Below, piece by piece: positions 1-64,000 of a stretch of DNA of 64,000 nt. The stretch comes from Sminthopsis crassicaudata. Its lineage: Eukaryota. Numbering within the stretch: the first letter of the stretch is position 1; the number at the start of each line of letters is the position of its first letter. The notes below the pieces were generated by a model, which did no database searches, was not told where the DNA came from, and saw only the letters and a program-made list of their open reading frames with translations. The translations under genes and the position numbers were made by a program. The stretch spans positions 46,190,001 to 46,254,000 of the forward strand of contig NC_133622.1 of assembly GCF_048593235.1 (NCBI RefSeq). The letters are read 5' to 3'.

Positions 1-199
1 AAGCCAACATGTAAAGTAAAATCAGATATGACACAACATTTTCTCTGTATTTATTTGTATGATGACTGTGTGTAACTCAAATAAGTTTCTATTTCTTCTT
101 CCTTGACATATTTTAAAACTATATTCTAAAGATTTTTTTTACTTCATGGTTTCCTTGAATGAATTTCCATTTTCCTCCAGATTTTTAAACTTGAATGTT

Positions 200-530
200 T
201 CTCCCAGATTCTCTCCTTGCCCCTGTTGCTTCAATTTTACACTTTTCACTTGATGATTCCAACCCCTCTTGAGCCTCTAATTACCATCTGTTTCTGTTCA
301 TAGCATTACCATCTTCTTACTTGATTAAGCTTAAATCCCTCAGAGTAATCCTTGAGTCTTCCCTTCTTTCCTCTCTTTTATTTCCCATATGCAGTAATTT
401 GCCTTGATGACAATATCTTTCATATTACTCCATTCCTTTCCATTCCTGCCATGTATCCATCTAGTTTGGACCTTCATTCTTCCTCACCTGAGTTATTATA
501 TAATTGCCTCTTAACTTGTCTTCCTGCAGT
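200..530 (+). mobile_element. L2 LINE fragment (old)
   Basis: Pyrimidine-rich sequence resembling the L2 3' region (accatcttc...ccttgagtcttcc...ctcacctgag...tgcctcttaacttgtcttcctgc). Confidence 0.5.
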
Positions 531-745
531 ATAAAAAGCCCAAGGTCTCCCACTGCATGAAGGACCATCTCCAGTTATCCTGCTCTGTATCTTGCCATTG
601 GACCCAACTGGCTCCAGAGGAGAGAGTGAGCTTGGTGACTTTGACACAGCTCTGTCTCACTTAAAATCAATTCTTTTGCATGTCATGACATCACTCCCTG
701 ATGTCATGATTCCCTTTGAGAACAAAGGACAAACAGCAATGACAA
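531..745 (+). mobile_element. Marsupial RTE-derived SINE (WALLSI/RTESINE-type)
   Basis: Motif aggtctcccactgc...ttgccattggacccaactggctcc...gagaacaaaggacaaacagcaa; homologous copies at 8850, 11490 and 13405 in this window. Confidence 0.75.
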
Positions 746-2529
746 TCTAGACTATCCTAAGTAATATTATTACTCCCTGAGTAATATTTCTAAGTTATGG
801 CTTATATCATGGCATTGTGATATTATTTTTTAAAAACTTAATCTGAGTTGCCTAAATAAAACTATGAACTGCTGGTTTATTTTGGAATTGAGTTCTCTAA
901 TTCTTTTACAACCTTCCATTTTTATTTTATAATCTCCATTCCAAACAAACTAAATTACTTTTGACTCAAATTCTCACCTTAAATGTTCCTGTACTTCTGC
1001 CCATGATGTCCCAAATTCTTGGGTCTCTCTCACCACCAATAAATATTCATGCAAGGGGCTTCATATTTTTATGGTATTAGCAGTTTCTATGGCCTCCAAA
1101 TAAGTACTTTCAGATTCACCATTAAGGATGCTGCACTCTGACTGGAGATGACACACCTAACACATAATCTGTCCCTTAGTTATAAAAGGATGTGAAATCT
1201 AAAACAATGGACTTTGCTTACTTCCTCTCTACCATCCTAAAGAAGGAAGCAAAAAAAAAAAAAAGACAGGAAAATTCAAGAAAAAACAAAGAAGGGGAAA
1301 CAAAATCTATACTTTACTTCTATGAGAGGGTTTAAGTGGTATTTGAGTGTAATGAATTTTTAACATGAACCAAAAAGATGGATTTTCTTTCAATGAATAT
1401 AAAATATCACTTTCATTCAGAATAGGTAGAAAGTAATATGATCATAAAGTAAAAGGAATTCTTGCTTAAGAATTAGAAAAATAGTTAAGGAACATAATAG
1501 TGTTGAATAAAATATGGCAGAGGAAGTAACTTCCAACTCTCCAAGCCAAAGTACATTTTAAAAAGATTTAATTCAGTATATGAAAGTGAATAGCATTTAC
1601 TTATTTGGCTTAGTTCCATGACTTCATTTTTTAGTTTTGCCTTCATTATTTGGATGAATCCCCATATGACCTTTTAAGTTTTCATACACTTCTGTTAGAA
1701 GGAAAATAAAGACATGCTTATCATAAGTTTGCCTATAGAAATAACATAAAATGAAAAATTGCCTTCCAATTAATAGGATGCATTTGGAACTATACCTAAG
1801 AGCAGAAATAGGTATCTTCCTTTGCAACATTTCTTTACCTGGCCCTTTGAACTTAAAGTATATTTCATTAAAACAAACTGGAGGCTATTAATTTAGCTAA
1901 ATTCACATTTCCTTTTAGGACATGATCTTGATCTTCAAATTAGATAATAATATTCATTATAAAACTTACAGAAACAATATAAGAAGTTATATCAAACACT
2001 AGGCCTGGCTCTACATGACTACAAGTATAACTGGAGGCCCAGAATCTCAGGCTCTGCATTTAATTGCATCAAGATCAGTCTTGGAAACTTCTCACATTCT
2101 CAACTTTTTGACTTGAATTCTCTAAACTGAAGTTTTCAAGGCTTCATCTAAATTTAGTTCTTGTCTGGTCTACAAAAGAAAATATAAACAGGTCTTTGTT
2201 CCTATGTAAGCTCTTAAGCTATCAGTGTATTGAATATAGGATAGTCTTTATTGAACCCTGTAAAGGACCATAAGTAAGCGCAGAATCATCTCATTCTTCC
2301 CCAAGAATCTACCCTCAAGAATCTATATGTTTCTCTAGACTTATAGTATGCTATCTTGAAACTGAAGACCTTCTACTAGAGAAAAGTACTCATGGATAAC
2401 GGGGATGGAGCTATCCTCCCTCAATCCTACTATTTCATAATAGTAATGAAGGGCAAAATTCAGATTTATACAAAAGTCCTTTCTCCTTATTACTGCAGTG
2501 GATTGCTTATCAGTATGATCTAGAGAAAA

Positions 2530-2625
2530 TCATCTAACTTCTTCCAGCCTCAGTTTACTCAACTGTACAATGGGGATAATAATAGTATTTGTTCTTCAGA
2601 ATTGTTTTAAGGATCAAATGATATA
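2530..2625 (+). mobile_element. MIR SINE 3' part
   Basis: cctcagtttactcaactgtacaatggggataataatag MIR core. Confidence 0.7.
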
Positions 2626-2654
2626 TATAGTGTATATACAGCCAGAGAGACCTA

Positions 2655-2770
2655 TTTTATATATATTTATATATATATATATATATATAGATATATACAG
2701 ACATATATGAGTGTATAATACATATAATACATATCTAATATATGTAAATGTTTAATATATACACATTTTA
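2655..2770. repeat. (TA)n-rich microsatellite
   Basis: Direct reading. Confidence 0.85.
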
Positions 2771-3949
2771 TAAATGTGACTGATAATTATAATTAGATAT
2801 TTTTATTAATTATGAGTTGGACAAGATCAGAGCCAGCTCTTTCCACTCTCAACCCCTTTTTGCCTGAGAACTCTTTACATGTCCCTAGGTAATAGGTATA
2901 TAAAATAAGTATACAAATCAAACGTTTACTGATAATAAATAATTTTGCGATCTCCACATTCACTAACAAAACCCCATATGGGGTATTCAGTACTAGATGA
3001 CCAAACCACTATGGTTCCTTCCTGCACCGAAATTTTGTAATTATCTAATTCTGTAATGTAGTATAAAATATGCAAAGAATTAACCACTGTGCAGGATAGT
3101 GATTAATTATAAAAAAAAAAAAAAACTAGCTTTGTTAAATACCTTGTTGAAGAAACACAAAGGGTTTAAGGAAAGCTATATTAATTTCTTCCTGAATACT
3201 CCCTCTACAGAAGCAAAATTTTCCTGGTATATCTAAGTGAGGGCAATTGTATCTCTACAGCAGAGGTAGTCGAAATATCTAAACCAAACCAGAATAATGA
3301 ATTAACATGTTTGTTTTGTATTGTTTTCATTTATGTTGATAAGGGCACTCCACAAAAACCACATTTCTATGCTGCTTCTTCTTGTGGAAAAGCCTCAGGC
3401 CTTCAGAAGCTTTGCAGGTTTTCTCTACCTGGAAAAGCTTTGAATACAACTGTCCAAAGACTAGCCTAGCTAAGTACCCAGCTTGTTGGTAGAAAGTCAA
3501 ATGCTAGGTGATGATTTAAAAAAAATTACTATTGTTATCCATGAATCAGATTAAAATTCAAGACAATGTTATTTTTCTTTCTCTTAATGATAGTAGCAGA
3601 ATAAGCAGATAAGAAAACCAAGTGCTCTCAGCATCATTCAGTTCTTAGACTTCTTCCTAACACTAATTTAACCATTGTTACTCTCAAGGAGCAGTCTTTG
3701 TTCAGCAGCCACTGAGTTGATACGCTGCCAGAAATATGGAACCACATCCATGTTGACATTTCTCGATACAAATTAAACTAGGAAAAAAAAGTATAAAGAA
3801 ATTGCAGCTAAATGAAAAGATGATTCACTATCTCTTTGGAGATATTTAAAGGAACTGGTGGTATTGATTTTATTAAGTTAAATGATATAATACATGTTTA
3901 ATGATAAAATTCTACCTTGCTAATTAGCATGTATACAGTAATTCAAATT

Positions 3950-4185
3950 TTGCAAAGCACTTTACAAATATTACATTTTGTAAAACATTTTACAAATATT
4001 ATCTCATTTTGTCCTCAGAACAACTCTAGAAAGTAGGTGATATTATTATCTCCATTTTTTCATAGGAGAAAGTAAATCAGAGGTTAAATTAGGTGCCCAG
4101 AGGCACATAGCTAGTAAGTGATTGAGGAAGGATTTGAATTTAGGGCTTCCTGACTGCAGGTGAAGTACTTTATATATTGTATGAC
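3950..4185 (-). mobile_element. MIR SINE
   Basis: aaagcactttacaaatatt...ctccattt...gcccagaggcacatagctagtaagt...ggatttgaa, with a small internal duplication. Confidence 0.8.
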
Positions 4186-4944
4186 CTAGTTGCCATATCA
4201 CTTCATATTGTGTTAAATAATGGCTTAAATTTAGTTCTTATATGGACTACTTGGCAGCACAGAAAACTTCCAGCTGGTTTACAAAGTAAAACAAAGCATG
4301 TGATTGATAATAGAATGAGGTGTATGATGAATCATTTACAAATCTCTACTACTGGTGGGAAACATCCTCAAGTTACTGATCTACCTATTAAATCTCTTTG
4401 GCTTGTCTTTCCTGTTTATCAAAGCAAACTCTCAAATCCACAAATCTGACAAAGCAAACTCTTTGTTTAGAAATATTTCATAGTCCCGTAATGCTATTCA
4501 GGAGAAATTTCTTTGACATTTAAGGGCTATTCTCCCAGTCTTATTTCACTCTACTTCCTTATTTTCCATCCAAATTGGATTGCTTATCTCTTCCTTTTCT
4601 TTAATCCCTAAATGGGGTAAGTCATCCCTCAGACCTGAAATCCACTCCTTCCATATCTTCACTCTTGAAATTATTTTCTGTCTTCGATGTTCAGTTCATT
4701 TGACACCTCCTTCATAAAATGTTTTCTGATCTCTCAGCTGAAAATGGCCTTCCCTTCTAAGAAATTCACAGAGTTTATCTATCCCTCTATCCTTATCACA
4801 TTCAGTGTTATATCATGCTTATTTGCTTTATTTGTCTTTTTCCTACATCCAGTCTCTACATTATATTATGGTAAATCATTCAATAAACTAGCAACAGTTA
4901 TATACTAAATACTGCTGTTATACTACTATATACCGCTATTAAAA

Positions 4945-5090
4945 TGGAAAAAGATTGAGAGAGAAGGAGAGAAGGAGGGAGAGAGAAAAAGGAAGAAGGA
5001 TAGAAGGAAAGGAAGAAAGGATAGAAGGAAAGGAAAGAAGGAAGGAAGGAAAAAAGGAAGGAAGGAAGGAAAGAAAAGAGGGAAAAAAGC
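4945..5090. repeat. (GGAA)n purine-rich simple repeat
   Basis: Direct reading; explains the spurious R/K/E-rich and F/L/S-rich ORFs here. Confidence 0.9.
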
Positions 5091-7526
5091 AATACTCTCT
5101 CCAAAAGAAATCCCAAACTAAATTTAAACAAATAAAAGATGTCCTGCCCTTAAGAAGTTCATTCAGTGGATGATTTAATTTCTTTTCTCTGTCTTTAAGC
5201 TATTGCAGAGTATCTCACTTAAAATGGACATTTAATGAATGTTGCAAATGTTATAAAGTATATTCTAGCACTACAATTGCAATTAATATTTTCAAAATTG
5301 AGATCCTCCCTTTACCTCCCCATCTTTTGTTAAAGCTGGCATTGTAAAAGGAAACATTTATTATTTTTTAATTATTTTTTCATGCCTGACTTATTAAGGT
5401 CTTTAATTAAAATCTTGATTTTAGCTTAAAGTGAGACTGACTACACATATTTAATAAAAAGGGCACATGGTGAGTAGATTTGGAAATGCCTTTGGTGTAA
5501 AAACAAAAGGAATTTTTAAAATGAAAAATATTACACATTATTTAAAGTTTGGGAGTTTTTTGTAAGTGAGAAGTTAGATTAACAAGCATTTCTTAAGTAT
5601 TATTATTTCTTAATACATAAATTTTCTGATAACAAGGACAAATGCATTTTCCAAACCTAAATTTTTTTAACATATTTTTGTTGACTAATTATAGTTTGTA
5701 TATCATGTGCTAGGATTCAGAGAAGTTACAAAGAAATGTGAAAAGCTGAAATACTAAACACATCCATTAAGACTGTAAAACAATAAACATATGAAGCAAT
5801 GAAGAGTAAAGAAAGCAAAGGCAGTATTTATACTGCTAATATAAGGAATATAGCAACAAGACACTGAAGCACTTTGGGCTGTGTTTGGATGGATTGATGA
5901 TGCTTATTTAGTATGCAATGCAGGTTCCCTATGATGTGCTTACTACAGGGATCAGGTGTAATCAGATTCGTAAAATGATGGAACTTTGGAGTAAAGATTA
6001 GGCTTGTTGCACTTTTGCTACTTGCCCTTTGATATATTTGTTATATCACAATACTAGCTATTTTATGTAATTTTTTTCATTAAAATCCAACAACACATAA
6101 TTAATAGTAAAAATGCTCAAACTTTTCCAAGGGAAATCCAAAATAGGAATGTGTACTGAGAGCATTATTCTAATTTGAACAAAAAGATAAGTGGATTCTA
6201 GAATACTGTTAATAGTTTGGGAGCACATGTTATAAACACATTGTTATAAATAAAGACAGCAAAATAAACAAACAAAAAATTCAAGAAAAAAATGAACAGT
6301 GTTGGTACACATTTCCAAAAGACATGGCCTTCCTCCTAATAACAATGTAATTACAAAAATGGAATTCATAGTACTGTTGGTAGCAATCATGTTATTATAA
6401 AGCAATATTGTTTTTAAGACTTAAGACTGTATTTTATAGGGTAAGTTGGATGTTTGCTAAGGTTGTTTTGTTAGTTGAGACCAAATTATATCAGAAACAA
6501 ACAAAAAGTTTTATTTAGCGTTTATTTTATATAGCTATGCTTTAATTCAATTCAGCTCATTTTTATGAACAAGCTCCTATATGTAAAATGGTAAGGACAT
6601 GAACTAGGATGCTGGTCAGCTTCCTGGAGAGAAGGGAGTAGGTACTGTGGCTAAGGAAGTAGAATCATGAGTATTGAGTTGATGCTGAGAGTATTAGTGA
6701 GTGAATAGTAAGAGAATGCTCCTGAGAATGTGGAGCTGCTTGACAGGACATTTGGGGAGTCTGAAGGTGATCTCTAACTAAGAATGATGTGCCTTATTAA
6801 AATAAAATAACATCCAGGATGATATTTGCCATAAGGCATATACATTTCAACCTTTAAAAAGAGCTATGAAATGTAAATCTCTACCTTTTCCTATTTACTC
6901 TATTATCTCTCAGATATTGACTCATATTGGAATGGAAGGACATTGAAATTGCTTTAAAACCAAATATTCTTTTTTTCTCTTTTTTTAGATAAGCCCAGTT
7001 TAGGAGGAAAATTGGAAGAACTAGGAAAATCCACAGCCTTAGTAGATCAGTGATGAGTTTCCTGATGAGACAGTTACATGCATTTTTCATGAACAGTAGA
7101 ATCAGCAATGTAGAAAACATGTAGAAATTCCTAGTGCATAAGTGATCATTGCCCAAAGGTTTTTAGCTTATTGCTTTTAACCAATTGTTTAGGAATATAT
7201 TTTTATTTGGGGGATAGAGTCTGTATGATGACCTATTTTTATAGGTCTTCACGTTTAAAATGCTTATTTATCTTTTAATTTAAAAATAGTATAAAGAATT
7301 ATATGATCTTTAAAATCACTCTTTAAATCATTATATAATCTTTAATCAGTGTGTAATCAAAATCAGTATATAATCTTTTTTTAAAATTTATTTATTACCC
7401 TAAAAGAAAATAAGAAAAAACAGGAGAAAATAAATAAAGGGAAAACATTTTAAAAGAACATTGTCATGTATCCTCCCATCAGGGAGAATTAAAAAAATAT
7501 AACAATAAATTTCCTTTTCAAGAAAG

Positions 7527-7703
7527 CATATATATATTGTATTTAATTTATACTTTAATATATTTAACATATACTGGTCAACCTGCCATCTGCAGGGTGG
7601 GGAGGAGGGGAAAAATTGGAACAAAAGGTTTGGCAATCGTCAATGCTGTAAAATTACCCATGCATATATATGGTAAATAAAAACTATAATTTTAAAAAAA
7701 GAA
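7527..7703 (+). mobile_element. L1 3' UTR end (short truncated copy)
   Basis: ggtcaacctgccatct...ggaacaaaaggtttggcaatcgtcaatgctgtaaaattacccatgcatata...aataaaaactat; reverse complement of the copies at 31451 and 50350. Confidence 0.9.
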
Positions 7704-7704
7704 A

Positions 7705-7754
<50 letters not shown>

Positions 7755-7760
7755 TATAAT
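7705..7760. repeat. (TA)n microsatellite
   Basis: Direct reading. Confidence 0.95.
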
Positions 7761-8039
7761 AGAAGAAATTATATTAATGAATATCCATCTTTGCTTCCTT
7801 ATTCTTTTGCTCTTTGCTATGCACTGTTTTTTACTTTATTATAAACCTTAAAATCAAAGTCAATAAAATGCATACAAAATCAGCTTATATTTTAAGTAGG
7901 TATAAATATCCATCTTGAGCAATTATTTCTAGCATAGAAGGAATTAACCAAGGTACACACCTCCCAGTCCCCAAATAAGCTAGAGAGGAAAAGTGGGGAC
8001 AGGAGCTTGAGGAATGTGCATTCCCAGGCAGCTGCTAGG

Positions 8040-8290
8040 AAGGAAGAAAACAAATATTTATTAACTGTCTGCTCTGTGTCAGTCTCTATGCTAAGTGCAT
8101 TACAAATATCTTATTTAATCCTCTCCAAAACCCAGACTGATATGAACTCTCTATCCATTTTATAGTTGAGGGAATTGAGATAGAGGTTAAAGGACTTGTT
8201 CAGAGTGACACAGCTAATGTCTAAAGTCAGATTTGATATCAGAGCAATATAATTCTAGGACCAACACTCTCCACTGAATCATTTACCCCC
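8040..8290 (-). mobile_element. MIR SINE
   Basis: tatttattaactgtc...ttatttaatcctc...ccattttatagttgagggaattgag...agtgacacagcta. Confidence 0.75.
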
Positions 8291-8849
8291 TTCCCCCATG
8301 TCTGCCACTGCTGGGAAGTACTGGTGATAGACACTTTCTTCCCCTAACTCAAAAAAGACACTTAAGTTGGAATCAGTTCAATAGGCCCAAAAGATAATGT
8401 ATGGCATTATGCTTCAGTGTCTTGTTCCTTACTACTTAATCATTTATTTAAATTATATAATGGTATAGATACTGGCATAAGGCAATACAATTGGAAACCT
8501 AAAGGGGAGTTAGACTGGTTTGTCCTTCAAAGTCATAGATGCTAGAACCTAGTAGAATGCTCAAGAACAAGCTTTTTTTTTTTTTTAATTTTTCTTGTTC
8601 GTGGGGGAAAGGATGCTAATAAAAGTAGACTCTATTCCTGTATACAGATTACACAACAGATTAGGGAAGTGATGACTCTAGGTCATATTATTGGGTGTTT
8701 GGGGTAATTTTATCAGGAAAAAAGGTGATTTTTTTCTAGCCTCTTGTAATACCCTGCTTTGGCCAGAAACCCTGAGGGTCTTCCCGTCCCAGATTCATTC
8801 ATTCATTCATTTATTTTGATTTTTTGGAAGAAATGAAAAGGAGATTCTT

Positions 8850-9140
8850 TCCCTCAATTACTACCCAGCCTTCACTGAATATGTGTTGTCTCAGTCAAAC
8901 TGAAACCTGTTGAAGACTTTAGCTTAAAAAGCCACAGTCCCTTCCACTGCATCCAAGGCCATCTCCATCACCCTGATCTATATCTGGCCACTGGAGCCTG
9001 ATGACTCTGGAAGGGAAAGTGAGGCAGGTGACCTTGTCCTGCCCTCCCTCTCTTAATCCAAATCATTTGTATGTCATAGCATCCCTTTCCTGATGTCCTG
9101 GTCCTTTTAGAGAATGAAGGACAGACAACAACCACAACCT
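8850..9140 (+). mobile_element. Marsupial RTE-derived SINE (WALLSI/RTESINE-type)
   Basis: Same family as 531-745; ends gagaatgaaggacagacaacaacc. Confidence 0.75.
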
Positions 9141-9479
9141 GTAATAGATTAATGACCAAGACAAACTCTTAGATCTATTGGTCTCCTTTCTGTTCCAAGA
9201 ACTAGACTCTCCATCTTTTGCTCCTTAAATTCTCTTTGACTGTTCCTGTGCTTAGAATGTTCTCCCTCCTCTGTTCTTATTCCTGATCTCCTTAGCTTCT
9301 TCAAAGTCCCCAAATTAAAAAAAATAATTTTATTGAATGCCTTTCTCATATCCAATTAATTGTAGTCACCAGCCTTACTTTCTTTAATCTAATTCACTTG
9401 CAAGTCAAGACTTCTCTTTCTTGATGCTATTGGTACTTTTCAAGCACAAAGGACAAACAGCAATATGTAATTCTGTTGC

Positions 9480-9670
9480 CCTCCCAGTGTTAATTATTTC
9501 CTAATTGCCTTGTAATTACCTTGTTTTTGAATGTATTTGTTTGCATATTGTTTCCTCCTTTACATGGTAAGCTCCTTGAAAGAAAAGATAGTCTTTTGGT
9601 TCATTTTGTATCCTCAATGCTAAGCACAATGCCTAGCACACAGTAGGTACTTTAAAAAGTTTATTGATTG
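9480..9670 (+). mobile_element. L2 3' end
   Basis: taagctccttgaaag...tttgtatcctcaatgctaagcacaatgcctagcacacagtaggtact. Confidence 0.75.
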
Positions 9671-10663
9671 TTGTTTAGCCAGGATGGAAAGGGCTCCTTT
9701 TCCTGGGCCCTGGAGTCTGACCACCCTTTTTGTAATGTACAATTGTTTGGGTCATTTGAAACTCTCTTCAGCCTCTCTGAAAGTATTGTCTATTTTTGAA
9801 GGGAAAATGATACCCTATTCAAAGTCCTTTCCTTTTAAAAGATAATGACCTTTCAAGAGAAATCATGTTTATATTAGTGGAAACGTTTGAGAGATCATTT
9901 GGTGAATAATATTAAAAGGCTATCATGTTTGATTTGTAATATGGAAAGCAATAATATAACATCTTGTCTGCTTACTAAATAAATGAAATTCATGGTTGAG
10001 TTTAGGACCATGATCATAAAATAATTGAAATGACATTATTTTGCCATGCTAGCCAATAAAACTAACCACACTAGTTGAAATTATTGATTTAAATTCAGTT
10101 TAACATCATATTATAAAATATTTTGATGAAATCATGTCCATTTAGTTATATAATGTTCTTCTTTCAACAGTTCAGAGAACTTTCTGTTATTAATCTTAAC
10201 CATTTCATTCCTATGGGGAGAAGGCAAAAGAAATAGTATTTTTCTGTTTTAATCTGACGAACCTTCCATCTTGTCATAGTACTATCTTTTACTGAGCAAA
10301 TATTTGTGGGTTATGCTTCTTAGTTTGAGACCTTTGGCCACAAGGAAATAGTACTGTCCATGAAAGTTTATTAGCTAACTCCCCATTACACTGATTTATG
10401 CAGTAGTAAATGTGATTAAAGGGAAGGAATGGTATTCTAGTGGTCAGAGTAACAGACTGGGAATTGGAGTTGTATTTCAGGTCACCCACTTGAAATACAA
10501 AACTCTGCAATCTTTTCTCATAAAGGATGTGGTAATTATTAGGATGTTCATTTTAATAGAATTTAAATAAATGCATACTCAGGCAACACTTCTACCATGA
10601 AATTAGCCTAACTTGTCCTCAGAGACTGCTGGTCAACTATATATATATGTAATGTTAGACACA

Positions 10664-10911
10664 NNNNNNNNNNNNNNNNNNNNNNNNNNNNNNNNNNNNN
10701 NNNNNNNNNNNNNNNNNNNNNNNNNNNNNNNNNNNNNNNNNNNNNNNNNNNNNNNNNNNNNNNNNNNNNNNNNNNNNNNNNNNNNNNNNNNNNNNNNNNN
10801 NNNNNNNNNNNNNNNNNNNNNNNNNNNNNNNNNNNNNNNNNNNNNNNNNNNNNNNNNNNNNNNNNNNNNNNNNNNNNNNNNNNNNNNNNNNNNNNNNNNN
10901 NNNNNNNNNNN
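10664..10911. other. Assembly gap (248 N)
   Basis: Run of N. Confidence 1.
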
Positions 10912-10959
10912 AAGGAGGGACGAAGTGAGAGGGAAAGAGATAGAGGAAAAGAGACATAC

Positions 10960-11140
10960 ATGTGTATATGTATGTATTTACATATACAGGTATGTTTAGT
11001 TGTTTAGTGCATATAACTGTTTATACATATATGTGTATAATGTATATATATATATATATATATATATATGGTTATATAGTTTATATATGGACATGTGTGT
11101 CCATATATAGGTATAGCTGCATTGTGGATACATATATACA
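10960..11140. repeat. (TA)n/(TG)n compound low-complexity tract
   Basis: Direct reading. Confidence 0.85.
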
Positions 11141-11369
11141 TAGGAAAGCTACAAAACTAATATGTGGTGGTACTAAAATTTGAACCCATTCAGGCTCTCT
11201 GACTTTAAATCTGGTTCTTTCCACCTAACCACTTGAAGGAGCTAAACAAAGATATAACTAAATCAATAAGGTTTTTTTTTAACTGACTTAGGTCTTACCC
11301 TGTTCCCTCATTGTGAGTGGAAGACTCTCCACAGGCAAAGTAAATGTTCAGTCAGTTCCCACTGAGCTA

Positions 11370-11490
11370 GAAGCATCACTGTGTAAAGGAAAGAATGATG
11401 GACTTTTCAGTCATAAGGCTTGGTTTGAACTACAAAAATCTATTAACTAAATTAAATGCACTTTTGGTCTCAGTTTCCTCATCTACATTG
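11370..11490 (+). mobile_element. MIR SINE
   Basis: gtgtaaaggaaagaatg...ctcagtttcctcatcta. Confidence 0.6.
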
Positions 11491-11605
11491 GGTTTTAGTG
11501 AGGGGCCAGCCTCACTTTGTCCTCCAGAGCCATCTGGGTCTGGTAGCAAGTTTTAGATCAGAACCACTGGAGGTAGCCATGGATGCAATGGGAGATCTGG
11601 GCTGA
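11490..11605 (-). mobile_element. RTE-derived SINE fragment
   Basis: cagcctcactttgtcctccagagccatctgggtc...gatgcaatgggagatct, the reverse complement of the 531-745 family. Confidence 0.7.
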
Positions 11606-11829
11606 TGTCATGTTCCTATTTGAGAATGAAGGGCAGACAACAGCAACAACCTCCTCTGGAAAATGGAAGGGTCTTTTCCATTCTGTTTTACATTCAACTT
11701 TTTGGTCAGTCTAGTTCAGTTTACAGAAATCATCAATGGATATTTCAAATGAGAGAAATTCATGAATGCTACCAAGTAAGACACTGTGGTCTGTTTTAAT
11801 GATTGGGATACTGATGAAATAATGGCTCC

Positions 11830-12000
11830 TTGAAGAATTCACTCAGTAAACATTTTTAAGCATTAACTCTGTGCCAGGCACTGTGCTGAGCATTAGGGAT
11901 ACAAAGAAAGGCATAAGTCTGCCCATACCTTCAAGGAGGGTACATTTTTAATGGAGGAAGAAAGAAATAAGAAGAAGCTGAAAAGGGGGTGGGGTATGTA
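11830..12000 (-). mobile_element. L2 3' end
   Basis: aaacatttttaagcattaactctgtgccaggcactgtgctgagcattagggatacaaag. Confidence 0.8.
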
Positions 12001-12006
12001 TATATA

Positions 12007-12008
<2 letters not shown>

Positions 12009-12046
<38 letters not shown>

Positions 12047-12057
12047 TGTGTGTGTGT
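12009..12057. repeat. (TG)n microsatellite
   Basis: Direct reading. Confidence 0.95.
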
Positions 12058-12429
12058 AATGAAGTCTTGCTGCCTATGATGAGAAATGATCTAAGAAGGT
12101 AAAAGTCTCAGAGCTGATTTTATCTTGGAGAATGATGAGTTCTTAAAATAATGAAGTTCAGGAAAATAGCTGGGTGGGAAATGATGAGAATTCCCTGGGT
12201 GCCCTCCCTAAATTGAAGTATATCTACATGATATAAAATCATATTAATTTAATTCAGTTCAAAATAGAAACATTGATATTTGTTTAGGTTCTTCTTTATA
12301 TCCTTTATAGCCATTAGCAAATGACAGATAGGCTCACAAAATATAGTGAAGTGAAATTCATCTTTGAAATGGGAGACATACATAATGGCTCACCTGTCAA
12401 GACTATGGGAACAAATTTGCTCACTGTAC

Positions 12430-12850
12430 CACAAATCAGTCAACAAGCATTTATTAAGCACTTTCTTTGGGCCAAGCACTCGGCTAAATACAAGCAGAAT
12501 TCAAGCAAAATAAATGCAAGCAGGAACAAAGGCAGTGCTTTCCCACAAGGGGCTTACCTTTCAAGGAAAGAAGACAACAATTAAAATGGAAACTGAAAAG
12601 AAATTTTGGGGTGTTTTGTGCGGGGTATAATAAAGACCAGCATGCATTCTGGAGGTTAATAAAAACAAGACTAATTTGGACACCTTTCTCAGAAAAAGTC
12701 TGCAAGCCTGCAGGATGCTTCTGATGTGTGAATTTCATGCCTGGAGTGAGATTCAATGGAGAAGAAATTTCTGAGCCATGGTAAGAGAAAGATGGGAGTA
12801 CAGCCTGGAGAGGAATGAAGATAAATAAATGTGGTCCCTAGTGAGCAAGC
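12430..12850 (-). mobile_element. L2 fragment
   Basis: aatcagtcaacaagcatttattaagcac...gccaagcact...cccacaaggggcttac. Confidence 0.7.
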
Positions 12851-13404
12851 AATCTGACACACTGACAGAAGAGTTTGAGAGCTTTGTAGCAGCCTAAATG
12901 TTCATAAAAGAGTATAGTAGTTGTGATCCCAGTGAATTTTTCTTCCTACTTCTGAACGGATTAGATTCTGCTTAGAAGAGTAGAAATTGTTGGAAACAAA
13001 CAAATAAACAAAAAATCTTGTGAATAGAGTAGTATGAAGTCATGGCATGCAATCCAAAGGCATCAAAATTTTGGGGAGTGTGAAATACTCCTAAAATCCT
13101 ATCCAGATTAAAATGTAATTGGGAAGTATTTAAGGGAAGAAATAAAAATAATAATTAACATAGATGATGATAATGCAGGGTCTTCTTAGCCAATATGGAG
13201 CCTTCTCTGAATTATTTATATCTGAGTTTGACTGGAATATACTATATTCTATTCATCTTTGCTTTATCTTTCTTCTCTCTCAGAATCAGAATCTGCTGAT
13301 CTCATTTGTTTTTGAAACTTTTCCCACTCCACCTCCTCCATGGTTCTTTCTCAAATCCTGCTACATTCCTCTTTTTTCTCAGTATCAATTCTGTTGATCC
13401 TGCT

Positions 13405-13610
13405 CCAGTCTATACAAGCTTAAAAAAGTGGAGGTCTCCCACTAAATCCAAATTCATATCAGTATTCTTGATCCATATCTTGCCATTGGACCCAGATGGC
13501 TTTGGAGAAGAAACTGAGGCTGGTGATTTTGCACAGACCTCTTTCATTTTAAATCCAGGTCACTTAAAATCTTGACATCTCCTTCCTGATATCCTGGTCC
13601 TTTTCTAAAA
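13405..13610 (+). mobile_element. RTE-derived SINE (WALLSI/RTESINE-type)
   Basis: aggtctcccact...tcttgccattggacccagatggc...gaggctggtgattttgcacag. Confidence 0.75.
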
Positions 13611-15204
13611 CAATATCCATCTCATTATAAATTACAAAAAGAATTTGTTTTACTCTACATTGAACTTCATTCTTTATTTTCTTCCTACTTTGAATTTATG
13701 TCTAAGTCAGTAGTTATGTCTTTGAAAAGTACAATCAATAGAGCTGGGGTGATGTTTTTGATAGAATTTCCATGTCTCCAGTTGTCTTTAGATTCCTATT
13801 AGATGGGGATGTATAATTTGTAATAGTGCAATTAATATTACCAATATTGATGAAGAACAAAAATATTAAATAATTTCTACACAGGAAAGAACAAGCAATC
13901 ATTTATCGGAATATTCTCTTGTATCTGAGTGAAAAAAATTTAATTGTCAAAGACATATGTTTGTCTGTGCTTTTCTGAAAGAGACCTCAGGATAGGGATC
14001 CATTTGCTATTTCAGAATTTAGTGTGAAAGTCATTAGTGGTTTATGCCACAATTTATTACAGCCTATCCCTTTACCCTGTGACCAACTTGACTTTATTAC
14101 TTCATTCCTGAGCAATTCTTTTTGCTTCTTAATTATACAGTTTCTATTTTGTGGAATCTTATTTGGACTCCTTTTCACAATTCACTAGCTAGTTAAGTGA
14201 TGAAACACAACTGACTTTTATATAAGACATTGGTAAGGTCTTAATTCACATCTGTTAGTCCTTTTTGTCTATGGCCAGTTTTGTTACCCATCAAGCTCAG
14301 GCCAGCCCTGTGCCAAATTCTCCCAGTATGTTAAAAAAAATTGCTGACCCACTACCAATAGGTTTATAAGCAGACTCTATATGTAGCCTCGAGTGGAGAG
14401 TAGTTCTTTGGAGTACAGCCAGACTTGAAGTTAGCTGGGTGGTGTCTGACAGGTGGGAGTACTTATTTCCTTTTGGAAGGTTTATTTTATAGTCTATATG
14501 AGGCTACTTGCTAGCAGAGTTTGCCACTCTTTATGACCATGAGAGAAAAAAAAGGTTTGTTTTTAATTAGCAAAAATTTTATTTTCTCTCCTATTCCCCC
14601 ATTAGAAGTAACAACAAACTTGTGCATAGTGAGACAAAAAAAAAACCCTCATTGTCCAAGTCCAAAAATTATATGTCATATTTCAAGGCCTTTTTTACCT
14701 CTCTGTCAAAAGGGAATAGCATGTATCTTCATCTAGAGGATAACTTTTTAATATTAAATAAAAGTCTCAGGTCCATCCACTAAAGAATATTTGTCTTTAA
14801 GGACATAAAAAGAGGAAAAATTATTTTGCATCCAACAATGCTTTTAAATTAACTTATATATTTTATTAATAAAAATAGCATTTATATAAATTGGAAAATA
14901 TTAATATATTTGCATGAGGAATATTATTCAACCTCCAGAAAGCATGTTTGCTTATTATACTGAGTCATGCTGAATATTTTGTTAGAGCTAAATAAAGATG
15001 AAAATGATAGTGCTTCGTGTGCATATGGAGTCACAGACCCTTGGCAATAATTTTAGGATTCTCCAGAGGTTCTCAGCCACAAGCTGCAAAATAACTGGGT
15101 TAGAGGGTACATTGGAGCAGTACACAGTCAGCAAATGGTTGGGCTGTTGTTTAGGAGACAACCAAAGCAATTAGGTATAATACAGTTTTAGCTTAAATAT
15201 AGCA

Positions 15205-16010
15205 ATGCAATTTAAAATAGCACTTTCTAGAAAATGATAAATATTGAAGGGGATGTGGAGAAACTGGGACACTAATGCCCTATTGGTGGAGTGGTGAACT
15301 GGTCCAACTATTCTGAAGAGCAATTTGAAACTGTGCCCAAAGGGCAATCAAACTGTGCTTATTATTTGACTCAGCAACATCACTCGTAGGTCTGTATCCC
15401 AAAGACATAATTTTTAAAAATAGGTAAAAAAAGAACTTATTTGTGCAAAAATATTTATAGCAGCTTTTTTTGGTGGTTAAGAAATGTAAATGAGGAGATT
15501 CCCATCATTTGGGGAAAGGTTCGTGATTCATGACTGTAATGAGATATTCTTGTCCTATAAGAAATGACTAGCAGGATGATTTCAGAAAAACATGGAAAGA
15601 CTTTTACTTACATTGAAAAAGAATGAAGGGGGAAGAACCATGAGAATATTGTACATGATAAGAGCAATATTGTATAATGGACAATTATTAATATTTAGCT
15701 TTTCTCAAAATACTATTATCTAAGACAAATATTAAAGGACTTATAATGAAAAGTGCCACCTTCAGAGAAAGAACTGATGGCACCCAAATACAAATGGGCT
15801 AAGCATATTATGTTTTTCTTCTTTCTTGTTTTCTTTCACCAAATAACTAATATGGAAATGTTTTATATGACTGCATATTTATAACCCATATCAGACTGCT
15901 TGCCATTTGGAGAAGAAAGAAAGGATACAATGTGGAACTCAAAACTTAAAAAATATATATTAAAATTATTTTATATGTAAAAAGAAAAAAGAAAATAACA
16001 TTTTCTTACA
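15205..16010 (+). mobile_element. Old L1 3' end (ORF2 C-terminus and 3' UTR, degenerate)
   Basis: ggggatgtggagaaactgggacactaatg...ggtggagtggtgaactggtccaac, homologous to 49520-49900; continues into 3' UTR. Confidence 0.85.
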
Positions 16011-16039
16011 TTATATGAAAAAAATAATAGTAATATCTG

Positions 16040-16265
16040 ACAATTATGGGACAGCAAGTTGTTTGGAGTCAGGAACGTTCTTTTTTATGAATCCAAATTT
16101 GGCTTCAAACATTTATTAGCTGTGGTCATGACCCTGGATGAGTCCCTTAATTCCATTTGCCTCAGTTTCCTCATCTGTAAAAAGAGCAGGAAAAACCCCC
16201 AAAAATCTACAATGGGATCATAAAAGAATCTGACGTGATGCACAAATGATTGAAGAACAACAAGT
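16040..16265 (+). mobile_element. MAR1-type CORE SINE
   Basis: MIR-like core plus RTE-like tail (aaaaatctacaatgggatcataaaagaatctgacgtga...gaacaa). Confidence 0.7.
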
Positions 16266-16277
16266 TGACTTTTATAA

Positions 16278-16525
16278 GGGGCAGCTAGAGGTTCAGTGGA
16301 TAGCACACCAGGCTTAGAGCAAAGGAGATCTTAATTTAATTCTGACTTCACACACTGGCTAGCTGTATGACCTTTGGTAAGCCACTTAATTCTGCTTGCC
16401 TCAGTTTCCTCACCTGTAAATGAGCTGGAGAAGGAAATTACAAACTACCTTAGTATCTCTGTCAAGAAAACCCCAACTAAGGTCACAAAAAATCAGACAC
16501 GATTGACAATGTCTGAACAATAAAA
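16278..16525 (+). mobile_element. MAR1-type CORE SINE
   Basis: ggggcagctagaggttcagtggatagcac...gagctggagaaggaaattacaaac...aagaaaacccc...gtctgaacaa; tail shared with the BovB-like RTE 3' end. Confidence 0.85.
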
Positions 16526-16749
16526 CTAACATTTATATAGTGCATCGTTTTTTAATCTCTTTATAAATACTGCTTCATTTAGTCCTCACAACAAAGAAAT
16601 GTTTACACTCTAGGGTATGTTATTTGCCTGCATTTTATAAATGAAAGTACCTAAGGTAGGGATTCAAATATAGTTCTTCCTGACTAAAATTAAAATTGTT
16701 ATATTGTTTTATATTATGCCATAACTCTTGATCCATTATCTAACTTAAT

Positions 16750-16895
16750 NNNNNNNNNNNNNNNNNNNNNNNNNNNNNNNNNNNNNNNNNNNNNNNNNNN
16801 NNNNNNNNNNNNNNNNNNNNNNNNNNNNNNNNNNNNNNNNNNNNNNNNNNNNNNNNNNNNNNNNNNNNNNNNNNNNNNNNNNNNNNNNNNNNNNN
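16750..16895. other. Assembly gap (146 N)
   Basis: Run of N. Confidence 1.
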
Positions 16896-17739
16896 GTTTA
16901 TGACTATTATGTAAATATTCTGTCTAGAGAATGCAGAAAGCAGATATTTTGTGGCTAGAATTATAATGCCAAGTAACAGTAGAAAAGATTTCTTTTGACT
17001 CCGTCTCTATAGTATTTTAATGAAAAATGAGGTTTTAGTTATTTTTTTTCTGAAAGGAATATGATAAAGATGCATGTCCCTGCATATGCTAATGTAGATT
17101 ATTGACTACACTGACAGAAAGGTTTATCAAATAGCTGTGGCAAAAAGTATGTTATATTAAATTCACAAAAAAGTAAGAAAGTTCAAAATATGAATAATGT
17201 CCAGAATCTCATGCAAATATTAGTAGAATTATCTAATAATATGAAACTGACCCTTTCAGAAGGCATAGCAAAAGCTGTCACTTGCTTCTGTGCCACATAT
17301 TTCAGTTTCACTGATGTGGTTGCAGTAAATTGGCTTCTGTATTCAGCAAAAGGCCATTCCTTTGCCATGAACTCATGTAAGTCACAAGTCATTTATAGCA
17401 CTATAGAAATTCCACATATGCAATTTCTCTGTAAATATCTCAAGATTTTATATGATATGTTAATCATTTTGAACCTATAAATATCTCCTTTTTATATCTA
17501 TTGTTCTTTATTAAGTCCATAGGAAATTCATTTTTGAATATATGTTAAATTGATTTCTGGCAAAAGAAAGCATCACATTTGGAAAGATTAAAAATGAAAT
17601 TTTTTTATTTCTTTGGAAGAGAAACAAAATCTTTTTTTTTTCATTTTGTGATCCTGGAATTATTTTCTGCCTAACCATTCTTGACAGTTCCAGACTGAGT
17701 AAGACCTCAAGGAAGATTAGCTAATTGGTATAAACAAAA

Positions 17740-17885
17740 GAGACTTTGGAGATCATATAATCCATTTTCCTTTTTGTATAGACTAGGAAACTGAGGCATA
17801 CAGAGCTGAAGGGATTTGTTGAGCATCATTCATAGCTGGTCAGTAACAGCAGGGATTCAAACTCAGGTGTTCTGATTCCCCCGTC
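17740..17885 (-). mobile_element. MIR/MIR3 SINE
   Basis: ggagatcatataatcc...ggaaactgaggcatacagag...gggattcaaactcaggtgttctgattcc. Confidence 0.75.
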
Positions 17886-19302
17886 CATTATTTTTCCCCT
17901 CCTCATGTATGGCATATTCATTGTTCTCATCCTTGGTTTAAGCATCCCTACTTCAGTGTCAGAGAAAATATTGTTCTTACCTTTCAATTAATATAGCCTT
18001 TATATTTTCAAAGTACTTTATTAAGTAATAGCTTATTTGATTCTCATATTTCCCTTTCTGTAAAACAAGACAGACACTATTATCTCTATTTAGTAAATTT
18101 AAAACAATGAGATTCAGTGTGATTAAACCAATTAAGGGTCAATGTCACTTTATTGCAAAGCCAGAACTAGTCTTCTGACTGTTTACTTTTTCCAGTAAAC
18201 AATGCTGTTTAGCACATTTATGTTTGTCTTTTAATTTTGTATTGCTTTTCATAAACATCGAATCATTTAAAACAAAAACAAATCATTTTTTCATAGAAAG
18301 AAATTTTATTATGTAAATTATTGTTATAACTAACTAAAACCTCATTTTTCATTAAAATGCTATAGAGAATGAGTCCAAAGAAATCCCTGTACTGGTACTG
18401 GCACTCTATTCTAACCACAATATTATATTTTATTATATTCTTAGTTGAGAAATAAACAAACTACATATGAAATACATTTAAAATTATAAGTTAAACTATG
18501 TAAATTTGATGATTTGAAAGTTAGATGCTCATGATTCTTTAAATAGATTAAGTATTTTGGTATATTTTACTCTATAGATTTTCAGATTATCTTCTAAAAC
18601 AAGAGTTATGACCGTTGTTGAGATACTTTATTTCAGAAAATTACCACACATTTTAAATTAAAGAAGTAAGTCCAATCACTGCTTACTTAACACTTCTTTC
18701 AAAGTATTGACTTCAATTTTTATTATTCACCCAGTAACTCATAAGAATATTTTTGTTTCCTTGCTTTTGTGTTTGATGCTTTTAGAAAACAATTTACTCA
18801 CCATTATTATTTTTCTCATTTGCTTGGTCAAAACTGTAAATACTGGGTTAATGAAATATTATTGGTAACGATGTTGTATCTTTTAGAACTCACTGGATTT
18901 TTCATTTACTTGGATTATTTGATTTCCAGACTGAATGTGGCAGGGCTGAAATAGTTAATGACTGAAGCATCTAGGCAAAATCTTTAATGGATTTAAAATT
19001 AGCTATCTTATATTTGTCTAAAATGCTCTTTATTCTTTGAGGCACAAACCAATTTTTCTTTCCGCAGCACATCTAATCAATTTCAAAGTGAAGAAAAATA
19101 AAGCCTGAGCCAGTTTTGAAAATTATTCCTCCTTGAAATGTTCTGAGTGCTGGAATTTATTTTACAGTTCCAGCTAAGGAGGCTTCTGGACTGAAAAGAA
19201 GGGAATGAATAGTGTCTAAATCTGCTTTAGGAGAGAGGTTGTTTATCGAGCTACACCTCATTTTGTTTTATCTGTCATTGCGTAAATAATAGGTAGATTT
19301 TC

Positions 19303-19349
19303 TTGGTTGGCTGTACTGTACGTGCGCGGCATATAGCTTAGTCAACCAA
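19303..19349 (+). ncRNA. Candidate structured RNA hairpin (family unidentified)
   Basis: 19303-19323 pairs in register with 19329-19349: 18 of 21 positions paired including 4 G-U, no bulges, GCGCG loop; 3 CpGs in CpG-poor DNA. Confidence 0.4.
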
Positions 19350-20519
19350 CTGGAGCAGTTCTGATTCTTTTCCAAGATATCTTTTTCCCAGTAAACTATT
19401 TTCCCTACCCCAAAACATGAGCTAAAAAGAATGATCAAGTCTGGATATTCATGTTTTCAGTGACTACCTTTTTTATTTTTAAATTTAACTTCTAAATGAA
19501 GTGTAAGGCCATTGGCAATATTAAATAGGAATTATAGAGAAATGGAATGTTAGGGATAAATGGACTTTTAGACATATTCTACTTATGTTCAGCTGCATTC
19601 TTTTTCTAGCTATGAGAGCAGTGAATTGTCATAAGGCCTTATGGGCCATTAAATGAAAGAATCACATTAGGCAGTAAACTGTTTTCATGAAGAGGCTACA
19701 TCTACTATTTTCTTTGCTGGTGGTATATATGCCACATTATAAGTGCCCCACGGTGGATGCTCAACAAGTGTCTCTGACTGATTTAAGTATTTCTTCTCAA
19801 CAGCTGGGTGCTGAACTAAATACAAATCTCTGAGTGCAAAGCAGCCAGGTGACATTGATATTGATATATTTTTGTCATGTTTTCCTTTTGGAAAGTATGG
19901 ATATATTGAAGAGGGACAAAAATTAGCTATCCATTACTTATGATTGTGTGTCCAATAGGCAGTCTATGGACTAGTATATATTATTTTTTTTATTTTTAAA
20001 GTCTATTTAATCGAGATATGTATGTTATTAATCACTGTTCCTGATTGTTGCAAATATCTCAAATATTGGATAGGTGGGAAATCTGTTACCCACTACTGAT
20101 CTGAATGTTTTAGGTCATAGAATTTTAGAATGAGAACGTACACTAAATATTATCTAGTTTAATACCCACACTCAGCAGATGAGAAAGCTGAGGTTTGGAG
20201 AAGTTAAATTACTTTACAAAGACAGGGTTGGTATCTGGACTTTTTTACCTTTGTCTCCTCACCCTAGATCAATACTCTTTCTGTTATCTGCTACTTTGCT
20301 TGAGTGTTCTTTCTTGCAGGACTGAGGCATTACTAACTGCCATTTGCATTTTACCAAACTGCATCTCTTCATTTTCATTAATATCAGGAAACTCCAGGAG
20401 ACTGTCTAAAATATATTACCCTCTTTACAGTATAGAATAAAATCATTTTCACTAACCAACCATTTAATGTTGATAGTTACTGACAGTTATTTTTATTTAT
20501 TGCATTGGAAAATTACAAA

Positions 20520-20745
20520 GAATTACAAAGCATTTATTGTTATAACACTGAAAAATTTACTAAATACTTTCCATGTAACATCTTCATTTGATTCTTACAA
20601 TATTCCTCTAATGTCATCTAAAAATGTCATCATCCCAAGTTTGCTGATGAGGAAACAAAGACCGAGGAAGTTTAAATAACAACCATGGTAAGCCAACTAG
20701 TAAGTTTTGAAGGTAGGATTAAAATTTAGGTTGTTAAATTTAAAA
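20520..20745 (-). mobile_element. MIR SINE
   Basis: catcttcatttgattcttacaatattc...catcccaagtttgctgatgaggaaacaaagaccgaggaagtttaaat. Confidence 0.7.
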
Positions 20746-21129
20746 TTGAATTTTTTCCCAATGTCCTATATTAATTATTGAAGTGTTCTGAAGAAATAAT
20801 CCTTTAGTAACTAATGATTATGACTAAATTATATAGTATTTTATTTTAAGGGAAATTTTTCAAAATATGAAAGTTGTATTTTTCTTCATTTTAGTCTGAA
20901 AAATTATGTATAGATGAAATCTTGTTAATTTGAAAATAAGAAATGTTTGATTGAGGTCCAAAGAGAAGCTCAGGTAGGGCTATGTTTTCATTTTTCAGAG
21001 GTGGCTAAGTATTTTGCCTAAGGACACACACCTACTACACAATTGTATTGAATTATGATTCCACACCCTCTGACTCAACACAATTCTCCCTATTCTACTT
21101 TGCTGACTATTTGAACCATCCATATATCA

Positions 21130-22750
21130 AAGAGACTATAGATCAGATGATTCAGATGATCATTCATCTGCACTTTCTCATATTAGATAGTTCTTATCCG
21201 TGATTTACAAATATTTTCCTGTTAGGATTACTAAGTGAGAACTGAGGTTGTCTGGATAGTGACAAGGTGAGAATTCAGGTTTTCTGGACAATTACAAGGT
21301 GAGAACTCAGGTTGACTTGATAGAGGGGGCAAGCTCATTGGCTGGGGTGGTTCTTCCCAGAAGCCCTTGCATTATCCCACACCCATTCTCTGGGAGGATA
21401 AAAGAGACAGCACTGGGCGCAGAGAGCAGATCGGCCTGGAGAAGGATAAGAGCTGGAGGAGATTCAGAGCCAGGATTCAAGAAGAAAGACTCTGCATTGC
21501 ATCAGGCTTGATGGGGCTCTCTGCAGGAAGGGAAGTCACTTCTAAGGACAAGAGTTAACAGCAACTGCCTGGAGACAACGGTTCACTACAGGAAGAAGAA
21601 TCTGTCTGAAAGATTTGAGTAGACACAGCAGATCTCTTCCCAGAGAGCGATCCGGCAGCTTCTGGAGACGACAGCTCGCAACATTTTCCAAAGAGGATCT
21701 AATCAACATGTGGGAGAGCTTCCTCTCAATTTTTGTATGTTTCATGGATACTAATGCAACTAGCAAGTATTCATCTGTTATCCCTCGTTCTTATGATGTG
21801 ACTAGCTCCATTCTTCTTATCATACATTTATTGATATTATTTTTGATTCTTTTTGTGCAACATCACTAGAAGTATATTATATGCTTTGGAGATAGTTATG
21901 TTCTAAGATTTACAACAACAAAGGGTCAGAAGGAGGATGGCTTTAAAAATATTTTACTCTAGTAGGAGTATGGTGTGGTAAAAAGAATTCCACAATTTCC
22001 CAAATGTTCAGCCTGATTTCTGCCTTTTCTTCCATTCTGGGCCCAAATAATTATCCATTTGTAGTACTAATAATATGCGTGCATATTACACGTGTGTAAA
22101 TATTTGCCCAAATTTTAACAAGTAGTAAGATGAACGGTCCATTAGCTAGTTCATTGAGTTGTGTTTGTATGCTGACTTTGCATAACTTTGTCTCTTTCAA
22201 ATCCAATTCATCCTCTGATATCATTAGTTCTCTTTGAAAATAAAGGACAAACAACAGCATTAATAATATATATGAATGTGCATATTAATAGATATTACAT
22301 ATGCATGTACCATAATGCACAATGTTACACATTATAGATATATGGACATATGTATAATTTATATGTATATATGTGTATGTGTATATTCATATACAAATGA
22401 AAACACATAACTCTATGAATTATACTAACTCAAGAGACTGTCGGATAATATGTCAGTGAAACATTAGGCATTTTTCAAATACTTGGATTTTCCTATATGG
22501 ATTCTTAGGCCACTTTACTTTGGATAATCATGCCCCTTTTAAAGAAACTTTGCAGTATTCGGATGGTGATACAATCAGCACAATGTCATCTATAAACAGA
22601 AGCATTTGAAGGACTTCATCCTCTTAATTCTATCTTCTACTAGACCCATAGGAGACATCAACCATGCCTTTAAGTAACACTTTGGCAAAGAAAGATGTCT
22701 TCCCAGTTTATGTATCATTTGATGTCAAATCAAAGAGTCATACATATAGT
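21130..22750 (-). mobile_element. Old RTE-clade LINE relic (RT region), interrupted by a solo LTR, a SINE fragment and a microsatellite
   Basis: Minus-strand translation near 22570-22620 gives DEVLQMLLFIDDIVLI (RT YADD-like motif); 21980-22110 resembles the RTE LQMDNELGPE region. Confidence 0.7.
21220..21683 (+). mobile_element. Solo ERV LTR (464 bp), likely class II/ERVK-like
   Basis: TGTT...AACA termini, identical 6-bp TSD ttttcc (21214-21219 and 21684-21689), U3 tandem repeats, ATTGG at 21337 and GATAAAA at 21397. Confidence 0.85.
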
Positions 22751-22757
22751 TGGAAAT

Positions 22758-22798
22758 ATGTGTGTGTGTGTTTGTATGTATATGTATATATATACATA

Positions 22799-22846
<48 letters not shown>
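22758..22846. repeat. (TG)n/(TA)n microsatellite
   Basis: Direct reading. Confidence 0.95.
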
Positions 22847-22848
<2 letters not shown>

Positions 22849-23048
22849 CTTGCATTTATTGAGGAATCTTGTATGACATTAATATATGGACAGGAAACTT
22901 CTTGTAAGAGAAGAAATTTAAAATTACTTTTTGCTCAAAAGAGGCAATTTTTAAAATTAACAAATAGCAAACCCAATGATATTGTGCATTCTTTTCCCCT
23001 TTCAGCCAATTTGGTTAATCTAATGATGTAGTGGGGCTTGGGGATAAT

Positions 23049-23256
23049 NNNNNNNNNNNNNNNNNNNNNNNNNNNNNNNNNNNNNNNNNNNNNNNNNNNN
23101 NNNNNNNNNNNNNNNNNNNNNNNNNNNNNNNNNNNNNNNNNNNNNNNNNNNNNNNNNNNNNNNNNNNNNNNNNNNNNNNNNNNNNNNNNNNNNNNNNNNN
23201 NNNNNNNNNNNNNNNNNNNNNNNNNNNNNNNNNNNNNNNNNNNNNNNNNNNNNNNN
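23049..23256. other. Assembly gap (208 N)
   Basis: Run of N. Confidence 1.
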
Positions 23257-24010
23257 TCCATGTTTTTACAAGTGAAGGAATCAAGTCAGATCAATTGTGG
23301 AGGATCATTTGTGAAATATTGCCTGTTTCTTAACAGATATCCTCAGATAAATATATAGATCATTCTCCTAAAGATTTTAGTATAGAGACAAGTATCACTG
23401 TTGGGTATAGTAATCACAAAAAAATTTCATTTTTTGTCATTGCTTACCCTGATCTATATGTATCAACTTTGATGCTTAACATTCAACATATATATACACA
23501 CATACATATATACAGCTATTATATAAACACATTCAATTTTACAAATTTGAAATATTAAGCATCATAATTTATGTGTGTATCTACACATAAACTTTTAGAT
23601 GTTGGTTTATTATATATGTATATCTATATGCATTTATCTCTAGACATAATTATGTGTGTCATTATACACACACACACACACACACACAAGTGTTTTCATG
23701 AGTGTATGGAGATAATGCATAATCTTTTAGGCAGAGGTGGAGCCAGTTCCTACCAGTATAAATATTTATACTTTGGAAACTGTCAAATGCTACAAATTAG
23801 GGCTTTATATATAATTTTGTTGATTTCTATATTTAAGAAAATAAGAGAAAAATATTAATACTATTTACAGGTTAAATTTTAAAATGGCATACATACTCAC
23901 CCCTCATTTCCTAACTGCTTTTTAAAATATTTACCAAAATGTCATACCTTATGAAAAGCATCAAGGGGCATTCTGAATCTAATGTGAGCCTAATTCTATT
24001 TTTCTCACCC

Positions 24011-24250
24011 NNNNNNNNNNNNNNNNNNNNNNNNNNNNNNNNNNNNNNNNNNNNNNNNNNNNNNNNNNNNNNNNNNNNNNNNNNNNNNNNNNNNNNNNNN
24101 NNNNNNNNNNNNNNNNNNNNNNNNNNNNNNNNNNNNNNNNNNNNNNNNNNNNNNNNNNNNNNNNNNNNNNNNNNNNNNNNNNNNNNNNNNNNNNNNNNNN
24201 NNNNNNNNNNNNNNNNNNNNNNNNNNNNNNNNNNNNNNNNNNNNNNNNNN
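24011..24250. other. Assembly gap (240 N)
   Basis: Run of N. Confidence 1.
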
Positions 24251-25071
24251 AAGATTTAAAACTAGAAGATAATTTAGGTCTCATCAAGAATGGATATTTT
24301 AACCTGGAATCCTTTAATACTTTTACTTTTAAAAATATGTTGATGAATATATTTAATATAATAATATGACTTTCTTTGTAACTTTATGAATTAAAGCATG
24401 TTAGTTCATATGCTTTACTAGGCTGTTAAAATGGTCCATGACCCAAAACAGATTTAGAACTCTTCATCTATAATAACCCCTCACTTTATAGATAATTATC
24501 AGAAGGCACATTTTCTCAAATCAGCAAACACTATAATTATACCGCATTCATCTTTACTTTATTATTACTTTCATTTCCATTACTGTTCTTTATATTGTTT
24601 TCCTGCTGCTGCTCCCCTTTTTCTCTGACATCGCAAAAAATCTTGCCAGGAATTTTTGGTCAAAATAATGTTAATAATTGTTTTATAGATTTCTTTTTTC
24701 TCTTGACTCTTTAAAAAAAGAATATCTTTCATGTACAGCTGTATACTTTTAAAAATTTCATTCTAATAATACTTATGCCTTTTTAGCAACACTTCTACCT
24801 TTAGAATGAAGTAACAAATTTTTATTTTACTCAAAGTTTAAGTTTCTGTAGAAAAATGGTAAAATAGTTCTTTCAACTATAAAGAAATTATTTTCAGATT
24901 TCTATTAAAACTAATTAAGCTGTGCAATACAATTACTGTGAAAGTAGATACTCATAATTTTTATTTCTAAAATTAATTGGAATTTAAGTATGTTAGTCTT
25001 AAGTGACAGTGGCTAAATATATTACTATGACTTTAAGGAAAGCTATATTTGTAGTTTAAAATTAATATTTA

Positions 25072-25220
25072 GGGGGCAGCTCAGTGGCTGTGTATAGAAC
25101 ACCTGCCCTGAAGTCAGGAGGACCAGAGTTCAAATTGGTCTCAGATACTCAACACTTCCTAGCTGTGTGACCCTGGGCAAGTCACTTAACCTCAATTACC
25201 CAACAAACTTTTTAAAATAA
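25072..25220 (+). mobile_element. WSINE1/Mar3-type short CORE SINE
   Basis: gggggcagctcagtggc...gaagtcaggaggaccagagttcaaat...ctgtgtgaccctgggcaagtcacttaac; 9-bp TSD taatattta (25063-25071 and 25221-25229). Confidence 0.9.
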
Positions 25221-25299
25221 TAATATTTATATACTTATTTAATTTTAGATTTTTGTTTGATTTATTTTAGATAAGAGAACTCATACAGTTTTTGTAAAG

Positions 25300-25611
25300 A
25301 GAAATGCCTATAGCTAGATTTATTAATATAATCCTTTTAGCCATCCAGATTCACATTCTCCAAATCACCCTCAATTCTACCTTTTTTTTTCTTTCAACTC
25401 TCATCATATCCATTCACTTGCTAAGAACAATTGCAACAACCTCTGAGCTGATCTTTTGGCTTGCCTTACCCTTACCCAGTTCATTCTTACTACTATCAAA
25501 TTTATGTGATCTAATGATTATACTTTCCCATCACAAATCTTTAGTTGTTCCTTTTTGCCTCTAGGATAAAACTGAGGGCTTTCTCAGTCACAATCTAACC
25601 TCCCTTACCAT
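25300..25611 (+). mobile_element. L2 fragment, 5' of the RTE insertion
   Basis: L2-like pyrimidine-rich sequence that resumes at about 28800. Confidence 0.55.
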
Positions 25612-26241
25612 GCTTCTTGTTCAGTCTTTCAGTAATATCCTATTTTTGATTACCCCATAAACCATAGCATGCTATTCTGCTATATCCTAAAGTCTGTAAA
25701 CTTATTTCCATTGCTTCCGTAACAGTATCTATCCGTTTCATCCTCTGCCATCCTCTTTTCCTTTTGCCTTCAGTATTTCTGAACATCAGGATCTTTTCTA
25801 ATGAGTTCTTTCTTCTCATTATGGGGGCTAAAATATTTAAGATTTAGGTTCAGTATTCAGTGAGTACCCTGAATTAGTTTACGTAGTGACTGATTTGACT
25901 TCCTTGCTACACAACAGATTCTTTAAGTCTTCTTCAGCACCCTAATTCAAAACCATCAATTCTGCATCTCCCACTTTTCTTCATAGTCCAACTCTCACAG
26001 TAGTTCATTGGCAGGGATGGGATAATCATAGTTTTGCTTATATGGACCTTTGTTAGCAAGGTGATAATTCTCTTTTTTTAAAGTATGCTCTCAGATTTGC
26101 CATAACTTTCCTTCCAGGGAGCAAATGTCTTTAAATTTAATGGCTATACAAAATCTCACAGTGCTTCCATTTCTTTTTTCACTTTTTGCCAGGAAGTGAT
26201 GAGACTAGTGGATATGATCTTAGGTTTTGTTTTTTTTTATT

Positions 26242-26278
<37 letters not shown>

Positions 26279-27490
26279 TAAGCTTCAAGTCAACTTTTTT
26301 TCTCTCTCATCTTTCATTTTTATCAAAAGGCTTCTTAATTCGTCTTCACTTTCCGCCATCAAAGTTGGATTATTTACATATATGAGATTGTTGATATTTC
26401 TCCCAGAAACCTTAATTCTTGACTTCTGATTTGTCTAGCCTGGCATTTCATGTGATATACTCTGTATATAAATTAAATAAATAAGGTGACAATACACATC
26501 CTTGTCCTACTCCTTTTCCAATCTTAAACCAATTGATTGTTCAATGTTTGGTTCTCACTGTTGCTTTTTGACCCACATATATGTTTCTCTGGAGACAAAT
26601 AAGATGATCTGGTATTTTGGTCTCTTTAGCAGTGGTCCTCAAACTTTTTAAACAGGGGGCCAGTTCACTGTCCCTCAGACTGTGGGAGGTCCTGACTAGA
26701 GTAAAAACAAAAGCTCACACTCTGTCTCCACCCCTCAGCCCATTTGCCATAATCTGGCGGGCTGCATAAACATCCTCGGCTGCACATCTGGTCTGCGGGC
26801 CATAGTTTGAAAGCTCCTGCTTTAAGGACTTGCTGCATTTTATTGTGATTCATATAGTCAAAGCCTTTAATGAGTCAATGAAGCAAAAATAATTTGTTTT
26901 CTTTTTTTTCTGGAATTTCCTTACTTTTTCCATAATCCGATGAAAGTTGGCAATTTGGTCTCTAGTTCCTCTGTTTCTTTGAAAAACTAATCTGTACTTC
27001 TGGTAATTCTTAGATCTCAAATTGCTGAAGCCTAGCTTCCAGTATAACTTTGTTAACATGTGAAATGAGCACAGTTTGGTAATTTAAACTTTTTTGGCAT
27101 TGCTCTACTTTGGGATTGCGTTAAAATGATCTTTTGCAAAATCCAGTGGTGATTGTTGAGTTTCCCAAATTTGCTAATATATTGAGTGCAGAACTTTAAC
27201 AGCATCATTTTTTATTTTATTTATTTTTAGGATTTTAAAGGGCTCAGCTGGAGTTGTTACCTTCATTAGCCTTTTTGTGAACAAGGCCCACTTTTCTTCC
27301 TTTTCCATGATGTTTGCCTCTAGATCAGTAACTACACCTTATGTTAATATCTTTCTTGTATAATTCTTCCATATGTTGTTGATACCTCTCCTTAATTTCT
27401 TGTTAAGCCCCTAACATTTTTGTCTTTTATTATGTGTATTTTTTGCATGAAACATTCCCTAGGTTTATCTAATTTTTCTGAGGACATCTC
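25612..27490 (-). mobile_element. BovB-like RTE LINE, 3' segment (RT region and 3' end), degenerate
   Basis: Collinear with recalled BovB consensus; minus-strand peptide EKLDKPRECFMQKIHIIKDKNVRGL resembles KKIRDTKGTFHAKMGSIKDRNGMDL; 3' end matches the MAR1 tail. Confidence 0.85.
26630..26819 (+). mobile_element. hAT MITE, OposCharlie/OC1-like (190 bp)
   Basis: Imperfect TIRs CAGTGGTCCTCAAACT / AGTTTGAAAGCTCCTG; internal ggccagttcactgtccctcagac; degenerate TSD ctctttag / ctttaagg; nested in the RTE. Confidence 0.8.
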
Positions 27491-28800
27491 TTGAGAAAGA
27501 AATATCTTTGCAAAGAAAACCCCAGGGATAATATTAAAACAATAAATGAAGCCCCTCAGATTGGAAGATGTCCAAAACTCTAATAGGAAAGAGCAGAGGA
27601 CAACTGAACCAAAGCCAAAAGGAAGCTCAGCTATGTATATGTCTGTGATGAAAGGAAAGACTGATGTTATAAAGATCAATATTTCATAGGAAACTGAAAT
27701 GTAAGATCTGTGAACCAAGGGAGACTGAATGTGGTCAGAAAGGATATGGAAAGAGTAAAAAAAAATCCACATCTTGGATGTCTGAATGTAAATGGACAGA
27801 GATGGATGAATTGAATTCAGGTGATTAAATATAAAAATATAAAATATAGTACTATGAGCAAATATCCCTTAGAAGAAATTAAGTCATTAAAAGTGTGAGA
27901 AATATAGTAATGGGTTATAATCTCAAAAATGGTAAAATGAAATCTATTCAAATCCAAGGTAAACCATTCACCATCATAGTAATACAAGTCTGTGTTCCAA
28001 CCATTGATTCAGAAAAAGCCAGTATTGATTAGTTCTGTGAAGAGTTAAACCATCTTTTAAAAGTAGCATCTCCTCATCCCCCAAAAAACCATTCACATTC
28101 ATTTCATAAGGGACTGGAATGCTAAAAAATGGAAATTAAAAAAAAACACCCTGGAATAATAGACAAATTTGGCTTTGGAGTACAAAATGAAACAGGGCCG
28201 AGACTTAGAGAGCTAAGTCAAGATTGATGCTGGTTCTAGTAAGCTTTTCACAACCCTTTAAAAGATGGCTCAATGCATGGACATCACCAGATGGTCAATA
28301 CAGAAATCAGATTGATTATATGCTTTGCAGCTGAAGGTGGAACTGCTCTATATAGTCAGCTAGAACAAGACTCGGAGATAATTATGGCTCAGATCATGAA
28401 ATTCCTATTGCAAAATTCAGACTTAAATTGAACAATAGAAAAAATGGCCAGACCATATAAGTATGATCTAAATAACATCCCTTATGAATATGAAGCAGAA
28501 ATGAAAAATAGATTTAAGGGATTAGATTTGGTACATAAAGTGCCTGAAGAACTACAGACTGAGTTTCATAATACTGTAGAGAAGGCAGCAGCAACAACAG
28601 TAAAATTTCAAATGAAAAGAAGAGCAAGAAAGTAAAATGGCTGTCTGATGAGGCTTTATAAATAGTGGAGGAAAGAAGGAAAGTGAACGTGAAAAATATA
28701 TTGCACTGACTGCTAAATTCCAGGGATTCGGAAGAGGAGATAAGAGTTTCTTAAATAAGCAATACAAAGAAATAGGGAAAAATCATAGAAAAAGAAAAAC
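27491..28800 (+). mobile_element. BovB-like RTE LINE, inverted 5' segment (endonuclease region), degenerate
   Basis: Degenerate GN*NVRSVNQGRLNVV endonuclease N-terminus near 27690; ORF 28444 ARPYKYDLNNIPYEYEAEMKNRFKGLDLVHKVPEEL matches the BovB ORF. Confidence 0.85.
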
Positions 28801-29110
28801 TTCACTTAGTTCAAATGATTACCCTTCACACAGGACTCTTTAACTCAGTCCTTGAATTTTGTTTTCCATTACTTGGCCTCTTTAGTTTGCAAAAGCTGTC
28901 TCCCATTCCTTAATATAATTCTTCTTCATCTCTACCAGGTAGCCCTTCTGAGGTTAAGCCTTACCTGATCTTCACAGCTGTTAGTGCTTTCTCCTTTCTT
29001 TAATTATCTTGACTGTCCACAAGGTGTATCCCCCAAGTAACCTGCTTGCTCCTGAAGGATAACTTGTTTTGTTTCTTGTTTCCTTGGTGCCTATCATAAA
29101 GCTTCTGATA
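28801..29110 (+). mobile_element. L2 3' end, 3' of the RTE insertion
   Basis: ttgctcctgaagg...cttgtttccttggtgcctatcata L2 tail. Confidence 0.55.
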
Positions 29111-31129
29111 TAATTGGTGAGTAATTAACATAGAATTCAATTGAATTCAACACAAATAATTTCAAATGTTCCATGAATATGACACATAGAAAAATATTTT
29201 CAGTTGCTTTCTTTTGTTAGAAAATAAGCCTTGGGGGTCCTCCTATGGACCATTTACACTTTGTAGCAGAGTTTATGTTTAAAAAAAGGCAAACACATAA
29301 TCAGCCTTGAAACAGTGTTTCAGTAAGCTGGGAAAAGTTCTAACAGCTATAAACCAGTTTTCATCTATTCTGTATTCTCATTGATAGTTTTGCTGAAGGC
29401 TCAATGATAATTATAAGTCTACAGCTTCAATCTTAGTTTTATGAGCTCTTTCTTTTATCATTTTCAATCTTAAAAAAAGATTTTACCTTGTTTTTTTAAA
29501 TATGATTTATATAGTTTCTAGAAATTTGGTGAAGTCATCCGGATCTTTCACTTTCCCATTTTTATCTTACAAGAGAAGAAAGGGTGTCAGCTCTGCTAGT
29601 GTTTTATAGTAATGATAACTCACATTTATATAGTGCTTTCAGGTTCCCTCTAAACAACCCTGTGAGGTAAGTAGTGCAAGTGATATTATCCCCAAGAGTG
29701 CTGATTGTAAATCCTTTTAAACCCATATAAAAGGCAATGGTCATTCATACAATATAAGATCTCCTTCTACTAGGCTTACTGAACCTCTTTTTTAACCAAA
29801 AGATTTGCAAAATTAAATATATTTTTTGCAAAATTTGTTGAATAAGTCTGAAGTAGGAAGGAACAAAGAAATCATTGTTTCTAATACTTGAATGCTCGAG
29901 GAATGGATGCTTTTTAACTTCTCACCATGTATAGATGCATCTCAGATTCAAACATCTCATTAATTTGTCTAAACTAGTTCTGCTAATGTGTTGGGGGAAA
30001 AAAAGTCACACTGCCATGCTGACATTACAGTTTTAAAAAATGCTGGAAAAGCTTAAAGTTTAAGAGTATCTTTTTTTTTTCCCCCCTTAGGTGTTCAGTT
30101 TAAATAGCCCTCCTCATCTAAGTTATTTTTTAGGAAGCCAGAGATAATAGCTTACTGGGACTAATGACCCTACACTAAGCCTATTGTGTGCTAGAAAGGA
30201 AGCTGATTTACATGAAAATTACTACCCTCCCGCTACATTACAGATTCTGTTACTTAACTTTTACTCATGATGACCTCATAGGAAAACTATGTGGTTTAGG
30301 AAGTACCCATACCACTTTTCTTTCCCTTCAAAAGGTTACCCATTGAATAGATCTTCACAGAAGCTCTGCCTATCTATTCTTGATGTCTGCCTCCTACTGT
30401 AGGAAATAAATGATTATGGAGTTAAACTGTAGCTGCATTTTCCCTAGTTACTTGCTTCCAAACAAAGAGTGGTTATGTGAATAAAGCTCTTGATGAGTAT
30501 GTAAATCACTGGGCCATGGGGCTAGAATCTCCAAGCATACCTGTGCCCATGGGCAGGTGCCTGTATGTAATCTTTTCCAGATGTTTTACTGAAGGAAACT
30601 ATTGAAAATTGGGGGAGAGGGGAGGGAAAGGGGGAGAGGCTTGGAAGTTTCCTAGCTTTTTAGTTTTTAACCTTCTGGAGCTTTGCAGATCCAGCAAAGT
30701 CATGTCAGTGCTGAAGTCTTATGACTAGACCTCTTCTGTTGGTCTGATACTGTGTTTTCCCTCTACTCAGCATTTATCAGTTTGTAATTTGCTTTTGTAT
30801 TTGTGCTATGAATAGCACATGAGTTATCCTCCTGTTTGACTGTGTCAGATCTCTAGGGGGTTGACTCGATTATCTATTGGAGGCATGTAACCCGAGTTCT
30901 TCTGTGGTATGAGTGGAGTTTAGTTCCTCATTAGTTGGGGGAAAGTAGAGGGAAGTGTTTGAATCACGGATTCAGCTCCTAGGAGGATCCTCGTCTGATT
31001 CCCAAATAAGCTAGGGAATAAATTCCACTAAAGAATCACCTTGGGCATTCATTAAAAGCTTCTGCATATGTCCCTGGGGAAGGGGGGAGGCCAAGAGAGA
31101 GCTGGGGGGAGCAGTCTGTGTCACACATG

Positions 31130-31300
31130 CAATTTTGTTTATGTATCTATTCAATTTCAGTTATATTTTGTATGTATATTATATGTATATTATATATCTT
31201 TATACATATATTATATTTATATTATATATCTTTATATGTATATTATATTTATATTACATATTTTTATACGTATATTATATTTATATTATACACACATGCA
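31130..31300. repeat. AT-rich low-complexity (TA)n tract
   Basis: Direct reading. Confidence 0.85.
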
Positions 31301-31450
31301 TATAGCTTTGTTTGAGCATCCATTAAACCAGTGGCTTTGTTTTGCTTCATTATCAACCACCACTTGCTTTATGAAATGCTAAGTTTACTTACACTATTAT
31401 GTGTGTGGTAATGAAAATTAAATTCAGAAGCTTCAAAATCATCCTTATTT

Positions 31451-31892
31451 TTTTAATAGTCTTTATTTACCAGATATATGCATGGGTAATTTTACAGCAT
31501 TGACAATTGCTAAACCCTTTGTTCCAATTTTTCCCCTCCTACCCCCCCCAGATGGCAGGTTTACCAATACATGTTACATATGTTAAAGTATAAATTAAAT
31601 ACAATATATGTATACATGTCCAAACAGTTGTTTTGCTGTACAAAAAGAATCAGACTTTGAAATAGTGTACAAGTAGCCTGTGAAGGAAATCCAAAATGCA
31701 GGCGGACAAAATTAGAGGGATTGGGAATTCTATGTAGTGGTTCATAGTCATCTCCCAGAGTTCTTTCGCTGGGTGTAGCTGGTTCCATTCATTACTGCTC
31801 TATTGGAGCTGATTTGGTTCATCTCATTGTTGGAGAGGGCCACGTCCATCAGAATTGATCATCATATAGTATTGTCGTTGAAGTATACAACT
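31451..31892 (-). mobile_element. L1 3' end, 5'-truncated
   Basis: poly(T) then taatagtctttatttaccagatatatgcatggg...; 16-bp TSD with 2 mismatches (31435-31450 aaaatcatccttattt; 31893-31908 aaaagcacccttattt). Confidence 0.92.
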
Positions 31893-33419
31893 AAAAGCAC
31901 CCTTATTTTAATGTCTATTTGCTAGGGTTATGTTGTGTCCCCTCTGATTTCTTTTCCAGATTTAAAGTTTATAGTTCTATGATCCTGTTTCATTTTAGAA
32001 ATTAAGTCTTCATTATGTTTATTTTACCTTAATTTTACATGTATATAATCTTTAGTGAACATTCTGGGGAAACTACTATGTAGTATTGTCAAAATTAATA
32101 GAGTATAAAATAGATTGACCCTTCTTATTCTCTTGCTACTTAGTTCTTTAAAAAATCTTTGGATACCCCTTATTTATAATGGTTATAGTACTCACAAAAA
32201 ATGTGCTCAAAAATTCTCTAAGAAGTTAATAAACCAGCAGCATCTTATCTCATTGTACTCAAATAGTATTTATCAGATAATGTTGAAAATTTGGAAATGT
32301 TGATCATTCTGAATGTCATCATTTAATATCCTGCAGATCATGATATCTTTGCTATAGAATAAAATTTATGATTCTCCATCCAGAGCAACATAAAAATTAT
32401 CTCATTAAAAGATTATATTACCTACAGGTAGGAAGAAATATCCTACCTCCTCTGAATATAATATGGTATAAGTCCAGTGTATTGTTATTGGTGATTAGCA
32501 TGTAACCTTATTGTTGTAATGAGATAATTAGGAATGGCATTTTCTGAGCAAAAATTTTCTTATAATACCTTGACCAGCTTTTAACTATTATTTGGATCAA
32601 AAACTTCCTTTGATTCTTCATGGATCTGTGATGTTACAGTGGTAAAAATGTGAGCTTCTTGAAATCAAGAAATGTCTTACATGTATATTTATATTACCAG
32701 TACCTGCAACCTAATGGATTCTCAATCTGCCTTTATTACTTGCCTTTTAGAATTATTATGTCCAAGAAATTCATTACATTAGGACTAAGCAGGTCACTAG
32801 TGGCCTTTCTTTAACTTAAATAAGCTTTTCTAAGGTCACTGATATACAGTTTGTGACTGGGCCTGAATTACTATATACTTTTAATTCTTTATTTATGCAG
32901 TAAAAATTTTTGCGTGAAAAATGAAAAAAACATATAGGTGTTAGATTTATATATCAATAAAGATAGACATTTAGAAGGTTACTTATACTTTCCATTATAT
33001 AGTTTGCCAATATAATGTCAAAACATACAGAAGAAAGCTGAAAAATTCAACTTATCAACTGCATATTTTGTTTTCCTAGCACTACATACTTGGATATATG
33101 AAAAACAAATCCTGGCACTCTGTGTTTTATTGCTTAAAGATTTAAATAACATTTAAAAATATGTTTGAATAGTTTGGCATTGGACATAGGTGCAACTATT
33201 GTATAGACTTTAACTGAGATTTAGAGATAAAGCTGAAAGTATCTTTGCGTAAAGTGAGAATAATAAATTTTACCAAAAAACAAACAAACAAACAAACAAA
33301 AACAGTTTGCCTGCTTATTGGTTCCCCAATTAAAAGACAAATCACTGGAAAGAAGAATAGTGTGTATGTGTGTGTCTGTCTAACCTGGAATATTCACATT
33401 TTTTCACGATAAAAATTTC

Positions 33420-33650
33420 CTAGGTGAAGATAGAGTGCTGAGCCTGAAGTCAGAAAAATATGATTTCAAATCTGGTTTCCAACACTTATTAGCTTCCAAC
33501 ACTTACTAGCTTTGTGATCCTGAAAAAGTCATTTAACTTCTAACTTAATTCACTGAAGAAAGTAGTTCAAGTTTCCTTGCCAAGAAAATCCTGTGGACCA
33601 TACTGATTATAAAGAGTGGAACAGGACTGAATGTCTGAACAACTGCACAG
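33420..33650 (+). mobile_element. MAR1-type SINE
   Basis: gatagagtgctgagcctgaagtcag...ttgccaagaaaatcctgtggacc...ggactgaatgtctgaacaac. Confidence 0.8.
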
Positions 33651-35777
33651 ATGATCTTATTGTGGTTGGATGGAGAGTTTAGGTGTATCAAAGTCAGGAA
33701 GCAAGTTTGTTAAGACTTTATCAGTGATTCATAGGAATACCTTCGTTTTGTCACCGTGCCTATGTTAAAAGCTTTTTCAGATCTCTAGCAATTAATCAGC
33801 AAGCATTTAAGTGTCTGCTACCTGCCAAGCATTGAGGTAGGACCCTTCACAGCTTGAAATCTGCTGGCATAGCATTCAGAGATCTAGGGACACTTCACTG
33901 CCAAATCAAGGTATTGTAAAAAGCTTTTAGTTTTAAAAACAGGGAGAGAGAGGAAGACAGATTATGCATTATACCATAAAAATTGCAATACAAAAGATTA
34001 TCAGTAATTGAGGATACTGAAAATATCTTCACAAGAGACCTTTTCCTCAACCCCTTTCCCCTCAGAAAGTGTAACACTTTTTATCTTTATCTATTTTACT
34101 CATTACTTCAAAGGGACTGAAATGACACTCTCATTAGGTCCATTATTGATCTATCTTTGTTTCTTCACCAGTCAAGGATAAAAACAAACCATTAATTAAC
34201 TGCCTACTATGTGTCTTATGTACTCTGGGTAGCATAGGCACAAATATCTTTACTGCCAGATGACAATAATAATATCTGTAATATACATTTTACATTGTTA
34301 TTGTAAAGCTCAAATGATATAATGTATGTAAATCATAAAGTACTATATAAATGCCAGTTATTTTTAAATGATAAACTACTTAGCAAAATGATAAAATGTT
34401 CCAAAAATCTTAAATTAGGGTTAAAAATACTCATGGACATATTTTCTGCAGTGTAGTCTGATAGAAATAGAAATAATGTATAAGAAGTTAGAGACTACAT
34501 CATAAAAATAAGTAACTGCAGTGGGATTCAGGAAATGTATAGGGTTGTTTAGTATAAATTGGATTTGATGATAAAAATTCCCCTTAGTTGTGGAAAGGTA
34601 TCTTATGAATATATTTTACTTCATTTTTGTATTTTGTATCTAACTGCCTTGTTCTCTGAAGAAAAAGCTGGTGTTGATTAGCATTCAGGCTCTTTAATCC
34701 TTAAGCCGGATCTCTGACATAAATTGTAAAGCCATGGTTATTATTTAGTTACAATTCAATTGTAAAAGAACTCTCCATATCTGAAAACATCCTGCTTCTT
34801 TCTCTATCTTCCTTATACTTTATTTGACAAGAAGAGTAAACATTTCTGCATTTTTTCCTGTTTGGGCAGAGTGCGTGGATTTTCTTCAGTGTGGTGCCAG
34901 AAAAAAAGAAAAAGAAAAAGCTTTAAATGATACGTGACGTGCCTCTAGTCACCTACTGAGATGCTCACAGCAAAGTGGTTAGTTCTCTGTTATTGTGTCA
35001 TTTGATGGATATAACTTCAAAACCATAGCCACTCTGCTCCTCAAAGAAATGAGAAAAGGCCAAATGCTAGTGAGAGATGAGGGCTACAAGAAATAGCAAC
35101 TCTACTGGAAACCTGAAGCTGCTGGGAAATGGCACACAGGCCACAAAGGTTCATGCTTGTGCATAAACTAAGTTATAGTTACTTACCCATTTAGTGAGCA
35201 TATTCTCATTCATTACAGATTAATTATTTGTTCCAAAAATATGAAAGGACTCCATTTTATGAGAATAGTCAGTATTTTGGGACATCACAAAACAGGGCAC
35301 TGATCCGGGGATGGCATTGAAGTGGAAAAAGAAAATGAAGATCTTGAGGAAGTGTTTGTAATGACCTATACATAAACACATACCATGGCCAATATAGATA
35401 GCTGCTGCTCCATAAATAATTGTAGTTGCTTGCTAACTTTGATTTTATTCAGTCTAAAACCAAGAATTGCTCCACAGATAATTGTTGACAGTTGCAGACG
35501 CTCATTTCATTCAATTAAGCTGGTAACCTTTTTAGGGAACTGTTTGGGACAAAGCCAGGAATTCCAGTCAATTGAATTCTAGAACTGAATTATAATTGTC
35601 TTCGTATAGAAATAACTAAACTATAGTTTGTGGCAGTGATAACTGCTTTTTGTGTTTTAGTTTTTTAAATCTCTCTCTACAGTTTTAAGTACCCAAGTGG
35701 ACAGAAAAGAGAAATTACATCCTCAAGATGAGTATTTGCTTAACTTGATTGTAAATGGGAAAGACTGGAAAGATTTT

Positions 35778-35778
<1 letters not shown>

Positions 35779-35820
<42 letters not shown>
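35779..35820. repeat. (CA)n microsatellite
   Basis: Direct reading. Confidence 0.95.
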
Positions 35821-35822
<2 letters not shown>

Positions 35823-36901
35823 GTTAACAGAAGTCTGAAGCCATTGTTGCAAGGAAATATGCCTAGAAGAAAAATCTCTTGTGATCTTTACCTAGTTTGA
35901 AAAGCTTCAAAGACTAGCCCAGGTAGTGAACTATATACTAACTAAGGCTTGAGAGGCTCATCCCCAGAGGATTGATTTGTTTTTGGACAAAGTCTGTAAT
36001 CTTTCTTCTTAGTCTTTATTAATAGAGGATCACCCTCATGGATGCGAACAGATATTGGGAGAAGTATTGAAGGAGATAGCTGTTATATATACATGCTAAA
36101 GGTAAGAGAATAAGAGACTATTTTCAAGATACATTCAATTTGAAGGAAAATCCTGGTTAGTGCAATGGATTATATCCTAGAGTTCCAACTTCACTCAAAC
36201 ATGCTCCCCAATTGAACATTTTATGTATGAAGGAATGGGGATGTGATATTTGACCTATGGTATTCCAAGTGTGATTTTGTTGTTTTTCTTTTAGGTAAAA
36301 CTTATGGACAAATAATATGAGATGATTTTAAATGCTTCTTTTTATACACATATCCTTTAGAATGACTTATTGATGGAGAAAAGGTCAGATGTTTAATTTT
36401 CCTCCCTGCCAACGTTAGATTTATTCAACTGTATGGGAGTAGACTGAATACCCAAGTCAGTTTTAGTAAGACTCCTTAAAAAAAAAAAAAAAACTTTTGT
36501 TAGTCATAGTGGAAAAGATACTGGATGTTGTGGATAGATCAATATATATCCTATACTCTTTGGAAAATGGAACTTAAAGCATATGCCCAATTTACAGTGA
36601 CTCAAGAGGGTCTTTGTGAGACTTAGGTTGACTTTTCAGGTTGGATCAGATCTACAGGTATGGAAATTACAATCAATAAAAGGAAAAAATTATAAATCCT
36701 GTAAATTATATTCTAGCAGTTTTCATTCATTGACTTTACCTTCCTCATGCTGACATTTTGAAAACAATATGCTTTATCTCAAAAGAGGTTTTATAATTCA
36801 TCCTACTAGTTATTACTTTTTTTTTCTTTTCCTCTGAATCAGAGGATGCTAACTGGTTGACTCTTCAAGGGAACAAAAAACAACAAATAACAACAAAAAA
36901 C

Positions 36902-37190
36902 ATGTCATTTAAAAAGTTCATTTCTAGGAATCTGATGAACCAACCACAAATATAAAGCCTACTAAATTATATGCCTTCATTTTACACAGAACAGAGCTTT
37001 TAAAAGTATATCTATCTCTACCTCACAGGATCATGTTTGATAAAATCACACACAATTTAAAATTAATCATATGTAACTGATTTTTCAAAGAGTGGACAGT
37101 GCAAGGGTGGAGGGAGAAGCTGTAAATGAAGCACTGGAGAAATCCAAAGAAAAGAACTGTACTTAAATCTGGAAAGTTAAACATGTTTCT
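36902..37190 (+). repeat. Long inverted repeat, left arm (~290 bp)
   Basis: Reverse complement of 38080-38372; exact blocks include 36958-36984 vs 38286-38312 (27 nt) and 36986-37014 vs 38256-38284 (29 nt). Confidence 0.97.
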
Positions 37191-38079
37191 CTATGTTTCT
37201 CTAATATGTTGTTCCTTTTACAATTCAGTAGCTGTTATGCTTTTCATCATTCTGAATGGATCAAAGTTAGAAATGATAGTGGCAAAGAGGTGCCATTGGG
37301 TATAGGATATTCAACAAAAAACTCTCAAGACCCAAATCACATTTTATAACAAAAGGAAACAGCTATTTGAGGCTGTCAGCCAATGTTTAACCATTGTCCT
37401 TTTACGTAATTTTTTTTCTTTTTGGGGGTATGTTGAAGAGAGGGGGATATGAAGAGATGAGGATAGTGGGTAGGAATTGAGCAAAAAGACTTAATTGGAA
37501 TATAAATCAAAATACAGAGGTTTTGAAACAAGGTAGTCTGCATAAAAATGTATAACTAAAAGTGCTGAATGTAACTGACTTTTTGTATAAAGGCAATATA
37601 ATATGCCAAAGGGTCAGTCAGCTTCCAGTAAATGAGAGACCCTGACACACAGTAAATTGATGTGAAAAATTAGTTTTAATCTAAGATTTCTGACCTTCAC
37701 AACAATTTTCTTAAAAGTTGAATGAGATTAATTATAAAAGAAATTCTCTGTAGCATTTGATTTCTGAATTTGTCTTTTCATTAGTCTTGTAATAAACATA
37801 AGCATATCAATTTGTGTATGTTTTAGGAGAATGTTCACTAGTGCTATGAATTAGATTTGGATTGTTGCTGGAGGTTTTATTTTATTTTATCATATTCATA
37901 TTCTGAAATTTTAAATATACGAAGTTATTAGTTTTTAGCAATTTCATTTGCCCTGAGATTACCCTACAATTTATATTCTTGTCATTACTTAGGACATTTA
38001 AAGCAGATAGACTTCCTGTTGGGTTCTTATACAGAAACCCTTATTGCTTTTTCAAAAATCCAGCTGGTCTTTTCCCCCA

Positions 38080-38372
38080 AGAAAATGTTTTGCTTTCCAG
38101 ATTTAAGTAAAGTTTCTTTCTTTGGATTTCTCCAGTGTTTCCTTTCCAGGTTCTCCCTCCACCCTTGCACTGCCCCCTCTTCGAAAAATCAGTTACATAT
38201 GATTAATATTAAATTGTGTGTGATTTTTATCCTGCACGATCCTGTTCGGTAGAGGTAGATATACTTTTAAAAGCTCTGTTCTGTCTAAAATGAAGGCATA
38301 TAATTTAGTAGGTTTTATATTTGTGGTGGGTTCTTCATCAGACTCCCAAAACTAAACTTTTTAAAATGACAT
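38080..38372 (-). repeat. Long inverted repeat, right arm (~290 bp)
   Basis: Reverse complement of 36902-37190, about 85-90% identity by eye. Confidence 0.97.
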
Positions 38373-39074
38373 TTTTCCTATGGGAAAATCACATTCATCC
38401 TAATTTTGTTTTGATTTACAGTACTGTTTCTGGAAACCTAATCCTTTATAACTTTAAACACTGCTTATATAAATGAATGCAATCACATTGGTTGCAATAA
38501 TGAGGCTCTTGGTATACATTATTTCATAGAACAATATATTCATATATGGATATGATTTTTTTTTTGAGCTAGTAATTTTTTTCTGGTCTGTTAATTCAGA
38601 ATTTAATCTCATAGAATTAAAAACATTTTGTATGAATGAACATAATCTGATCACCAAGAATCATTTATGTTTAAAATAAATATCACTTTCATCTAAATAA
38701 AATAATCTTGTGACTTCATTTGATATATCATAGGTGTCGTCACTTTCTAACAATAAACTTACTGAAATATAATATGAGATATTACAATGTCAGTTTTTCA
38801 GACTGTTATATAATGAAATTCATTCCTATTCCTAATGATTCTGTTTTAATTTGATTTTTATTAGTCTGCTTCCATCCATTCTTGTCCTTTGCTTAGTTTT
38901 GAAAGTAATAGAAAATGTCATTTCAATGACTATAGGAATAGTAAAATCTTTTCAATTGGTGTGGTAATTTTGGCAAATCAACAACTTTTAAAAATTATTT
39001 TTAAAGGTGAATCTGTCTTTAAAAGAGATTACTTTCCCAAACCAGTGTAGTTGTATTTTGAATTAAATTTATAT

Positions 39075-39160
39075 AAAGGTATATATCTATATATATGTAT
39101 ATATATAGATAGATAGATAGATAGATATAGACATCTATATATATAGATATATATATAATG
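39075..39160. repeat. (TA)n/(GATA)n compound microsatellite
   Basis: Direct reading. Confidence 0.9.
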
Positions 39161-40404
39161 AATTACTTTTCAATTCTATTTTCATATATTTATTTTAGGG
39201 TTTTTTTGAAAATAAAATAATAAATTATCATAATGAATCATTGCTGTTATAGACTACTTCGACTGATGTATTTCTTATATTCTGTGAATGTGTACTGCTC
39301 AGGATGAATAGAGAAGGCTTCCACCTGCAAAAAAGATTTTCATGTTTTAACCAAATATAAATAGTACATACAGAGGATATACTATTATAACATTTACCCC
39401 ATTGCTGGTCACAGAGAGAGATTTTCAAAACATTCAATGTCAGACCTGCAGTCAACTTTCCATTTTTTCCACCAACAGATTATCCCCAGGGAGTCTGGAA
39501 AGCTCGAAAGTGATTCAACCACGCTGTTGATTTTCTTATGTTCTATGTTGACTTTTCTACCTGTAAGAACTAAGGTCTGTATCCCTGAAGGATCTAGAAA
39601 AGATATTTAGTGGGAACTGATATTGCTGCTCAATAAATAAAAGTGTCTCTCTTCAAACCTGAATTTAAAAATGAAGGGAAAAATGAAAATACCTAATTAT
39701 CTTTTAATTTTCTTCTTACCTATCTGCCCATGTAAAGTATATGTTAATATAGTTAAGTTAAAAAGGAAATTAGGGCCTCTTTAAGACTGGCCTTTAACTA
39801 AGTGAGTGATTGTATATGTGGAGAAAAGGGCATAAGTGAAGAAAAGATGAGGTACCCCTGCTCATGTCTTTACATTATACCTTCCATATTTTTAAAGAAG
39901 CTTTGAATGTCTAAGTCCAGAAGCAATGCAGATTATAACTCCCTAACAATAGCAAAAATAATGAATAGTTGCCTCTTCTAATTCGCCATATAAATTCACT
40001 ACAAAGTTATAAAGCTTCTCCATACAAAGTCTTGTGATAGGTGTTGAGGGAGATAAAAGAAATAGTGATGAATAAAATATGGTTTCTTTTATTAAAGAGC
40101 TTTCTAGTAGATATCTTTGTAGCATAAAATGTTAGATATTAGAAATCACTTCATCTTATTTTCCATTTCACAAATAATGAGCTAATTCCATAGAGGTCCC
40201 AGGTCTTTGAATTTGGAGTCTAGTCCATTGCTATTTACCATGCTGTGTTTTATATTCCATACTATCCCTAAGGTCAGAAGCTCAGGGATGTCTTCATCTA
40301 AGTTGGACTTTGTGTATGTTTGTTCATGAATACTGACAATAAAAAGCCTTGATTATTTTTGACTGAATATGAATATGAATATTGTAGAACAAAAAGAAGA
40401 AAAA

Positions 40405-40655
40405 GTTGTTGTAGCTATTATTCAGTTGTGTCTCTCTTTGTGACATCATGGACCATAGCATGTCAATAATGTCCACAAAATTTTCTTGCCAAAATACTTA
40501 GTGTGAATTGTCATTATCCTTCTCCATTAAGGAGAACAAAGATTAAGTAATTTTTGCCCAGGGTCACACAGAAGTAAGTGTCTGAGGCCAGATTTGAACT
40601 TATCACTTCTTGATTCCAGGTCCAGCTTTCTATCCATCAGGCTACTTAGATGCCT
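40405..40655 (-). mobile_element. MAR1-type SINE
   Basis: attcagttgtgtc...tttcttgccaaaatact...gcccagggtcacacag...gtgtctgaggccagatttgaac. Confidence 0.8.
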
Positions 40656-40879
40656 TATACTTTTGTAACTGATTAACCTCAAAAGCAAAGTTTTGGATCA
40701 CAGATCCAAAACCAGAAGACATCTGAGAGGCCATTTAGCCCAATTATTTTACAGTTGAAGAATCTAAGTTATTTCTCCACCTCCACTCCCAGGTGACACA
40801 AGTATGAAGTTTCCAAGGTAGCAACTCAATTTGGAATTGGCCTGTGGAAAATGAAATTTCTGCCATTGAACCAAATGGA

Positions 40880-41790
40880 TATAAATATTATCAACTTTGT
40901 CTTACCGTGTTTGGAATTATCAAGGAGGCCAACACAGTGTTGGATCTTGTTTGGATTGAGAACTAATTGGTAAATGATTATTTGTCACTAGAAAATGTAT
41001 CATAGTTACCTCTGGAATTATGCATGTGGTTCTGAATGCTGAAGATCAAAAAAAACATGAAGCTGGAGAAAACTCAGAAGAGAACAAATTAAATGATCAA
41101 ATAGATGGAGGAATCCAGAATAGGAAAATACATTTTTGAAGCTATAATGTATCTATTTACTGACATCCAGCTTTTTTTTAGTATATGACAAATTCATCGC
41201 GTTAGTCCCAAAGCTCTCCCAATCTGAACTTTGTTTTATACCCTTATGTGTATTTTAAAAAGATGTTTCATCATATCCTCTTCTTTTTGGATATCATAAT
41301 TAACAGCTTTCCTTCCTTTTTATCTCTTCTCAAAAAGACTCCAGTCTACAAGCCAACCAATCTCAAGGATTTTTCTTGTTACAAATGACCATACTCAAGC
41401 TGCTGTTGCATTTCTAAATCACTACCTCTCCAGCAAGAGGTCATCAGCAAGTGTCATTATTGGTCTTCTGGAGTTGTTGTTCATTGGTTTGATCAGAACT
41501 CAAGAAGAGATATTTAAAAATAGGATTCTCCAATGTGGAAAGTTAAAGTGGGTGGCAGCATATTTTAGAAATGTACTATAGGCTATAGATAGGCAGAACA
41601 TGAAATTATTCACCAAGTATTGGATCAGGGAATACTTTTTAAGTTTAAAATGGAATTATTTGACAGATAAAAGGATGTACTACTTTGCATAGCACAAAAT
41701 AAACTTATGCAACTTATAATGTGAGGAGGTGGTACTGGTTAAAAACGGAGAGGTTCAAGAAGATGACTTCACAGAAAATAATGGGTTATT
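40880..41790 (+). mobile_element. CR1/L3 LINE relic interrupted by an old L1 fragment at about 41230-41500
   Basis: gctggagaaaactcagaagagaacaaattaaatgatcaaa (CR1 LE-VQRRAT region); L1-like minus-strand 3' UTR in the middle. Confidence 0.55.
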
Positions 41791-41914
41791 TAAGAAAACC
41801 AAGGATGACCAAATTCATAATTAAAATGGAAGAAAATACCATGGAGAGGAAGACACAATGTGATTTTGTACTTCCACTGGAATTAGGTTTTGGCTGAATT
41901 TATCAGCGGTTTGT

Positions 41915-42150
41915 TTAGCATGAAGCAGATAGGTGGTACAGTGGAATTGGGAGAGTTCAAAACCAGCTTCAGACACTTACTGTGTAACCCTGGACAAACC
42001 ACTTAATTAATCAGTTAAATGTGATTTCCATTCCTTCAGCTTTAAAATGAGCTGGAGAAGGAAACAGCAAACCACCCCAATATCTTTTCCAAGAAAAGCC
42101 TAAAAGGGGGGCACAACGAGTTGGACATGGCTGAATAACAATAGCAAGAT
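41915..42150 (+). mobile_element. MAR1-type SINE
   Basis: tgagctggagaaggaaacagcaaaccaccccaatatcttttccaagaaaag...gagttggacatggctgaataac. Confidence 0.85.
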
Positions 42151-42489
42151 TTAGTGTAATAGTTCTTGAGTTTAGATGATCGAGTAAGATAAGATAAGAG
42201 TTCACAAAATTCTATAAGGGAATGGGAATCTTATGATTAGTGACTCAGTATAATTGATGTTATGCTAATATTTTAATACAGCTTGTGTGCTGTTCACTCT
42301 GACTTTGAGTAGCCCATATTTTTACAGTGCTTGTGTTTTACTTAGTGGTAATTATTGATTGTTCATCCTCAATTACTTTTTAGTTACTTTTCACATAAAA
42401 AAGAACAAATTCTTCAACTCATCACTAAGGATAATCCTTTGTTAATCAAAGGATTTCATATGCATCATTATCCAAAAATGAATTTGAAC

Positions 42490-42715
42490 ATATTAATAAT
42501 AGCTTAAATTTATATAGTGTTTTAATGTTTGCAAAGTATTTTTAATATATTCTCTTGTTTAATTCTCAAAAGAAATCTAGGAGGGAGATGTTGCATTATG
42601 TTTTTTATGGAAGAAGAAATTCACGCTCAGAATTGTTGTTATTTAGCCAGGTCATATACCTAGAAAGTATCTTTGATAGAATTTGAACTCAGATCTTCCT
42701 GACTCTAAGAAACTC
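42490..42715 (-). mobile_element. MIR SINE
   Basis: atagcttaaatttatatagtg...gaatttgaactcagatcttcctgactc. Confidence 0.7.
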
Positions 42716-44999
42716 CCTTTCCTGCAGAAAATTGTGGTACATAATAAAGCTTATACTCATTTTTTGGTATAAGAATTAATGTTAAATATCTCATACTGTG
42801 TTGAATAGCATTGATAATATTCAAAAATAAGATATTCTCCTTTTAGAGGAAGTATCGTTCATATTTTCAGCTTCATGTAAGACATTAAATGTACATAGCA
42901 TCTATATATGGTATTTCCTCCTGATGAACTATTGACCAAAGTATTTTTTAAAGCTTCCTTCTTGATTTTCTTCAAAGTTCTTGCACATTAAAAAAACTGA
43001 GATGCTAATGTACGTTCTTGGAAATATATATTATATTAAACAAATATTAAATTTATATTATAATAAATTAAATGCATCATTTGCATTGGTCAACTCATTT
43101 TAAGGGTAAATGATCTTGCTCCTCTGGGAGGGAGGAACTATATTGCTAAAGAATTGAATACATTAACAGCTGTGGGACATTTATTTGGAGTGTACTGCAG
43201 GAAAAAAATGTGGAATTCTGCAAAGTATTTATTAATCAGTGCAGTGAAATTTTTATGAACCGAACAACAAATGATAGAATAGCCACAGTTCCTTAAGCAT
43301 TCAGAGAGTTACTTGCTCAATTAAAAATTCTTGTTAAGTAGGACATAATGGATTCTTGTTGTTACTTTAGTATTTATTCAATAGAATGGATCAATACTTT
43401 TGGACCCAAGGGAGCTACACTGATAAGAGCAACTGTAGTAAGTCTCTCTGTTCTAAAGCTTTGGGCTGACAGGTGTACTGTTCTATGGCTAATTTTAATT
43501 AGGCTATCAAGGTGGGATCTCTTTTGTATTGCATGTGCTATTTAGATGCATTTTTAAAGGAAAAATGAGAACAATAGCTCTGATTTTGAGAAATTTAGCT
43601 ATTATGTATGAGCACTCTTTGCAGAGCCCATTTGTTTTAAGTTTGAATAGAATAAATCTTTTCACTATAGACTGCAGATTCATTGTGTTAGATAGGCAGG
43701 AGAATGATCATCCTTCATTATAATGTTTAGTGTTTTTTTTACAAAGTTTTGTTTCAATCCACGTTTGAATTTAATGAAGTGAATTTGTGATTTTTCTCAA
43801 ACTTGATATTAAATAATATTATGACAAAATTGGGTGGGAGGAGGAGGGCACTCTATCAGTATTTTTGAAATGTCATATAATCGATTGTTCATTTCATCAA
43901 GGAATAATATAACTTACAGAATAGACCATCAGATTCAAATATTTCTAAACTTGGATTGACTCCTCACTTTTTAAAAAACAAACCTTAGAAGTTGAGGGAA
44001 AATGCTTTTTCAGATTTTACTCAGACAAAAATTTATTGAGCTTAGTTAATATGATCATAGTGGAAAGAAAAATTTTCAAGTTGCCTTAAATAAACCATCC
44101 CTGAGCACAGATCTCCTGCACAATAACCCTGAGAAATAATTATCCACTCTTTGATTGAATATCTTCAATGATGAGGAATTATCTCCTGGAAAAGTATATT
44201 TTCAGAAGAACTATTTTATATCCTTTTTTCTCCCTAAAACCCAGACCTATGATTTTATTAGCAGAGGAAATACCCAGATAAGGAAACTCCCCTTTGTCAA
44301 AGCATATTAACAACTATTTTTCAACTACTGGAATACTGAGAAGTTAAAGTGACTTAAACTTATGCCTATAAAATAGACATATATATTCCACACATATGAC
44401 ACATATACATATATATCTATACATATATCTCAAACTTCTCTTTTAAATAACTTGTTTAAAAAAACATTTATTTTAATGTGTTCTGCATGTCTTTTTCTAA
44501 ACCTAATTCAATTCTATTCTCTATTCCCCATTTGACTCATCTTGTCTTTCAGTGGTGTTCAGTAACTCGTTTTCCCCCCAAGATTAACTGTGAAAGTGAC
44601 ACATCCTTCATACTGAAGGTCGCCTTTCTCCTCCACTTCTGAATAGAGTGAAGGGTGGACTTTGGAGAGCTCCTCCCACATCTTCCATTTAAGGAGGAAG
44701 CCTAGTGCAATCGTCCATCATTTCCCAAAAGCATCATCCTTACCACTGCTCTTGCCCCCCACCATTTTCAGCTTTCAGCTTCTTTTATGTACTTTCTCCT
44801 CTCTTAGTTTGTGAGCTGTTTGTGGATAAGGACTCTTTTAAGCTTTCTTTGTATCTTCAGATGGCAAGTAAAAGATGCTTCTATGTATATGAAAATGAAA
44901 ATTTTAGTACTTGCCCTCTCACTAGAAAAGTTGACATTTTCTGATGATAAATAAATAGTTTAGCAAAGCAGATTTTCACATTATCCGTATTTTTTTTTT

Positions 45000-45915
45000 A
45001 ATCACATTTTGATTCTTGTCTATCACCTTTCTCTAAGAAGGTGAGTAATGTCCTTTATTGTGTTTCTGGAATCTTGGTTGGTCATTGTAGTGATCAGAAC
45101 TTACGTATTTCAAAGTTTTCCCTTAACAGTGTTGTAGAATCATTTTACAATTTGTCCTGGTAGTTCTGCCCCATTCCTTTTGCCTGAGTCATAAAAACTT
45201 TGCCACATTTTTCTGAATCCATTTTTAAAAATTATTTCTTATGATGTGGTAAAATTGAACAGCTAAATGATATAGTTATTAGAGATTTAAAAAGATAGGA
45301 AAATGTGAGTTTAAATTCACTCTCTTGGGTAACTCTGGGCAAGTCAGTGTTAATCTCTATCTATCTTTGTTTTCCTATTAGTAAAATGGGGATGATAATA
45401 ATAGCAATCACCTCCCAGGGTTGTTATGAAAATCAAAGAAATAATAATTGTAAAGTCATCAGCAGAGTATTTGACACATTTTAAGTTCTACATAATTGTT
45501 ACTTATTATTGATAATTGATATTGATAATTCCTTCTTTCCTTCCTCTCTGTAACAAAAGTGCTACTATACATATTGTACATATGGATCTTTTTCCTGTGA
45601 TCTCTTCGAGGAACAGGAATGATATCTTTGGGTTTAAAAGTGTCAATTTTTAGTGACATTCTGGATCCAGTTTGAAATTGTTTTCCGGAATAGTTGGACC
45701 AATATACCAAAAGTCTTATTCTACCTGATCCTCTTCAAAAATTGGCAGTATTCTCTCTTTGTCACTTATACTAATTTAATGGGTATGAGGTGGAACCTAA
45801 CTGTTCTTTTAATTTGCATGTCTCTGATTATTGAAGATTTGCAGCCTTTTCCCCTATGGTTGCTGATATTTTGAGTTCCTTCTTTTGATACCTCACTATT
45901 CATACTCTTTGACCC
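45000..45915 (-). mobile_element. Old L1 3' region, with a plus-strand MIR inserted at about 45270-45470
   Basis: gggtatgaggtggaacctaactgttcttttaatttgcatgtctctgatt (antisense of the RYHLTP region). Confidence 0.7.
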
Positions 45916-45971
45916 TGAATGTACTTACTCCCTTCTCACCTTAAATCAGGTTAGCATTATTTCTAGTTCCA

Positions 45972-46077
45972 TTGCTGCTGCTGCTGCTGCTACTACTACT
46001 ACTATTACTACTATTACTGCTACTATTACTGCTACTGCTGCTACTAATACTATTATTATTACTGCTACCTACTGCTA
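45972..46077. repeat. Compound (CTG)n/(CTA)n/(TAT)n triplet repeat abutting a gap
   Basis: Direct reading; source of the poly-Leu ORF. Confidence 0.95.
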
Positions 46078-46235
46078 NNNNNNNNNNNNNNNNNNNNNNN
46101 NNNNNNNNNNNNNNNNNNNNNNNNNNNNNNNNNNNNNNNNNNNNNNNNNNNNNNNNNNNNNNNNNNNNNNNNNNNNNNNNNNNNNNNNNNNNNNNNNNNN
46201 NNNNNNNNNNNNNNNNNNNNNNNNNNNNNNNNNNN
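46078..46235. other. Assembly gap (158 N)
   Basis: Run of N. Confidence 1.
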
Positions 46236-46400
46236 CATAAGATCTAAGAGCTATTTTTTTCAACATAAAATACATTACTATTTTCTATACTTATACAATA
46301 CTATTTGTCACGTTGTTGTAAATCAATCTTTGGTATGTAAATAAATACCTCTGTCTCTGTATCTCTATGATTCAAATCTTTTTTAAAAATAGTTTTTATT

Positions 46401-49400
46401 AAAAGATAAGGAAGGAAACTATATCCTGCTGAAAGGTAGCATAAATAATGAAGCCATATCAATACTAAACATATATGCACCAAGTGGTATAGCATCTAAC
46501 TTTCTAAAGGAAAAGTTAAGAGAACTGCAAGAAGAAATAGACAGTAAAACTATAATAGTGGGAGATCTCAACCTTGCACTCTCAGATTTAGACAAATCAA
46601 ACCACAAAACAAACAAGAAAGAAATTAAAAAAGTAAATAGAACATTAGAAAAACTAGGTATGATAGACCTTTGGAGAAAACTGAATGGCAATAGGAAGGA
46701 ATATACTTTCTTCTCAGCAGTTCATGGATCCTATACAAAAATTGACCATATATTAGGACATAAAGATCTCAAAATTAAATGTAGGAAGGCAGAAATAATA
46801 AATGCCTTCTTCTCAGATCACAATGCAATAAAAGCTACATTCAGTAAAAAGTTAGGGGTAAATAGACCAAAAAGTAATTGGAAACTGAATAATCTCATCT
46901 TAAAGAATGACTGGGTGAAAGAGCAAATTATAGAAACAATTAACAATTTCACCCAAGATAATGATAATGATGAGACATCATATCAAAATCTTTGGGATGC
47001 AGCTAAAGCAGTAATAAGGGGAAATTTTATATCTTTAGAGGCTTATTTGAAGAAAATTGAGAAAGAGAAGATTAACGAATTGGGCTTACAACTTAAAAGG
47101 CTAGAAAAAGACCAAATTATAAACCCCCAACCAAAAATTAAACTCGAAATACAAAAATTAAAAGGAGAAATCAATAAAATTGAAAGTAAAAAAACTATTG
47201 AATTAATAAATAAAACCAAGAGTTGGTTTTATGAAAAAGCCAATAAAATAGATAAACCTTTGGTAAATTTGATCAAAAAAAAGAAAGAGGAAAATCAAAT
47301 TGATAGTCTTACAAATGAAAAGGGGGATCTTTCCACCAATGAAGAGGAAATTAGAGAAATAATAAGGAGTTACTTTGCCCAACTTTATGCCAATAAATTT
47401 GATAACTTAAGTGAAATGGATGACTTTCTCCAAAAATATAGGCTCCCTAGATTAACAGAGGAGGAGATAAATTGCTTAAATAGTCCCATTTCAGAAAAAG
47501 AAATAGAACAAGCTATTAATCAACTCCCCAGGAAAAAATCCCCAGGGCCAGATGGATTCACATGTGAATTCTACCAAACATTTAAAGAACAATTAGCCCC
47601 AATGTTATATAAATTATTTGAAAAAATAGGGGATGAAGGAGTCCTACCAAACTCCTTTTATGACACAGACATGGTACTGATACCTAAACCTGGTAGATCA
47701 AAAACTGAGAAAGAAAATTATAGACCAATCTCCTTAATGAATATTGATGCTAAAATCTTAAATAAGATATTAGCAAAAAGACTTCAGAAAATCATCTCCA
47801 AGATAATACACTATGATCAAGTAGGATTTATTCCAGGAATGCAGGGCTGGTTTAATATTAGGAAAACTATTAATATAATTGACCATATTAATAATCAAAT
47901 TAATAAGAACCATATGATCATCTCAATAGATGCAGAAAAAGCATTTGACAAAATCCAACATCCATTCCTACTAAAAACTCTTGAGAGTATAGGAATAAAT
48001 GGATTATTCCTTAGAATAATCAGGAGTATATATTTAAGACCGTCAGTAAGCATAATATGCAATAGAAATAAACTGCAACCTTTCCCAGTAAGATCAGGAG
48101 TGAAACAAGGTTGCCCACTATCACCATTACTATTCAATATAGTACTAGAAACGCTAGCCTCGGCAATAAGAGCCGAGAAAGAGATTCAAGGAATTAGAGT
48201 AGGAAATGAGGAAATCAAACTATCACTTTTTGCAGATGACATGATGGTATACTTAGAGAACCCCAAAGACTCTGCTAAAAAGCTACTAGAAATAATTCAA
48301 AATTTCAGCAAAGTGGCAGGATACAAAATAAATCCACATAAATCCTCGGCATTTTTATATATCACTAACAAAATGCAACAGCAAGAGATACAAAGAGAAA
48401 TTCCATTCCAAACAAATGTTGAGAGTATAAAATATTTGGGAATCCATCTACCAAAGAAAAGTCAGGAATTATATGAGAAAAATTACAAAACACTTGCCAC
48501 AAAAATAAAATCAGATTTAAATAATTGGAAAGACATTCAGTGCTCTTGGATAGGCCGAGCGAATATAATAAAGATGACAATACTCCCCAAACTAATCTAT
48601 TTATTTAGTGCTATACCAATCAGACTCCCAAGAAACTATTTTAATGACCTAGAAAAAATAACAACAAAATTCATATGGAAGAATAAAAGGTCGAGAATTG
48701 CAAGGGAACTAATGAAAAAAAACTCAGAGGAAGGTGGTCTAAGTGTACCTGATCTAAAGCTATATTATATAGCAGCAGTCACCAAAACCATTTGGTATTG
48801 GCTAAGAAATAGACCGGTAGATCAGTGGAACAGATTAGATACAAAGGACAAAAAAGGGTACATCTATAGCAATCTAATCTTTGACAAACCCAAAGATTCC
48901 AACATTAAGGATAAAAATTCATTATTCGGAAAAAACTGTTGGGAAAACTGGAAATTAGTATGGCAGAAATTAGATATGGATCCACACTTAACACCATATA
49001 CCAAGATAAGATCAAAATGGGTCCATGATTTAGGCATAAAGAGGGAGATAATAAATAGATTAGAGGAACAGAGGATAATCTACCTCTCAGACTTGTGGAG
49101 GAGGAAGGAATTTATGACCAGAGGAGAACTAGAGATCATTATTGATCACAAAATAGAAGATTTTGATTACATCAAACTAAAAAGTTTCTGTACAAATAAT
49201 ACTAATGCAAACAAGATTAGAAGGGAAGTAACAAATTGGGAAAATATTTTTAAAAACAAAGGTTCTGACAAAGGTCTCATTTCCAAAATATATAGAGAAC
49301 TGACCCTAATTTATAAGAAACCGAACCATTCTCCAATTGATAAATGGTCAAAGGATATGAACAGACAATTCTCAGAGGAAGAAATTGAAACTATATCCAC

Positions 49401-50333
49401 TCACATGAAAGAGTGTTCCAAATCACTACTGATCAGAGAAATGCAAATTAAGACCACTCTGAGATACCACTACACACCTGTCAGATTGGCTAAGATGACA
49501 GGAACAAATAATGACAAATGTTGGAGGGGATGTGGGGAAACTGGGACACTAATACATTGCTGGTGGAGTTGTGAAAGAATCCAGCCATTCTGGAGAGCAA
49601 TCTGGAATTATGCCCAAAAAGTTATCAAACTGTGCATACCCTTTGACCCAGCAGCGCTACTACTGGGATTATATCCCAAAGAAATACTAAAGAGCAGAAA
49701 GAGACATATATGTGCCAAAATGTTTGTGGCAGCTCTTTTTGTTGTAGCTAGAAACTGGAGGATGAATGGATGTCCATCAGTTGGAGAATGGTTGGGTAAA
49801 TTGTGGTATATGAAGGTTATGGAATATTATTGCTCGGTAAGAAATGACCAGCAGGAGGAATACAGAGAGGCCTGGAGAGACTTAAATCAACTGATGCTGA
49901 GTGAAATGAGCAGAACCAGAAGATCACTGTACACTTCAACAACAATACTGTATGAGGATGTATCCTGATGGAAGTGGAAATCTTCAACATAAAGAAGATC
50001 CAACTCACTTCCAGTTGATCAATGATGGACAGAGGTAGCTGCACCCAGAGAAGAAACACTGGGAGGGGAATGAAAATTGTTAGCACTACAATCTGTCTGC
50101 CCAGGTTGCATGTACCTTCGGATTCTAATGTTTATTGTGCAACAAGAAAATGCTATTCGCACACATGTATTGTACCTAGACTATATTGTAACACATGTAA
50201 GATGTATGGTATTGCCTGTCGTCGGGGGGAGGGAATAGAGGGAGGGGGGGTAAATTGGAAGGATGAATACAAGGGATAATATTATAAAATATATATATAT
50301 ATATAATAAAAAAAAAATAATCATAAAAAAAAA
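46401..50333 (+). mobile_element. Young L1 LINE, 5'-truncated within the ORF2 endonuclease domain
   Basis: Perfect 16-bp TSD aaaaatagtttttatt (46385-46400 and 50334-50349) at a TT/AAAA site; ORF2, 3' UTR with G-rich tract, AATAAA and poly(A). Confidence 0.98.
46402..49968 (+). CDS. L1 ORF2 (endonuclease / reverse transcriptase / CCHC), uninterrupted 1188 codons but lacking the start codon and N-terminal endonuclease residues
   Basis: Frame is open 52 codons upstream of the listed ORF ([13 protein letters not shown]...). Motifs [50 protein letters not shown] and [18 protein letters not shown] are present. Confidence 0.9.
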
Positions 50334-50349
50334 AAAAATAGTTTTTATT

Positions 50350-50745
50350 TACCAGATATATGCATGGGTAATTTTACAACACTGACAATTGCCAAACCTT
50401 TTGCTCCAATTTTTCCCTTCCTTTCCCCCCTCCCAGATGGCAGGTTGACCAATACATGTTAATTATGCTAAAGTATAAATTAAATACAATATATGTATAC
50501 ATGTGAAGGAAATCCAAAATGCAGGCGGACAAAAATAGGGGTATTGGGCATTCTATGTAGTGGTTCATAGTCCTCTCCCAGAGTTCTTTCGCTTGGTGTA
50601 GCTGGTTCAGTTCATCACTGCTCTATTGGAACTGATTTGGTTCATCTCATTGTTGAAGAGGCACGTCCATCAGAATTTATCATCATATAATATTGTTGTT
50701 GAAGTATATAATGATCTCCTGGTCCTGCTCATTTCACTCAGCATA
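50350..50745 (-). mobile_element. L1 3' end (host of the 46.4-kb L1 insertion; its tail lies at about 46379-46400)
   Basis: Near-identical to 31451-31892 apart from a 62-nt deletion. Confidence 0.92.
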
Positions 50746-51859
50746 TGATATCCATGGTCCTGATGGCTCATTTACAATAGGAAAATAATAGTTTTTATAT
50801 TAATTCATTTATAAATCAGATCAGGTTTTATAGATTACATTGATATCATATATCAAGAAACTTGGCATTGAACTCCAGATATTGTGCAAAATACAACATT
50901 TCTAGGAAACATATATATATATATGTATGTATGTATCCAATTTGAAAAATATTACAGCTTAAATTTATGTTGTGCATAAAGGGTTCTCATGAAAGCCTTA
51001 CAAAATAGATAGTAAAACCTCAGTCCAGGTTTGTAGGGATTAAATGATGTGACAACATCTAAAGAGTGTTAAAACCAGAATAAAGACTGAGGTTTTTATC
51101 TTTTATTTCATTTTCTTTTCAGTATTTTGTAAATCTTAAAACACCACATAAATACGAATTATTGATCCTATTGTTTCCACTACAGTATAAATGATGTGAA
51201 TTCCTCTTGACTTTAATTTTGTCAACTACCAGGCTTCTGGCATGGGATCTCTAATACATTAATTGAGGACAATCAATGCCTAGATAAACTCTAAATATGT
51301 TTTGCAATTCTAGCCCATCATCAAAGAAAAAAGATGATTCTTGAATGATTCTTTTTCTTTAAATAATATAAACCAAATTCTTTCATTGCTTGAGATACTT
51401 GAATTTTTGATGTTTCTTTCTTTTAATAAGAGTTTCAGAAAAATCTTTTCAAGATTTTACAGGTCAGTAATTTCATTTTGCATGCTTAAATAATTGTGAT
51501 TTTGGAATAGCTATTCTGTTAAATGCAGGAAATGCTGTGCTTTTGCCATTATTCAAAAATTAAGAAGCAATGAATATTTTTCTTCTTTTCCTTTACCCAA
51601 TATTTCTCTCTGATCTTCTTGTTATCCTTTATAAATGAAATCGCCATGTAGCTGTTGCTGCCTAAAAATACCATATTCACACATCATCCTTTTGCATGCT
51701 ATAATATAAAATGAGTGGACAAAGCTGATTTATTGTAAAAGAAACCTCTTTGATCTACTTTTCACATATGGGTATAATGTTTCAATGTGAAATAAATGTC
51801 ATTCTTAGATTGCTATATTTACGATGTTTTTTAAAGTTAATTATAGAAAGCAAATAAGC

Positions 51860-52075
51860 TGTTACATAGCAGAATGGCTAGATCACTGGATTTGGAGTCA
51901 GGATCTGAAATATCTAAATTCCAATCCCTATTAGCTGTGTGACCTCAGAGAATTTACTTGACCTTTATTTGCCTGTTATATCATCTGTAAAATGGGCACA
52001 ATGATAACAACTACCTAGATATCAAGAGTATTGTAAAGATAAAATGAGTAGATATTTGTAAAGTGCTTTATACAT
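51860..52075 (+). mobile_element. MIR SINE
   Basis: ggatttggagtcagga...ttagctgtgtgacctc...catctgtaaaatggg...aagataaaatgag. Confidence 0.85.
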
Positions 52076-53297
52076 ATTCCAGTTATCCTTTTATTAATAG
52101 TAATCAACTGGCAAGGACATCCACAGGAGGCACGCCTCCTGAATTCTCTTTGAAGAAGGTGCTTGCTTCCCTGAATTAACTAATTTATGACAAGGATGTC
52201 ACTGCTTTAAGTGTTGGATTATTCAGCTACTATATTCATCGCCAGTGAAGAATCACTGTCTTGCTAACTTTTTCTCAGAATAGGTTGGAAAAACAAAATA
52301 TATCACTGGAAGTATTTTTTCTCAAATGAAACCCTGGTGAATGTTTATAGAGTTAATGATCCTGAATGGGGCCCTTTTTGAGTTAAATGTTAGCATTGGT
52401 TCTTTTCATAGATGTTTTTCCTCATTATAGGATGAATGGATGATATATTGTTGCAACTAATTCTCCAGATCCATGTTTTTTCATGTGTATGATGTTTACT
52501 GCAAAGTAAGAAGGAAGAAAATGATGCCCCTGGATAACAAAGTACCTTTCAAGATATGGCAAAGTAACCACTAGAGAAAAATTGTGTTTCATTGTTATTT
52601 TTGTGAAGTGTAAAGATAACTGAACAAACCTACAATATGTTTCATGCAATTTGGACAATTTCTCAAACTATTGTTCACTTTCTCAGTGATCTTAGTCAAT
52701 AGGTAACTAAGCCACCATGATTAATCTTGAGAAAACAAGGTCATGTTTAAGCAAAAGCAGTATTTGAACAGGGTTTGTGAAAATTGTGATCCTGGGATTC
52801 TTAATTCTATATTTCTTTCTTTAGTTCTTAATGAGGCATCTTAGTCTACACTCTGTACTGGGACTTACCAGACTGCCTGTACAACTGTTAGAGTTGGATC
52901 TTTTACAAAATAATGACCTTTTATAATCTTTTTTTAAAGTATCATACATTTAAATTGATGGTCTAGGAAAGGAGGGGAGGGGATGTTATTATGAATTATT
53001 TATACATTTTACATTGAACCTCACACTGACCGGAATTTTTCTTTTAACTTATTCACTAATGTAAATTACTATGTAAGTCTTGACTGTAGGTATGTTTATA
53101 TAACAGCAGGAAATATAGGATTATTTTCAGATCATAGTTTCCTCAGTATTTTTTAAATGCTAAAATAATTCAGTGATTTTGGTTAACTGAAATTTGCCTC
53201 CTCTTATGTTACCCTAGAGAATATTTGATAATAAGATTATTGTTACACTCTTTCTGTAACACCATTCCTGCCACAGACTATTCACAAATGCTCTGTG

Positions 53298-53436
53298 NNN
53301 NNNNNNNNNNNNNNNNNNNNNNNNNNNNNNNNNNNNNNNNNNNNNNNNNNNNNNNNNNNNNNNNNNNNNNNNNNNNNNNNNNNNNNNNNNNNNNNNNNNN
53401 NNNNNNNNNNNNNNNNNNNNNNNNNNNNNNNNNNNN
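53298..53436. other. Assembly gap (139 N)
   Basis: Run of N. Confidence 1.
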
Positions 53437-54199
53437 AAATCTCAGTTTTGTTACCTGAAAAAATGGAATAATAATTCCTATAGAATGTGCCAGACAATAT
53501 TATGATCAAATGAAATGATGTTTACAAACCACTTGGTAAACCTTAAAGTAGCATATAAAAAACTCCTCTCATTTTTATGAGAATGACCTTTAACTTCATT
53601 AACTCATAAGTCATAGACTAAAGCCACAACAGCTATAGCTACTTCAACAACTCTTTGGTTTTCTTACACAACTGACTTTTGCAAATCTTAATACCACCAT
53701 GGCATACAGGACATTCCCAGTTGGAAAAACTGTAGCATTGTGAAAAGGAAGAATATTTTAAAATTCGCTCCAATTTCTGCTGATTCTCAATAGTGTAAAA
53801 TCTATGGGCTTTTAAAAAATAAAAGCAGATGCTACAAATCAATCTGTTTTCAACTATTTTTCCCATCTCATTATTTTTATAGCACAGAGGTCAAAGCCAC
53901 GTTTTAACCTCACGTTTTTATATTATAAATTTCAGGTTTTTGTAATTGCAAATCATTAGGCCAGAGGAAATAAGGTATAATAATATACTGAAGATTGGAA
54001 TGGGGGAGGGATTATTATTATTATTTTCTGAACAGGAATATTTGAGTCAGACTTTTTTCCCCACAACAGTGAAACAAAGAATAGGCGATAATACTATAGA
54101 ATCCAGGGCCTCTTTACAATTGGTGAAGGGTGTTTTGCATGTCATTGCTATCTTCCACCTTCTGGGAAACTAGAAAGCCAACATAGTGTTCTGGATCTG

Positions 54200-54420
54200 A
54201 TATGAATGGCAAAATCTTCCTTAACCTTAGTGCCTTCCCTTTGAAATTATGCTCAATATATCCTCTAGCATTTCTTCTGTACATACTTTATTTGTATGTT
54301 TTTTTCTTTATTACATTGTGAACTCCTGGAGAGCAGTGAATATTTTTTTGGCGTGAGGGAGACATATTTTTATCTTTTATACTTAGCACATAGTAGGTGC
54401 TTAATAAATGTGTGTTGACA
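54200..54420 (+). mobile_element. L2 3' end
   Basis: gtgaactcctggagagcag...acttagcacatagtaggtgcttaataaatg. Confidence 0.8.
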
Positions 54421-56169
54421 AACTGGCAGTATACAAAACATTCTCCAGTGTTGTAGAAGGCCTATCCTTCCCAGAGAATCTACTTATAAAGGCTCTGTGG
54501 CATGTTGTGTGACATTGCAAAGCTACCATCTGTTCTTCAGCTGATGTGAAAAACACTCAAGCAAGCATTAAAAATGGCAATGTGCTTTCATAAAAAAATG
54601 TGCCTTCTTCCTGACACGCAGGGAGGGGAAGCAGGAATGGCTTTAGCCACCAGCTATTTCAATCCCCCCTGGCTTCACAGCTGCTTATAGTAGAAAAACT
54701 CTTGGGCTTCCGTGAACACTTTTTGCCATTAATAGCCAGCATTGGCTTTATTATTCACCAAAATTGTGCCCTGCAATTCTCAATGGCATTTAATTTGAAT
54801 TGCCTTACAGATTTTAGTTTTATTTTTTTTTAACAAATTGCTCTCCTTGGGGTAGACACTACAGTTTGATCTTAGCCAGAGAAGAATGTTACTTTAAAAA
54901 GAATGAAAGTAGCTTGCATCTTCTATTTTAGAAAATCTCAATCTTCAGTTTAGAATCTTCAGTCATATGTATTAGCTGCAACATTCTGGCTTGTTAAAAA
55001 GATGAATCAAGCAAGAGTTGCTTTGGTTTGTGGGAAAATAAGTACATAAGAAAATGGAAACATGGGCCCAGGATTGAAATACTCTCACTTCAAAATACAT
55101 GTGGAAGGGTGCTGTAGGAAGAAGCTACTGGAACCTGAGTAGTTTTGGCAAGAACCAGTTAGCTCCACTGTGGAAGCCAGAGAAATATTTGATGACAGAG
55201 TTCTGGCATGAACAACTTTTTGCACCTTTCATCATGAAAAATTCCTAGCAGCTTAATGAGCAAATATAAAAATGATATATACTAATATTACTATATCAAC
55301 CACAAGGATACTGCCATCTCTGGGTGAAATCAAATCGCTCATAAATGGTATAATACTAATGGAGAACATGAAGAGAAGAATACTTTATGAACTTTAAGCT
55401 GGAGTTTGAATCCAAGTTAGAAAAATAAAATCCTATGAATTAGTTACCATGATCAGAATGCTGAGTGCAGATTTTAGTGAGCAAGTTATGTTTATGTGTT
55501 TTAATGATGTACCCAGATGAAATAATAGTTACCTGGAGAATCTGGCTGAATGTGTGAGCTTGTAACTCCTTGTACTCCTGTAACTTCAGGGTATATATTG
55601 TTATTGACTTTGATTTGTTCTTTATGATGGTGAACCTAATTGTTGTTTGGTGTGGTGAAAGATCTGGTTCTTCCTGAGTTCTTAAAGTTTCTCACCCCCA
55701 TCATGTTTCATCAAGTAAGATAAATATCTCATTGGGAGGTCTGCTTTATTTAAAAGCATTATGAGATAAGTAACCATAGTGTGATGACATCTATCATTTT
55801 GAAAATGGAAATAGGAAACTTAGTAAAGAAAGGGATAGGCAGCACTTTTAATTTTGCTTTGTACCTACAACCTTGTTCTCCAGATTAGGAGCTTAATAAA
55901 TTTGTCAGTTTTCAAGGAAAGAATAAAATGAAGGAAAGGAACAACAACGAAAAAGAGGTAGTATGTGTCTGTAATGGATTTCATTTCAACAGCATTTTCT
56001 TAAATATTAATAATAGTCAATATTAATATAGAACTTTGTTTTGTTTGATTTATATGTGTTATTTTATTATATCCTCAAATGAGGTATTATTATCCACGTT
56101 ATACAGATAAGGAAACTGAAGCAGGTTGAAGAATTTGGAAGAGAGAAAAAATATTTAAATATGACCCTC

Positions 56170-57015
56170 TTGTTGCCTTAAAGAATTTATGATCCAATAT
56201 GAGGGGAAAAAACCATGTATATAGATTGTAATAGTAAACAGTTTATCTGCTAAAGGCCTAAAAGCAGCAAAAAAATAGATTGTAGTTTAGATCTGAGGGG
56301 GAAATTATTACTTTATAGGAAAAATCAAGTGAAATTTTATGGAGGAATGACATTTGAGTTGGGATTTAAGGGAATTTAATAGGCAAAGGGAGAGAAAGGC
56401 GTTTATTTCAGTCATAGGGAATAATGGGAGAAAAGTACAGAGATTGGAAAATACAGTTTGGGTGACAATATTTCACCCTGGCTGGAATGGACTATGATTG
56501 GAGGATAGTGATGTGAGATGAACCTGGGAAGATAAGGCAGATCTGATAGGAAACTATCATAATAACTCAGCTGGGTGGTGCTGAGGTTTTATACATGGGC
56601 TATTTTAATGAGAATAGGAGGACTTTATGGATGGAGTCAGCTTTGCTTAGGTAAAGTCAAAAAGAACTTGGGTACCTGGATATGAGAGGTGAGAGAATAA
56701 AAAATGTCGTGAAGGTTTTAAGAATCTTAAGTTGAATGAATGGTGTTATGATAACTGCAAATGGCTGTATATATAAATAAACAGTAGAAAAAAAGCAGTT
56801 TTAGGGGAAAGAATAATAAGCTTGGTTTTTTAACAAATTTTGTTGCAGAGAGTGATGGAACATACATGGACAATAACCAATAATTAGGCACTTAGAAATG
56901 TGTATGGAATTCAAGAGGGAAGGCAAGGCTAGAATAAGAAATTTGAGAATTACCTGCATAGATGATCTAAGGCAATTCGAAGAGACTTGGGATGGAAAAT
57001 GCTTTCCACATGCAA
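56170..57015 (-). mobile_element. L2 fragment, probably resuming at about 58650-59000
   Basis: Purine-rich antisense L2 (gacatttgagttgggatttaagg...atgagaggtgagagaa...aggcacttagaaatg...caaggctaga). Confidence 0.7.
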
Positions 57016-57182
57016 AGAGAAAGAGAGAATTATGGAGACTAAATGTGGATCAAAGTATAGTATTTTCATCTTTTTGTTGTCATTTTTATTTGCTTGTTTT
57101 TTTTTTCCTTGTGGCTTTTTCTCTTTTGATCTGACTTTTTTTGTACAACATGACAAATATGGAAATGTTTAAAAGGATTGCC

Positions 57183-57535
57183 CAGAGGTGATTCAGGCCA
57201 GTTCCAATAGACTTGTAGTGAAGAGAGCCATCTGCACCCAAGGACTGTGGGAACTGAGTGTAAATGACAATATAACATTTTCATCTTTTTATTGCTCTTT
57301 GCTTTTTGTTCTCATTTTTTTTTCTTTTTGATTTGATTTTTTCTTGTGCAGCATGAAAACTGTGGAACTATGAGTGGAAGAGTTGCACATGTTTAACATA
57401 TATTAGATTGTCATTTAGGGGAGTAGTAGGGGCAGGGAGAGAAGAAATTTTGGAGCACAGAGTTTTGCAAGGGTGAATGTTGAAAATCATATTTCTAAAA
57501 ATAAAAAAGTTTTAATAGGAAATTTACCCAGGAAA
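57183..57535 (+). mobile_element. Nested L1 3' end
   Basis: Flanked by degenerate 12-bp TSD aaaaggattgcc (57171-57182) / aaaagaattacc (57536-57547). Confidence 0.7.
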
Positions 57536-57651
57536 AAAAGAATTACCCATATGTAACCTATATCAGATTGCTTTTTGTCTTGGAGAAGGGGAAGGTAAGG
57601 GAGAAAAATTGGAAGACAAAGTTTTACAAAAATAAATGTTGAAAACTATCT

Positions 57652-58611
57652 CTTTTTTTGTTGTTGTTGTTGCTGCTGCAAAGGAAGGATTGTATTCGGA
57701 AGGTAAAAATAACCTGGGAAGAGAAACAAAACAAAACAAAACAAAATACAAAACAAACAAACAAAAAAAAAAACAATGCTCACAGTTTATACTCATTTCC
57801 CAGTGTTCCTTTTCTGGGTGTAGCTGATTCTGTTCATCATTGATCAATTGGAATTGGATTAGCTCTTCTCTATGTTGAAGATATACACTTCAATCAGAAT
57901 ACATCCTCATACAGTATCATTGTTGAAGTGAATCTTCTGGTTCTGCTCGTTTCACTCAGCATCAGTTGATGTAAGTCTCTCCAAGCCTCTCTGTATTCCT
58001 CCTGTTGGTTATTTCTTACAGAACAATAATATTCCATAACATTCATATACCATAATTTACCCAACCATTCTCCAATGGATGGACATCCATTCATCTTCCA
58101 GCTTCTAGGCACTGTGAAAAGGGCTGCCACAAACATTTTGGCACATACAGGTCCCTTTCCCTTCTTTAGTAGTTCCTTGGGATATAAGCCCAGTAGTAGT
58201 ACGGCTGGGTCAAAAGGTATGCACATTTTGATAACTTTTTGGGCATAATTCCAGATTGCTCTCCAGAATGGTTGGATTCTTTCACAACTCCACCAACAAT
58301 GCATCAGTGTCCCAGTTTTCCCACAGCCCCTCCAACATTCATCGTTATTTGTTCCTGTCATCTTAGCCAATCTGACAGGAGTGTAATGATACCTCAGAGT
58401 TGTCTTAATTTGCATTTCTCTGATCAATAGTGATTTGGAACACTCTTTCATATGAGTGGAAATAGTTTTAATTTTATCATCTGAAAATTGTCTGTTCATA
58501 TCCTTTGACCATTTATCAATTGGAGAATGGCTTGATTTCTTATAAATTAAAGTCAATTCTCTGTATATTTTGGAGATGAGGCTTTTATCAGAACCTTTAA
58601 CTGTAAAAATG
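57652..58611 (-). mobile_element. L1 fragment (ORF2 C-terminal 220 aa open), truncated at both ends
   Basis: ORF 57894-58556 with an intact CCHC knuckle; 11-bp TSD gaaaactatct (57641-57651 and 58612-58622). Confidence 0.95.
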
Positions 58612-60039
58612 GAAAACTATCTTTATATGTTTTTGGAAAAATATTGTTGGAAAAATTATCTTCATAGAGACAATAGATCAAACAAGGTTAGTAAATGAGA
58701 TGGCCTAAGAATCATAGGGAATCCTCATAGGAATTTAGAAAAAAAGGCTTTCAAGCCAACAAAACAGTCATTAGTGGAGAGTCCATTAAGAGCATCAAGA
58801 GGAAAATCATAAGAACATGGTGTCTAAAGTTGAGTAAAGAGTATCCAGTTTTGATGGAGCCATCAGTTTACAAACTGAGGTCAAGCTTCAAGGTCATTAA
58901 TGCTCTTTTGAAAAGACTCAGAGGGAGATAAGTAAATATGATCAAGTCAAGTTATGAAGGATCATATAGAATATGGGAGAAAGCTCTAGTTGCTAAACAC
59001 ATTTCCCTTACTCTCTTTTCTCATAGCTAAGTAGAGAGTCATATGTGTAATTAGCCCATTGACATTTCTGTCCATTCCCAATGACATATATATGGACTTT
59101 CTTTTCTTTTGGAATTATTGTAGTAAAATAAAAAAAAAAAAACTTTATGGATGCAGTTTGTTATTTGAAGTGTGATGGTAAATATGCTATGAGAATGTGA
59201 TTTGGAACTTCGTGGCTTGTCAATCCCAGGATGCAGCACCTAACCACTATTTTAAGTTACATCCCTTCAATATTAGGATTCAAGATTGAACATTACAAAA
59301 AAAAAAGGTGTTAAATGCTAGAATGAAGAATGGCAGGTCAGTCCCAAGGATATGGACAAATTCAAGGAAAGAAGAAATTAAACCAGAACTAGAAAGCAAA
59401 GTAGAAGTAACATGAATACAATTAGAATAAAAGCCTAGGAAACATAAGTTTATTGCCTCATTAGATAAATGATTTTCCCTGCTCAGTATTTTACATGTGG
59501 CATCAATGATTATAATGGTAATGATAGTTCATAATTAAACATTTCTTAAAAGTTTATGAAATATTGTCCTTTGAATTCCTTGATGTAGATAGAAAAGAAT
59601 TACTGGAAATTTTTTTTTCTTTTGGATGTCAATTTATCTTTTCATAAAATATCTGTCAGATAGGAATCAAAATCTTTTTTGGACCATTATATAAACAATA
59701 ATAGAATTTAATATTGTTAGTTCTGTTTTTAATGCCCACTATGTAGAATATGTAAAAGCTTTTTTATATGAAAGTTCTTTGTTGCTATTGTTACTTTTTG
59801 TTTTATTTTGTTTTGTTTTAGGTTTTCTTTCTTTTTTGCCTATTTACTTTTTTCACATTTCATGAGGACTTCCCTACTTTTAGTGTATGAAGATGCTAAC
59901 TAAATGAAGGGAGAAATGAGTTGAATAACGCTTTACATATCAGGGAAAAAGTATTTGGGTTAGAAAGGACAGAAAAACTATGGCTAATAGGTAATTGATG
60001 CCTAAAATAAATAAAATAATATTAAGAAATTCTAATTTT

Positions 60040-61330
60040 GATGATTTCAAGAAACCTGTGCTGGCTGAACTATTCAGAGTACTGAAAGAACTGGCAGGTG
60101 TCATTGCTGAGACTGTCGGTGATGTTTAAAAGAGTGCTTGAAATAGGATTCATTGTCATGAATTTTAAAAAAGGGAATAGAATAGAACCTGCAGATTTCA
60201 AGCCTGTAAGCTTAATTTGATTCTTAGAAACATTCTCCAATATATTATTAAACAATTGGTTAGTGAATATCCCCAAAAGGAAGTGGTGATAACAAAAATT
60301 CAGCATAGTTTTGTCAATAACAGAGAGTGATAGAAAAATCTAATTTCCTTTTCTGATGAGGAACCAGGCTGGTAGGTGAAAAGAACATTGTAGATATGAT
60401 TTACCTTGATTTTAGCAAAGCATTTGATAAAGTCTATCATGAAAAATATGGAGATATATCATTATATTAAATTATTTTTAGGTGGATATGGACCAGGAGG
60501 AATGGTCATACCTAAAAAAAAATCATTAATATGTCCATGGCCAGTTTGAAAGGAAATCTTCATGGAGAGTCCTCGGCTCTGCGGTGTTAAATGTTTTCAT
60601 CAGTCATTTGGAAAAAGGCACAGAAAGAAGCATGACCAGTTTTGTAAATTACAGAAAACTGAAAGGGTTAGGTACTATGACTGATGGCAGGATCAGGATC
60701 TAAAAGGATCTCAACAGACTAAACAATAGTCCATGTTTAATAAGGTGAAAGTTAACAGTGATATAAATTTATAAAATCTTAAAGCTGGGTTGAAAAAATC
60801 AACTTCATGAATAGGGATGATAGAGAAGCAAAGCTAAACAGCATTTCATCTGAAAAAAAGGTCAAAATGAGTCATCTATGTGATTTGACAATGAAATGTG
60901 ACGTAACTGCAATTTAGACTACTTTAAAGGAACCATAATATTTTAGATAATGAAAATGATTTTTCTCTTCTCCTGTGGCTTGCACAATTCACATTTAGAG
61001 TATTTAGTGTTCAGTGTAATTTGAAGAAATGATACTAATAAAATAGAATCTATCCAAATGAAAACAGCTGGGATGATGGATTACCCTAAAATCATCACAG
61101 TAAGTATTGGATAACTAAGTGAGGATTCCTGCTTTGGAGAAGAGAAGACTGAGGAGCTGAAACGATAGCTGGTAAAATATTTGAAAAATTGTCATGTAAA
61201 ATAAGGATTAGATTTGCTGTTTTTTGATGTCTAATGGTTGTAGCAATGATAAATTAAAACTGAAAAGAAGTAATGTCAGGAAAACAAATAAAACTTCCTA
61301 AGAAATAGAGTTGTCCAAAAGGGGGTGGAA
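60040..61330 (+). mobile_element. CR1/L3 LINE RT region, degenerate; 3' end resumes at about 61660-61830
   Basis: gatatgatttaccttgattttagcaaagcatttgataaagtctatcat = DMIYLDFSKAFDKVYH; 3' end ...ctgaggtactgtgatt. Confidence 0.85.
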
Positions 61331-61349
61331 AACATCCCTTTTCTAGTGA

Positions 61350-61354
<5 letters not shown>

Positions 61355-61418
<64 letters not shown>
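61355..61418. repeat. (TG)n microsatellite
   Basis: Direct reading. Confidence 0.97.
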
Positions 61419-61421
<3 letters not shown>

Positions 61422-63563
61422 TTACCCTCTCCCCCACCATGGAGACTGTAATGTCCTCACTGGGAGGGTTTTTTTTTTCTTTCCATCTGTGTGTCCTTAG
61501 GTCCTAGCAGAGTACCTGGCACATAGCACTTAAAAAAAAAAAAATTGACTGATTAAAATAGACTTCTGCACAACCCTAAGTGGAAAAAAACAAACAAACT
61601 AGGTAGAATATGTGAGATTTGCAGAGAAGCACATTTAGTTTTGAGGTAAAGAAAAACTGTAAGTAATATTGACAAGTAATATGGACTACTGTGTTGGAGG
61701 TAATGGGCTTCCTCTTCCTGGCAGTTTTTAAGCATTTCCCCCCCAGATATATTGGAACAGGGATTTTTATTCAAGCAGGTTGGACATGATGGCTTTTAAG
61801 AGGCTTTCCATCTCTGAGGTACTGTGATTTTAGTTTAATGAACAATAATAGCTTACATTAATATAGTAATTTATGATTTATAAATAAAGCACTTTACATA
61901 TATGAAAATCAAACACTTTACATACATTATCTCATCTGATGAATGAGTTTATGACTACTCTATGCATCCTGTTTATAACTTCATAGGCTTGGGTCATCTT
62001 GCTTTCACCTTTCTATAATCAGAAGAACTATATCTTCAGGGGGGTCTCCTTTTGAATTTTTAAAAATAAATAGTTAAAAGAGCTACTTTTTAGCAGGTCT
62101 GTGAACCAGATTCCTCAGATTTTCTGATTCTTTTTTGGCCATCTAAATTTGAGAATACACCTGAGCACTCACTACTTTTTAGCTTTAATGGGCTTGGAAG
62201 AAGGACTAAGTCCCATGCTCCAAAGGGGAAGACTTTTATACACTTTCTGGATTCCAATTCTGGAGCCATATTACAAGTTCCTCAATAGCTGGACATGGAG
62301 CCAAGAGAACAGATTAATGTGAAATTATTGTGAATTTTAGACAATTAGAGCTATGCATTCTAAAAATCTGGACCAAAGTACAACTGGATTTATCATGTTT
62401 ACTTTTCATAACCAGTTAGTTGCATATAGATGTGAAATGAGTCATTTACAGTCCAAAAAAAAACCCACAACTTTTTTTATGTCCTTGCTCTCTCCATGAC
62501 ACTACTGAGCTTTAAAACTGATGGTTTTTTTTCAAGAGAATTTTATTCTCGGGTAAGAAATGGATGCATTACTAATCTTACTTTATCTTTTCTTTTGAAT
62601 ATTAAACCATTTCTTATGGCATTTCTTTTAAGACTTCAGAATTAGAGATAAGATATGGGACACAAAACTTATTGAATATCTTGGGAGATACTGCAAATCT
62701 ATTTCAAAGTTGGGGGAAGGGAGATCACCTTATGCAGCAGTGAGTATATTGGAATAATATGATCCAGAACTAAAGCCTAAATTCTACAATGTATTTATCA
62801 TACAGAACTCCTTTGGCAATCAATTCCTAATGTTTGCTACATTTTTGGTACCATTCACATCTTATCCTATGTTGTTCACAGTCATTAAATAAAACATTTC
62901 GGATACTAGCAACTTATGTCTGGCTAGACTGGTTTCAGAACAGGGGCTGTATTACAAAATAAATGACACTGTAGTATTTCAGCAAAAGAAGTTTACACTT
63001 GTAAAATTTTAATATTTTGATGGTCTTTCTAAAACCCAAAAGACAATATCTATGAAATGCATTTTATTTTTATTAAACTGGCCCTGGATCTCCTATTAGA
63101 CTCACCTATATTTGCAAAGCATAAGGATTTGACTTTACTTTTTTTCTGCACACTAAGGGGAAAATATAATTTCCCTAGGTGTTATAATGGTTAGGTGATT
63201 AAGATTCAAGGTAGTCTGCTCTTGATTATTCATGGACTTGTTATCCAATTGGGAGATTCTTTGTTTACTGTTTCCTTTATTTATTTTTTTTTTTGATCTT
63301 TCTTGCAATGAAGAGAGAACTGGACTCTAGAGATGGAATCTTCCCCTCTCCCTGCCCTTCCTCTCCTCTCTTCTCTAATGTATTCTTCCTATTCAGTATA
63401 GAAAATTTAAAAACCATTTCCCCAAGAAATTATGTAAAATTGGAAGTGCTTGGACAGGTCATTTCATTTGTTAAATAGTAAATAAGCCTCCTTATCCACA
63501 GGTACAGCACTGCTAATACTTGTCTCATCTGACAAGGTTTTTGTGTGATTCAAACAAATAGGA

Positions 63564-63695
63564 NNNNNNNNNNNNNNNNNNNNNNNNNNNNNNNNNNNNN
63601 NNNNNNNNNNNNNNNNNNNNNNNNNNNNNNNNNNNNNNNNNNNNNNNNNNNNNNNNNNNNNNNNNNNNNNNNNNNNNNNNNNNNNNNNNNNNNNN
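63564..63695. other. Assembly gap (132 N)
   Basis: Run of N. Confidence 1.
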
Positions 63696-64000
63696 TGCAA
63701 AACAACAATACAAGGTAGGCAGAGAAAATCAAAGAAGGCAAAGCTTAAGCCAATCAATCTTTCTATTTAACAAGTGGGTTTAATGACTTCGTAGAAGGGT
63801 GGGATTAAGTAAATGATTAAAATGAGGTTTTTGGATTATCTGTGCCTTTTTAAATGTTCTCCTGTGTCCATAAATACTGGTGAATTCAGAGCTTTATGTA
63901 GTTAAAATTAGAATTCTAAAGCCACTTTTACAGGTTTATAAAGTATCTGAGATGCTTTTTTTCCTTGTAAATTTCATTTCTTGAATGCTTTGTTTTAAAT

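What the first reader, a model, noticed from the sequence alone, without database searches (positions are those of the whole stretch)
36902..38372. ~290-bp inverted duplication of apparently unique sequence around an 889-bp spacer
Seen: 36902-37190 is the reverse complement of 38080-38372 at about 85-90% identity by eye, with perfect blocks of 29, 27, 25, 22 and 21 nt. I recognise no SINE/LINE in the arms, find no TSD outside them and no transposase in the spacer. Established: intronic inverted repeats of this size form long RNA duplexes that attract ADAR editing, promote back-splicing or exon skipping, and can cause nuclear retention; in DNA they promote inversion and arm-to-arm gene conversion. 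Inference: a locus-specific, non-TE fold-back element, or a decayed long-TIR DNA transposon. This is the most unexplained structure in the window.
Basis: partly seen in the sequence, partly recalled or inferred. Interest (0 to 1): 0.75.

Follow-up and report, generated by a model that had tools for sequence, protein, structure and literature searches.

The report
Old one-off inverted DNA duplication
A marsupial genome holds a real, single-locus pair of ~295-base mirror-image copies around an 889-base spacer; it is shared by at least three related species and looks like an old, slowly decaying scar of one DNA breakage or copying error, with no function shown.

Summary
Arms 36898-37190 and 38080-38376 are reverse complements, with 263 matches in 298 columns (88%) and an 889-bp spacer. 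It is not an assembly artefact: contigs from an independent animal of the same species cross all four arm boundaries. It is not an interspersed repeat: there is no third copy in the window and no pile-up of contigs on the arms at 80% likeness in two whole-genome runs. No target-site duplication, transposase, protein domain or RNA family was found. Two other species, about 6-7% diverged, also carry both arms. The arms differ by about 10.7% (corrected), so the duplication is older than those species splits and neutral decay explains what is seen. The best reading is a locus-specific inverted duplication from one repair or replication event, either a staggered-break micro-inversion or a template switch. 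An outgroup that lacks it is needed to choose. If transcribed, it would fold into about 265 bp of imperfect double-stranded RNA. Several enriched, non-genomic libraries cover a block that starts at the left arm's outer edge, but their type is unknown and neither editing nor back-splicing was seen. The scan has noted similar inverted duplications elsewhere in this genome. Ordinary; low interest.

The parts
36898..37190 (+). Left arm of the inverted duplication (293 nt)
   Evidence: 88.3% identical to the reverse complement of the right arm. Independent-animal contig 35830-37117 crosses its outer boundary and contig 37089-38180 crosses its inner boundary.
37191..38079 (.). 889-bp spacer: unique, non-coding, no internal symmetry
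   Evidence: the spacer halves against each other, and the spacer against the flanks, score at shuffle level; only short ORFs, with no Pfam hit; no Rfam hit; contiguous in contigs of organisms A and B.
38080..38376 (-). Right arm of the inverted duplication (297 nt)
   Evidence: Independent-animal contig 38152-39040 crosses its outer boundary. It is present in organism B (contig 36933-38348) and in organism G (pieces 37540-38213, 38184-38266, 38238-38721).
36872..36902 (+). A-rich microsatellite (AACAAAAAAC)x3 abutting the outer end of the left arm; the only place in the stretch where contigs pile up
   Evidence: period 10, 3.1 copies; the bin 36802-36909 has depth 714 in X8, against about 45 in the flanks.
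37183..37203 (+). 10-bp tandem duplication ATGTTTCTCT x2.1 straddling the left arm/spacer junction; a possible repair-junction or slippage footprint (inference)
   Evidence: The arm homology ends at 37190, inside the first copy.
36880..39040 (.). Left part of a block of at least 4.2 kb covered at depth about 30 in run X5, a non-WGS library of unknown type. There is no cover for about 1 kb to its left, and the block runs on about 2 kb beyond 39040.
   Evidence: tables 2 and 8: zero depth at 35830-36801 in 8 of 9 bins (one short piece at depth 2.7), then contigs from about 36.9 kb onward, including a 2752-nt contig that starts at 38288. X5, X6, X7 and X10 hold 0.53-0.71 of the words of 35400-39900. 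The start coordinate is approximate.

Best explanation
This is a single-locus inverted segmental duplication of otherwise unique, non-coding sequence. One mutational event created it in a common ancestor of at least three related marsupial species, and it has drifted neutrally since. Two origins fit the anatomy, which is sharp homology ends, no TSD and one spacer. (a) A micro-inversion of about 1.2 kb with a staggered break about 295 nt wide at one end, whose fill-in leaves the staggered stretch at both ends in opposite orientation. (b) A replication or repair template switch that copied about 295 nt from the opposite strand and inserted it about 0.9 kb away. Shown here: it is real, it is unique, it occurs in three species, and arm divergence exceeds species divergence. 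Inferred: the mechanism, and the lack of function. As a by-product, any transcript that crosses it can fold into about 265 bp of imperfect double-stranded RNA.
For: The structure is real: whole-genome contigs of a different animal and study (X8) cross flank/left arm, left arm/spacer/right arm and right arm/flank (table 8). Arms that are 12% diverged are also not what a fold-back assembly error produces. The arms are unique. No third copy turns up in 64 kb at word-7 blastn, although the same search finds 5 copies of a MIR-like repeat for 40529-40662. Summed depth on the arms is 27-58 in X8 against about 45 in the flanks, and about 20 in X13 against about 20-25 in the flanks, at 80% likeness (table 2). 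It is not a transposon or a gene: there is no TSD by direct reading, and no Pfam or Rfam hit. The 53- and 77-codon frames shared by the arms differ mostly by amino-acid changes. It is old. One organism B contig (36933-38348) spans the left arm, spacer and right arm with 97 substitutions in 1416 nt. Organism G has pieces on both arms. The arm-to-arm Jukes-Cantor distance is 0.107, against 0.072 between organisms A and B, so the event predates the split and no gene conversion is needed. There is no sign of selection for pairing: only 6-8 of 29 mismatches would be G:U, and transitions to transversions are 14:15. The staggered-break model with inverted duplications of unique sequence is described by Ranz et al. 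2007 (PMC1885836).
Against: No outgroup without the duplication was seen, so neither the ancestral state nor the choice between (a) and (b) is shown. The table of differences was cut (233 rows hidden), so no arm-by-arm tree across species could be built and gene conversion is not excluded. In organism B the outermost 30 nt or more of the two arms appear identical: contigs break there, and 37 letters after 36900 fit the right arm of organism A better. That could be chance or conversion. Very old repeat families, below about 65-80% identity, would escape both copy-number tests. The enriched cover in X5-X7 and X10 starts right at the left arm's outer edge. This is unexplained and could point to a transcript or a chromatin feature tied to the structure.
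Confidence: 0.72

Rival explanations
1. The structure is a functional long hairpin RNA element. Both arms lie in one stable transcript, and the stem of about 265 bp serves as an ADAR, Dicer or Staufen substrate, for example for nuclear retention or as an endo-siRNA source.
For: Runs X5, X6, X7 and X10 (one study) and X11 (another) hold 0.40-0.71 of the stretch's words, although they are not whole-genome runs. In X5 the cover is a flat block at depth about 30 that begins at about 36.9 kb, contains both arms and runs at least 4.2 kb, with nothing for 1 kb to the left. A declared RNA-Seq library of organism G also holds both arms. The predicted fold pairs 262-267 arm-arm positions on either strand. 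Cofold energy is -382 to -395 kcal/mol, against -113 with a shuffled partner. On the minus strand an AATGAA hexamer at 36922 is followed by a GU/U-rich tract at 36872-36899, an arrangement typical of a poly(A) site (and direct reading).
Against: The library type of X5 is only a guess. It could be histone ChIP, because a dunnart H3K4me3/H3K27ac data set with two replicates per mark exists (PMC12563553). Contigs give neither strand nor transcript ends. The RNA library of organism G covers both flanks equally, so it may reflect pre-mRNA or DNA carry-over. X5 shows no A>G excess (A>G 6 and T>C 6 of 32 changes), and most of the X5 variants listed are also in DNA run X8. The arms diverge at about the neutral rate with no excess of G:U-compatible changes. 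Organism G may have lost the outer third of the left arm (joint 36621 to 37004, weak).
Confidence: 0.1
2. The structure is a relic of a non-autonomous DNA transposon with long (about 295 bp) terminal inverted repeats, or of a foldback element, present at one or very few copies.
For: The geometry fits: two long inverted ends around an internal segment of about 0.9 kb with no long ORF.
Against: No TSD of 2-10 bp flanks the unit; the left flank ends ...AACAAAAAAC and the right flank starts TTTTCCTATG. The spacer has no transposase or any other Pfam domain. There is no other copy in the window and no pile-up on the arms in whole-genome contigs of organisms A and B at 80% likeness. A family that left a single copy is unusual.
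Confidence: 0.07
3. The arms are two independent insertions of the same interspersed repeat in opposite orientation.
For: This is the commonest source of inverted repeats in mammalian DNA (established knowledge). The window does carry MIR-like and L1 copies.
Against: Two copies that are 88% alike imply a family with many members at 80% or more, yet none is seen in the window or in the whole-genome contigs. Both copies also start and end at the same positions, and neither has a tail or a TSD.
Confidence: 0.04
4. The structure is an assembly artefact, a fold-back chimera.
For: Fold-back chimeras occur in long-read assemblies, and the scan has noted 98-100% identical inverted duplications elsewhere in this genome.
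Against: The arms differ by 12%. All four boundaries are crossed by contigs of an independent animal, and two other species carry the structure.
Confidence: 0.01

Closest known systems
Inverted duplications of unique sequence at inversion breakpoints (staggered-break model; Ranz et al. 2007, PLoS Biol, PMC1885836)
   Same: Two inverted copies of otherwise non-repetitive sequence bracket a segment. The homology ends are sharp, there is no TE and there is no TSD.
   Different: Those cases are large chromosomal inversions in Drosophila, shown by outgroup comparison. Here the bracketed segment is only 889 bp, the animal is a mammal, and inversion of the spacer relative to an ancestor has not been shown.
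Replication or repair template-switch inverted duplications (short template switches, FoSTeS/MMBIR; from my own knowledge, not tested here)
   Same: A nearby stretch is copied from the opposite strand and inserted close by. There is possible microhomology at the left arm's ends: an A-run at the outer end, and ATGTTTCT repeated at the inner end.
   Different: Short template switches are usually tens of bases and FoSTeS events usually kilobases or more, whereas this copy is about 295 nt. The microhomologies are weak and could be chance.
Inverted-repeat Alu pairs (IRAlus) in primate transcripts that form ADAR-edited dsRNA (from my own knowledge)
   Same: The arm length (about 300 nt), arm identity (85-90%) and spacing of about 1 kb are in the range that forms intramolecular dsRNA. 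The predicted stem is about 265 bp.
   Different: The arms here are not SINEs and are unique in the genome. Transcription across both arms and editing are not shown.
The CFAP97 inverted duplication of about 315 bp in this same genome (earlier scan finding s1-153394)
   Same: Same genome, same arm size, genome-unique arms, and judged a decaying duplication scar.
   Different: That one brackets an exon. Here no exon is seen between or near the arms. I did not re-test that finding.

Membership tests
Class II DNA transposon with long TIRs / MITE / foldback element | Target-site duplication directly flanking the two outer ends | tested here: not met
   the left flank ends ...ACAACAAAAAAC and the right flank begins TTTTCCTATGGG. 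No direct repeat of 2-10 bp lies at or within a few bases of the homology ends.
Class II DNA transposon with long TIRs / MITE / foldback element | Multiple related copies in the genome | tested here: not met
   no third copy in 64 kb at word-7 blastn; no extra contigs on the arms at 80% likeness in whole-genome runs X8 and X13. Copies below about 65-80% identity would be missed.
Class II DNA transposon with long TIRs / MITE / foldback element | Transposase ORF, or similarity to an autonomous element | tested here: not met
   the spacer and arm ORFs are 77 aa or shorter and have no meaningful Pfam hit. No repeat library such as Dfam or Repbase was available.
Inversion-associated inverted duplication (staggered breaks) | Inverted copies of otherwise unique sequence bracketing a segment, with sharp ends | tested here: met
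Inversion-associated inverted duplication (staggered breaks) | The bracketed segment is inverted, and the arm is single-copy, in an outgroup | not testable with these tools
All three species laid already carry both arms.
dsRNA-forming inverted repeat in a transcript (IRAlu-like ADAR substrate) | Both arms lie in one RNA molecule | tested here: inconclusive
   X5 contigs cover both arms and the spacer, but the library type is a guess and contigs break inside the arms. X18 is a declared RNA-Seq library but covers the flanks equally.
dsRNA-forming inverted repeat in a transcript (IRAlu-like ADAR substrate) | Clustered A-to-G (or T-to-C) differences between RNA and DNA in the arms | tested here: inconclusive
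   X5 has A>G 6 and T>C 6 of 32 changes, most of those listed shared with DNA run X8. Contigs drop minority variants, so editing cannot be excluded.
Intronic inverted repeats that drive back-splicing (circRNA) | An exon between the arms and a back-splice joint | tested here: not met
   table 5: X5 and X18 show no splice-like joint inside 36898-38376. X5 has no joints at all, and the one X18 joint (36621 to 37004) starts outside the unit, is weak and looks like a deletion. One X5 contig covers 37316-38182, and shorter X5 contigs link it to the left arm; the spacer shows no coding signal.

The most novel reading that the evidence does not exclude
The whole inverted duplication sits inside an unspliced transcript of at least 4.2 kb, or at the edge of an active chromatin block, whose end coincides with the outer edge of the left arm. 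Under this reading it acts as a dasyurid-conserved long hairpin RNA locus (an endo-siRNA source or ADAR/Staufen substrate) built from unique sequence, not from SINEs.
Probability: 0.06. Interest if true: 0.6.

Novelty: new member of a known kind. Interest (0 to 1): 0.2.

Why it matters
On its own it matters little. It is one more small inverted duplication of unique DNA, with a relative date (older than the split of three related marsupials) and no sign of constraint. Its modest value is as a clean, verified, non-TE example that could be used in two ways. With an outgroup genome, it could show which mutational process makes such 0.3-kb arm, 1-kb spacer structures in marsupials; the scan has noted many of them in this genome. 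With stranded RNA and small-RNA reads, it could show whether unique-sequence inverted repeats are handled like IRAlus in a mammal that lacks Alus.

Tried and rejected
- Rfam, at gathering threshold on the whole window and at E-value threshold on 36500-38800, gave nothing except a chance Phe_leader match at E 0.19 on the A/T-rich tract.
- tRNA scan of the window found none.
- Pfam on six ORFs in the arms, spacer and right flank gave nothing meaningful; the one match, YafQ_toxin at E 0.026 and below cut-off, is chance.
- I searched for decayed extensions of the repeat into the flanks or the spacer, and for LTR-like direct repeats in 28-46 kb. None were found.
- I tried to reach orthologous DNA of other marsupials through the protein collection. 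None of ten local ORFs is in it, so I did not spend the costly homology search.
- I tried to name the host gene from ORFs in the GC-richer spots and to the right of the structure. Nothing looked coding, so the genomic context (intron or intergenic) stays unknown.
- Strand-skew tests, to guess which arm is original or whether the spacer is inverted, were uninformative. AT skew of 293-nt windows has SD 0.14.
A look-up by sequence was blank.
- The assembly-artefact and two-TE-insertion readings were rejected.

Full report
**1. The observation**

The repeat finder reports three collinear inverted pairs. A gapped local alignment joins them into one pair.
- The arms are 36898-37190 and the reverse complement of 38080-38376.
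- The alignment has 298 columns, 263 matches (88.3%), 6 gap columns and 29 substitutions (14 transitions, 15 transversions).
- The spacer is 37191-38079, 889 bp.
- blastn within the window gives E = 3e-103.

Homology ends sharply. The outer flanks compared in either orientation, the two halves of the spacer, and the spacer against 2 kb of either flank all score at the level of shuffled sequence.

**2. Real or artefact**

The run search found the stretch in the probable source sample and in other studies of the same organism (A). It also found it, at word shares of 0.07-0.12, in several other organisms (B-G). An earlier scan note on this genome names it as the fat-tailed dunnart; I did not verify that.

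I laid four runs on 35830-39040 at 80% likeness. In X8, whole-genome contigs of a different sample and study of organism A, three contigs matter.
- Contig 35830-37117 crosses the flank/left-arm boundary.
- Contig 37089-38180 crosses both arm/spacer boundaries.
- Contig 38152-39040 crosses the right-arm/flank boundary.

The arms are also 12% diverged, which is not what a fold-back chimera looks like. Together these exclude an assembly artefact.

There is one limit. The contigs (k=31) break inside the arms at exact blocks that the arms share: 37089-37117 pairs with 38152-38180. The orientation of the spacer relative to the flanks therefore cannot be phased in the independent runs.

**3. Multi-copy or unique**

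- Within the window, a word-7 blastn of each arm finds only the other arm.
- The same search finds five copies of a MIR-like repeat for 40529-40662, so it can see old interspersed repeats.
- In the whole-genome contigs, summed depth on the arm bins is 27-58 in X8 against about 45 in the flanks. In X13 it is about 20 against about 20-25 in the flanks.
- The only pile-up (714 in X8) is the bin holding the A-rich microsatellite at 36872-36902.
- The short extra pieces listed in table 8 lie on low-complexity spots (36874-36918, 37421-37460, 37860-37901), not on the arm cores.

So the arms are single-copy at 80% identity or more in two species. Families below about 65-80% identity would escape these tests, and no repeat library was available.

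**4. What it is not**

- No direct repeat flanks the unit.
- The spacer and arms carry only ORFs of 77 aa or less, with no meaningful Pfam hit.
- The open frame shared by the arms differs by about 9 amino acids in 44 codons on direct reading, so it is not under coding constraint.
- Rfam and the tRNA scan are blank.
- There are no LTR-like direct repeats nearby.
- The nearest clear transposons are an L1 with a 1136-codon ORF2 at 46558-49968 and an L1 ORF2 tail at 57894-58556.

**5. Age and mode of evolution**

In organism B one contig spans 36933-38348, which is most of the left arm, the spacer and most of the right arm. It has 97 substitutions and 29 gap letters in 1416 nt. Organism G, a declared RNA-Seq library, has pieces at 37056-37354, 37540-38213, 38184-38266 and 38238-38721, so it carries both arms too.

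The Jukes-Cantor distance between the arms is 0.107 (29 of 292). Between organisms A and B over the same region it is 0.072. The duplication therefore predates the split by a factor of about 1.5. That agrees with its presence in all three species, and neutral decay without gene conversion is enough to explain it.

Nothing suggests that pairing is preserved. Only 6 (plus strand) or 8 (minus strand) of the 29 mismatches would be G:U, and transitions do not dominate.

One search's table of differences was cut (233 rows hidden), so I could not build an arm-by-arm tree across species. Conversion is not excluded.

Two small hints came up.
- In organism B the contigs break in the outermost part of both arms, and the 37 letters after 36900 fit organism A's right arm better than its left. 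B's arms are therefore probably identical there over 30 nt or more. By rough count this is within chance.
- In organism A, the allele 37036 C (X8, X5) matches the right arm while organism B keeps T. That is a single transition, so no weight can be put on it.

**6. How it most likely arose (inference)**

The anatomy is unique sequence, sharp ends, no TSD and one spacer. Two known processes fit it.
- (a) An inversion whose break at one end was staggered by about 295 nt. Fill-in of the overhangs followed by end joining leaves the staggered stretch at both ends of the inverted segment in opposite orientation. This is the model of Ranz et al. 2007 (PMC1885836). It predicts that one arm's outer junction and the other arm's inner junction are ancestral, and that the other two are repair joints.
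- (b) A replication or repair template switch that copied about 295 nt from the opposite strand and resumed about 0.9 kb away.

Two features are compatible with the left arm's boundaries being repair joints. One is the 10-bp tandem duplication ATGTTTCTCT x2 across the left arm/spacer junction (37183-37203). The other is the A-run at the left arm's outer end. Both could also be later slippage or chance. Only an outgroup that lacks the duplication can decide.

**7. Possible activity**

If an RNA crosses the unit, the minimum-energy fold pairs 262-267 arm-arm positions on either strand, with perfect helices up to 31-42 bp. Arm-arm cofold energy is -382 to -395 kcal/mol, against -113 with a shuffled partner.

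Is it transcribed? Runs X5, X6, X7 and X10 (one study) hold 0.53-0.71 of the words, and X11 (another study) holds 0.40. Two sister runs of X11 hold almost none.
- In X5 the cover is zero over 35830-36801, apart from one short piece at depth 2.7.
- It begins at about 36.9 kb and continues at depth about 30 through both arms, the spacer and at least 2 kb beyond 39040.
- It is therefore an enriched block, not random DNA. Its edge coincides with the outer edge of the left arm and the A-rich tract.

The library type is only a guess.
- The contig statistics resemble those of the declared RNA run X18.
- A dunnart H3K4me3/H3K27ac ChIP data set with two replicates per mark also exists (PMC12563553) and would equally give four enriched runs.
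- On the minus strand an AATGAA hexamer at 36922 is followed by a GU/U-rich tract at 36872-36899, as at a poly(A) site (and direct reading). This is a lead, not evidence.

No joints lie inside the structure in X5, so no splicing or back-splicing was seen. There is no A>G excess, and most of the listed X5 variants are also in DNA run X8. Contigs cannot show strand, transcript ends or minority editing.

Organism G's library covers both flanks alike, so it may be pre-mRNA or DNA carry-over. It also shows a weak joint from 36621 to 37004 (side 30), which may be a lineage-specific loss of the outer third of the left arm.

**8. Comparison and verdict**

The structure works like, and most probably is, an inverted duplication scar of the kind described at inversion breakpoints or produced by template switching. 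It fails the testable criteria for a long-TIR transposon. It has the geometry of an IRAlu-type dsRNA former, but transcription and editing are not shown.

The scan has noted 22 items with the words "inverted duplication" in this genome. They include a CFAP97 case of about 315 bp that a follow-up judged a decaying scar (s1-153394). This finding is therefore one of a recurrent class here, not a singular oddity.

Novelty: new member of a known kind. Interest: low (0.2). The only open thread worth a look is the enriched block that starts at the left arm.

**Constraints observed**

The N stretches were not filled or looked up. 

Noticed in passing
window 38246-38247: The reference reads TC where all four laid runs read GA: two other animals of the same species and two other species. 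GA restores the match to the left arm. GA to TC is its own reverse complement, so this is a private dinucleotide change, a 2-nt micro-inversion, or an error in the reference.
   Followed up: partly
window 46558-49968 (+): An uninterrupted ORF of 1136 codons with a reverse transcriptase domain (RVT_1, E 4e-50) and the tail of an endonuclease domain. It is a fairly young L1 ORF2. An N stretch at 46078-46235 lies just upstream.
   Followed up: partly
window 57894-58556 (-): A 220-codon ORF with no Pfam hit. It reads like the C-terminal cysteine-rich end of L1 ORF2 (…[12 protein letters not shown]…CWRGCG…HCWW…), a recognition from my own knowledge.
   Followed up: partly
window 40529-40662, with copies near 4070-4203, 25075-25192, 41954-42012, 16297-16470 and 33429-33488: An old MIR-like interspersed repeat with at least six diverged copies (62-79% identity) in the window. 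It served as a positive control for the copy-number search.
   Followed up: no
It is either an unspliced transcript or a histone-mark domain in AT-rich DNA with no CpG island (9 CpGs in 36000-39500).
   Followed up: partly
window 36621-37004, in organism G (run X18): One contig jumps from 36621 to 37004, with only 30 letters on the far side. This may be a deletion in that species that removes the left flank and the outer third of the left arm.
   Followed up: no
window 10664-10911, 16750-16895, 23049-23256, 24011-24250, 46078-46235, 53298-53436, 63564-63695: Seven N stretches of 132-248 nt. The letters beside them show no clear splice signals, and some abut simple repeats.
   Followed up: no
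window 39054-39161: A compound (TA)n/(TAGA)n microsatellite, partly palindromic, 680 nt to the right of the right arm.
   Followed up: no
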